Translations under genes and position numbers: made by a program
Notes under the pieces: generated by a model
Databases searched by the model: none
The model's input: only the letters and a program-made list of their open reading frames with translations
Told to the model about the DNA's origin: nothing
IMG/VR virus record: IMGVR_UViG_2695420658_000002
DNA length: 17,661 nucleotides
Reading direction: 5' to 3' (one strand)
Source of the DNA: a virus
Lineage: Duplodnaviria > Heunggongvirae > Uroviricota > Caudoviricetes
In this document: piece by piece, positions 1-17,661 of the stretch
Layout: each line of letters begins with the position of its first letter
Numbering within the stretch: the first letter of the stretch is position 1

Positions 1-889
1 CCACATCTGCCGCACCAAGACGTTTCCCCATGCCATAGCGCGGATGGGTCAGCATATCCCACAGACACCAGGCCATGTTGTTGCTGTATGCTGGCTTAAG
101 CGTTCCGTCCCAGATACCGCTGTATTGCCGCGTCTGCGGGTTATAGTTCGACGGCACCTGCAGAATGCGCCCGCGAAGATGATAATTACGGCTCACCTGC
201 TGGCTGCCGAACTGCTCCGAATCCACCTGTACGCCGACCAGTGCCGTGTTCGGGTAGCACTGTTTCACATCGATGATTTCGGTGTACGACGACCAGAGCG
301 TTTTGTTCTGCAGCTGGTCTGTGGTGCTGTCCGGTGTCATCCTGCGCATCCGGATATTAAACGGGCGCGGCGGCAGGTTATCCACCACCACCGAGGCCAG
401 ATACTGCGAGGTGGTTTTGCCCTTAATGGTGATGTCTTTTTCCGTCACCCAGCCACCGTTACGCTGTATCTGAACCAGCAGGCGAACTTCAGACGGATTC
501 CTGTCTCCCTTTGAGGTGGTTTCCACCAGTGCCTGTACACCGAAGGTAAAACGCAGTCGGTCAATGTTTGCCGACGTGATGGTCCGGGTGATCGGCGTGT
601 CATATTTCACTTCCGTACCCAGCACCGTCTCGGAGCCGGAGGATTCAAATCCCTCCGGCGGTGACTGCTCCTGCTCACCTGCCCGGAACACCACCGTGAC
701 GCCGGAGATGTTGGTATTCCCCTCACTGTCCAGCACCGGCGTACTGTTCAGCAGCACGCTTTTTAATCCATCCACCGGACCTTCAACCGGCCCTTCGCTG
801 ATGGCATCGATCACACTCAGCAGCTGCGTGGACTTCAGGTTGTCCTTCGCTTCGCGCGGGGTATGCCCCTTACTGCTGCCTTTACCCAT
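1..889 (-). CDS. J: Tail tip attachment / central tail fibre protein J (host specificity), N-terminal part only; gene continues beyond the window edge
   Basis: Minus-strand ATG at 889-887 with GGAG 9 nt upstream; translation begins MGKGSSKGHTPREAKDNLKSTQ, which I recognise as the lambda gpJ N-terminus; frame stays open to position 1. The ORF track omits it because no stop lies in the window. Confidence 0.85.
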   Translation of the reverse strand, partial: MGKGSSKGHTPREAKDNLKSTQLLSVIDAISEGPVEGPVDGLKSVLLNSTPVLDSEGNTNISGVTVVFRAGEQEQSPPEGFESSGSETVLGTEVKYDTPITRTITSANIDRLRFTFGVQALVETTSKGDRNPSEVRLLVQIQRNGGWVTEKDITIKGKTTSQYLASVVVDNLPPRPFNIRMRRMTPDSTTDQLQNKTLWSSYTEIIDVKQCYPNTALVGVQVDSEQFGSQQVSRNYHLRGRILQVPSNYNPQTRQYSGIWDGTLKPAYSNNMAWCLWDMLTHPRYGMGKRLGAADV

Positions 890-900
890 TCGTCATGCTC

Positions 901-929
901 CATAAACGATAAAACCGCCCGGAGGCGAT
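901..929 (-). terminator. Terminator-like hairpin plus U-rich tract in the I-J intergenic region (possible attenuator)
   Basis: Sense RNA AUCGCC-UCCG-GGCGGU (6-bp stem with one U.G pair, 4-nt loop) followed by UUUUAUCGUUUAU, then the J Shine-Dalgarno. Confidence 0.35.
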
Positions 930-949
930 TTCACATAAAACATTTTGCA

Positions 950-1621
950 TCAGCGACCAATCACCACAACCTGACCACCGTCCCCTTCGTCTGCCGTGCT
1001 GATCTCCTGAGATACCACACGTGACCCCACGCGCATTTCACCATACAGAACAGGCATAACATTGCCCTGGGCAACCATGTTATCCAGTGAGGAGAAATAG
1101 GTGTTCTGCTTACCGTTATCCGTTGTCTGTGTGCGGGGAGTTCTGGCTTTCGGTGCCAGCATCTGAGCCACACCGCCGAGCACCATACTGGCACCGAGAG
1201 AAAACAGAATGCCGGTCATACCACCGGCACCAATGGCAGCCCCCCATGCTGCAAGGGTGGCTCCGGCGGTAAAGAATGATCCGGCAATGGCGGCTGCTCC
1301 CAGGACAATCTGGAATACACCACCTGACTTGGCCCCGGCGACTCTGGGAACAATATGAATCACAGCGCCGTCAGGCAGAGCCTCATGTAACTGTGCCGTT
1401 AATCCGGACGTGCTAACATCCTGCCCGGCAATACGCACCTGATACCAGCCGTCGCTCAGCTTCTGACGAAACGCAGGGAGCTGTGTGGCCATCGCCCGGA
1501 TGGCTTCGGCACCCGTTTTCACACGAAGGTCGATGCGGCGGCCAAATCGTTGCAAATCCCCGTAAAGGCAGATGCGTGCCATGCCCGGTGACGCCAGAGG
1601 GAGTGTGTGCGTCGCTGCCAT
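950..1621 (-). CDS. I: Tail assembly protein I (ubiquitin-like N-terminal domain, Gly/Ala-rich hydrophobic middle)
   Basis: 223-aa ORF recognised as lambda gpI (MAATHTLPLASPGMARICLYGDLQRF...); 672 nt, same length as the lambda gene; ATG at 1621; overlaps K by 103 nt. Confidence 0.9.
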   Translation of the reverse strand: MAATHTLPLASPGMARICLYGDLQRFGRRIDLRVKTGAEAIRAMATQLPAFRQKLSDGWYQVRIAGQDVSTSGLTAQLHEALPDGAVIHIVPRVAGAKSGGVFQIVLGAAAIAGSFFTAGATLAAWGAAIGAGGMTGILFSLGASMVLGGVAQMLAPKARTPRTQTTDNGKQNTYFSSLDNMVAQGNVMPVLYGEMRVGSRVVSQEISTADEGDGGQVVVIGR

Positions 1622-2262
1622 TTGTCGGTATACCTCTCTCGTTTGCTCAGTTGTTCAGGAATATGGTGCAGCAGCCCGCCGTCACCGCAGTAAATGGCGG
1701 CATGATTCGGCACCGATGAACCAAAACAGCACAGCAGCACATCGCCCGGCTGCGCCGCTGACAACGGCACCTGATACAGCCCTGTGGCCTCCAGATTATC
1801 CAGATAGAGATTCTGACCGTGACGCCACCAGTCATCCTCACGATGAAAATCCGGCATCTCAATCCCCGCCAGATGGTAAGCATCCCGGAACAGCGTGTAA
1901 CAGTCCGTCACCCCGTGCTCAAAGCGCCGCCCGGTGAGATGCGGCACACAGCGGAACTTGTGAATCGCCCCCCGGCAGACCAGCCACCACGGCAAATCAC
2001 TCTGCACCTGCAGCCGCCGGTCGGCCTCACTCAGCCAGGGCAGACCACCGGGGTGGCTGTGGACCAGTGCCACAATCTCACCCTGCATCTCTGCCTGCAG
2101 CCAGTCTTCCGGCGACATACGGAAATACGCCTCCGGCTCACCGGAGATATTCACGCAGGGGAAATATCTTTCCCCCTCCGGCGTTCTTACCACGAAGCCG
2201 CACGACTCCGCTGGAGCACATCGCCGGGCGTGCGCCAGAATCGCTGATTCTGTCTCTGTCAT
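1519..2262 (-). CDS. K: Tail assembly protein K (JAB/MPN + NlpC/P60 domains); long form from the ATG 5 nt after the L stop; the reference-style start would be the internal ATG at 2118
   Basis: 247-aa ORF; HSHPGGLPWLSEAD JAMM motif, E-x2-G (PAESCGFVV) upstream, NlpC/P60-like Cys (TDCYTLF) and His (PNHAAIY). The C-terminal 199 aa correspond to lambda K as I recall its annotation. Confidence 0.8.
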   Translation of the reverse strand: MTETESAILAHARRCAPAESCGFVVRTPEGERYFPCVNISGEPEAYFRMSPEDWLQAEMQGEIVALVHSHPGGLPWLSEADRRLQVQSDLPWWLVCRGAIHKFRCVPHLTGRRFEHGVTDCYTLFRDAYHLAGIEMPDFHREDDWWRHGQNLYLDNLEATGLYQVPLSAAQPGDVLLCCFGSSVPNHAAIYCGDGGLLHHIPEQLSKRERYTDKWQRRTHSLWRHRAWHASAFTGICNDLAAASTFV

Positions 2263-2267
2263 GGGAT

Positions 2268-2966
2268 TTACTGCGAAAGTTTGTTAATGGAAAGGAAGCC
2301 GCCAAAGTTGCCGACGTTATTGCGAAACTTACAGCCACTCAGGCATTTGCTGCATTTATCCTTCGTGATGTCGGACGTTGGCTGGTCATATTCATCCGCG
2401 ACCGCCGGACCGTGATAACCGCACTCATCGCCGCGATAGGTCCAGGTGCAGGTGTTGGCCAGCATGATACGTCCCGGAAAAACAGCGCCATCTGTTTCCG
2501 TCGGCGTGGACAGTACAAAAGAGGCACTCACCGCGCTCAGTTCGCTGCACTGCTCAATGCGCCAGCGGCTGATCACCTCCTGCTCCGGATCGGCGTCACT
2601 GTTTCCGTTGACGAAGTTCACCGCATCCAGAAAACGGGCGTAAACCTTACGCCGGACCACCGTTCCGCCGACCAGACTCTGTAGATCTTCCGCCATCCCG
2701 GTGACCATACCGTACAGGTTAGAAACCATCAGCGTGGGGCGCGTACTGGTGCCTTTGCCATTCAGTTCAAAACCACTCCCCTGAATGGGATACGGCTGAT
2801 ACTGTCGCCCCTGCCAGGTGACCGGCTCACCTTTTTCGTTCTGCTCATTACAGAAAAAATAACGTTCTCCACCGACCTCTGTCAGATCGATTTCCCAGAG
2901 CACCACGCTGGCCGACTGCTCCGCACGGGTGCATTCATTCAGTGTTTCCTGCCGGATATCCTGCAT
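2268..2966 (-). CDS. L: Tail tip protein L (C-terminal Cys cluster)
   Basis: 232-aa ORF recognised as lambda gpL (MQDIRQETLNECTRAEQSASVVLWEIDL...); 699 nt as in lambda; start ATG overlaps the M stop by 1 nt (TGATG). Confidence 0.9.
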   Translation of the reverse strand: MQDIRQETLNECTRAEQSASVVLWEIDLTEVGGERYFFCNEQNEKGEPVTWQGRQYQPYPIQGSGFELNGKGTSTRPTLMVSNLYGMVTGMAEDLQSLVGGTVVRRKVYARFLDAVNFVNGNSDADPEQEVISRWRIEQCSELSAVSASFVLSTPTETDGAVFPGRIMLANTCTWTYRGDECGYHGPAVADEYDQPTSDITKDKCSKCLSGCKFRNNVGNFGGFLSINKLSQ

Positions 2967-3295
2967 CAGTTCACCACCTGTTCAAACTCTGCGCTGAACT
3001 CAACACGCAGCATACTGACCCGCGACGACCATTTTGCGCAGGTCACCTTTATCTGCCGCCACTCATAAGGCGGCGTCCACAGAAAGGCTTTCCAGCCCCC
3101 GTGCTCTTCCAGAAACGACTCCAGTACCATGGCCTCCTCACGGGGGACAGAAAGCGTCACGCTGTACGTTTTCAGGTTGGCATTCAGCCCGGCAGGCGCT
3201 CGCTGGGAATAGCCATCACCAAAGCGCACCTTTCTTACAGAAGGGGCCGAAGCCACATCCATACCGGGTTTCACTTTCCAGCGGAAGGTTTTCAT
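2966..3295 (-). CDS. M: Tail tip protein M
   Basis: 109-aa ORF recognised as lambda gpM (MKTFRWKVKPGMDVASAPSVRKVRFGDGYSQRAPAGLNANLKTYSV...); 330 nt as in lambda; 4-nt overlap with the H stop. Confidence 0.9.
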   Translation of the reverse strand: MKTFRWKVKPGMDVASAPSVRKVRFGDGYSQRAPAGLNANLKTYSVTLSVPREEAMVLESFLEEHGGWKAFLWTPPYEWRQIKVTCAKWSSRVSMLRVEFSAEFEQVVN

Positions 3296-5911
3296 CGTCC
3301 ACCTCCGGAGAACAGGCCACCATCACGCATCTGTGTCTGAATTTCATCACGGGCACCCTTGCGGGCCATGTCATACACGGCCTTCATCATCTGTGGACCT
3401 GGCAGACCATTCGTACCGTCGTTCTGAATCACCACGTGATTGTTCTGATTAAAATTAATGCCTTCAGCCCGCCGCATCTGCGCCGGACTTCCGGCACCGC
3501 CCACATAACCACCTTCCGCATAGCCGCGCATCAGCCGGTAGAGATTCCCCACGCCAATCCGGCTGGTTGCCTCCTTCGTGAAGACAAATTCACCACGGTG
3601 AACAATCCCCGCTGGCTCATATTTGCCGCCGGTTCCCGTAAATCCCCCGGTTGCAAAATGGAATTTCACCGCAGCGGCCTGAATGGCTGTACCACCTGAC
3701 GCGGATGCGCCGCCACCAACAGCCCCGCCAATGGCGCTGCCGATACTCCCGACAATCCCCACCATTGCCTGCTTAAGCAGAATTTCTGTCATCATGGACA
3801 GCACGGAGCGGGTGAAGCTGCGCCAGTTCTGTTCACTGCCGGTCAGCATCGCCGCCATATTCTGTGCAATACCATCAAAGGTCTGCGTGGCTGCACTTTT
3901 AACCTGTGACATACTGTCCGTGGCGCTCTCTTCCCACTCACTCCAGCCGGACTTCAGGCCTGCCATCCAGCTCCCGCGAAGCTGGTCTTCAGCCGCCCAG
4001 GTCTTTTTCTGCTCTGACATGACGTTATTCAGCGCCAGAGGATTATCGCCATACTGTTCCTTCAGGCGCTGTTCCGTGGCTTCCCGCGCTGCCTGCCGGT
4101 CAGTCAGCCCCCGGTTTTTCGCATCAATGGCTGCCCGTTTTGCCCGTTGCTGCTGTGCGAATTTATCCGCCTGCTGCGCCAGCGCATTCAGGTGCTCCNN
4201 NNNNNNNNNNNNNNNNNNNNNNNNNNNNNNNNNNNNNNNNNNNNNNNNNNNNNNNNNNNNNNNNNNNNNNNNNNNNNNNNNNNNNNNNNNNNNNNNNNNN
4301 NNNNNNNNNNNNNNNNNNNNNNNNNNNNNNNNNNNNNNNNNNNNNNNNNNNNNNNNNNNNNNNNNNNNNNNNNNNNNNNNNNNNNNNNNNNNNNNNNNNN
4401 NNNNNNNNNNNNNNNNNNNNNNNNNNNNNNNNNNNNNNNNNNNNNNNNNNNNNNNNNNNNNNNNNNNNNNNNNNNNNNNNNNNNNNNNNNNNNNNNNNNN
4501 NNNNNNNNNNNNNNNNNNNNNNNNNNNNNNNCTTCACGCCGGACTGTTTCGGCTTTTTCAGCGTCGCTTCATAATCCTTTTTCGCCGCCGCCATCAGCGT
4601 GTTGTAATCTGCCTGCAGGATTTTTCCGTCTTTCAGTGCCTTGTTCAGTTCTTCCTGACGGGCGGTATATTTCTCCAGCGGCGTCTGCAGCCGTTCGTAA
4701 GCCTTCTGCGCCTCTTCGGTATATTTCAGCCGTGACGCTTCGGTATCGCTCTGCTGCTGCGCATTTTTGTCCTGTTGACGCTGTTGATCTACCCTCTTTT
4801 GGGCTGCATCCCGCTCCAGGCGTTTTTTTTCACGATCATCCCAGTAACGCGCCCGTGCTTCATCGTTAACGAAATAATCATCCTTGCGCAGATTCCAGAT
4901 GTCGTCTGCTTTCTTAAACGCAGCCTCTGCCTTAATCAGCATCTCCTGCGCGGTATCAGGACGACCAATATCCAGCACCGCATCCCACATGGATTTGAAT
5001 GCACGTGCAGTCCTGTCTGCCCAGGTCTCCAGCGTGCCCATGTTCTCTTTCAGGCGGCGGGTCTGGTCATCAAACCCTTTCGTTGCGGCCTCGTTCGCCG
5101 CCTGCAATGCCCCGGCTTCATCGCCGGAACGCTGCAACTGAGCAACATACGCAATCTGCTCCGCCGTCACGTTATGGAACTGGCGTGCCATCGCCGTCAG
5201 CCCCGACGTCGGGTCTGTGGTCAGCTTCCCGAAGGCTTCAGCGACCTTGTCCACCTCCACGCCGGATGCATAGGAGAAACGCGCCACACTCTGGCTGATG
5301 GACGCAATCTGAGCCTCACCGCTTACCCCCGCCTTAACCAGTGCGCTGAGTGACTCGCTGGTCTGGTTAAACGTCAGCCCTGCCGCCTGCCCGGCTCTGG
5401 ACAGGACCAGCATACGATCTGCCGTCAGTCCCGCCTGATTACCGGAAAGGACCAGCGTTTTGTTGAAATCGGACAGGGTTGAGTTGCCCTGATACCAGGC
5501 ATACGCCAGCGCACCGGTCGCCACCGCCAGCGAGGTGGCCCCCACCATCGGCAGGGTGATCGCGCCGGCAAGCCCCCTGAACATGGGGATCATCCCGCCG
5601 AAGGAGTCCTTAACCTGACCACCCTGTTGCAGCAGGATCAGCCAGGGATTCTGCCCCCCTGCAAGCTGCGTGGCCACGTCGGTGAACTGTGCAGGCAGCA
5701 TACGCATGGCGGCTTTATACTGCCCGACGGAAATCCCCGCTTTCTGTGCAGCCAGCGCCTGTCGGCTCAGCGACTGTTCAACGACTGCCGCTGTTTTTTT
5801 CGCATCACTTTCCGTACCGGAAAAATGACGCCTGACTCTGGCCATCTGCTCGTCAAATCTGGCCGCATCCAGACTCAAATCAACGACCAGATCGCCTACC
5901 GGTTCAGCCAT
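3292..5911 (-). CDS. H: Tail tape measure protein H, interrupted by a 333-nt N run; reading frame differs across the run
   Basis: N-terminal 460 codons (5911-4532) begin MAEPVGDLVVDLSLDAARFDEQMARV...; the C-terminal segment (4197-3292) reads EHLNALAQQADKFAQQQRA...MSEQKKTWAAEDQL...GGLFSGGGR. Both are recognisable as lambda gpH. H start overlaps the T stop by 8 nt, as in lambda. Confidence 0.8.
4199..4531. other. Masked/unknown sequence (333 N) inside gene H
   Basis: Run of n characters in the sequence. Confidence 1.
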
Positions 5912-6338
5912 ACCGGACTCCTCCTGCGATCCCTTCTGATACTGTCATCAGCATTACGTCATCCTCCGTCATGTCCGCCACATCCGGGGAAGCGGGGATA
6001 ACTTCATTCCCGTCCGGGCCAAAGCGGACACCTCCGGCAAGCCCTGCCGCTTTCTGCATCAGCACATCATCTTCAGGCTCTTCGTCAGCCTCGCGCCGGT
6101 TCAGCAGACTGAAATCCAGCGGATGCATCTCCGGATCGCTGAAAAACAGGCTGAGCACGGTGTACGTCAGCCCGGAAAAGTGCATATCCAGCAGAACATC
6201 ATGAAAATAATGGGTACTGTAAAAGCGGTGCCAGTCGGCATACTCCGTGGATGACATCCCGGCAAGCATGGCGCGCCAGTCGGGTCGCCCCATCTCACGC
6301 GCCAGTTTCAGGGCAAAACTCAGCTCACCGTCGAACAC
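5904..6338 (-). CDS. T: T-frame portion of the tail assembly chaperone G-T fusion, expressed by -1 programmed ribosomal frameshift from G
   Basis: 144-codon open frame in the -1 frame relative to G, overlapping the G 3' end; 435 nt as for lambda T; the slippery heptamer sits at its 5' end. Confidence 0.85.
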   Translation of the reverse strand: MFDGELSFALKLAREMGRPDWRAMLAGMSSTEYADWHRFYSTHYFHDVLLDMHFSGLTYTVLSLFFSDPEMHPLDFSLLNRREADEEPEDDVLMQKAAGLAGGVRFGPDGNEVIPASPDVADMTEDDVMLMTVSEGIAGGVRYG

Positions 6339-6742
6339 TTTCCCGCAGAAACAGGCTCTGCAGGCCCGGCGTCCTCTGCCTGTTCAGGAGCATCATTCAC
6401 CACAAACTCATACATACCGGACAGCCGGTACACCACGTTTTCAGCATGAGAAATTGCCTCTGTGGGCCAGGTGGTAAGCACTTCCTGCTCAATCTGTTTA
6501 ACGGCTTCATTCATGGACGGCATCTGCGTCTTCTTCGGATGGTTATGCCACAGGGACATCGCAACCACAAAAGCGCCGGTTCTGATGGCGTCTTCCACAG
6601 TAAACTTCCGGTTGCTGTCTGACTCCGCCTGTTCTGCCTGCCGTTTCATCAGGTCGAGATGCTCAATACGCTGCAGGGCTGACAGTTCAGAAAGCGTGAC
6701 GGTCACACCGTTATGTTCAAATGATTCGGTTTTCAGGAACAT
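6320..6742 (-). CDS. G: Tail assembly chaperone G
   Basis: 140-aa ORF recognised as lambda gpG (MFLKTESFEHNGVTVTLSELSALQRIEHLDLMKRQAEQAE...); 423 nt as in lambda. Confidence 0.9.
   Translation of the reverse strand: MFLKTESFEHNGVTVTLSELSALQRIEHLDLMKRQAEQAESDSNRKFTVEDAIRTGAFVVAMSLWHNHPKKTQMPSMNEAVKQIEQEVLTTWPTEAISHAENVVYRLSGMYEFVVNDAPEQAEDAGPAEPVSAGKCSTVS
6338..6344 (-). promoter_or_regulatory. -1 programmed ribosomal frameshift slippery site G_GGA_AAG (G to G-T)
   Basis: Minus-strand sense GGGAAAG (plus-strand ctttccc at 6338-6344), 5 codons upstream of the G stop at 6320-6322. Confidence 0.8.
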
Positions 6743-6757
6743 CGCTGACTCTCCGGA

Positions 6758-7498
6758 TTAACTGGCGGTGACGTTGATTTCTGCAACCGCAGCAAACTCA
6801 CCATTACCAGATACGACCGGAATGTTGACCTTGCCTGCAGCAACACCTTTCACGGTGATGGTCATACCACTGACCGACACGGTGGCTTTTGTTTTATCCG
6901 CAGACACCGCACGGAAGCTCTTGTCGGTTGCGCCATCCGGCTGGAATGCCACGGTCAGCGTGGTGCTCTGCCCTTTCACTACGGAAGCACTGGCGGGTGT
7001 CACCGTCATGCCGGTCGTCGCCGTCACCGTGCTGCGATCTTCTGCCATCGACGGACGTCCCACATTGGTGACCTTCACCGTGCGGGTAATCACCTCCTTC
7101 GCCGTCACCGCCTTACCGATACTGCTGACCCAGCCACGGAACACATCGACCGTGCCGTTCGGGAAGCGGATTTTATAGGCACGGGTATCACCTTCATTAA
7201 ACCACGCCAGCAGCGCCTGCTGCCCCTGCTCTCCGGGCATCCACGCCAGCGTGAAGCTGGTATCTCCGGCAGATTTCTGCCCCTGCCCGGTCGCAGTCCA
7301 GTCTGCATCTTCATCATCGAGATAGCTGTCGTCATAGGACTCAGCGGTCAGTTCGCCGGGCGTCAGGTCTTTAACTTTTGCCAGACGCGACCAGTCAACG
7401 TCTGAAAGCGGGTTCGCATAAGGGTCACCGCTCCCCTTATAAACCCACAGGGTGGTCCCGGCACCTTTCACCGGCATTGTAGGATTTGGTACAGGCAT
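6758..7498 (-). CDS. V: Major tail tube protein V
   Basis: Translation from the ATG at 7498 begins [31 protein letters not shown] (lambda gpV); 741 nt as in lambda. The track ORF begins 10 codons upstream at 7528. Confidence 0.9.
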
Positions 7499-7505
7499 AG
7501 CGTCC

Positions 7506-7901
7506 TCACATTTCATAGATAATGACATAAGTCAGATCGGCTGAACTCCACAGGCCCGCATCATCGTCGCGCCGGTAGTCATAGCCGCTGGCCACCATAC
7601 TGGTGATCAAATCTGACAGTGCCGGGATATCGCTCATCACAGGATAAATCCGGGACTCCATCCACGAATCCAGCTCTGAATCCGGCACCTGAGCAGGCAG
7701 GAAAACTTCAATATGCAGCTCCGCCTGCCAGGTATCGCTGTCCAGCTCTTCGCCCGTGTATTCAGCGCCGGTGAGATAAACGGCAATTGCCGGAAAATCT
7801 TCCTCATCAAAAACAGCGGGGCGACCATCAAAAAGCGTCGCCCCGGTGTCATGCTTCTCCAGTGCATCCAGTACGGCTGCACGGAGTTCAGTATGTTTCA
7901 T
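7506..7901 (-). CDS. U: Tail terminator protein U
   Basis: 131-aa ORF recognised as lambda gpU ([43 protein letters not shown]...); ATGA overlap with the Z stop. Confidence 0.9.
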
Positions 7902-8476
7902 CGCTTTATTACCATTCTCAGTTGATGCTGCAGCGCATAGCCCAGCTCTTTCGGAAGACGTTCACGCCGTATCCGTTCAATATTCTGTTTAAACGCCGTG
8001 GTCAGCGGCACCGCCATCGGGATTTTCACCACATCAATGGGGTAACGGTTTTTCCCGGCCACACGCTGCATAACATGCCACCGGCCGTTTTTCAGTTGCT
8101 GAATAAACGCGCCGGGAATACGACGGTTACCCACCACAAGCACGCTGCCGCCACCTTTCAGGGATGAACGCTGCCCCTTTTTATGACGCCTGCGGCGGGA
8201 CAGGACAACCCGCGCATTACCCAGCTTGATTACGGGCAAATCCCCCCGGTTAACTTTGATTCTGGCCTGCGGATTTTTGACCGTGGCCCTTTTCAGCCTG
8301 GCCCTTTCCTTTACCAGTTTCCGGCGTACCTTTGTCTCACGGGCAACCTGTGACGCAGACTGCGATATCGCGGATGAAGCAACGCGGTTAATGGCCATTG
8401 CGGCGGCACCGGGCACCGCCGTTTTGCTGATACGGCTGAGGTTTTCAACGGCCTGCTCAAGACCTTTTATGGCCAT
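7898..8476 (-). CDS. Z: Tail completion protein Z
   Basis: 192-aa ORF recognised as lambda gpZ (MAIKGLEQAVENLSRISKTAVPGAAAMAINRVASSAISQ...); 579 nt as in lambda. Confidence 0.9.
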   Translation of the reverse strand: MAIKGLEQAVENLSRISKTAVPGAAAMAINRVASSAISQSASQVARETKVRRKLVKERARLKRATVKNPQARIKVNRGDLPVIKLGNARVVLSRRRRHKKGQRSSLKGGGSVLVVGNRRIPGAFIQQLKNGRWHVMQRVAGKNRYPIDVVKIPMAVPLTTAFKQNIERIRRERLPKELGYALQHQLRMVIKR

Positions 8477-8487
8477 ACATCCCCCTT

Positions 8488-8841
8488 TCAGCGGCGACGG
8501 TTAACGGCAGGCGGTACGCCCCGTCCAAGCCAGAGATGACAACTTCCGCCATCATCCGGCGAAACCCGATCTACCCAGAAATTTTCCTCACCGATGGTCA
8601 GCGTGTCTCCACGCCGCAGCTGCCGCACCTCATCAGTCCGGACAAACAGGGACGGGCTGGAGCCTTCAACGCGCACGCCCTGTCCGGCATAGCTGATATT
8701 TTCAGGGTCATCAAAAACACCACGTATCACCGCACCTGACTGCTCACCGGATGTCATGGTGGCTGACGTTCCCATGTACCCGCGTATCGTTTCATCGGCG
8801 CGGGCAATGGCAGCATCGAACAGGTTATCGAAATCAGCCAC
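8488..8841 (-). CDS. FII: Head-tail joining protein FII
   Basis: 117-aa ORF recognised as lambda gpFII (MADFDNLFDAAIARADETIRGYMGTSATMTSGEQ...); first codon is GTG, with GGGAGG 5 nt upstream. Confidence 0.9.
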   Translation of the reverse strand: MADFDNLFDAAIARADETIRGYMGTSATMTSGEQSGAVIRGVFDDPENISYAGQGVRVEGSSPSLFVRTDEVRQLRRGDTLTIGEENFWVDRVSPDDGGSCHLWLGRGVPPAVNRRR

Positions 8842-8852
8842 AGCGCCTCCCG

Positions 8853-9251
8853 TTATTGCATTCTGGCCAGGCCGCGCTCTGTCATTTCGGCTGCCACACC
8901 GGCAGAGACACGAAACGCCGTTCCCGGCAGCACAAATGCCACAGGTTTATCCCGCGTGGCGTGAAGTGCATCAGTATGCAGCGTCACCAGTGCCACGACC
9001 GTGACCAGTTCAGCCGTATCCTGAATCACGGTATCCGGCTGCGCTGATACCACCTCATTTTCATGCCCGGTCAGCACATTTTCCCGGCTGAGAGGGGTGT
9101 CCTGACCGGCAGTTTCATCCGTGTCATCAAGCTCTTCTTCCAGCTCTGCCACACGAAGCGCCAGTTCTTCTTTCGTTCCCGTCAAACTGACATCGCGGTT
9201 CAATTGCTCACCCAGCTCCTGAAGACGGGCAATCAGTTCATCTTTCGTCAT
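8853..9251 (-). CDS. FI: DNA packaging / head assembly protein FI
   Basis: Translation from the ATG at 9251 (GGAGGAG 4 nt upstream) begins MTKDELIARLQELGEQLNRDVSLTGTKEELALRVAELEEELDDTDE, recognised as lambda gpFI; 399 nt as in lambda. The track's upstream start at 9290 lies inside the E-FI hairpin. Confidence 0.9.
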   Translation of the reverse strand: MTKDELIARLQELGEQLNRDVSLTGTKEELALRVAELEEELDDTDETAGQDTPLSRENVLTGHENEVVSAQPDTVIQDTAELVTVVALVTLHTDALHATRDKPVAFVLPGTAFRVSAGVAAEMTERGLARMQ

Positions 9252-9272
9252 GAACTCCTCCACAGAGAGAAA

Positions 9273-9290
9273 ATGGCCCCGAAGGGCCAT
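9273..9290 (-). terminator. Stable hairpin with UUCG tetraloop immediately 3' of the E stop (possible attenuator or mRNA stabiliser)
   Basis: Sense RNA AUGGCCC-UUCG-GGGCCAU (perfect 7-bp stem) followed by UUUCUCUCU and then the FI Shine-Dalgarno. Confidence 0.45.
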
Positions 9291-9292
9291 GA

Positions 9293-10318
9293 TTACGCCA
9301 GTTGAACGGACACGAACTCATCAGGATCAGCCAGCAGCATCAGCGGTGCTGACTGAATCATGGTGAACTCACGCGCCGGATCGCCGGTGGTCACCCAGTT
9401 TTTCGGGTAACGGGCAGAAGCGTTAATGCCTTCGCGCTGTGCGTCCGCATCCTGAATGCAGCCATAGGTGCGCAGACCGCGAGCCTGAGTGTTCCCCAGC
9501 ACCATCGTGTTGTCCGGCAGGAAGTTCTTTTTGACGCCGTTTTCCACGTACTGTCCGGAATACACGACGATGGCCACATCGCCATACATTCCCTTATAGG
9601 ACACCGCTTTGCCCAGGTCTTTTACCGCTGTCTCCAGCTCGGAATGAGAGCCGCGACGGGTATCCAGCTTCTCCTTGACGGCTTTGAAGGAACGGAACAG
9701 CGCCCAGCCTTTCGGGTCAAACACGATGATATTCACCACACCGCTGGCGTTCAGCGCGTAGGCTTCGATATCGTCGGTCGGGTCATACGTGGACTTGTCA
9801 CGCTTGCTCCACTCCGTGACGCCGGACTGTGTGATGTTGTTCGCCGCACTGCGGCCCATATCCACCTCAACCGGATCGAAGGCTTCACCGGTCATGGTGT
9901 ATTTGCCCTTGAGCACGGCAGAAACTGCCTGCATCTCTTCGACCTGAGCAATGGCCAGCTCTTCGTCACGCATGTTCTGCATGATGATGCGACGGCGGCG
10001 GTAAGCCGGGTCCGCCAGATTCTGCGGATCTTCATCCGGCAGGCGACGCAGGGTCATCTGCGGATTCACCTCATGCTTGGGTTTGACATATCCCGGCGTA
10101 AATTCAGAGGTGGAGCCGCCACGGGAACGGATAACCTCACCGGAAACAATCGGCGAAACGTACAGCGCCATGTTTACCAGTCCCGGAATTTGTGAGAGAT
10201 AGACTTTCTCCGTAGTGAAGGGATAGCTCTCACGGAAAAAGAGACGCAGAAACAGCGGATCAAACTTAAATTTCTGCTCATTTGCCGCCAGCAGCTGGGC
10301 GGTTGTGTACATCGACAT
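9293..10318 (-). CDS. E: Major capsid protein E
   Basis: Translation from the ATG at 10318 begins MSMYTTAQLLAANEQKFKFDPLFLRLFFRESYPFTTEKVYL, recognised as lambda gpE; 1026 nt as in lambda. Confidence 0.92.
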   Translation of the reverse strand: MSMYTTAQLLAANEQKFKFDPLFLRLFFRESYPFTTEKVYLSQIPGLVNMALYVSPIVSGEVIRSRGGSTSEFTPGYVKPKHEVNPQMTLRRLPDEDPQNLADPAYRRRRIIMQNMRDEELAIAQVEEMQAVSAVLKGKYTMTGEAFDPVEVDMGRSAANNITQSGVTEWSKRDKSTYDPTDDIEAYALNASGVVNIIVFDPKGWALFRSFKAVKEKLDTRRGSHSELETAVKDLGKAVSYKGMYGDVAIVVYSGQYVENGVKKNFLPDNTMVLGNTQARGLRTYGCIQDADAQREGINASARYPKNWVTTGDPAREFTMIQSAPLMLLADPDEFVSVQLA

Positions 10319-10331
10319 AAAAAAATCCCGT

Positions 10332-10352
10332 AAAAAAAGCCACACAGGCGGC
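10332..10352 (-). terminator. Terminator-like hairpin plus U7 tract in the D-E intergenic region, with a second U7 directly abutting the E start codon
   Basis: Sense RNA GCCGC-CUGU-GUGGC (5-bp stem with one G.U pair) followed by UUUUUUU, then ACGGGA, UUUUUUU and AUG of E. Confidence 0.4.
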
Positions 10353-10373
10353 CTTTAGTGATGAAGGGTAAAG

Positions 10374-10706
10374 TTAAACGATGCTGATTGCCGTTCCGGC
10401 AAACACGGTCCGTTTTTTCGTCTCGTCGCTGGCAGCCTCCGGCCAGAGCACATCCTCATAACGGAACGTGCCGGACTTGTAGAACGTCAGTGTGGTGCTG
10501 GTCTGGTCAGCAGCAACCGCAAGAATGCCAACGGCAGCACCGTCGGTGGTGCCATCCCACGCAACCAGCTTACGGGTGGAGGTGTCCAGCATCAGCGGGG
10601 TCATTGCAGGCGCTTTCGCACTCAATCCGCCGGGCGCGGTTGCGGTATGAGCCGGGTCACTATTGCCCAGCGGCTGGTAATGGGTAAAGGTTTCTTTGCT
10701 CGTCAT
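10374..10706 (-). CDS. D: Capsid decoration protein D
   Basis: Translation from the ATG at 10706 begins [35 protein letters not shown], recognised as lambda gpD; 333 nt as in lambda. The track starts 2 codons upstream (MFMTSKE). Confidence 0.9.
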
Positions 10707-10715
10707 AAACATCCC

Positions 10716-11321
10716 TTACACTGGTGTGTTCAGCAAATCGTTAACGGCATCAGATGCCGGGTTACCTGCAGCCAGCGGTGCCGGTGCCCCCTGCATCAGA
10801 CGATCCAGCGCAGTGTCACTGCGCGTCTGTGCACTCTGTGGTGCTGCGGCCAGAATACGGCGGGCCGTTTCCACGGTCATACCGGGGGTTTCGGCCAGCA
10901 CGCGTGCCTGTTCTTCGCGTCCGTGAGCCTCCTCACAGTTGAGGATCCCCATAATGCGACTGTTTTCTGCCGCAACCGCTGCGGTGATCTGCGCGTTCAC
11001 GTCCGGCTGCGCCGCGCTGGCGTTCTCGCCCTCCGTCGCTTGCACCACGCCAGTAACGTCAGCCTGCGAAGCAGTGGCTGAAACAGTTGTTGATTGAGTC
11101 TCTTTGGTCATTCGCCCTCCTGAGAGACGGGATTTACGTGCATCCAGTGCATCACGCATGACGGTGATCGCATCGGTACTGTTAACAAGTTCATCAGCCA
11201 GTCCGGCATCAATGGCCTCCTGACCGCTGTACACTGCAGCCTCGGTATCCAGCACAGCCTGCACGGACAGGCCGGTATATGCCGACACCTTCTGTGCAAA
11301 CATCCGGCGGGTTGCATCCAT
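10716..11321 (-). CDS. Nu3: Scaffolding protein Nu3, in-frame internal start within C
   Basis: In-frame ATG at 11321 (MDATRRMFAQKVSAY...) gives exactly the C-terminal 201 codons of the C frame, the arrangement known for lambda C/Nu3. Confidence 0.8.
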   Translation of the reverse strand: MDATRRMFAQKVSAYTGLSVQAVLDTEAAVYSGQEAIDAGLADELVNSTDAITVMRDALDARKSRLSGGRMTKETQSTTVSATASQADVTGVVQATEGENASAAQPDVNAQITAAVAAENSRIMGILNCEEAHGREEQARVLAETPGMTVETARRILAAAPQSAQTRSDTALDRLMQGAPAPLAAGNPASDAVNDLLNTPV

Positions 11322-12015
11322 CCGGGACTGCAATGTTTCCCGGACATCATCCGGTAGATGGCTGTAGGGGTTGCCATCCACCTTATGGCTGCCGCTGTAA
11401 ATCAGCGTGATTTCCACGCCCTGTTTCTCCAGTGCAGCGCCGTAATTACTGTGAGCCATCATGACGCCGATGGAGCCTGTCCGGGCGGTCTGCGTGACCA
11501 GACGCCGGGAGGCGGCACTGGCAAGCAGCTGACCTGCGCTGCAGTTCATGTCATTGGCCAGCGCCCATACCGGCTTTATGTCACGCACACGGGCGATGAT
11601 GTCAGCGCAGTCAAATGCTCCCGCCACCATTCCGCCCGGTGTGTCCATATCGAGCAGAATGCCGTCCACCATCGGGTCGCTGGCAGCCTGTTGCAGACGG
11701 GCGATAATGCCGTTGTAACCGGTCATCCCCGAGTACGGCTGCAGCGCCCGCGTCCGGCTGACCAGCGTGCCGGACACCGGCAGCACGGCGATGCCGTTCA
11801 TTACCTGATAACTGCGGGCCTGTCGTGGTCCGTCATCATCACCGGATAACGCCAGCGCCGCGGGTGCCTCTCCGGCAGTCAGGCTGTCGCCGGATACTGC
11901 ATCCGTCAGGCAGCTGATCCCAAGCTGGCCTGCAAGCGCACAAAAGAAAACCCGCGCATAGGCGGGTTCAAGCATCAGCGGCTCATTAAAAGCCATGCTG
12001 GCAATATGCGGGAGA

Positions 12016-12035
<20 letters not shown>
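10716..12035 (-). CDS. C: Head maturation protease C (ClpP/S49-like)
   Basis: GTG at 12035-12033 preceded by GAGGAGGAGAAGA; translation (V/M)TAELRNLPHIASMAFNEPLMLEPAYARVFF recognised as lambda gpC; 1320 nt as in lambda; 20-nt overlap with B. Confidence 0.88.
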
Positions 12036-15716
<3,681 letters not shown>

Positions 15717-15742
<26 letters not shown>

Positions 15743-16262
15743 TCAGCAACCCCGGTATCAGTTCATCCAGCGCGGCTGCTTTGTTCATGGCTTTGATGAT
15801 ATCCCGTTTCAGGAAATCAACATGTCGGTTTTCCAGTTCCGGAAAACGCCGCTGCACCGACAGGGGGATCCCGTCGAGAATACTGGCAATTTCACCTGCG
15901 ATCCGCGACAGCACGAAAGTACAGAATGCGGTTTCCACCACTTCAGCGGAGTCTCTGGCATTTTTCAGCTCCTGTGCGTCGGCCTGCGCACGCGTAAGTC
16001 GATGGCGTTCGTACTCAATAGTCCCTGGCTGGAGATCTGTCTCGCTGGCCTGCCGCAGTTCTTCAACTTCCCGGCGCAGCTTTTCGTTCTCAATTTCAGC
16101 ATCCCTTTCGGCATACCATCTTATAACGGCGGCAGAGTCATAAAGCACCTCATTACCCTTGCCACCGCCTCGCAGAACGGGCATTCCCTGTTCCTGCCAG
16201 TTCTGAATGGTACGGATACTCGCACCGAAAATGTCAGCCAGCTGCTTTTTGTTGACTTCCAT
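15717..16262 (-). CDS. Nu1: Terminase small subunit Nu1 (N-terminal HTH, binds cosB)
   Basis: 181-aa ORF recognised as lambda gpNu1 (MEVNKKQLADIFGASIRTIQNWQEQGMPVLRGGGKGNEVLYDSAAVIRWYAERDAEIENEKLRREVEEL...). Confidence 0.92.
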
Positions 16263-16284
16263 TGTTCATTCCACGGACAAAAAC

Positions 16285-16400
16285 AGAGAAAGGAAACGAC
16301 AGAGGCCAAAAAGCCCGTTTTCAGCACCTGTCGTTTCCTTTCTTTTCAGGGGGTGTTTTAAATAAAAACATTAGGTTACGGCGAAGAAGAACGGAAACGC
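16285..16400. promoter_or_regulatory. cosB: terminase (Nu1) binding region with three R-element repeats and an intervening AT-rich IHF-type bend segment
   Basis: Three copies of the CGTTTCC/GGAAACG core: agaaaggaaacgacag at 16287-16302, ctgtcgtttcctttct at 16328-16343 (inverted), cgaagaagaacggaaacg at 16382-16399; AT-rich segment at 16350-16378. Layout matches lambda cosB R1/R2/R3 as I recall it. Confidence 0.75.
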
Positions 16401-16408
16401 CTTAAACC

Positions 16409-16977
16409 NNNNNNNNNNNNNNNNNNNNNNNNNNNNNNNNNNNNNNNNNNNNNNNNNNNNNNNNNNNNNNNNNNNNNNNNNNNNNNNNNNNNNNNNNNNN
16501 NNNNNNNNNNNNNNNNNNNNNNNNNNNNNNNNNNNNNNNNNNNNNNNNNNNNNNNNNNNNNNNNNNNNNNNNNNNNNNNNNNNNNNNNNNNNNNNNNNNN
16601 NNNNNNNNNNNNNNNNNNNNNNNNNNNNNNNNNNNNNNNNNNNNNNNNNNNNNNNNNNNNNNNNNNNNNNNNNNNNNNNNNNNNNNNNNNNNNNNNNNNN
16701 NNNNNNNNNNNNNNNNNNNNNNNNNNNNNNNNNNNNNNNNNNNNNNNNNNNNNNNNNNNNNNNNNNNNNNNNNNNNNNNNNNNNNNNNNNNNNNNNNNNN
16801 NNNNNNNNNNNNNNNNNNNNNNNNNNNNNNNNNNNNNNNNNNNNNNNNNNNNNNNNNNNNNNNNNNNNNNNNNNNNNNNNNNNNNNNNNNNNNNNNNNNN
16901 NNNNNNNNNNNNNNNNNNNNNNNNNNNNNNNNNNNNNNNNNNNNNNNNNNNNNNNNNNNNNNNNNNNNNNNNNNNNN
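16409..16977. other. Masked/unknown sequence (569 N); expected location of cosN and the cos-proximal region beyond it
   Basis: Run of n characters; by lambda spacing (Nu1 start about 190 nt from the cohesive end) cosN would lie near 16440-16465. Confidence 0.9.
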
Positions 16978-17020
16978 TCGTGCAGACTACGCCCCCTCAT
17001 ATCACATGGAAGGTACTACA

Positions 17021-17461
17021 ATGGCTCAGGTTGCCATTTTTAAACAAATATTCGATAAAGTGCGAAATAATTTAAACTATCACTGGTTTTNNNNNNNNNN
17101 NNNNNNNNNNNNNNNNNNNNNNNNNNNNNNNNNNNNNNNNNNNNNNNNNNNNNNNATTTACTATTTAGCCACAGAGAATATTCATCTTGTTCTTGAAAAC
17201 GATAATACGGTTTTAATAAAAGGACAGGGTAAGGTTGTAAATGTAAGATTTTCAAAAAATAAATGCCTTATAGAAGCCACCTTAAAAGGATTCAAATCAG
17301 GAGAGTTATCATTTTACGAATACAGGAAAAATCTTGCTACAGCAGGGGTTTTCAGATGGATTACAAATATCCACGAAAACAAAAGGTATTACTATACCTT
17401 TGATAATTCATTACTCTTTACTGAGAACATACAGAACACTACACAAATATTTCCGCACTAA
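17021..17461 (+). CDS. Hypothetical protein, AT-rich moron-like cargo ORF beyond cos; possibly a DUF1398-type (YbcV/YdfO-like) prophage protein
   Basis: ATG at 17021 with GGAAGG 7 nt upstream (the track's ATG at 17006 has no Shine-Dalgarno); frame open to TAA at 17459-17461; markedly lower G+C than the structural genes; interrupted by a 65-nt N run. The family assignment is from memory of similar prophage proteins and is weak. Confidence 0.55.
17091..17155. other. Masked/unknown sequence (65 N) inside the AT-rich ORF
   Basis: Run of n characters. Confidence 1.
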
Positions 17462-17469
17462 ATCATAAC

Positions 17470-17498
17470 GTCCGGTTTCTTCCGTGCCAGAACCGGAC
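17470..17498. repeat. Inverted repeat (8-bp stem GTCCGGTT/AACCGGAC, 13-nt loop) just 3' of the AT-rich ORF
   Basis: Seen directly; no U tract follows on the plus strand, so it is not a canonical intrinsic terminator. Confidence 0.4.
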
Positions 17499-17506
17499 TC
17501 GCTGGC

Positions 17507-17661
17507 ATGATGAAATATGTGTACCCGGTAACCCCGGTGTGCATCGTTTTTGATTATTCCCGCACACTCGCGCAGAAGGAGTTCCCCGTCGGGCTACGGT
17601 CTCTGTTAATACGGGAATACGGCGACGATTGGATTTGCCCCTATATTTCCAGACATCTGTT
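17507..17661 (+). CDS. Partial ORF of unknown function, runs off the high-coordinate window edge
   Basis: ATG ATG at 17507-17512, then 51 codons without a stop (MMKYVYPVTPVCIVFDYSRTLAQKEFPVGLRSLLIREYGDDWICPYISRHL); no clear Shine-Dalgarno; product not recognised. Confidence 0.3.
   Translation, partial: MMKYVYPVTPVCIVFDYSRTLAQKEFPVGLRSLLIREYGDDWICPYISRHL

Follow-up and report, generated by a model that had tools for sequence, protein, structure and literature searches.

The analysed stretch of 17,661 nucleotides (hereafter the window) carries the morphogenesis genes of a lambda-like prophage, which read along the minus strand from Nu1 and A as far as L, K and I (Table 1). The K gene lies between the genes encoding the Phage_tail_L (L) and Lambda_tail_I (I) proteins, upstream of J, an order which matches that of lambda and its relatives. 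A protein identical to the K product of the window is found in the NCBI database as a 247-residue 'C40 family peptidase [Shigella sonnei]', and the gene is identical to that of resequenced lambda (corrected by one G, see below) in 719 of 744 nucleotides, with 8 amino acid differences between the products. Judged by these comparisons the window gene is lambda K, and it is an ordinary representative of the TAPK family. The first-pass annotation had read the K frame as open from an ATG 5 nucleotides past the L stop codon, and the open reading frame at 1519..2262 bears this out. At its 3' end K overlaps the 5' end of I, and in this overlap pN/pS is 0.10 in the I frame and 1.98 in the K frame.

Table 1. 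Coordinates of K, its neighbours and the sequence elements discussed in the text (window numbering)
Feature	Position	Strand	Basis or remark
L open reading frame	2268..2966	-	ORF list
L stop codon TAA (2270..2268) and 5-nt spacer (2267..2263)	2263..2270	-	followed by the K ATG (2262..2260)
Full-length K coding sequence	1519..2262	-	744-nt ORF, ATG start, 247 aa, 28.2 kDa
N-terminal JAMM/MPN+ (Prok-JAB) domain, predicted	1939..2262	-	about residues 1-108
Codons 1-48, absent from the 199-aa annotation	2119..2262	-	frame-specific selection, intact ORFs
Codon of E19, JAMM glutamate in the P-x-E-x-C-G element	2206..2208	-	homologue alignment
HxH-x7-S-xx-D zinc-binding motif, residues 68-81	2020..2061	-	conservation in alignment A1
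Internal in-frame ATG, codon 49 (M49)	2118..2116	-	lambda reference start; with GGAGG at 2134..2130
C-terminal NlpC/P60 (C40) domain, residues 111-224	1591..1932	-	PF00877 profile match
Candidate catalytic residues of the NlpC/P60 domain: C121, H187, H199	1902..1900 (C121)	-	
Overlap of K 3' end and I 5' end	1519..1621	-	ORF coordinates
I open reading frame	950..1621	-	PF06805 (Lambda_tail_I) match

[quoted passage not shown] The N-terminal one matches Prok-JAB (PF14464) with 52.6 bits, residues 4-98 aligning to profile positions 4-103 of 114; the Pfam gathering scores are 25 bits for PF14464 and 23 bits for PF00877. The JAMM set in K comprises E19, H68, H70, S78 and D81, and the NlpC/P60 set C121, H187 and H199. 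The HxH-x7-S-x2-D motif (HSHPGGLPWLSEAD) lies at residues 68-81, just where the first-pass annotation had put it, and the alignment A1 shows no variation at its H68, H70 and D81 and very little at S78, with D120, C121, H187, H199 and H200 each at least 90% conserved. Profiles, structural model and alignment together show K to be a fusion of a complete predicted JAMM/MPN+ metalloprotease to a predicted NlpC/P60 cysteine peptidase, with both catalytic sets conserved.

The first-pass annotation had further argued that a start at the internal ATG (2118) would yield a protein of 199 residues, leave a gap of 149 nucleotides behind L, and remove the JAMM glutamate along with about 50 residues of the MPN fold. 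The length and the gap follow directly from the sequence, and the PAESCGFVV element (residues 17-25, with E19 at 2208..2206) indeed lies ahead of the internal ATG. Against Prok-JAB the 199-residue form scores 22.9 bits, over profile positions 63-103 only, and fails the cutoff; the domain recovered with the long form, residues 4-98, has E19 inside it. A complete MPN domain 3' of codon 49 was looked for in the profile search and none was seen, the short form falling below the gathering score. The NCBIfam desampylase model (NF041370) gives an E-value of 6.7e-07 for the long form versus 0.08 for the short one, and a phmmer search pairs K residues 7-105 with 2KKS, a JAB protein of known structure, E19 falling on the glutamate of the PNEACG element in the latter.

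These relationships extend to the level of structure. An AlphaFold2 model of K built with A1, an alignment of 100 sequences, reached a pLDDT of 97 and a pTM of 0.91 (a single-sequence run reached a pLDDT of 34 only), and in it the first domain takes a helix (3-15) and two strands (21-27 and 30-36) from residues 1-48. Foldseek matches of the model to JAMM proteins, at probability 1.00, include AMSH, CSN5 and Rpn11 as well as PfJAMM1 (5ld9/5lda), the last with TM-scores of 0.66-0.69 (on target), rmsd of 2.5-2.7 and 107-109 aligned columns. Since M49 is separated from the end of the domain by 60 residues, a match of this length is too long for the short form to hold. The N-terminal part of K is accordingly modelled with an MPN fold, which remains a prediction, and the short form would lose E19, the first helix and both strands.

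Conservation across the family points in the same direction. Searched against 1.84 billion cluster representatives, K had 2,750 matches, and the distant set comprised 106 representatives with less than 65% identity and lengths of 215-290 residues, about six of them chimeric or fragmentary. In 96 of the 106 the N-terminus lies no more than 7 residues from M1, and in a single one it lies at position 49; conservation of the K start had been proposed as a check on the long form, and the N-terminus proves to be kept in close and distant homologues alike. The glutamate element is retained in most of this set (P17 in 94, E19 in 101, C21 in 96 and G22 in 103 of the 106), as are the residues of the zinc motif (H68 in 103, H70 in 102, S78 in 97 and D81 in 103). 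At position 49, 65 of these proteins have isoleucine, 14 methionine, 13 leucine and 6 valine; the residue there belongs to the hydrophobic core of the domain and is no conserved start.

The 744-nucleotide frame is intact in 312 of 331 full-length matches. An open extension of 48 codons would arise by chance with a probability of (61/64)^48, or about 0.10, so the open frame alone is weak evidence; it is the domain homology and the constraint at the level of codons that carry the extension beyond chance. Intact K genes extracted from the retrieved loci comprise 220 unique sequences, in which pN/pS over codons 2-48 is 0.25 in the K frame but 5.2 and 3.2 when the two alternative frames are read, and third codon positions account for 26 of the 41 variable sites.

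The long form also prevails in existing annotation. A K gene of 744 nucleotides (247 residues) is already recorded for phage 434, 2B8 (RefSeq), PhiR46_1, resequenced lambda and CJLB-4, the large K protein clusters are of 247 residues, and the exact 247-residue lambda protein occurs on at least 1,000 contigs. The 247-residue start is thus the usual database annotation, made by the NCBI pipeline and most phage annotators, and was already known for the window. Database clusters of 199-residue proteins were considered as support for a short form and set aside: all ten encoding contigs examined carry the G which the lambda reference lacks, and in four of the ten the gene callers chose the internal start despite an intact 247-residue frame. 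Entries in which L and K are fused were likewise rejected as instances of read-through, as the frame of K differs from that of L and each such entry occurs only once, in a fragmentary or noisy assembly. Profiles, structure, family, selection and existing annotation are five independent lines which all assign residues 1-48 to the protein; the conclusion that these residues belong to the JAMM/MPN domain, and that codons 1-48 are coding with no intergenic gap behind L, is supported.

The first-pass annotation had given lambda K as a protein of 199 residues, and it is so annotated in NC_001416 (14276..14875) and in J02459 ('K (tail component;199)'). What it had missed is that this length does not reflect a choice between two in-frame starts, because in NC_001416/J02459 the upstream ATG (14133) is out of frame with the annotated K (14276..14875). 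J02459 is without one G after position 14266, reading GGAGGC-TATTTCC where all other compared sequences have GGAGGCGTATTTCC; likewise the reference reads GGAGGC-TATTTCCGTATG where the window and its relatives read GGAGGCGTATTTCCGTATG, and GGAGGCTATTTCC is the G-less reference version at position 14266. The upstream frame of the reference runs through 45 native codons, shifts, and meets a stop after 76 codons; insertion of a G after 14266 gives a 247-residue frame identical to resequenced lambda K. The 199-residue lambda K can be explained on this basis, since the missing G shifts the genuine start into another frame, with M49 left as the only usable one.

We found the reference version in only four records of the phage collection, J02459, NC_001416, OR474059 and OR974322. 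OR474059 is an engineered strain marked UNVERIFIED, and OR974322 shows co-linearity with the reference; these last two look as if they were derived from it. The G is present, and the 247-residue frame restored, in LC730321, PV340536, KT232076, DE3 and lambda imm434, and in the imm21 hybrids a query of 81 nucleotides matched over 82, which implies the same extra base. Metagenome, viral and genome collections contained at least 264 matches to a pattern accepting either version; 263 of the matches listed carry G and one carries T, and among these 264 the base-less version does not occur. It was also absent from all 3,958 matching records of E. coli (5,426 complete genomes). The exact 76-residue product of the frameshifted J02459 frame was absent from a collection of 15 billion proteins, which is a weak negative as gene callers may skip such frames.

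We considered whether the deletion might be a real polymorphism of lambda PaPa or of cI857 Sam7, and rejected this on two grounds. Sixteen contaminant contigs of up to 8 kb in assemblies of unrelated bacteria, including Neobacillus, Pseudomonas, Shewanella, Chromatium and Bradyrhizobium, have the G as their sole difference from J02459, bar one ambiguous N, and the G is likewise carried by contaminant contigs which otherwise match J02459 over 8-12 kb; one contig, spanning 12411-20409, combines the G with 17183A and 18835T, which are J02459 alleles unlike those of the Lambda_AGU lineage. The most decisive record is MW057783 ('Campylobacter phage CJLB-4'), a de novo assembled lambda cI857 ind1 Sam7 which has the G. 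Over 13081-48441 it differs from J02459 only by this base and by 37589 C>T, 37742 C>T, 43082 G>A and 45352 G>A. These four substitutions are the markers published for commercially supplied lambda cI857 ind1 Sam7, which is the kind of strain that was sequenced in 1982. From these sequence comparisons the 199-residue gpK of J02459, RefSeq and UniProt appears to be an artefact, produced by the omission of one base from the 1982 reference. No published statement of this error was found in the literature searched, and it may be noted elsewhere. The added value of the analysis is a documented explanation of the lambda K discrepancy; the call for the window is itself ordinary.

M1 (ATG 2262) is very probably the main start of K. 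The first-pass annotation had remarked on a GGAGG about 11 nucleotides upstream of the ATG at 2118 and on the lack of a Shine-Dalgarno sequence at 2262, and both observations stand: the predicted pairing to the 3' end of 16S rRNA is -9.5 kcal/mol for the former, versus +0.7 kcal/mol for the 22 nucleotides before ATG 2262. As M1 has no Shine-Dalgarno sequence and lies 5 nucleotides past the L stop, its use is probably coupled to termination on L. We infer that ribosomes which have just terminated on L would initiate K at ATG 2262 by termination-reinitiation coupling, giving a 28-kDa protein of 247 residues with two predicted protease domains. The GGAGG raises the possibility of two products, one of 247 residues from M1 and one of 199 residues from M49 in which NlpC/P60 is intact and a JAB remnant is crippled; K would then be comparable to C/Nu3 and S107/S105, where lambda also uses nested starts. 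We regard this as unlikely. The strong pairing 11 nucleotides before the ATG, the presence of the M49 ATG in 219 of 220 close relatives and of the GGAGG in all but 4 unique sequences, and the selection of M49 by automatic gene callers would all fit with an internal start. However, the conservation of the ATG and the GGAGG needs no function in initiation, because both encode conserved residues (M49 and P43-E44); isoleucine, leucine or valine at position 49 in 84 of the 106 distant homologues argues against an internal start across the family; and a spacer of 11 nucleotides exceeds the usual optimum. Moreover, support for the short protein is confined to the annotation artefact. The stronger proposal of a nested two-start K in the lambda clade, whose 199-residue isoform without a working JAMM site has a role of its own, is a little more doubtful still. 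Were it true, this isoform might be, for example, an NlpC/P60-only enzyme or a regulator of I cleavage, and the historical 199-residue gpK would be a real second product, beyond an annotation artefact.

Translation from the internal ATG alone, with the 149 nucleotides behind L non-coding or encoding a separate small peptide, seems very improbable. It is the start annotated in J02459, NC_001416 and UniProt TIPK_LAMBD, it has a good Shine-Dalgarno sequence, and a 2020 review took gpK to have 199 residues (PMC7291167); yet the annotation depends on the one-base omission, seen in no independent sequence, and the product would lose E19, the first helix and two MPN strands and drop below the Pfam threshold. 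Frame-specific purifying selection on codons 2-48 and the long N-terminus of 96 of the 106 distant homologues also speak against it. An intermediate in-frame GTG, V37 (giving 211 residues) or V24, is scarcely credible as the start, even though KT232076 annotates a K of 636 nucleotides (a RAST-style call) and the representative of cluster P0045 begins with VNISGEPE. A purine-rich stretch upstream pairs at -8.4 kcal/mol, but at about 20 nucleotides this Shine-Dalgarno-like element is too distant from V37. Either GTG would cost the protein E19 and the first helix, homologues reach as far as M1, and purifying selection spans codons 2-48 as a whole. Initiation at M1 therefore remains the preferred reading.

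In gene, L-K-I-J order and two-domain content, lambda gpK (tail tip assembly protein K; TIPK_LAMBD, NP_040598) is the same as the K of the window; the difference lies in the reference entries, which have 199 residues from M49, whereas the window and every independently sequenced lambda have 247. The TAPK family of Iyer, Burroughs and Aravind (2006) shows the same order of JAB and NlpC/P60 domains, followed by I with an N-terminal ubiquitin-like domain, and the window K does not differ from it materially; these authors also described a minority of TAPK versions with NlpC/P60 only, possibly degenerate variants (PMC1779556). PfJAMM1 from Pyrococcus furiosus (5LD9/5LDA), the haloarchaeal desampylase (NF041370) and DSY2949 (2KKS) have the fold and the E...HxH-x7-S-xx-D pattern in common with K, at sequence identities of about 21-26% between K and the prokaryotic JAMM structures. 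Prokaryotic JAMM proteases cut ubiquitin-like proteins behind their C-terminal glycine, and the same reaction is proposed for K on I; K is fused to a second peptidase, NlpC/P60, and works in virion assembly, whereas the prokaryotic JAMMs belong to sulfur-carrier or SAMP pathways. E. coli MepS/Spr shares the fold and the Cys-His-His catalytic residues of the C-terminal domain; K, however, is without a signal peptide or cell-wall-binding module.

As to function, the JAMM domain, the predicted deubiquitinase-like part of K, may cut the ubiquitin-like N-terminal domain off I during assembly of the tail tip. Processing of the ubiquitin-like domain of I by the JAB domain of K was predicted by Iyer et al. 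in 2006 (PMC1779556), and a talk by A. [quoted passage not shown]

For the window itself little is at stake, as the 247-residue call is routine and the JAB plus NlpC/P60 architecture was described in 2006; overall, the biology is ordinary, and what is gained is a useful amendment to a reference entry in wide use. J02459/NC_001416 and UniProt P03729 (199 residues) still omit the first 48 residues of gpK, the catalytic glutamate included, and the error continues to spread through the UniProt entry, the 2020 review, which described only the NlpC/P60 half of a 199-residue gpK ('52-182 out of 199'; PMC7291167), and gene callers which reproduce the short form. Constructs, mutants and predictions based on the reference entry would consequently concern a truncated and probably inactive enzyme, at a time when gpI cleavage is under experimental study. 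With the one-base correction, the length of the lambda genome as a sequencing standard changes from 48,502 to 48,503.

One base is missing from the lambda reference: J02459 (= NC_001416) lacks a G that all the independent sequences examined contain, among them that of a de novo assembled lambda cI857 ind1 Sam7. Restoring this G yields a genome of 48,503 bp and a gpK of 247 aa, read from 14133 onward. The resequenced lambda LC730321 (Lambda_AGU) departs from J02459 at 15 sites; among other changes, it lacks one base at 139 and has an additional C at 20836, within the stf region. An stf frameshift has been reported for lambda PaPa, so LC730321 seems to represent a side-fibre-proficient, Ur-lambda-like lineage.

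Gene callers pick the internal ATG of K although the contigs concerned (L017-L019 and L023) hold an intact 247-aa ORF, and such calls keep alive large clusters of 199-aa K proteins in protein databases (1,684-4,936 members), in which NlpC/P60 is the sole domain annotated. When the region 2119-2262 of the window was compared with PHROGs, separate families were found to match parts of K (see table). These families were probably derived from split or truncated K calls.

At the start of the downstream gene I the K problem recurs in mirror form. In many recent records, and by gene callers, I is begun at a GTG overlapping the K stop. The Pfam Lambda_tail_I profile, which describes its ubiquitin-like domain, spans residues 14-97 of the long product, and the shorter form lacks profile positions 1-25. 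The upstream ATG is accompanied by a Shine-Dalgarno sequence, GAGAGAGG (-9.3 kcal/mol), and the true start of I is probably either M1 or M14 (1582). In the K/I overlap pN/pS is 0.10 in the I frame, as against 1.98 in the K frame; selection here acts on the reading frame of I and not on that of K. Going by these values, evolution in the final 34 residues of K seems to be a side effect of the overlapping sequence that encodes the ubiquitin-like N-terminus of I. In the AlphaFold2 model the C-terminal tail of K is largely helical (230-243), with lower confidence in the last few residues only.

Features in the K-I region and PHROGs families matching K
Feature	Position	Extent	Remark
Gene I	window 950-1621	223 aa from ATG 1621	alternative start GTG 1522, 190 aa
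K/I overlap	window 1519-1621	103 nt	
G absent from J02459	14266/14267 in J02459; equivalent to window 2128		
phrog_7305	piece of K	76-position profile	'unknown function'
phrog_2635	K N-terminus	135 residues	
phrog_2552	K C-terminus	142 residues	

The GenBank entry 'Campylobacter phage CJLB-4' (MW057783.1) is lambda cI857 ind1 Sam7 DNA. Of the 23 matches in the genome-contig collection, 19 are lambda contigs of low coverage that turn up in assemblies from unrelated bacteria (Neobacillus, Pseudomonas, Shewanella, Chromatium, Bradyrhizobium and others), which points to laboratory contamination. OR974317-OR974325, lambda fragments of 3.3-3.5 kb that carry Sam7 and are ascribed to 'cloacal swabs', look like sequencing control DNA. 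The window itself contains three masked runs of N (4199-4531, 16409-16977 and 17091-17155), the first within the tape-measure gene H.

What the first reader, a model, noticed from the sequence alone, without database searches (positions are those of the whole stretch)
950..2262. K (JAB + NlpC/P60) and I (ubiquitin-like domain ending in Gly-Gly) form a ubiquitin-like processing pair
K carries both a JAMM metalloprotease motif and NlpC/P60 papain-like residues (C121 in TDCYTLF, H187 in PNHAAIY). I has an N-terminal region of about 100 aa ending in AGAKSGG (Gly-Gly at codons 100-101, about 1319-1324), followed by a roughly 55-aa Gly/Ala-rich hydrophobic segment. This pairing has been noted computationally in lambda-like phages as a prokaryotic ubiquitin-like system. 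The two genes also overlap out of frame by 103 nt (1519-1621), so that stretch is dual-coding. All motifs are intact in this copy.
Basis: partly seen in the sequence, partly recalled or inferred. Interest (0 to 1): 0.5.

Follow-up and report, generated by a model that had tools for sequence, protein, structure and literature searches.

The report
Lambda tail genes K and I
This stretch is an ordinary, intact copy of the phage lambda tail-tip assembly genes K (a two-domain protease) and I (a ubiquitin-like domain fused to the tail-tip plug); their pairing was predicted in 2006, but whether K cuts I has still not been shown.

Summary
K is 1519-2262 (minus strand) and has JAB and NlpC/P60 domains. 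I is 950-1621 (minus strand). C121, H187, Gly100-Gly101 at 1319-1324 and the 103-nt out-of-frame overlap are all as stated.

The region is about 96% identical to lambda-like phages. It occurs in 4408 of 5426 complete E. coli genomes. The K-I "ubiquitin-like processing pair" idea was published by Iyer, Burroughs and Aravind in 2006, so nothing here is new.

Three refinements:
- The position homologous to the C-terminal Gly-Gly of MoaD and ubiquitin is G96-A97, not G100-G101. Across the family G96 and G101 are conserved and G100 is not.
- Published tail models of lambda and T1 are described as starting at the Gly equivalent to G101. This argues against cleavage after G101.
- The long overlap is confined to the lambda clade.

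Virion structures, mass spectrometry and F-pyocin data show that only the C-terminal part of I is seen in mature particles. K-dependence of that processing remains untested.

The parts
1519..2262 (-). Gene K, the tail tip assembly protein K. It is 247 aa, has two peptidase domains and is not a virion component.
   Evidence: ORF. Pfam PF14464 + PF00877. About 96% nucleotide identity to K of lambda-like phages. Not detected in lambda virions by mass spectrometry (PMC10721106).
1969..2253 (-). JAB/MPN+ (JAMM) metalloprotease domain of K, aa 4-98. E19 is at 2206-2208 and H68-x-H70-x7-S78-x2-D81 at 2020-2061.
   Evidence: Pfam Prok-JAB E=5e-14. The motif was located. The best Foldseek hit is P. furiosus JAMM1 at E=2e-5, followed by Rpn11, CSN5 and AMSH. 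All five motif residues are conserved in 17/17 diverse phages.
1591..1932 (-). NlpC/P60 (C40, papain-like) domain of K, aa 111-224. The triad is C121 (1900-1902), H187 (1702-1704) and H199 (1666-1668).
   Evidence: Pfam NLPC_P60 E=1.9e-12. Foldseek hits to MepS/Spr, LytE and C. difficile autolysins. C121, H187 and H199 are invariant.
950..1621 (-). Gene I, the tail tip assembly / 'insertion' / plug protein precursor, 223 aa.
   Evidence: ORF. It differs at 5 of 223 residues (about 98% identical) from lambda gpI in PDB 8iyk, 8iyl, 8k35 and 8xcg.
1331..1582 (-). MoaD/ThiS-type ubiquitin-like beta-grasp domain of I, aa 14-97.
1298..1348 (-). Conserved junction motif P92-x3-G96-[AS]97-K98-x-[G/A/Q]100-G101-h-[FL]-Q104-x3-G108, the candidate processing site.
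   Evidence: Conservation was counted in 18 phage loci and 65 representatives. G96-A97 align with the C-terminal Gly-Gly of MoaD and ubiquitin.
1154..1318 (-). Gly/Ala-rich hydrophobic segment, aa 102-156. These are helices H1 and H2, which wrap the C-terminal coiled coil of the tape-measure protein and are proposed to insert into the outer membrane.
   Evidence: Composition. Described in PMC11101478 and PMC10721106.
953..1153 (-). C-terminal plug and beta-strand region of I, aa 157-223. It is the structural part that closes the tail-tip lumen.
   Evidence: PDB 9e7m chains cover aa 133-222. Modelled residues are 135-223 and 134-222 (PMC12617516).
1519..1621 (-). K/I out-of-frame overlap of 103 nt. 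It encodes the K C-terminus (aa 214-247) and I aa 1-34.
   Evidence: The arrangement is the same in phage 434. In other genera the arrangement ranges from a 461-nt gap to a 58-nt overlap.

Best explanation
This is a standard lambda-type tail-tip assembly module in an E. coli-type lambdoid prophage.

**What I is.** I is made as a precursor with three parts:
- an N-terminal MoaD/ThiS-like beta-grasp domain (aa ~14-97);
- a conserved glycine junction (G96-A97-K98-S99-G100-G101);
- the part that ends up in the tail, namely two hydrophobic helices (102-156) and a plug region (157-223). As a trimer this part closes the tip lumen and holds the C-terminus of the tape-measure protein.

**What K is.** K is a cytoplasmic, non-structural enzyme with a JAMM zinc-protease domain and a Cys-His-His NlpC/P60 domain.

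**Most likely mechanism.**
1. The beta-grasp domain acts as a removable intramolecular chaperone, or steric shield, for the very hydrophobic downstream segment while I docks onto the J-L hub.
2. The JAB domain of K then cuts I at the glycine junction, as deubiquitinases cut ubiquitin-fusion precursors.
3. The cut is most probably N-terminal to G101. The homology-based position is after G96-A97.
4. Removal of the domain allows tip maturation.

**Shown:** gene identities, domains, predicted folds, conservation of all catalytic and junction residues, synteny, and (from the literature) the absence of K and of the I N-terminal region from mature particles.

**Inferred:** that K is the protease, which of its domains cuts, the exact bond, and the chaperone or shield role.
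For: **Identity**
- About 96% nucleotide identity to lambda-like phages.
- I is about 98% identical to lambda gpI.
- Gene order H-M-L-K-I-J, as in phage 434.

**Domains and folds**
- Pfam JAB + NlpC/P60 in K and Lambda_tail_I in I.
- The K model (pLDDT 84.5) matches PfJAMM1, including its SAMP2 complex, then Rpn11, CSN5 and NlpC/P60 hydrolases.

**Coupling**
- In 17/17 diverse phages (lambda-like, HK022-like, T1-like, and phages of Burkholderia, Ralstonia, Stenotrophomonas, Acinetobacter, Mannheimia and Pseudomonas) K lies upstream of I. E19, H68, H70, S78, D81, C121, H187 and H199 are all invariant.
- Junction residues P92, G96, G101 and G108 are 88-100% conserved.
- PHROG families exist for JAB-I, K-I and I-J fusions.

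**Processing (literature)**
- gpK is absent from virions. gpI is modelled only from residue 135 (PMC10721106), from 134 (PMC12617516) or from 101 (8IYK, as described in PMC11101478).
- T1 gp34 is modelled from residue 92 of 199 (PMC11945409). That residue is the Gly aligned with lambda G101, if PDB 9l9p_A is T1 gp34.
- The only gpI peptide found in lambda virions covers 9.87% of the protein. This fits only the C-terminal 22-residue tryptic peptide 202-223.
[quoted passage not shown] Deleting the gpK homologue PA0639 gives tip-less tubes (bioRxiv 10.64898/2026.02.24.707460).

**Prior prediction:** PMC1779556.
Against: - No experiment in the papers found links K activity to I cleavage.
- The F-pyocin authors state that the mechanism of cleavage is unknown. 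They also report that PA0640 expressed alone in E. coli loses its N-terminal region to host proteases.
- Missing cryo-EM density can reflect disorder rather than cleavage. The lambda mass-spectrometry evidence is a single peptide.
- The role of the second (NlpC/P60) active site is unexplained.
- The I beta-grasp model has only moderate confidence (mean pLDDT 69), and the tail residues 95-105 are below 50.
Confidence: 0.6

Rival explanations
1. The N-terminal beta-grasp domain of I is removed, but not by the JAB domain of K. The protease would be either the papain-like NlpC/P60 domain of K or a host protease. In that case the JAB domain would bind the ubiquitin-like fold or act on another substrate.
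For: - PA0640 expressed alone in E. coli loses its N-terminal region to unknown host proteases (bioRxiv 10.64898/2026.02.24.707460).
- The NlpC/P60 triad is as strictly conserved as the JAMM motif, so it must do something.
- K has no signal peptide (sequence), so peptidoglycan is out of its reach in the producing cell.
Against: - JAMM enzymes are the class known to cut after ubiquitin-like beta-grasp domains. The best structural match of K is PfJAMM1, which has been solved bound to SAMP2.
- JAB-I fusion families exist (PMC1779556).
- Degradation of an isolated precursor by host proteases does not show that this is the natural route.
Confidence: 0.2
2. I is not cleaved in lambda. The beta-grasp domain stays attached but is flexible and therefore invisible. 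K would work as a chaperone or assembly factor whose protease motifs act on some other target, or on none.
For: - Three lambda cryo-EM studies report only that the N-terminal domain is 'unresolved' (PMC10721106, PMC11101478, PMC12617516).
- The lambda mass-spectrometry evidence rests on one peptide.
Against: - In the homologous F-pyocin the N-terminal peptides are seen in precursor tips and not in mature particles.
- No solved PDB chain matched the beta-grasp model, although four deposited gpI-type sequences are full length.
- Eight catalytic residues invariant across distant phages argue for real catalysis.
- The beta-grasp fold has no hydrolase features. This speaks against the suggested cell-wall-cleaving role.
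Confidence: 0.1
3. After cleavage the I beta-grasp domain is not discarded. It is ligated through its newly exposed C-terminus to a tail or host protein, with the papain-like NlpC/P60 domain of K acting as a transpeptidase. This would be a conjugation system that needs no E1 enzyme.
For: - The fold is closest to MoaD, SAMP and Urm1, which are carriers or modifiers activated at a C-terminal Gly.
- A second, thiol-based active site in K has no assigned role.
- Papain-fold enzymes can catalyse acyl transfer (own knowledge).
Against: - No E1- or E2-like gene is expected in this lambda late region, which has the same gene order as lambda and 434.
- No modified tail protein has been reported in the lambda or F-pyocin structures and proteomics that were read.
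- The residue after G96 is Ala or Ser, not Gly, in about 92% of relatives.
Confidence: 0.04
4. K is mainly a cell-wall hydrolase (NlpC/P60 endopeptidase) used for entry or lysis, and its pairing with I is incidental.
For: - The NlpC/P60 domain matches peptidoglycan endopeptidases such as MepS and LytE.
- Genome annotation calls K a 'C40 family peptidase'.
- The lambda enzyme that would cut peptidoglycan at entry is unidentified (PMC11101478).
Against: - K is not in virions (PMC10721106; not resolved in PMC12617516).
- K has no signal peptide or lipobox (sequence).
- K is required for tail-tip assembly, not for lysis. The F-pyocin PA0639 deletion gives tip-less tubes.
- K always carries a JAB domain.
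Confidence: 0.04

Closest known systems
Phage lambda gpK and gpI (TAPK/TAPI of Iyer, Burroughs and Aravind 2006, PMC1779556)
   Same: These are the same genes. The region is about 96% identical in DNA. I differs at 5 of 223 residues, none of them in the junction. The domains, the gene order and the 103-nt overlap are the same.
   Different: Nothing functionally relevant differs. The old 199-aa annotation of lambda K starts at M49 and would remove helix 1 and E19 of the JAB domain. The 247-aa form here is the complete one.
F-type pyocin PA0639 (gpK homologue) and PA0640 (tip plug, gpI homologue)
   Same: The module is the same. The plug protein has an N-terminal region that is present in precursor tips and absent from mature particles. 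The gpK homologue is non-structural and needed for tips (bioRxiv 10.64898/2026.02.24.707460). The PDB sequence 25vf_9 aligns over the beta-grasp and the junction.
   Different: It is a tailocin, not a phage. The sequences are distant. The protease is not identified there either.
Archaeal JAMM1 with SAMP1/SAMP2, and bacterial JAMM enzymes acting on ThiS/MoaD-type proteins (QbsD-QbsE, Mec+-CysO; own knowledge)
   Same: A JAMM metalloprotease is paired with a MoaD/ThiS-type beta-grasp protein that ends in a glycine. PfJAMM1 is the best structural match of K. SAMP1 and MoaD are the best matches of I.
   Different: Those systems serve sulfur transfer or protein conjugation and have an E1-like partner. 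Here the beta-grasp is the N-terminal part of a structural precursor, no E1 is present, the position after the conserved Gly is Ala or Ser, and the protease carries an extra NlpC/P60 domain.
Eukaryotic ubiquitin-fusion precursors (ubiquitin fused to ribosomal proteins) cut by deubiquitinases (own knowledge)
   Same: An N-terminal ubiquitin-fold domain is translated in one piece with an assembly-prone partner and removed by a dedicated protease. This is the likely logic of the system.
   Different: The relationship is an analogy only. The beta-grasp subfamily, the protease context and the cargo all differ.
Plug domain of phage T5 baseplate hub protein pb3
   Same: It occupies the same place in the tip lumen and closes the tube in the same way as the C-terminal part of gpI (PMC10721106).
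   Different: In T5 the plug is an insertion within the hub protein. No separate I protein, beta-grasp domain or K protease is involved.

Membership tests
JAB/MPN+ (JAMM) metalloproteases | Motif E-x(n)-H-[ST]-H-x7-S-x2-D | tested here: met
   E19, H68-S-H70, S78 and D81 were located. They are invariant in 17/17 diverse phage K proteins.
JAB/MPN+ (JAMM) metalloproteases | Profile match above the curated cut-off, and an MPN fold | tested here: met
   PF14464 scores 52.6 bits against a cut-off of 25. The best Foldseek hit is PfJAMM1 at E=2e-5, followed by Rpn11, CSN5 and AMSH.
JAB/MPN+ (JAMM) metalloproteases | Zinc-dependent cleavage after the C-terminal Gly of a beta-grasp protein | not testable with these tools
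   This needs biochemistry. No report was found in the papers searched.
NlpC/P60 (C40) papain-like peptidases | Cys-His-His/polar catalytic triad in the conserved order, and a profile match | tested here: met
   C121, H187 and H199. PF00877 scores 47.5 bits against a cut-off of 23. Structural matches to MepS, LytE and Acd autolysins.
NlpC/P60 (C40) papain-like peptidases | Access to peptidoglycan through a signal peptide, a lipobox or a virion location | tested here: not met
   The N-terminus MTETESAILAHARR is acidic and has no signal sequence. K is absent from virions (PMC10721106). K is a member by fold and triad, but probably not a cell-wall enzyme.
ThiS/MoaD/ubiquitin-like beta-grasp domains | Beta-grasp fold | tested here: met
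ThiS/MoaD/ubiquitin-like beta-grasp domains | Conserved Gly at the C-terminal tail of the fold | tested here: met
   G96 is conserved in 63/65 and 17/18 relatives. It aligns with the penultimate Gly of MoaD and ubiquitin. The next residue is Ala or Ser rather than Gly.
Ubiquitin-like conjugation or sulfur-carrier systems (E1-dependent) | A free C-terminal Gly-Gly and an E1-like adenylating enzyme encoded alongside | tested here: not met
   The glycines are internal in a 223-aa precursor. The neighbours are the lambda morphogenesis genes H, M, L and J, with no E1-like gene. It should therefore not be filed as a conjugation system.
Lambda_tail_I (PF06805) / tail tip assembly protein I | Profile match, and the C-terminal plug region seen in solved lambda tails | tested here: met
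   PF06805 scores 95.1 bits against a cut-off of 23.8. The match to PDB 8iyk_I has E=1.9e-139.

The most novel reading that the evidence does not exclude
K is a dual maturation protease of the tail tip. One active site removes the beta-grasp domain from I. The other cuts the tape-measure protein gpH to gpH*, a cleavage whose enzyme and site are still unknown (PMC12617516).

In this window the Gly-rich stretch of gpH reads ...GGGASASGG|TAIQAAAVKF. A cut there would release a 132-residue, 14.0-kDa C-terminal piece, which matches the reported ~14-kDa fragment that stays bound to I in the tip.

A still bolder variant is that the freed beta-grasp domain is ligated to another protein by the papain-like domain.
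Probability: 0.06. Interest if true: 0.7.

Novelty: already known. Interest (0 to 1): 0.22.

Why it matters
For this window it matters little. It is one more intact copy of a gene pair found in about 80% of complete E. coli genomes and described in lambda decades ago.

The underlying biology is still of interest. A virus-encoded deubiquitinase-like enzyme paired with a ubiquitin-fold domain would be a clear bacterial-virus example of ubiquitin-style precursor processing used as an assembly checkpoint. Twenty years after the prediction, the cleaving enzyme and the cut site remain unproven.

The refinement made here sharpens the experiment that should be done. G96-A97 is the ubiquitin-equivalent terminus. 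Published lambda and T1 models are described as starting at the Gly equivalent to G101.

Tried and rejected
1. **Searching for related loci with diverse I alignments**. It was replaced by a tblastn search of phage records and 16 fetched loci.

3. **Internal translation start at M134** as the source of the virion form, which two maps show from residue 134/135. Rejected for four reasons:
   - That Met is not conserved in relatives.
   - No good ribosome-binding site precedes it.
   - 8IYK is described as resolved from residue 101.
   - The F-pyocin data show a precursor-product relation.

5. **A test of whether tape-measure C-termini carry a motif like the I junction**.
   - Lambda, HK022 and ENT39118 share G-T-A-I-Q after a Gly/Ser-rich run.
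   - T1-like phages lack it, and it does not resemble the I junction of the same phage.
   - The result is inconclusive. Only the 14.0-kDa size coincidence remains.

6. **Hit P0282** (2783 aa, 23 repeats matching I 10-63). It is a repetitive, unrelated sequence that scores through summed weak matches and was discarded.

7. **The overlap as a conserved dual-coding device.** Rejected, because it is confined to the lambda clade.
Full report
**What is there**

The window is the late (morphogenesis) region of a lambdoid prophage, read in reverse. The large minus-strand ORFs run from the terminase genes down through H, M, L, K and I to the start of J. This is the same order as in phage 434 and lambda.

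The finding covers two genes:
- K, 1519-2262, minus strand, 247 aa.
- I, 950-1621, minus strand, 223 aa.

The 1313-nt stretch is 95.7-96.6% identical to lambda-like phages. It is present in 4408 of 5426 complete E. coli genomes, with a median of two copies per genome. The I protein differs from lambda gpI, as deposited in PDB 8iyk, at five positions, none of them near the junction.

**Check of the observation**

- C121 in TDCYTLF.
- H187 in PNHAAIY.
- AGAKSGG, with G100-G101 at 1319-1324.
- The 103-nt overlap 1519-1621, with the two frames offset.
- A segment (102-156) of 55 residues, of which 25 are Gly or Ala and none is charged.
- The JAMM motif, complete as E19, H68-S-H70, S78 and D81.

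Pfam assigns Prok-JAB (E=5e-14) and NLPC_P60 (E=1.9e-12) to K, and Lambda_tail_I (E=3.4e-27, aa 14-97) to I. All three are above the curated cut-offs.

An AlphaFold2 model of I residues 1-105 was built on 33 homologues.
- The core is of moderate confidence: 74 residues at pLDDT 70-90.
- The secondary structure has a beta-beta-alpha ... beta order.
- Residues 1-11 and 95-105 are disordered.

The K model (pLDDT 84.5) matches two groups:
- For the first domain: Pyrococcus JAMM1, including its complex with the ubiquitin-like SAMP2, then Rpn11, CSN5 and AMSH.
- For the second domain: MepS/Spr, LytE and clostridial autolysins.

**How general the pair is**

A full HMMER scan of 1.84 billion representative proteins finds 3154 clusters related to I. 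tblastn finds I in 1732 phage records. I fetched 16 loci from distant phages.

- In the 15 distant loci where K lay within the fetched stretch, as in phage 434 and this window (17 in all), K lies upstream of I. E19, H68, H70, S78, D81, C121, H187 and H199 are conserved in 17 of 17.
- PHROG families exist for JAB-I, K-I and I-J fusions. This agrees with the fusions noted in 2006.
- The long overlap is not general. It is 103 nt only in this window and phage 434.
- Elsewhere the arrangement ranges from a 58-nt overlap to a 461-nt gap. Extra genes sit between K and I in HK022, Mannheimia and Bordetella phages.
- The figure of 103 nt also depends on I starting at M1. Distant homologues start at the equivalent of M14.

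**The junction**

Conservation was counted across 65 representatives and 18 phage loci.

| Position | 65 representatives | 18 phage loci |
|---|---|---|
| P92 | 64/65 | 18/18 |
| G96 | 63/65 | 17/18 |
| position 97 = Ala or Ser | 60/65 | 15/18 |
| K98 | 31/65 | 16/18 |
| G100 | 26/65 | 12/18 |
| G101 | 57/65 | 17/18 |
| G108 | 65/65 | 18/18 |

A profile of the I beta-grasp was aligned to E. coli MoaD and to ubiquitin.
- G96 falls on the penultimate Gly of MoaD.
- H89-I-V91 fall on H68-L-V70 of ubiquitin.
- G96-A97 therefore correspond to the C-terminal Gly-Gly of both proteins.
- The spacing D-G-x10-G-G of MoaD and ThiS is reproduced as D84-G85-x10-G96-A97.

**What the literature adds**

*Prior recognition.* The JAMM motif of lambda K was listed in 2003 with function unknown (PMC300881). 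In 2006 Iyer, Burroughs and Aravind described the TAPI ubiquitin-like domain with a conserved C-terminal glycine and the flanking TAPK (JAB + NlpC/P60). They proposed that the JAB releases the ubiquitin-like domain by cutting at that glycine (PMC1779556).

*Structures of I-type proteins.* Cryo-EM has since shown that the C-terminal part of gpI is a structural trimer. It plugs the tip lumen and holds the C-terminal coiled coil of gpH.

| Particle | First to last modelled residue | Source |
|---|---|---|
| Lambda | 135-223 | PMC10721106; |
| Ur-lambda | 134-222 | PMC12617516 |
| Lambda, 8IYK | 'from position 101 onward' | as described in PMC11101478 |
| Phage T1 gp34 | 92-163 of 199 | PMC11945409 |

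In the alignment of PDB 9l9p_A, a 199-aa 'putative tail assembly protein', residue 92 is the Gly equivalent to lambda G101. I take this chain to be T1 gp34 from its length and its junction sequence. If both descriptions are accurate, that Gly is retained in the mature protein. This fits a cut after G96-A97, or between G100 and G101, better than a cut after G101.

*Mass spectrometry.* gpK was not detected in virions. gpI was detected by one peptide covering 9.87% of the protein. Only the C-terminal tryptic 22-mer 202-223 gives that figure.

[quoted passage not shown] Deleting the gpK homologue gives tip-less tubes. The authors call the cleavage mechanism unknown, and they note that host proteases trim the isolated protein (bioRxiv 10.64898/2026.02.24.707460).

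I found no paper that tests K as the protease.

**Interpretation**

The best-supported reading is a precursor-processing system.
- A MoaD-like beta-grasp domain escorts or shields the very hydrophobic H1-H2 segment of I.
- The cytoplasmic, non-structural K removes it once I is seated on the J-L hub.

I put about 0.6 on the JAB domain of K being the responsible protease. The main alternatives are cleavage by the papain-like domain or by host enzymes (0.2), and no cleavage in lambda (0.1). Use of the freed domain as a modifier, and a cell-wall role for K, are unlikely (about 0.04 each). K has no export signal and is absent from particles.

**Side test**

The enzyme that cuts gpH to gpH* is unknown (PMC12617516), so I compared tape-measure C-termini from six phages.
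- A cut after ...SASGG in this window would release 132 residues of 14.0 kDa, matching the reported fragment.
- No motif resembling the I junction is shared across phages.
- This remains a speculation.

**Verdict**

Novelty: already known. Interest is low for the scan, with a modest residual value. The question is experimentally open, and the likely cut site is better placed at or before G101 than after it.

Noticed in passing
window 2119-2262 (K codons 1-48): Many database entries, and the old lambda annotation, start K at the internal Met49, giving 199 aa with only PF00877 (for example P0179-P0181, thousands of members each). That start removes helix 1 and the catalytic E19 of the JAB domain. 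The 247-aa ORF, which starts 5 nt after the L stop codon, is the complete protein.
   Followed up: partly
window 910-929 (minus strand), between I (stop at 950-952) and J (ATG at 887-889): A GC-rich hairpin followed by TTTTAT (ATCGCCTCCGGGCGGTTTTAT) lies in the 60-nt I-J spacer. The equivalent site is annotated as a terminator in phage 434. The simple terminator scan did not list it.
   Followed up: partly
window 3292-4020 (minus strand, C-terminal part of H), around ...GGGASASGGTAIQAAAVKF: The Gly-rich stretch of the tape-measure protein ends 132 residues (14.0 kDa) before the C-terminus. This matches the size of the piece removed in gpH to gpH*. The G-T-A-I-Q motif after it is shared with HK022 and ENT39118 but not with T1-like phages.
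   Followed up: partly
window 4199-4531, 16409-16977, 17091-17155: Three runs of N (967 bases in all) are present. The first interrupts gene H, so its ORF is split in ORF lists and its length cannot be checked.
   Followed up: no
window 1208-1231 (minus strand, I codons ~131-138): A terminator-like hairpin plus a T-rich run lies inside the I coding sequence (GGTGCCGGTGGTATGACCGGCATT CTGTTTTCTC). It sits at the codons where two cryo-EM models of gpI begin (134/135). It is probably chance in a Gly-rich region; three such sites were found in the scanned region against 1.5 expected.
   Followed up: no
protein P0282: A 2783-aa repetitive protein scored E=1e-39 against I through 23 weak repeats of a 'FGDFENLSRRMDLKVFAD'-like unit. 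It is unrelated to phage tails and is a summed-score artefact.
   Followed up: yes
loci L008 (HK022), L002 (Mannheimia phage), L006 (Bordetella phage), L010 (Stenotrophomonas CUB19): The K-I-J block is a frequent insertion point. Small extra genes or terminators sit between K and I in L008, L002 and L006. An HNH homing endonuclease sits between I and J in CUB19.
   Followed up: no

Follow-up and report, generated by a model that had tools for sequence, protein, structure and literature searches.

A run of 333 N in the tape-measure gene of a lambda-type prophage contig is an assembly artefact

Does a run of 333 N in the tape-measure gene H of a lambda-type phage contig record DNA of that length? 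The contig (IMG/VR record IMGVR_UViG_2695420658_000002) was analysed as one stretch of 17,661 nt, called here the window. A reading of it made earlier from the sequence alone had pointed to the run, at 4199-4531, as incompatible in frame with the flanking parts of H, and had left two alternatives: either the run is a placeholder of arbitrary length, or H carries an insertion of about 58 nt, or a frameshift, that would alter tail length or inactivate the gene. We are highly confident, from comparison with near-identical prophages, that the run is a scaffold gap in a short-read draft whose N count is not a true length, that the real DNA would be a 275-nt stretch, and that the frame conflict is artefactual.

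The minus strand of the window encodes a lambda-type module for head and tail morphogenesis, with the genes in the order Nu1, A, W, B, C, D, E, FI, FII, Z, U, V, G, T, H, M, L, K, I and then the start of J. The placement of H between the G/T chaperone genes and M-L-K-I-J follows from the ORF map, the annotation of relatives and the Pfam matches of the neighbours. Features that bear on the gaps are collected in Table 1. At the G/T overlap the minus strand has the heptamer GGGAAAG (6344-6338), like the programmed -1 frameshift site that lambda uses for gpGT; judged by its sequence and position, this is ordinary for the family.

Table 1. Gene H, its neighbours and the three N runs of the window
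Feature	Coordinates	Strand	Remarks
Gene M, minor tail protein	2966..3295	-	Adjoins H downstream and overlaps the H stop, as in lambda
H, C-terminal part	3292..4198	-	Third base of codon 552 (4198), codons 553-853, stop (3294-3292); Tape_meas_lam_C
N run 1	4199..4531		333 N; almost certainly stands for 275 nt of H (codons 461-552 less one base)
H, N-terminal part	4532..5911	-	Codons 1-460, open; Pfam TMP_2
Gene T, tail assembly chaperone part	5904..6338	-	Adjoins H upstream and overlaps the H start, as in lambda
N run 2	16409..16977		569 N; 490 nt in near-identical prophages, holding the cos site and a small YlcI/YnfO (DUF3950) gene, upstream of Nu1
N run 3	17091..17155		65 N; 35 nt inside a DUF1398 gene

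The gene itself is an ordinary member of the lambda gpH-type tape-measure family. TMP_2 (PF06791, E = 4.8e-70) was found at 4532-5911 and Tape_meas_lam_C (PF09718, E = 3.1e-22) at 3295-4197, both on the minus strand. Codons 1-460 align without gaps to residues 1-460 of lambda H (446 identical, about 97%), and the codons after the N run align, again without gaps, to residues 553-853 (about 92% identical). All 761 visible codons are free of stops and of indels relative to lambda. The likeness to lambda gpH (853 aa; J02459 10542-13103) therefore covers the T-H-M position, both domains and the gapless flanks; the differences are that 92 codons are unseen in the window's record, and ordinary allelic substitutions elsewhere.

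We recomputed the reading-frame arithmetic from the ORF map of the window, which starts H at 5911 and ends it with the stop codon at 3294-3292. From 5911 to 4532 there are 1380 nt, or 460 codons with no stops, and the segment before the gap therefore closes exactly on a codon boundary at 4532. From 4197 to 3292 there are 906 nt, making 301 codons plus the stop, so that base 4198 must be the third base of the preceding codon. The hidden part of H is thus codons 461-552 minus this one visible base, which comes to 275 nt, a number of the form 3n+2. The N run is 3n, and literal read-through therefore meets a stop 11 codons past the gap. As deposited, H spans 2620 nt in the window, 58 more than the 2562 nt of lambda H. 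The sequence-only reading agrees with this recomputation throughout: in the coordinates of the run, in the codon positions at both of its edges, in the need for a gap of 3n+2, in the estimate of about 275 nt for an H of lambda length (the gapless lambda alignment gives 275), and in a lambda H length of 2562 nt, which J02459 bears out.

The same run is present in the public record. GCA_001260575.1 (L060, contig CXCK01000071.1) matches the window at 100% identity, 333 N included, so the run belongs to the deposited draft scaffold. H is called there only as a 242-aa C-terminal fragment. An N run that is already in the NCBI record, together with three N runs that disagree with true lengths (see below), led us to reject a deliberate length-preserving mask.

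Eleven near-identical prophages have sequence where the window has the run. The closest are L061, with no mismatch to the window in a flank of 7789 nt and 2 in the other flank of 3604 nt, and L072 (0 mismatches over 2176 nt and 1 over 11,877 nt); the flanks of L063 and L071 are as close. The remaining seven (L055, L056, L058, L059, L065, L066 and L068) are 99.5-99.99% identical to the window. In 11 of 11 the flanks are separated by 275 nt, and this filler comes in a single version, identical in all of them at flank identities of 99.5-100%; in L061 it occupies 7790-8064. Alignments of all relatives stop at 4198 and resume at 4532, collinear up to the very edges of the N run. An 853-aa H with both TMP_2 and Tape_meas_lam_C is called in most of the eleven.

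When the 275 nt from these prophages are spliced into the window, the frame that the N run interrupts becomes a single one of 2562 nt and 853 codons, the length of lambda H, with zero internal stops and 816 of 853 residues identical to lambda. Since 275 nt restore an H of this length, the frame conflict would be a bookkeeping artefact, and the hidden DNA is almost certainly the 275-nt stretch common to the near-identical prophages. The argument is by proxy, from the near-identical prophages. A continuous H frame of lambda length was what the sequence-only reading had named as speaking against its suspicion; it is found in the near-identical genomes and does not come from the strain's own reads.

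Two of the eleven prophages, L066 (GCA_008727295.1) and L068 (GCA_052712815.1), have H and several other genes called in pieces, with the 275-nt segment intact. The fragmented calls are due to small indels that lie outside this segment; relative to the window there is 1 gap in L066, and there are 11 plus 3 gaps in L068. These indels are probably either consensus errors in the two assemblies or real decay. As to where close relatives are to be found, complete RefSeq E. coli genomes, 5,426 in number, give a best whole-window match of only 97.7% identity, and GenBank records reached by protein look-up and lying outside that E. coli collection, for example CP104423.1 and CP044191.1, are 99.6-99.99% identical to the window.

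Flank spacing was also evaluated more widely. It was 275 in 46 of 46 further related loci that hold both flanks. The flank pattern with an N{260,290} spacer matched 39 viral contigs, every one of them at 275, and with an N{310,340} spacer it matched nothing among the viral, metagenome and genome contigs of three public collections. An exact 39-mer of the left flank hit 32 viral contigs, four metagenome contigs and no GTDB genome contig, and none of the contigs so matched has an N run. Of the best 30 H matches in complete E. coli genomes, all but one have a span of 2562 nt, the exception being 2563 nt long; among the best 60 local matches there, the spacer is 275 nt in 53 and 213 nt in seven.

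The window offers its own measure of how far N counts can be trusted, as it has two further runs (N runs 2 and 3 in Table 1). The true lengths at these, 490 and 35 nt, are seen in L063, L066, L071 and L072, where flanks match at 100%, and the same two lengths are found in L002 and L014. In the 40 E. coli genomes listed (98.7-99.6% flank identity), N runs 2 and 3 together are 109-111 nt too long. Relative to the near-identical prophages, the three runs of the window exceed the true length by 58, 79 and 30 nt. A sister assembly of the same accession series, L057 (GCA_001258915.1, CXEY01000060.1), has an error of opposite sign within H: it has 8 N at 7535-7542 where the window has 93 nt (4779-4871), making the run 85 nt too short, and the gene caller split its H there into 366 aa and 414 aa. 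In H, what is a gap in the window is sequence in L057, and vice versa. The N runs seen in this assembly series are 1, 8, 16, 65, 120, 333 and 569 long; they do not follow a fixed 100-N convention and look like scaffolder or gap-filler residues. Because 569 N stand against 490 nt, 65 N against 35 nt and, in L057, 8 N against 93 nt, the N counts in the series are estimates or placeholders. The first of the two alternatives that had been left, a placeholder of arbitrary length, thus has strong support from the deposited N, from the 275 nt of the relatives and from the wrong counts at other gaps.

Two details of these further gaps may be recorded. The 30-nt excess of N run 3 is a multiple of three, so the wrong count does not break the frame of the DUF1398 gene. 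Under N run 2, the 12-base cohesive end in the relatives is GGGCGGAAGGCG, as against GGGCGGCGACCT in lambda, with five differences; the cos sequence around it is well conserved.

How such a gap could arise may be sketched. Two contigs ending inside H would have been joined on read-pair evidence, and the stretch left between them would then have been written as N, with a count that is either an estimate or the leftover of partial gap filling. The break itself may come from a stretch common to another lambdoid prophage of the same genome, or from thin read coverage, and the pipeline was presumably of the Velvet/SSPACE/GapFiller type. A literature search found no paper citing the accession or its series (CXCK01, CXBD01, CXEY01). 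In kind, nothing sets the case apart from an SSPACE and GapFiller-type scaffold gap: the N were deposited with the record, both flanks run collinear with near-identical genomes that are uninterrupted there, the counts are irregular (65, 333 and 569 against a real 35, 275 and 490), and the gene is cut short or broken up by gene callers where the gap lies, as with the short H of L060.

Short-read assemblers break contigs at stretches present more than once. E. coli genomes give the H query a median of 2 matches and up to 8 places per genome, with up to 6 for the gap region and up to 9 for the cos/ylcI region, the last partly via genes of cryptic prophages that are annotated as nohD and ynfO. Lambdoid tail genes thus commonly occur more than once in a genome, and in one case two H genes of a single genome have the same protein accession. 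Several copies of H-like sequence in one genome make repeat-induced contig breaks plausible. Among sister assemblies the gaps fall at differing positions, a pattern that speaks for a weakness of the assemblies in general rather than for anything special at 4199-4531. Closure of the gap in sister assemblies, yet not here, leaves room for a local difference.

The ends of the window have a similar setting. The window is the whole contig, its left end lying inside gene J (1-889) and its right end (17661) shortly past the DUF1398 gene. In lambdoid prophages, sequence is typically shared or switched in the J region and in the region past DUF1398, and contig ends at such places fit repeat-limited short-read assembly.

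Real indels do occur in this segment of H. We fetched one of the seven E. coli matches with a 213-nt spacer, L052 (NZ_CP024886.1, E. coli AR_0017, AM344_RS27745, H at locus 1343-3842), in which a 62-nt deletion within codons 461-552 has left an H that NCBI annotates as a frameshifted pseudogene. The annotation 'frameshifted' means that inactivating indels are real in the segment of codons 461-552. The case resembles that of the window in affecting the central segment of H by a number of bases not divisible by three; it differs in that a finished genome sequence shows the indel itself, whereas the window has only an unreliable N count.

The second alternative takes the N count as length-true, or nearly so, with about 58 extra bases or some other indel of non-3n length in codons 461-552, which would make H a pseudogene and the prophage tail-defective. 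We consider this very improbable. It could call on the natural 62-nt frameshifting deletion in the same segment of other E. coli prophages, on the failure of the region to assemble in the window's record, and on the 333-N run being one base out of frame with its flanks. Since all three N runs of the window are too long, it would require three independent insertions, and the 8 N that stand for 93 nt in L057 are at odds with length-true counts. Flanks 310-340 nt apart were found in no contig of the three public collections. A 58-nt duplication would want a source, and there is no direct repeat of at least 7 nt spaced 58 nt in or near the segment. That the 301 C-terminal codons are fully open counts only weakly against it, as decay would not yet be visible after a recent frameshift. 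The insertion reading is unsupported because it needs a length-true N count, and such counts are wrong elsewhere in the contig and in the sister assembly; the suggested change of tail length or inactivation of H falls with it. Similarly, there is only a slight chance that codons 461-552 of H in the strain of GCA_001260575.1 are altered by an indel or rearrangement, similar to the 62-nt deletion of other E. coli prophages, that blocked gap closure and would leave the prophage unable to build tails.

Less likely still is that a mobile element such as an insertion sequence landed in H and broke the assembly. Insertion sequences commonly cause contig breaks, and in the sister assembly L056 the same prophage has an IS1 InsA gene nearby. 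An insertion would leave all of the H sequence on the contig ends next to the element, however. In the window each flank breaks off precisely at the point expected from collinearity with intact genes; nor does a read-pair estimate of about 333 nt suit 275 nt plus an element of at least 700 nt. We rejected it on the ground that 275 nt of H itself are absent, rather than an element merely being added.

Equally remote is a chimeric join, in which H halves from two lambdoid prophages of one genome were wrongly linked via a shared stretch: lambdoid prophages are often multi-copy within a genome and greedy scaffolders are capable of false joins (PMC5320598), but the same pair of flanks is contiguous without N in L061, L072, L063 and L071 at 99.9-100% on both sides, and the join was rejected on this contiguity in independent assemblies.

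The 333-N run is therefore an assembly artefact rather than a biological feature, and no evidence points to a change in the H of the window. Neither frames nor lengths should be calculated from N runs in draft scaffolds like this one. Where such gaps fall in H, gene callers cut it short or break it up, and the resulting fragments can be mistaken for pseudogenisation or for a tail-length variant.

Follow-up and report, generated by a model that had tools for sequence, protein, structure and literature searches.

A conserved hairpin between the capsid gene E and FI of lambda-like phages as a candidate guard of capsid mRNA or stop for stray transcription

Introduction

The late operon of phage lambda is a textbook example of a transcription unit in which a single promoter serves genes whose proteins are made in widely different amounts, and the major capsid protein E, with about 415 copies per virion, is an abundant product. 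Relative expression of the lambda late genes was reportedly attributed mainly to translation initiation by Sampson et al. in 1988. FI, encoded directly after E, is known from the literature as a packaging chaperone that is needed in vivo. Which role, then, can be assigned to a perfect, GC-rich palindrome between these two genes? A first-pass annotation had proposed a 3' stabiliser or an attenuator that sets the stoichiometry of E to FI. A full-text literature search, with the lambda ribosome-profiling paper outside its coverage, found no paper giving the ends or half-lives of transcripts at the lambda E-FI junction.

The window, the whole stretch of 17,661 nucleotides that was analysed, comes from a lambda-like phage and covers its late region of head and tail genes, which lie on the minus strand. 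Along its entire length it matches lambda-type phages, with 99.6% identity to phage Chlobot and 97.2% to lambda. The record of 'Campylobacter phage CJLB-4' (MW057783.1) matches it exactly as lambda does, at 97.2%. The window contains runs of N at 4199-4531 (333 nt), 16409-16977 (569 nt) and 17091-17155 (65 nt). In the tape-measure gene H a frameshift is only apparent and results from the first of these runs, which splits H into open reading frames 4163-5911 and 3292-4020 in different frames.

Results

The E-FI junction and its hairpin

Gene positions were derived from the list of open reading frames, their translations and the annotations of matching records. The junction and its surroundings comprise the following features:

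10374-10712, minus strand: D, head decoration protein (open reading frame list and matching annotations)
9293-10318, minus strand: E, major capsid protein of 341 amino acids (translation), with the stop codon UAA at 9295-9293
9273-9290, minus strand: E-FI stem-loop AUGGCCC-UUCG-GGGCCAU, a perfect 7-bp stem with five G-C pairs and a C(UUCG)G tetraloop
9262-9272, minus strand: pyrimidine (U/C-rich) tract UUUCUCUCUGU, adjoining the 3' end of the E-FI stem
9255-9261, minus strand: Shine-Dalgarno sequence GGAGGAG of FI, its GGAGG core 5 nt before the ATG
9251-9249, minus strand: start codon ATG of FI
8853-9251, minus strand: FI, DNA-packaging chaperone of 132 amino acids (translation and annotation of matching records)

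At the nucleotide level E is 97-99.6% identical to genes of lambda-type phages that carry the annotation major capsid protein E. The minus strand at the junction reads ...CAACTGGCG TAA TC ATGGCCC TTCG GGGCCAT TTTCTCTCTGT GGAGGAG TTC ATG ACG..., corresponding to the sense RNA UAA-UC-AUGGCCC-UUCG-GGGCCAU-UUUCUCUCUGU-GGAGGAG-UUC-AUG. The perfect 7-bp UUCG hairpin of the first-pass annotation is thereby confirmed in sequence and coordinates, as is the GGAGGAG site of FI that follows it; the only correction concerns its placement directly after the E stop, as the hairpin begins 2 nt past the UAA. It ends 22 nt before the FI ATG.

The isolated hairpin has a folding energy of -12.3 kcal/mol (z = -3.3 against shuffles) and is retained in the minimum-energy as well as the centroid fold of its 91-nt context. 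With a GC-rich stem within the range of about 5-14 bp and a loop within 3-8 nt on the transcribed strand, it has the stem of an intrinsic terminator, and a pattern scan listed it as terminator-like on the sense strand with the tail TTTCTCTC from the tract 9262-9272. In the window the stem is followed by UUUCUCUC and, as the last base of the stem is also U, the resulting run UUUUCUCU passes the scan. A terminator on the antisense strand was considered and ruled out, since a T-run is present on the sense side only and the plus strand continues after the palindrome with GATTACGCC. The U/C tract could be the U-tract of a terminator, and could also pair weakly with the Shine-Dalgarno sequence of FI. 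It varies in close relatives (TTGTTTCTCTGT, TTGTTTTTCTGT, TTGTCTCTCTGT), the corresponding 3' tail being UGUUUCUC, interrupted by G, in lambda and CUUUCUGG in N15 and HK225. A search with Rfam 15 gave no match at the gathering threshold anywhere in the window.

The first three bases of the E-FI stem are an ATG, from which a 145-amino-acid open reading frame (8853-9290) with an N-terminally extended FI would start. This extension was rejected: the ATG has no Shine-Dalgarno sequence and, although in frame in the lambda and N15 types, is out of frame or absent in the Kluyvera, Citrobacter and Phytobacter types. Annotation of the FI start is in general inconsistent between records (8853-9290, minus strand, in the window; 1638-2048 and 1748-2155 in the loci L002 and L085); in the lambda imm21 record FI begins at a GTG, 12 nt ahead of the usual ATG, and in the record of phage D2 the start ATG falls inside the loop of D2's own hairpin behind the capsid gene.

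Chance or selection

By pattern alone, a 7-bp hairpin in 17.6 kb is not significant. Perfect hairpins of at least 7 bp on the sense strand number 11, against 7.2 +/- 3.0 in dinucleotide shuffles; those with at least five G-C pairs number 4 against 3.6 +/- 2.1 in the same shuffles, and terminator-like sites in the window 22 against an expected 16.2 +/- 4.6. Among other elements of this kind are a perfect, GC-rich 7-bp hairpin AACCCGC-CUAUGC-GCGGGUU followed by UUCUUUUG within C, the protease/scaffold gene (11949-11968, minus strand), and the perfect 7-bp hairpin UGCCGGU-GGUAUG-ACCGGCA followed by UUCUGUUUU at 1210-1229 (minus strand) in the tail-gene open reading frame 950-1621, the best-ranked match of the terminator-like scan.

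What exceeds chance is the position of the E-FI hairpin, which fills a spacer of 41 nt although the operon is tightly packed, and its conservation in relatives. In lambda-type loci the 16-nt core TGGCCCTTCGGGGCCA is identical in 81 of 82, the remaining one carrying a loop changed from UUCG to UUCU, and the first base of the stem is A or G, of which G retains a G.U pair. In the same 82 loci the spacer and the Shine-Dalgarno sequence of FI beside the hairpin vary at several positions, the latter occurring in close relatives as GGAGAAG, GGATGAG, GGGGGAG and AGAGGAG.

The comparison was extended to N15-type, Kluyvera, Citrobacter, Phytobacter, Trabulsiella, Pluralibacter and other prophages, the E proteins of which are 87-97% identical. 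The core GGCCC-N4-GGGCC is kept in all 34 distinct lambda/N15-type hairpin variants, so that the conservation of the palindrome in lambdoid genomes, proposed earlier as a check, is clearly borne out; Erwinia endophytica supplies a 35th sequence, whose stem UGGUCCC/GGGGCCA is related and contains a U.G wobble. Both spacers that flank the hairpin differ in length and sequence to the extent that they are not alignable. The same stem carries at least 11 forms of loop, including UUCG, UGUC, UGUU, UGCG, AUUC, UUUC, UCCG and UGAU. Across these lambda/N15-type relatives the UUCG loop is hence not kept by selection, and the tetraloop, which the first-pass annotation had named, is not the conserved part.

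The outer pair 7 is A-U, G.U or G-C, and pair 6 is U-A, C-G or U.G and unpaired in 10 sequences. The covariation score of these outer pairs was matched by one of 500 shuffles, and sliding of the register destroys the pairing. Covariation is confined to these two outer pairs, as the five invariant core pairs are uninformative in this respect. Together these patterns indicate that selection acts on the structure rather than the sequence of the E-FI element. That the palindrome is conserved in lambdoid relatives argues for a functional rather than an accidental element. A chance palindrome without function, for which the unexceptional frequency of 7-bp hairpins and terminator-like sites in the window would speak, is already contradicted by the comparative data, namely by a core that stays unchanged amid variable flanks, by the two covarying pairs and by the independent hairpins at the same position in distant lineages described below, and is scarcely credible.

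Pyrimidine tracts beside the hairpin, CUUCC just past the stop in the N15 type and UUUCUCU after the stem in the lambda type, might pair with the Shine-Dalgarno sequence of FI such that a ribosome terminating on E would release the FI site. Helices of this sort are drawn in single-sequence folds and 88% of the cells in the proposed outer helix are pairable; however, the helix is not predicted by RNAalifold, compensatory changes are missing, every shuffle equals the observed alignment, and any pyrimidine tract pairs with a purine-rich Shine-Dalgarno sequence. In the N15 type the outer helix between the sequence past the E stop and the FI Shine-Dalgarno sequence was found unsupported, with only one-sided C/U changes opposite a constant G. 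The second hairpin of the lambda type in the window, UUUCUCU/GGAGGAG, has -4.5 kcal/mol, no different from shuffles. Such a coupling of FI to E is very unlikely.

Hairpins behind distant capsid genes

Distant loci were collected with a profile of five capsid-E proteins searched against species-representative genomes, for their prophages, together with annotated phages. In nearly every lineage a GC-rich hairpin is found just past the capsid stop, while the stems are unrelated in sequence:

D2 type: CGGGGGC-GAAAU-GCCCCCG, followed by T's
569R10 type: AAGAGCC-GAAA-GGCUCUU, followed by T's
Providencia: CGGCGGG-GAAA-CCCGCCG, followed by T's
Serratia: GGGGC-UACG-GCCCC
Aeromonas, Pseudomonas-group and alphaproteobacterial loci: other stems

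Phage D2 had at first seemed to be missing the hairpin; this was wrong, as the FI start of the record lies in the loop. One representative per lineage was scored for a perfect hairpin, defined as a stem of at least 6 bp with at least four G-C pairs, in the 60 nt that follow the capsid stop. Of 25 lineages 20 have one, where the same loci lead to an expectation of 4.5 and a value of 20 was never attained in 200,000 simulations; the control windows behind this expectation are mostly coding, so that the enrichment may partly reflect non-coding spacers in general. The median folding energy after the E stop is -14.0 kcal/mol, compared with -8.8 inside E and -8.7 after other stops (p about 3e-9, for loci that are phylogenetically non-independent).

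Extra-stable loops (UUCG, UCCG, UGCG, UACG and GAAA) recur independently, the UNCG type also in two unrelated stems (UUCG in the locus L128, UACG in L132). The hairpin begins 0 to about 36 nt past the stop codon. Its 3' end lies roughly 18-28 nt ahead of the following start codon in the enterobacterial junctions that were inspected, and two lineages have a gap of only 11 nt here. Between 0 and 7 T's occur in the 8 nt after the stem across distant lineages; enterobacterial versions are mostly T-rich, with 4-7 T's, and the count is near zero in the Pseudomonas group and several alphaproteobacterial loci. The conserved feature is thus a stable hairpin at this position rather than a canonical terminator, because the U-tract, like the UUCG loop, is inconsistently kept.

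Genes for lambda-type E (protein 95-100% identical to that of the window) were also encountered on contigs from unrelated organisms such as Neobacillus, Kitasatospora, Paenibacillus, Bradyrhizobium, an Akkermansia metagenome-assembled genome and others. These contigs (L090-L105, L113, L123, L125, L130, L135, L137-L142, L144, L145, L149, L152) are mostly short and of about 1x coverage where the name states it. Along with the record MW057783.1 mentioned above they most likely represent lambda DNA contamination or spike-in and not real hosts.

Hairpins on both sides of E

The E-FI hairpin is not the only one to adjoin the capsid gene. E is bracketed by two hairpins in the spacers to D and to FI, which according to the lambda annotation are the two largest spacers among the genes D to M:

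10335-10356, minus strand: terminator-like hairpin AAAGGCCGC-CUGU-GUGGCUUUU in the D-E spacer, followed by a U-run (from the sequence)

The homologue of the D-E hairpin is annotated as "rho-independent terminator" in HK629, N15 and HK225, and in N15, HK225 and 569R10 it is a textbook hairpin with T-run; a hairpin is also present in D2. At this hairpin lambda presumably reads GCGGC where the window has GTGGC, by which one G-C would become a G.U pair.

The E-FI hairpin might act as a backstop which halts polymerase not modified by Q, originating from stray initiation in the prophage or from read-in from the host, and is ignored by Q-modified polymerase, with the consequence that the late structural genes would be expressed solely via Q antitermination. 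The match to the terminator pattern (GC stem, 4-nt loop, tail UUUUCUCU), the annotation of the N15 and HK225 homologues as putative rho-independent terminators, the stronger terminator-like hairpin in the D-E spacer and the T-rich tails mostly kept in enterobacterial versions all point in this direction. On the other hand, the U-tract is interrupted in lambda (UUGUUUCU), poor in N15 and HK225 (CUUUCUGG) and missing in many distant lineages that retain the hairpin. At 2 nt past the stop, moreover, ribosomes would repress termination, from which untranslated stray transcripts are exempt: the Escherichia coli terminator tR2, tested at 8-59 bp, is almost fully repressed close to a translated stop and reaches its maximum at more than 30 bp (PMC4824070). 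The E-FI stem is nearer to its stop than a working intrinsic terminator should be, a consideration that is relevant to translated transcripts only. On balance the backstop function, including its consequence for the late genes, is regarded as a less probable alternative to the exonuclease barrier favoured below, to which it is closely related.

Alternatively, some of the polymerase would terminate at the hairpin in lytic growth, which would leave less mRNA for FI and downstream genes than for E. Besides the terminator-like anatomy, the position suits a step down from a capsid protein present in 415 copies to accessory proteins, and leaky terminators that balance expression have been discussed for other phages, T7 and LUZ7 (PMC9163698). 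Yet the late operon is transcribed by polymerase which the Q antiterminator renders resistant to terminators in lambdoid phages (PMC8022706), and E, the gene in greatest demand, is itself directly preceded by a stronger terminator-like hairpin. Because this D-E hairpin precedes E, such hairpins must be efficiently read through. Further, high copy numbers are likewise required of the major tail protein V, whose gene is downstream, a terminator few bp past a translated stop is nearly inactive (PMC4824070) and the U-tract is not conserved. Partial termination setting the ratio of E to FI is therefore the less likely account, and attenuation as such is unlikely. Of the earlier two-sided proposal, the stabiliser retains its footing in a conserved element at a fitting position, while the attenuator is weakened by Q antitermination, the D-E hairpin upstream and a heavily translated stop codon 2 nt away.

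Start regions of E and FI

Opening the ribosome-binding region of FI costs about 12.7 kcal/mol compared with 4.8 for E. The value predicted for E is among the two lowest of the late genes examined; the E start region (10319-10345, minus strand) is U-rich (UUUUUUUACGGGAUUUUUUUAUG), with only a weak GGGA Shine-Dalgarno-like element. At the FI start a further hairpin is found:

9235-9256, minus strand: weak A/U-rich hairpin AGUUCAU-GACGAAAG-AUGAACU, a perfect 7-bp stem with two G-C pairs

The FI start codon contributes its first two bases (AU) to this hairpin, which is perfect in the ...GAGTTCATG (TTC) allele of the window alone, the commoner ...GAGTCCATG allele being mismatched. This TTC/TCC polymorphism occurs among close relatives, and translation of FI might be reduced in the allele of the window, as far as the predicted fold indicates.

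A comparatively structured FI start has a bearing on whether the E-FI hairpin is a translational insulator that would separate the heavy ribosome traffic on E from the start of FI, block sliding and re-initiation and keep the FI site from pairing with E coding sequence, so that FI would be translated by fresh initiation only. Consistent with such a function are the energies just given and, in the enterobacterial junctions that were inspected, the location of the hairpin's 3' end at the margin of the ribosome-binding footprint, about 18-28 nt upstream of the following start. However, the gap between stop and hairpin can be anything from 0 to about 36 nt, two lineages have only 11 nt between hairpin and start, and a similar hairpin precedes E, whose translation is maximal. 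Both insulation and its proposed mode of action are thus quite improbable.

Discussion

A read-through hairpin as proposed protector of the E message

Of the functions considered, we favour, at a probability of roughly 40%, that the E-FI hairpin is a terminator-like element which is read through by antiterminated polymerase and blocks 3' exonucleases, giving rise to a longer-lived E mRNA. During lytic growth, Q-modified RNA polymerase, with the ribosomes that finish E close behind, would pass the hairpin, and FI and the tail genes would still be transcribed because the modified polymerase reads through. Once the late transcript is cut downstream, the stable GC stem, capped in many lineages by a UNCG-type loop, would halt 3'-to-5' exonucleases at the end of E, and the D-E hairpin would act likewise for the segment that ends with D. 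The messages of the two most abundant head proteins would as a result outlive the downstream part of the transcript. Polymerase not modified by Q would probably be terminated by the same E-FI hairpin. The protein ratio of E to FI would be set mainly by translation initiation, to which the hairpin may contribute via mRNA lifetime.

The exonuclease barrier is preferred since a stable hairpin that is conserved without a conserved U-tract suggests a role of the RNA structure itself. The position after the most abundant late protein likewise fits a 3' stabiliser, and the hairpin need not block translation of FI, since 22 nt separate its end from the FI ATG, which places it just beyond the usual ribosome-binding footprint. 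Against a stabiliser speak the T-rich tails (4-7 T in 8 nt) of most enterobacterial versions, because of which a genuine terminator fits at least equally well in the enterobacterial clade, and the fact that annotators label the homologous element a rho-independent terminator. The role of the hairpin is probably either protection of the capsid mRNA or a stop for stray transcription.

A more far-reaching and doubtful extension of the exonuclease barrier is that the D-E and E-FI hairpins would together delimit an unusually long-lived E-only mRNA of about 1.1 kb, cut from the late transcript, in which the upstream hairpin would guard the 5' end and the downstream hairpin the 3' end. If this holds, phages of the capsid-E family would possess a conserved boost of capsid output that is independent of transcription.

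More generally, if these hairpins make the capsid message last longer or keep non-antiterminated transcription in check, a post-transcriptional layer would be added to the model of the late operon, which would also account for the hairpins right after the capsid gene in so many tailed phages. The novelty is modest and lies in the breadth of positional conservation after the capsid gene. The E-FI hairpin has been visible ever since the lambda sequence was published, and the element is of an already known and annotated kind rather than of a new type.

Comparison with known systems

The closest counterparts are the homologous E-FI stem-loops of N15 (AF064539, stem_loop 7053-7073) and HK225 (JQ086371, 7009-7028), both labelled "putative rho-independent terminator". 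They share with the window the junction of the major head gene with an FI-like gene and the GGCCC/GGGCC core stem, but differ in the loop (AUUC or UGUC instead of UUCG), in the outer pair (G-C instead of A-U), in the distance from the stop (9 nt instead of 2) and in a poorer U-tract. In the lambda-type records inspected (HK629, lambda imm21 and NC_001416) the E-FI hairpin is unannotated, HK629 annotating only the one between D and E.

Hairpins that match the loop of the window exactly, with UUCG closed by C-G (CC-UUCG-GG), are said to have been described as extra-stable tetraloop hairpins by Tuerk et al. in 1988; the loop is not conserved, however, N15-type elements carrying UGUC, UGUU, AUUC, UUUC or UGAU. 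Phage T7, with the leaky terminator T-phi after its capsid gene 10, has a different polymerase and regulation and is without Q-type antitermination.

Within an antiterminated late operon with a single promoter, a predicted terminator also ends the procapsid gene module of phage L, and in the 2020 genome paper of this phage the roles of late-operon terminators were called unknown, with partial termination or the halting of stray non-antiterminated transcription as the authors' suggestions (PMC8022706). The late-operon terminator of this P22-like phage is alike, whereas its capsid gene belongs to an unrelated family and sequence homology is absent. In SPP1, capsid gene 13 ends at 8777 and a terminator is predicted at 8775-8815 (PMC6316719). 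A hairpin terminator thus stands right after an unrelated major capsid gene, in a phage whose late transcription is poorly defined.

For the favoured exonuclease barrier the models are found outside of phages, as the malE-malF REP element and the hairpin of the Rhodobacter puf operon are intercistronic mRNA-stabilising hairpins. In each case a stable stem-loop is located between cistrons, 3' of the more abundantly expressed one, and is proposed to act as a barrier to 3' exonucleases. The E-FI hairpin occupies the same position behind the higher-expressed cistron; it is likened to these elements by position and predicted fold, and is distinguished from them by its terminator-like U-rich tail.

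Follow-up and report, generated by a model that had tools for sequence, protein, structure and literature searches.

The late operon of phage lambda is transcribed from pR′ by a Q-modified RNA polymerase that is resistant to terminators. At the boundary between the decoration and major capsid genes (D and E in lambda), putative rho-independent terminators have been annotated in N15 (AF064539, stem_loop 5980-6004), at the same place in HK225 (JQ086371, 5938-5958) and in HK629 (JQ182735, 5911-5931), the last of which does not differ from reference lambda anywhere in the gap. Internal terminators are recognized in the late operons of lambdoid phages more generally, where their roles are stated as not known and the proposals made for them are partial termination or a block of transcription that has not been antiterminated (bioRxiv 10.1101/2020.10.05.325894, phage L genome). 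The late-operon terminators of phages L and P22, which follow the procapsid module, resemble the D–E element in being likewise predicted, internal to an operon and served by a single antiterminated promoter; however, the D–E element lies upstream of the major capsid gene rather than after the capsid module, and it abuts a ribosome-binding site. A further parallel exists within lambda itself at tL2a, an early-operon terminator that provides the 3′ end of the Hfq-bound small RNA PreS (LPR1), which is encoded between ea10 and ral, LPR2 and 6S lying near pR′ (bioRxiv 10.1101/2024.10.31.621285). Both tL2a and the D–E element combine a GC-rich hairpin with a poly-U tract inside an antiterminated lambda operon, whereas tL2a belongs to the N-controlled early-left operon and gives rise to an Hfq-bound sRNA, nothing of which kind is reported for D–E.

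Here we analyze this boundary in a stretch of 17,661 nucleotides (IMG/VR virus record IMGVR_UViG_2695420658_000002; herein the window), which carries a lambda-type late (head and tail) region on its minus strand and aligns collinearly with lambda 44-16393 (96-98% identity). The window shares with N15, HK225 and HK629 the position of the hairpin, its GCCGC/GCGGC core, the U7 that follows, the downstream (A/U)CGGGA and the E start. It differs from all three in having U rather than C at 10342, giving a G·U pair, and N15 and HK225 differ from it further in their loop (CUGC) and in having AAAAUCU or AAAUAUC in place of the second U7. The D–E hairpin is an ordinary, already annotated lambda feature, and the only peculiarity of the window at this site is a rare, wobble-preserving SNP; the hairpin nonetheless offers a clean, well-conserved test case for why antiterminated late operons keep internal terminators. 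We hypothesize, and consider it reasonably probable, that the D–E element is an intrinsic terminator within the late operon that would be read through by Q-modified polymerase, the same sequence also shaping the E start.

Layout of the D–E gap and its wobble allele

The D–E gap spans 55 nt (10373..10319, minus strand) and, with the flanking stop and start codons, reads in the mRNA UAA-CUUUACCCUUCAUCACU-AAAGGCCGC-CUGU-GUGGCUUUU-UUU-ACGGGA-UUUUUUU-AUG (table 1). RNAfold predicts a hairpin of nine pairs with a 5-bp G/C core, two G·U pairs, three A-U pairs and a 4-nt loop; the first four U of the first U7 can pair with AAAG at the stem base, and the hairpin module ends 13 nt upstream of the E AUG. 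The initial annotation, made from the sequence alone, had described a terminator-like hairpin with U7 in 10319-10373, and its coordinates proved exact: the element lies on the minus strand, folds as a 9-bp stem in RNAfold and is conserved, and its terminator-like character agrees with the putative rho-independent terminators entered in the HK629, HK225 and N15 records. The free-energy check suggested there gives -10.3 kcal/mol for the hairpin alone in the window and -12.2 kcal/mol in reference lambda.

The whole 17.6-kb window contains two sense-strand U7 runs, both of them in the D–E gap and 6 nt apart. A loose terminator scan of the window returned as many antisense as sense matches, so that such scans mean little by themselves; the D–E site stands out from the other matches by its intergenic place, its uninterrupted U7 and its conservation. 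A consensus terminator scan of the window did not list the D–E hairpin, presumably because the extension of the stem took up the first four U. Searched against Rfam at gathering thresholds, the whole window gave zero matches, and at E-values up to 10 those overlapping the D–E site (Leu_leader at 15.1 bits and isrK at 11.6 bits, each with a threshold of 50) are noise-level.

Aligned over the whole gap with lambda (J02459) and HK629, the window shows a single difference, at 10342, which bears out the earlier remark that the stem has a G·U where lambda has a G-C pair. The C-to-U change converts the lambda pair (G49-C42) to G·U at a cost of 1.9 kcal/mol and takes the core alone from -9.3 to -7.4 kcal/mol. 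We compared the window over 71 nt with 2,940 copies of the D–E region drawn from 2,346 complete E. coli genomes and found no exact match; the exact window sequence with the 10342 variant occurs in 3 IMG/VR contigs (L006 among the relatives); the allele is a rare but real polymorphism. It would be expected to weaken termination modestly and to leave E translation unchanged (the computed opening energy at E shifts by 0.1 kcal/mol between G·U and G-C), and it is a natural allele suited to measuring the effect of stem strength on termination.

Table 1. Features of the D–E gap, of the genes on either side and of the hairpin that follows E (positions in the window).
Feature	Position	Strand	Basis
Head-decoration gene D	10706..10374	-	translation; Pfam HDPD 75.8 bits; collinear with lambda D 5747-6079
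D stop codon UAA	10376..10374	-	translation
17-nt spacer CUUUACCCUUCAUCACU, D stop to hairpin	10373..10357	-	read from sequence
Stem-loop	10356..10335	-	RNAfold; terminator annotation in HK629, HK225, N15; invariant GC core and hypervariable loop in relatives
Hairpin 5′ arm AAAGGCCGC	10356..10348	-	
Hairpin loop CUGU	10347..10344	-	
Hairpin 3′ arm GUGGCUUUU	10343..10335	-	
Variant base, mRNA U (+ strand A), C in reference lambda	10342	-	alignment
First U7, putative terminator tail	10338..10332	-	directly after GUGGC
ACGGGA, Shine-Dalgarno element of E; GGGA core 7 nt before AUG	10331..10326	-	
Second U7, A/U-rich spacer from Shine-Dalgarno to E AUG	10325..10319	-	
Major capsid gene E, 341 aa (AUG 10318..10316)	10318..9293	-	translation; Pfam Phage_cap_E 239 bits; residues 1-341 of PDB 7vi9 capsid protein
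Second hairpin AUGGCCC-UUCG-GGGCCAU, directly after E stop	9290..9273	-	terminator scans, -12.3 kcal/mol

Conservation and recurrence of the hairpin

Among 83 loci whose E protein is 99-100% identical (the close-relative set), the stem is almost invariant, its only changes being two C-to-U transitions that keep the pairing as wobble, and the loop reads CUGU, CUUU, AUGU or CGGU. U-tract lengths vary by plus or minus one (the second tract runs from U6 to U8), and the gap varies most in its 17-nt spacer, with CUUUAC, CCUGAC and CCUUAC all present among the 83 loci. Between the D stop and the hairpin, the relatives that were read (N15, 569R10, Vibrio 187P1, L122 and L123) have a spacer of at least 16 nt, so that a ribosome terminating on D would probably not cover the GC stem.

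An intermediate set compares lambda with 16 N15-like lineages and yields 18 distinct lambda/N15-type sequences. Because the GC core, U tract and GGGA are almost unchanged in the 16 N15-like lineages (a core wobble change occurs in L119 and L136), while E third-codon identity to lambda is 0.56 and the 4-nt loop is different in nearly every one of them, the D–E hairpin and its U tract are under clear purifying selection. Across the 18 sequences, six of the seven positions of the first U7 are constant, the stem-proximal one being C in L119, and the Shine-Dalgarno (SD) element of E has two constant central G, the flanking G and A being changed in only 1 of the 18.

Within this lambda/N15-type family 97.5% of stem cells are paired, and all stem changes are one-sided and wobble-compatible. 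Compensatory changes, which the initial annotation had suggested seeking among lambdoid relatives, did not emerge: the alignable family holds no double-sided ones, its covariation score is not above that of shuffles and only wholly different stems appear farther out. The structure is thus supported not by formal covariation but by an invariant stem with a free loop and by the non-homologous stems of distant lineages.

At least six distinct, unrelated stems, each followed directly by a U tract, occupy the D–E place in 569R10, Vibrio 187P1, L119, L154, L158, L159 and L165; the lineages with such stems include relatives of 569R10, two Trabulsiella prophages and several marine gammaproteobacterial and alphaproteobacterial prophages. 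All 7 of the lineages tested have a D homologue (Pfam HDPD) as the upstream open reading frame. Counting a hairpin where it reached -8.5 kcal/mol or better and had an accompanying T tract in the 100 nt before E, we found one in 20 of 28 non-redundant lineages in a first sample (dinucleotide shuffles: mean 0.95, maximum 3) and in 15 of 65 lineages in a second, more distant sample (capsid-gene coding windows: 0-2 of 65; shuffles: 0.55). Many distant D/E-type phages have no D–E hairpin and show short gaps and strong AGGAG-type SDs instead. By these counts, the hairpin is recurrent and conserved within clades, yet far from every lineage has it.

A clade with a capsid protein that shares only 40-43% identity with lambda E (L180-L191, L211, L212 and L227) has the same GGCCGC/GCGGCC core with hypervariable loops, ~20-40 nt upstream of the capsid ATG and with the tail UUUUUC(A/G)UUUCAGGAGA; retention and convergence are both candidate explanations, and either may account for the shared core. 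Querying with the capsid protein of Vibrio 187P1 recovered only four loci; they share one and the same hairpin and are too few for covariation analysis.

E-like genes 95-100% identical in protein sequence to the E of the window were also encountered on short, often low-coverage contigs in GTDB species-representative genomes of unrelated taxa (Chromatium, Neobacillus, Kitasatospora, Paenibacillus, an Akkermansia MAG, Corynebacterium and others; loci L092-L107, L115, L125, L128, L133-L149 and others). The lambda-like capsid genes of those assemblies are almost certainly lambda DNA contamination.

The U tracts and the E start region

The two U tracts of the gap behave differently in relatives. 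In the distant lineages that have both hairpin and U tract, the first tract adjoins the stem (0-1 nt), and the SD lies anywhere from 1 to about 37 nt away from it; since it is attached to the stem and not to the SD, it is best read as a terminator tail. The second U7 is found only in lambda-type phages and one Erwinia prophage, with AAAAUCU or AAAUAUC at its place in N15-like phages, and the conserved part before the E AUG is an A/U-rich, unstructured spacer of about seven nt rather than a U tract. A GGA or GGAG core is present at the same distance before the capsid start in most distant relatives, and the E SD has A/U-only sequence on both sides in all lambda/N15-type relatives.

The second U7 and the ACGGGA directly before the E AUG had been noted at the outset as a weak SD arrangement, and this holds: the duplex of the E GGGA with the anti-SD is worth -4.1 kcal/mol, and only one of the 20 late genes compared has a weaker one. 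The opening energy at E (-20..+15) is 7.2-7.6 kcal/mol, among the lowest of the 20, and the second U7 contributes to it. We propose that the U tail, the short GGGA SD and the A/U-only spacer together would give an unusually open E start that offsets the weak SD pairing. E, the most abundant lambda structural protein, with a weak SD and a very open start, is a compact example of accessibility-driven translation.

A/U-rich leaders are known S1-dependent enhancers, and the U tracts had initially been suggested to act as such a pair; the fuller form of this reading is that they recruit S1 to E and that the hairpin keeps upstream RNA off the start region. The weak SD, the very open start region and the A/U-only flanks kept in all lambda/N15-type relatives speak in its favor, and a single-stranded A/U-rich tract does lie beside the SD (UUUUUUU-ACGGGA-UUUUUUU). 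However, the U tracts are not conserved as part of the initiation region: the second becomes AAAAUCU in N15-like phages, the first stays with the hairpin where the SD is separate (L208, L158), and hairpin-less lineages have strong SDs with no U tract before them. Scrambling either hairpin arm in silico, moreover, shifts the opening energy of E by at most 1.6 kcal/mol and in no consistent direction, so that disruption of the hairpin barely alters E openness; this counts against a start-site role of the hairpin, and the idea that its main purpose is to keep the E start open was rejected on the same result. The idea of an enhancer pair does not stand, and we regard the enhancer reading of the element as a whole as quite unlikely.

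The ribosome-binding site of D (UAAGGGAUGUUUAUG, 10707..10721, minus strand) contains AAGGGA and shares with that of E a weak GGGAU core and a U-rich spacer. The two most abundant head proteins thus rely on A/U-rich start regions that are readily accessible, and not on a strongly pairing SD. Accessible, A/U-rich starts at D and E fit what is generally known of translation in E. coli and of A/U-rich leaders.

Several other candidates around the E start were set aside. A long-range helix in the MFE fold, between GCAUCG at the end of D and CGAUGU at E codons 2-3, was rejected on the grounds that N15-like relatives have CAAUUU. An N-terminal extension of E from the in-frame GTG within the hairpin (10345..10343, minus strand; a 350-aa open reading frame), which OM418625 (Lambda imm21; L003 556) takes as the E start, was likewise rejected, because the GTG is absent in N15 (loop CUGC), the natural U6 and U8 variants place it out of frame and the PDB entries have 341 aa; the start in OM418625 is likely a mis-annotation. 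The T7 gene 10 leader resembles the region in preceding a highly expressed capsid gene, in being A/U-rich and in a match to UUAACUUUA, but it has a strong SD and E does not. The sequence UUAACUUUA is the T7 gene 10 epsilon motif (PMC9590205), and this 9-mer occurs exactly at 10377..10369 (minus strand), overlapping the D stop 46 nt upstream of the E AUG. It is polymorphic: more than half of the 83 close relatives read UUAACCUGA or UUAACCUUA there (CCUGA, CCUUA), and N15 lacks it; as an epsilon enhancer of E it is probably a chance match, not being retained in relatives.

Proposed termination and other possible roles of the element

The terminator reading is favored by the anatomy of the site, by how closely the U tract keeps to the stem and by the pattern of selection. 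The site has a G+C-rich, short-loop stem on the transcribed strand, an adjoining, uninterrupted U tract (about 6-8 nt) and a structure kept by selection in relatives, whether by a kept stem with a free loop or by another stem; a U tract attached to the stem is what a terminator requires, and neither a stabilizer nor an enhancer needs it. We infer that unmodified RNA polymerase would stop at the hairpin and U7, that Q-modified polymerase from pR′ would pass it in lytic growth, and that efficient transcription of E would be left to antiterminated polymerase alone. Because Q-modified polymerase resists terminators, the most likely purpose would be to keep stray or read-in transcription out of E, any attenuation being slight. 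Sampson et al. are said to have found in 1988 that late mRNA is roughly uniform across the operon and that protein ratios are set by translation initiation, which would mean little lytic termination and place the benefit of the D–E element elsewhere. The phage requires roughly as many copies of D as of E (405-420 gpD per capsid; PMC6784203), so attenuation between them would have no obvious stoichiometric logic.

Some observations count against the terminator reading, namely the lack of double-sided covariation and the hairpin's absence from many distant D/E-type phages; the GC core is also short (5-6 bp), and termination efficiency could be modest. A search of the accessible literature for 3′ ends, read-through, mutant or reporter results on the D–E hairpin found none. 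A role as terminator for antisense transcripts is unlikely in lambda, given that CTTTAGTG, with only three T, comes after the stem on the + strand.

The second hairpin, directly after the E stop, is followed by UUUCUCUCUG, which is U-rich and interrupted, and by the strong SD of FI, and it brackets E together with the D–E hairpin. The N15 and HK225 records mark the equivalent hairpin after the capsid gene as a terminator, and a GC-rich hairpin follows E in nearly all of the 28 lineages examined. Such bracketing by two GC hairpins, the second with a UUCG loop and a U tail that is no more than an interrupted one, lends some support to the view that the D–E element serves mRNA stability or processing rather than termination. 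The hairpin might block 3′-to-5′ exonucleases and shield the D-proximal mRNA after an endonuclease cut in the A/U tract, or an upstream cut might leave a 5′-terminal stem-loop guarding the E message, as in the ompA leader; the D–E and E–FI hairpins would then delimit a long-lived E segment. The single-stranded U/A-rich stretch after the stem may well resemble an RNase E target, and D2, L127, L132, L178, L179 and L190 have hairpins at the D–E place that lack a good U tract. A pure stabilizer, however, needs no U tract, and an uninterrupted one abuts the stem in most hairpin-bearing lineages; a cut within UUUUUUUACGGGAUUUUUUU would destroy the E ribosome-binding site, and a literature search for processing results at the D–E site found none. 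We consider this reading unlikely.

A hairpin with a tail of at least six U is the standard Hfq-binding 3′ module, and the D–E hairpin and U tail fit it; termination here might then yield a small regulatory RNA, a D-3′UTR fragment that binds Hfq as PreS does at tL2a. Indeed, PreS/LPR1 shows that terminators inside lambda operons can yield sRNAs, yet the Hfq-bound lambda sRNAs in the same RIL-seq data are only LPR1, LPR2 and 6S RNA, none of them at D–E (bioRxiv 10.1101/2024.10.31.621285), and among the entries listed in the RIL-seq supplementary tables there are none for D or E. The seed would have to lie in the 17-nt spacer, where the gap is least conserved, and Rfam gives matches at noise level only. 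An sRNA from this site is very improbable. More speculatively, and with little expectation that it will prove right, the D–E terminator could be an active regulatory node, either a Q-dependence checkpoint whose tail serves as the E ribosome platform or the source of a PreS-like, Hfq-binding D-3′UTR RNA; if so, the recurrence of GGCCGC/GCGGCC in the 40-43% clade would reflect a sequence-specific partner and not generic convergence on GC stems.

Other sites in the window drew attention in passing. The tape-measure gene H (3295..5911, minus strand) looks broken, with open reading frames of 582 and 242 aa in place of one of 853 aa: the first 460 residues of lambda H align with 5911..4532, whereas residues 553-853 align in another frame with 4197..3295, and the halves are separated by a divergent segment of 334 nt (276 nt in lambda). 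Possible explanations are an assembly error, a variant allele or decay to a pseudogene in a defective prophage. A terminator-like hairpin, GAACCCGCCUAUGCGCGGGUUU followed by UCUUUUG (11948..11969, minus strand), lies inside gene C, ~47 nt past the B stop (lambda ~4484). Between I and J, an intergenic hairpin, AUCGCCUCCGGGCGGU (914..929, minus strand), is followed by UUUAUCGUUU and by the SD and AUG of J, a layout like that of D–E, and its stem is similar to that of the 569R10 D–E hairpin.

Follow-up and report, generated by a model that had tools for sequence, protein, structure and literature searches.

Late region, terminase and cosB of the window

The window, by which we mean the whole stretch of 17,661 nucleotides analyzed here (IMG/VR record IMGVR_UViG_2695420658_000002), comprises, in reverse orientation, the late region of a prophage of the lambda type, with J at the left end followed by H, E and A and then by Nu1, beyond which lie the cosB part of a cos site, a run of Ns and a short stretch of DNA on the far side of cos (Table 1). 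It exhibits 96.7% identity to phage lambda across 94% of its length, and the best matches among the complete genomes of E. coli reach 97.7%. Once the three N runs that interrupt the sequence have been filled (see below), every late gene of the window is intact. A small terminase subunit of the Nu1 family and a large subunit of the lambda type adjoin cos, and residues 1-47 of the former are identical to those of lambda Nu1. The stretch that departs most from both lambda and E. coli ET82, with ~74 differences within 200 nt, was found at window positions 3300-3500, at the junction of genes H and M; the remaining late region is 96-99% identical. This pattern suggests a mosaic recombination patch.

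Between Nu1 and the N run we identified three R elements, predicted to bind Nu1, of which R3 and R1 are direct repeats on the minus strand and R2 is inverted, on the plus strand, in agreement with the arrangement (two direct, one inverted) proposed in the original prediction. A search of the whole window for the R1 motif with up to 3 mismatches returned 3 matches, compared to 0.09 expected, a number that was reached in 0 of 200 shuffled sequences; the third of these matches, at position 4899, is weak (3 mismatches) and unrelated. R1, R2 and R3 (the last of which occupies bp 50-65 in lambda, PMC9026076) are all identical to the lambda elements, and no gap interrupts the alignment between cosQ and the start codon of Nu1, so that the description of cosB as lambda-like holds. 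The AT-rich bend segment of the original prediction was also recovered, between R2 and R3: its GC content is 0.30 vs 0.43-0.53 in the surroundings, it aligns to lambda without gaps and with 5 substitutions, and by this homology it would correspond to the IHF site I1.

Table 1. Features of the window around cos and the N runs. Positions are those of the window; offsets are counted from base 16408 into the recovered block, as read in the twin contigs.
Feature	Position	Strand	Remarks
N run, 333 N, inside tape-measure gene H	4199-4531		275 real bp in identical contigs
gpA, terminase large subunit, 641 aa	13817..15742	-	637/641 residues identical to lambda A; annotated in relatives as phage terminase large subunit
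Nu1, terminase small subunit, 181 aa	15717..16262	-	Pfam PF07471 Phage_Nu1, E = 2.4e-101; 178/181 residues identical to lambda Nu1
R1 (CTGTCGTTTCCTTTCT)	16287..16302	-	exact match; invariant in lambda alignment
R2, inverted copy of R1	16328..16343	+	exact match on opposite strand; inverted repeat with R1
AT-rich segment homologous to lambda IHF site I1	~16344..16384		GC 0.30; gapless to lambda; predicted IHF site
R3 (equivalent of lambda bp 50-65)	16387..16402	-	core AGAACGGAAACG, direct repeat of R1 core at 92% identity
N run, 569 N, beyond cosB	16409..16977		490 real bp in identical contigs
I2 (putative)	offsets 1-31		from twins
cosN cohesive end GGGCGGAAGGCG (putative)	offsets 32-43	-	from twins
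cosQ GGGTCCT (putative)	offsets 67-73	-	from twins
DUF3950 (YlcI/YnfO) gene, 77 aa (putative)	offsets 243-476	+	Pfam PF13132, E = 2e-20; from twins
DUF1398 (YbcV/YdfO-like) gene	17021..17461	+	Pfam PF07166, E = 3e-43 (twin copy); N run inside; true length 136 aa
N run, 65 N, inside DUF1398 gene	17091-17155		35 real bp in identical contigs
IS3-family, IS2-like element, first 32 nt	17630..17661		~1331 bp in twin L029

Identical contigs and the nature of the N runs

A 132-nt pattern specific for the window gave 0 matches in genome_contigs and 11 in IMG/VR, while a 60-nt cosB pattern gave 49 matches in IMG/VR. Five of the sources retrieved are practically the same sequence as the window and are called twins hereafter: IMGVR_UViG_2627853732_000001 (loci L011 and L029, with overlaps of 13,681 and 886 nt), IMGVR_UViG_2667527914_000011 (L033, overlap 12,957 nt), L060 (3,521 nt) and L047 (1,282 nt), each of them free of mismatches, and L053, with 6 mismatches in an overlap of 11,270 nt (99.95% identity). 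None of the twin contigs contains any N, and wherever they cover the masked places they carry 275, 490 and 35 bp; the homologous stretches of lambda and of the nearest E. coli genomes have the same lengths. The complete genomes of E. coli were not used for filling the masks (best match 97.7%).

After filling from the twins, H encodes a protein of 853 aa, the same length as lambda H, and the DUF1398 gene one of 136 aa. Since 333 Ns would break the frame of H, and since in each of the three places the run exceeds the corresponding stretch of the twins, the Ns represent a mask or a gap estimate; the N runs are non-biological and do not preserve length. As they overstate the length of the underlying sequence, positions inside them are unusable as coordinates. 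The Ns also give rise to artefacts in the list of open reading frames, namely a spurious 209-aa ORF across the mask (16371-17000, minus strand), an inflated version of the DUF1398 gene (17006-17461) and a split of H into two ORFs (4163-5911 and 3292-4020). The claim that cosN and about 0.5 kb of its flank are masked is right as to what is hidden, but the true length of the hidden sequence is 490 bp and not 569.

The recovered block and its cos subsites

The 490-bp block is one identical sequence in 5/5 twins, whose flanks are 99.95-100% identical to the window, and most likely it is also the sequence behind the masked bases 16409-16977. Judging from the twins, the bases directly past 16408 would be GGAAAATTGTCATAAATAGCGAAAACCCGCGCGCCTTCCGCCCCGTAACC..., and in the lambda orientation the block would read ...GGGTCCTTTCCGGCGATCCGACAGGTTACG up to the nick, then the cohesive end GGGCGGAAGGCG, then CGCGGGTTTTCGCTATTTATGACAATTTTCC, which runs into the visible GGTTTAAGGCGTTTCCGTTC of R3. 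In the twins cosN lies exactly at the lambda spacing from R3, and cosQ, which in a lambda-type site precedes the nick by about 30 nt, is at the lambda spacing as well. An independent placement is provided by the record of phage 434, which begins at cos and in which base 44 corresponds to window base 16408. The nick site had been predicted 30-55 nt into the mask, and the cohesive end of the twins falls inside this interval, at 32-43 nt past 16408; neither of the two outcomes named beforehand as arguments against a lambda-like cos (unmasked sequence with no cos-like site, or a spacing unlike that of lambda) was observed in the twins. A scan of the recovered block for promoters and terminators found sites no more numerous than in shuffled sequence. 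In the window and in all twin contigs cos is internal, which fits a prophage or else an assembly that is circular.

A minority cohesive end

The cohesive end of the twins, GGGCGGAAGGCG, differs from GGGCGGCGACCT of lambda at bp 7, 8, 9, 10 and 12 (5/12). No match to GGGCGGCGACCT was found in the unmasked window, even at 2 mismatches, and the twins carry GGGCGGAAGGCG in the interval (~16430-16470) where a search for the lambda 12-mer had been suggested. A search for the exact GGGCGGCGACCT would most likely come up empty despite an intact cos, and would misleadingly imply that cos is missing. In two somewhat more distant relatives, E. coli 1506 and phage Kati, the corresponding position holds the lambda 12-mer. 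Every aligned cos, with any type of cohesive end, retains ACG ahead of the nick, CGCGGG behind it and the cosQ motif GGGTCCT, and I2 of the twins, which has a few substitutions relative to lambda, is unchanged beside the variant end. Lambda, 21 and 434 form one cohesive-end compatibility group, characterized by GGGCGGCGACCT. If the masked bases are those of the twins, the site in the window would fall outside this group.

In an unselected IMG/VR sample of lambda-like I2-cosN sites (n=120), 114 are of the lambda type, 4 carry GGGCGGAAGGCG and 2 are single-base variants. An exact scan of IMG/VR for GGGCGGAAGGCG returned 82 contigs. Of the complete-genome records of E. coli that have a lambda-like cos, ~119/4733 match the variant probe at >=95% (the cut-off used; lambda-type sites score 92%). 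A collection of 50,697 phage records contains GGGCGGAAGGCG in two of them, PhiR46_1 and YDC107_1, where it is internal, and includes none that starts at the GGGCGGAAGGCG end. The contexts of this 12-mer comprise 7 different sequences just beyond cosQ, and it occurs both with and without the R3 of lambda. GGGCGGAAGGCG is a recurrent minority type that accounts for about 3% of lambda-like cos sites, and the lineage of the window most likely carries this variant of the cohesive end's right half. The only hit of a full-text search of the literature for GGGCGGAAGGCG was an unrelated paper on plants; the coverage of that search excludes Vahanian et al. 2017 (Virology 509:140), reportedly a survey of natural cosN variation.

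Several other minority ends were found beside a lambda-like I2 and cosQ, namely GGGCGGAGACCT, GGGCGTCAGGCG, GGGCGTCAGACG, GGGCGGCAACCT, GGGCGTCGACCT and GGGCGGCGACCG (loci L183, which is phage PhiR70_1, L026, L055, L046, L148 and L161). Three of the six also alter bp 6, in the otherwise conserved left half. Another group of IMG/VR contigs (L066, L099, L101 and L126) contains two lambda-like cosN+I2 segments each, in inverted orientation and spaced by 508 or 723 bp, both of which spacings recur. In L066 the segments (339-394 and 1052-1107) flank a gene for a 144-aa Nu1-like helix-turn-helix protein that adjoins capsid genes, in the absence of a lambda cosB. These contigs look like a PICI-type or satellite-type element.

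Comparison with known cos sites and their terminases

Compared to lambda, in which the order is cosQ-cosN-I2-R3-I1-R2-R1 followed by Nu1 and A, the site has identical R1-R3 and nearly identical terminase subunits (Nu1 98%, gpA 99%), and in the twins it also retains cosQ and the CG pairs at both nicks. It differs in the cohesive end of the twins (GGGCGGAAGGCG vs GGGCGGCGACCT), in a small number of substitutions within I1 and I2, and on the far side of cosQ, where DUF3950 and DUF1398 genes replace the lambda arrangement. PhiR46_1 (PV340565.1) and YDC107_1 (CP025712.1) share with the twins the 12-mer, I2 and the R sites but differ in the DNA beyond cosQ, and their Nu1 differs from that of the window at 13/181 residues.

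Among lambda-like phages, natural variation of bp 7-12 is common; the conserved parts are cosQ, the left half of cosN and the CG pairs on either side of the nicks (PMC4669245). The cosN of N15 and phiD326 differs from that of lambda at bp 9 and 12 and the cosN of Gifsy-1 at bp 8, 9 and 11 (PMC4669245), and for mEp213 and LLS a cohesive end GGGCGGCGCGCT has been inferred (PMC12315714). As in all these phages, the twins retain the left half, the CG pairs beside the nicks and cosQ; in contrast to them, the twins change more positions (5/12), and their changes adjoin what is essentially lambda's own terminase and cosB rather than the counterparts in a diverged phage. The lambda TerL nicks right-half variants of cosN efficiently, with no measurable effect on cos cleavage (PMC4669245), and a near-lambda terminase beside a different right half agrees with this tolerance.

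We also considered that particular gpA residues might track the type of the cohesive end. Comparison of full-length sequences (8 from GGGCGGAAGGCG vs 45 from lambda-type cos, at a cut-off of >0.6 in the difference of residue frequency) revealed no residue that separates the two, and the 4 differences between gpA of the window and that of lambda are absent from PhiR46_1; this candidate was rejected. The lack of a separating residue is itself consistent with the published tolerance of the right half (PMC4669245).

DNA beyond cosQ

The original prediction held that what follows cos cannot be assessed, and that this part of lambdoid genomes varies most. The latter is borne out, as the relatives diverge just beyond cosQ; the former is true of the masked window itself, but the content can be read from the twins, as cosQ, DUF3950, DUF1398, the IS2-like element, a KilA-N protein and the Rz/R/holin genes. 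The DUF1398 gene is annotated as such in the E. coli relatives. The late operon and the two DUF genes lie on opposite strands, and the latter are accessory genes located between cos and the lysis cassette.

Alignments of relatives to the window end at 17627-17629, next to the start of the IS2-like element. In L029 (1380-2710) the ends of this element are marked by terminal inverted repeats (1388-1420 and 2669-2701) that enclose transposase ORFs (rve/HTH_Tnp_1), and it is followed in the twin by a small ORF, then by a KilA-N/ORF11CD3 protein, Rz, the lysozyme (R) and a P21-type holin. E. coli 1506 (L001) carries an IS1 within a few bases of the insertion point of the IS2-like element, and IS elements also occur in other relatives in the same short interval past DUF1398, which could be a local insertion hotspot.

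Interpretation and alternatives

We propose that the region is the cos of a lambda-type prophage on the reverse strand, and that its hidden part probably equals the block of the twins, with all subsites at the lambda spacing and with the end GGGCGGAAGGCG (estimated probability about 0.88). A cosN of the window that is after all the canonical GGGCGGCGACCT, with the twins differing just there, e.g. by a short recombination patch at cosN, would fit the predominance of the lambda type among lambda-like cos (~95%, 114/120), its presence in phage Kati and in the E. coli complete genome most similar to the window, and the occurrence of the 60-nt cosB flank, including the G variant of the window, with several types of cohesive ends. 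We regard it as improbable, given that 5/5 contigs that match the whole unmasked window at 99.95-100% have GGGCGGAAGGCG and one and the same 490-bp block, and that the match to the twins spans up to 13.7 kb to the left and 0.6 kb to the right, whereas the relatives with a lambda-type cos are only 97-99% identical to the window.

Even less probable is a dead relic, i.e. a cos in which the five changes of the cohesive end abolish nicking, so that the prophage no longer packages. The insertion of the IS2-like element between cos and the lysis genes points in this direction, as does the lack of a phage record that begins at the GGGCGGAAGGCG end. However, GGGCGGAAGGCG recurs in 82 contigs and in diverse contexts with the flanking CG pairs, I2 and cosQ invariant, it is present in PhiR46_1, which was deposited as a phage (host ECOR13), the late genes of the window are all intact after filling, and changes in the right half have no measurable effect on cos cleavage (PMC4669245). 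Finally, we find it hardly credible that the N runs stand for real extra DNA of 58, 79 and 30 bp rather than for masks or gap estimates: the 30-nt excess in DUF1398 would indeed keep the frame, but the 58-nt excess would break H, which is intact (853 aa) in the identical contigs, each of the three runs exceeds the length seen in any of the relatives examined, and the Ns carry no sequence.

The function of the region may be modeled by homology to lambda, for which the mechanism is established and has been summarized (PMC9026076). Nu1 would bind R3, R2 and R1, and IHF would bend I1; the gpA anchored there would nick cosN, with the nicks 12 nt apart; packaging would start at cosN and run towards Nu1 and A; and cosQ, together with cosN of the next cos, would terminate it.

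Implications

The published view of bp 7-12 is simply that of a relaxed constraint (PMC4669245). One may speculate that the replacement confined to bp 6-12, among cos sites and terminases that otherwise hardly differ, is instead kept by selection and not by drift, and that it defines incompatibility groups of cohesive ends among co-resident lambda-type prophages, which we consider doubtful at best. If it were true, a chromosome with one lambda-type and one variant end, mismatched at 5/12 positions, should not circularize, and cohesive-end incompatibility would limit the formation of hybrids between prophages in one cell. Lambda chromosomes with two unlike ends have been built for N15, and 2 mismatches lowered infectivity four-fold (PMC4669245); with 5 mismatches a far larger loss would be expected. 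As a feature, the site is an ordinary lambda cos, and the right-half variant is of the kind described before. Identical public contigs allow the masked content to be recovered with high confidence, and the site carries little biological weight, being a textbook cos in a prophage type that is among the commonest in E. coli.

Follow-up and report, generated by a model that had tools for sequence, protein, structure and literature searches.

The AT-rich open reading frame (ORF) near the end of the window, by which the whole analysed stretch of 17,661 nucleotides is meant, is a real but ordinary gene. Judging by sequence comparison, it is a prophage copy of the DUF1398 family, whose members include p78 of lambda, YbcV of DLP12 and YdfO of Qin. 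The original prediction had tentatively suggested this identity, and it was confirmed by Pfam, by the structure 2HH8 and by the RefSeq annotation of matching DNA. The 101 unmasked C-terminal residues match the Pfam family PF07166 (DUF1398) with 103 bits (cutoff 22; E=1.4e-29) over profile positions 29-119 of 119, and the protein restored from relatives matches E. coli YdfO (PDB 2HH8) with E=3e-67. The best DNA matches are 99.8% identical and annotated as "DUF1398 domain-containing protein" (WP_000079508.1). NCBIfam returned no family for the DUF1398 protein. The family is already known, and the window copy is near-identical to catalogued members at the usual place. The finding is ordinary because a known family member was found where it is expected, with 99.8% identity to genes across E. 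coli genomes.

In a megablast search, 4,267 of 5,426 complete E. coli genomes (about 79%) gave a match, at a median of 2 and a maximum of 11 places each; matches covering at least 80% of the query region were found in 1,122 of the 5,426. The same gene occurs in the temperate phages PhiR49_1 (99.7% identity) and lambda (82%), and 30 copies outside prophages were located in Escherichia, Shigella, Citrobacter, Kluyvera, Pseudocitrobacter and Salmonella. The clade that could be reached from the window sequence comprises Enterobacteriaceae only. Homologues number in the thousands, and the sequence restored from relatives contains no stop in this frame, so the objections that the original prediction had named as refuting it do not apply. 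Lambda carries a member of this catalogued family, K-12 has three, and about four fifths of the E. coli genomes give a match, so the window copy itself matters little. DUF1398 as a family is of modest wider interest, being among the most widespread lambdoid accessory genes, with a structure available since 2006 and a conserved genomic slot.

The open frame at 17006-17461 on the + strand has 151 codons when read from its first ATG and 146 when read from the one at 17021. The G+C content of its unmasked bases is 31.1% (GC3 31%), whereas the remainder of the window has a mean of 56.9 ± 2.8% and a minimum of 48.7% across 1,533 N-free segments of 376 nt, which bears out the predicted sharp drop. 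At the composition of the ORF, a stop is expected every ~12 codons, and 124 stop-free codons would arise by chance with P of about 3e-5. The observed open length was reached by only 8 of 5,000 shuffles, and the remaining five frames of 17156-17461 contain 7-9 stops apiece. The first 23 codons, which are unmasked, are in frame and identical to those of the relatives. Between the restored gene and four paralogues, dN/dS ranges from 0.18 to 0.37, and the five sequences show zero indels. By these sequence measures, the DUF1398 gene is under purifying selection.

As claimed in the original prediction, the second ATG has a good ribosome-binding site, since the Shine-Dalgarno-like GGAAGG at 17008-17013 (+ strand) ends 7 nt before the ATG at 17021. 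This motif is conserved in every prophage spacer compared, as well as in lambda, DLP12 and Qin, and the RefSeq start in the relatives (MAQV) corresponds to the same ATG. The five in-frame codons from the upstream ATG (MEGTT; 17006-17020, + strand) belong to a longer form reported by some gene callers (P0001). They are probably untranslated because no Shine-Dalgarno sequence precedes the ATG at 17006.

The predicted product length of 146 amino acids (AA) had to be corrected. The 65-nt N run within the ORF, which had been noted correctly, lies at 17091-17155 and masks codons 24-35. In the relatives, whose flanks are 99.6-100% identical on both sides, 35 nt (ATTCTGAACTAAAACGTCACAATGTCTCACATTAC) take the place of the 65 Ns, and codons 24-35 of near-identical relatives read YSELKRHNVSHY. 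The run is 30 nt longer than the relatives' sequence, and as this excess is a multiple of 3, the frame is kept. The coding sequence at 17021-17461 (+ strand, including the stop) has a length of 411 nt or 136 AA in all relatives, and YdfO, YbcV and lambda p78 have 136 AA each. Therefore, the product has 136 AA, and the value of 146 is an artefact of the N-run length.

The window covers the late region of a lambda-like prophage with its late genes on the - strand. It starts inside the tail-fibre-side genes, with tail protein I at 950-1618, and a run of 333 N at 4199-4531 lies inside the tape-measure gene. The tape-measure gene is followed by portal, capsid, terminase A (13817-15742, - strand, from the ORF list) and the small terminase subunit Nu1 (15717-16262, - strand). 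The DUF1398 gene is on the + strand and divergent from Nu1 and terminase A, in agreement with the claim that it points away from the structural operon. A cosB-type region at 16263-16408, which is collinear with the left end of lambda, lies between the Nu1 start and a run of 569 N at 16409-16977. Positions 15500-16408 are 98.5% identical to the relative L001. The equivalent of the 569 N in relatives is 490 nt long and contains cosN (AGGTCGCCGCCC), cosQ-side sequence and a ynfO/ylcI (DUF3950) gene of 77 codons on the + strand (PF13132, E=5e-21). The ORF had been placed just beyond cos. The region is correct, but the gene is not directly adjacent to cos, as ynfO/ylcI intervenes in the relatives. 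For both masks, the N-run length differs from the sequence it replaces in 99-100%-identical relatives (569 versus 490 nt and 65 versus 35 nt).

The near-identical relatives show the complete arrangement of this region. Terminase A and Nu1 on the late strand are followed by cosN, then on the opposite strand by ynfO/ylcI, a spacer of ~60 nt and the DUF1398 gene, and on the late strand again by a KilA-N gene, Rz, R and S. The ynfO/ylcI gene is located upstream in all close relatives (L001, L002, L016, L023-L028), for instance at 2753-2986 in L001 and L002; it was also mapped at 200-394 in lambda (L003) and at 4252-4446 in L015. The lysis genes are seen in L001 and L002 and in the window would fall beyond an IS2 element and the window end. 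The window ORF occupies the same cassette position between cos/Nu1 and the lysis-gene side, opposite to the late operon, and Qin of K-12 has exactly the layout of the relatives (nohA / ynfO-ydfO). The contents of the slot vary, with ynfO-ydfO in Qin, ylcI-ybcW-ybcV-borD in DLP12 and ylcI'-p79-p78-bor in lambda. Stx-type prophages carry DUF1398 genes of 24-28% identity in the same slot and on the same relative strand, beside different small and large terminases. This fits the predicted variable cargo between lysis genes and terminase. In L025, a 99%-identical cassette lies beside a TerL of only 66% identity. Since distant members adjoin different terminases and a near-identical cassette accompanies a divergent TerL, the slot position appears to be old and modular.

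The combination of a small upstream gene, a ~60-nt spacer and a larger downstream gene resembles a toxin-antitoxin or abortive-infection pair, in which YnfO/YlcI would be the antitoxin or repressor and the DUF1398 protein the toxin. A ynfO 3'-end remnant is attached to DUF1398 even in lambda, DLP12 and the chromosomal ycgX loci, and YnfO has a weak HicB-like PHROG match (E=0.007). Its N-terminus resembles a ribbon-helix-helix by eye, but this assignment was dropped as neither Pfam nor PDB sequence searches supported it. The pairing is not obligate, and a toxin-antitoxin system is therefore considered very unlikely: ylcI was found neither at the Stx-type locus L008 nor in the 30 chromosomal DUF1398 loci, and in lambda and DLP12 the pair is split by p79/ybcW. 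Moreover, over-production of YdfO was feasible for the NMR work, and a strain deleted for ybcV is available. At the Stx-type loci L020-L022, the gap upstream of DUF1398 contains no called gene.

A second way of linking the two genes would be a programmed read-through of the ynfO TGA, which would join YnfO and DUF1398 into one protein. L001, Qin, L025, L027 and L028 have a spacer of 60 nt that is in frame and stop-free, and the window type is among the lineages in which the TGA and the DUF1398 ATG share a frame (2984-3046 in L001, 4988-5050 in L016 and 16978-17023 in the window). A public protein collection contains such fusions, with W in place of the TGA (P0014, 761 members). However, the spacer measures 59, 61 or 64 nt, and is thus out of frame, in L002, L023, L024, L026, lambda, DLP12 and the ycgX loci, and a stop-free in-frame spacer of 19 codons is estimated to occur by chance in roughly 1 in 8 cases. 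W at the TGA is expected from genetic-code-4 gene calls on short AT-rich contigs, and the fusions in the databases look like an artefact of such gene calling. As the lineages differ in spacer length modulo 3, the read-through fusion was rejected as scarcely credible.

The two genes of the cassette also differ in divergence. Across the first 49 codons of ynfO/ylcI, dS is about 0.05 among lambda, DLP12, Qin and the window type, while the adjacent DUF1398 gene has dS values of 0.36-0.67. These values suggest that the segment next to cos is kept uniform either by recombination or by a constraint on its DNA sequence (cosQ side).

The unmasked 3' part of the ynfO-to-DUF1398 spacer (16978-17005, + strand) is 100% identical to PhiR49_1. 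The ~60 nt before the DUF1398 ATG, including the last ynfO codons and GGAAGG, are conserved in lambda, DLP12, Qin and the relatives. A -10-like hexamer, GATAAT, is conserved in the prophage copies, and its equivalent position in the window is just upstream, inside the mask. In L001, it is part of a promoter-like site with 9 of 12 matching positions (TAGACC-16-GATAAT) located 42 nt upstream, although such sites are no more numerous than in shuffled sequences. Downstream of the gene, no terminator-like site was found. The ORF had been called typical of horizontally acquired moron genes, and its atypical composition (31% versus 57% G+C), a trait of morons as described by Hendrix, and its position agree with this. 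An own promoter or terminator could not be shown, and the label therefore relies on composition and position.

The DUF1398 gene is followed by a conserved non-coding stretch with 54% G+C (17462-17629), which is homologous to the p78-bor intergenic region of lambda. A hairpin in this stretch lacks a T-tract and, with z = -0.85, falls short of significance. Rfam gave no family for the equivalent stretch of L001, and its only hits, two miRNA matches at chance level, were in the cosB repeat. Homology to all relatives ends at 17629, and the last 32 nt of the window (17630-17661) are the terminal inverted-repeat end of IS2. A 62-nt query from the window end matched in 3,779 of the 5,426 genomes, at sites annotated as 'IS3-like element IS2 family transposase'. 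The end of the window inside IS2 suggests a contig break at a repeat. The element lies 168 nt beyond the stop codon of the DUF1398 gene, close to the position that the bor promoter has in lambda.

The chromosomal copies were used to search for a partner of the DUF1398 protein. The 86 neighbour ORFs from the 30 chromosomal loci share no Pfam family, and the commonest one, GGDEF/MASE4, accounts for 4 of the 86. As no family is common to these neighbours, the DUF1398 protein needs no dedicated partner. A fimbrial or adhesin function by association was considered after three of the first four chromosomal look-ups and failed across the 86 ORFs of the 30 loci. The copies in L012, L017 and L019 adjoin chaperone-usher fimbrial or AIDA-type autotransporter operons.

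Another explanation for the persistence of the gene would be single-gene phage defence or superinfection exclusion, with the prophage DUF1398 protein blocking competing phages, a role that many genes of prophage accessory slots have. This would be in line with the retention of the gene by most E. coli prophages, with its dispensability for the phage itself, with the orphan fold of its product and with an accessory slot that also holds bor and, in lambda, the defence-interacting p79. However, PADLOC-DB 2.0 contains no matching defence family, as the best hit, Csx23, is at chance level (E=0.023, 12.7 bits); YnfO had no match there either. In addition, the thirty chromosomal copies outside prophages have unrelated neighbours, and no exclusion phenotype is ascribed to the three K-12 copies in the literature examined. 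Phage exclusion is therefore regarded as unlikely.

The gene product could also be taken for a virion or packaging component, following the labels 'head protein' and 'putative envelope protein' found in databases. The match to PHROG 413, which bears the label 'head protein', is strong (E=2.7e-87), and the gene adjoins cos and terminase in every lambdoid phage examined. However, it is antisense to the late operon and is retained in the head-less cryptic prophages Qin and DLP12 and at chromosomal sites outside prophages. CRISPRi on lambdap78 left plating unchanged with an EOP of about 1-2, in agreement with older deletion data (PMC10695390), and the gene is thus non-essential for lambda plaque formation. 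No experiment behind the labels was found. The restored protein has 16.3 kDa, a pI of 9.4 and 16% aromatic residues, and its maximum Kyte-Doolittle 19-residue mean of 0.39 indicates neither a transmembrane segment nor a signal sequence. Both labels lack an apparent basis, since the protein is soluble, has no membrane-spanning segment and was solved by NMR. They should not be trusted, and a role in the virion is highly improbable.

The fold of the family is known from YdfO, whose solution NMR structure (2HH8) was solved in 2006. In the AlphaFold2 (AF2) model, the secondary structure consists of two repeats of alpha-alpha-beta-beta-beta in the same arrangement as in 2HH8, while the repeat signal at the sequence level is weak. 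With an alignment of 21 close homologues alone, the model reached a pLDDT of 47, and adding members of 23-47% identity mended it. Searches of the PDB and BFVD revealed no meaningful structural neighbour beyond 2HH8. The positions that are near-invariant down to 21% identity are L32, T46, N48, A103, G104 and Y119 (P0001 numbering) together with aromatic residues, and as a set they do not look like a catalytic constellation. W108 likewise counts among the conserved residues.

The literature on expression describes several conditions under which family members change. The ydfO gene is induced 12-117-fold by imidazolium ionic liquid, in exponential phase only (PMC4077768). Mutation of pdhR lowers the divergent genes ybcV and ybcW about 10-fold, and a PdhR site lies in the spacer between them (PMC7660256). 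For the paralogue ycgX, de-repression was seen in an hha/ydgT mutant, and its control was reported to depend on Hha/YdgT but not on H-NS/StpA (PMC3686432). Upon over-expression of T4 MotB, which its authors connect with a change in H-NS repression, ybcV rises more than 1000-fold (PMC7827196). This value is not clean because the strain used, BL21(DE3), also contains lambda DE3, whose p78 is 98.5% identical and whose late genes are induced, and it may be due to cross-mapping or antisense read-through. Furthermore, ybcV is elevated in a sabinene-adapted strain, and an in-silico multi-tool survey from 2025 could infer no function for ycgX. In the literature examined, neither a direct demonstration of H-NS binding to a DUF1398 gene nor a phenotype of any family member was found.

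Two reported properties of ydfO were discounted. YdfO over-expression is said to protect against oxidative stress with reference to Wang et al. 2010 (PMC4077768). The cited paper (PMC3105296) studied yfdO from CPS-53 and does not contain ydfO from Qin, and the claim is therefore a mix-up of the two names. No other published statement on a function of YdfO was found. This mix-up has since been repeated, for example by PMC8711792, which cites Frederix 2014 for ydfO. The description of ydfO as essential by TraDIS only is likely an artefact of mapping or of insertion bias in a gene that is AT-rich and present in several copies.

Taken together, the DUF1398 protein is conserved, under selection, cytoplasmic and independent of a partner, and its gene lies in a segment of foreign composition and runs antisense to the late transcript. 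We propose, with a probability of roughly 0.7 for the overall picture, that this is an accessory gene which is read in the lysogen, silenced by default, released by stress and acts through binding. As the second gene of the two-gene ynfO-ydfO cassette in the cos-to-lysis slot, opposite to the late strand, it would be transcribed in the lysogen from a weak promoter of its own, as bor is in lambda. The similarity to bor is inferred from its antisense orientation to the long late transcript and from its being far more AT-rich than its surroundings. Xenogeneic silencing of the H-NS/Hha type would normally keep expression low, and particular stresses would de-repress the gene. The 16-kDa, basic, aromatic-rich cytoplasmic product would then most likely act alone by binding a host or phage macromolecule. 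Because catalytic-type residues are not conserved and the fold has no relatives, the product is most likely a binding protein rather than an enzyme; it is not expected to be a virion part or an envelope protein either. A more far-reaching and rather doubtful extension would regard the family as a hitherto overlooked class of stand-alone lysogen effectors, small and basic and with an orphan pseudo-symmetric fold, which bind host or phage nucleic acid or protein and confer a benefit such as phage exclusion or stress re-wiring. If this were true, it would explain why the cos-lysis slot retains these genes in nearly every lambdoid prophage, even at 24% identity.

Database searches with this gene are affected by contamination. 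About 30 'genomes' of unrelated phyla (L031-L051, L053, L062-L065) contain a 100%-identical Rz-bor-p78-p79 segment of lambda, either within contigs of roughly 3.5 kb or as the terminal part of contigs of roughly 48.5 kb. These carriers include Pseudomonas, Kitasatospora, Brevibacillus, Flavobacterium, Pedobacter, Bradyrhizobium and an Arcanobacterium 'plasmid' of 3,566 bp. The 3.6-kb control strand used in Nanopore sequencing covers exactly this Rz-bor-p78-p79 end of lambda. The segments are contamination by lambda control DNA, which also accounts for the many frameshifted DUF1398 proteins on ENA contigs of ~3.5 kb. Reports of ynfO/ylcI/DUF1398 in Arcanobacterium and in a fungus are probably due to the same source.

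The closest known counterpart in layout is Qin, where YdfO (b1549; PDB 2HH8) has 81% nucleotide identity to the window type (dS 0.67) and likewise follows ynfO. The downstream genes differ, with gnsB/ynfN in Qin, the KilA-N gene and Rz in the close relatives of the window, and IS2 in the window itself. Lambda p78 and DLP12 YbcV share with the window gene the family, the length of 136 AA, the strand relative to the late genes and the conserved 60-nt leader with GGAAGG, at a nucleotide identity of 83-85%. However, both carry an opposite-strand gene, p79 or ybcW (p79 at 559-765 of L003, - strand), between a truncated ylcI of 64 AA and the DUF1398 gene, which is then followed by bor, whereas the window type has neither p79 nor bor. 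The p79/ybcW gene has been reported to activate the 'Vulcan' NADase defence system, and lambda mutants escaping Vulcan delete p79 by recombining with Qin, which results in the ynfO-ydfO layout also found in the window. Like the lambda morons of the bor/lom type, the DUF1398 gene is accessory, located antisense in the late region, atypical in composition and dispensable for lytic growth. In contrast, Bor belongs to the outer-membrane lipoproteins, and both its promoter and its phenotype (serum resistance) are known, whereas the DUF1398 product is cytoplasmic.
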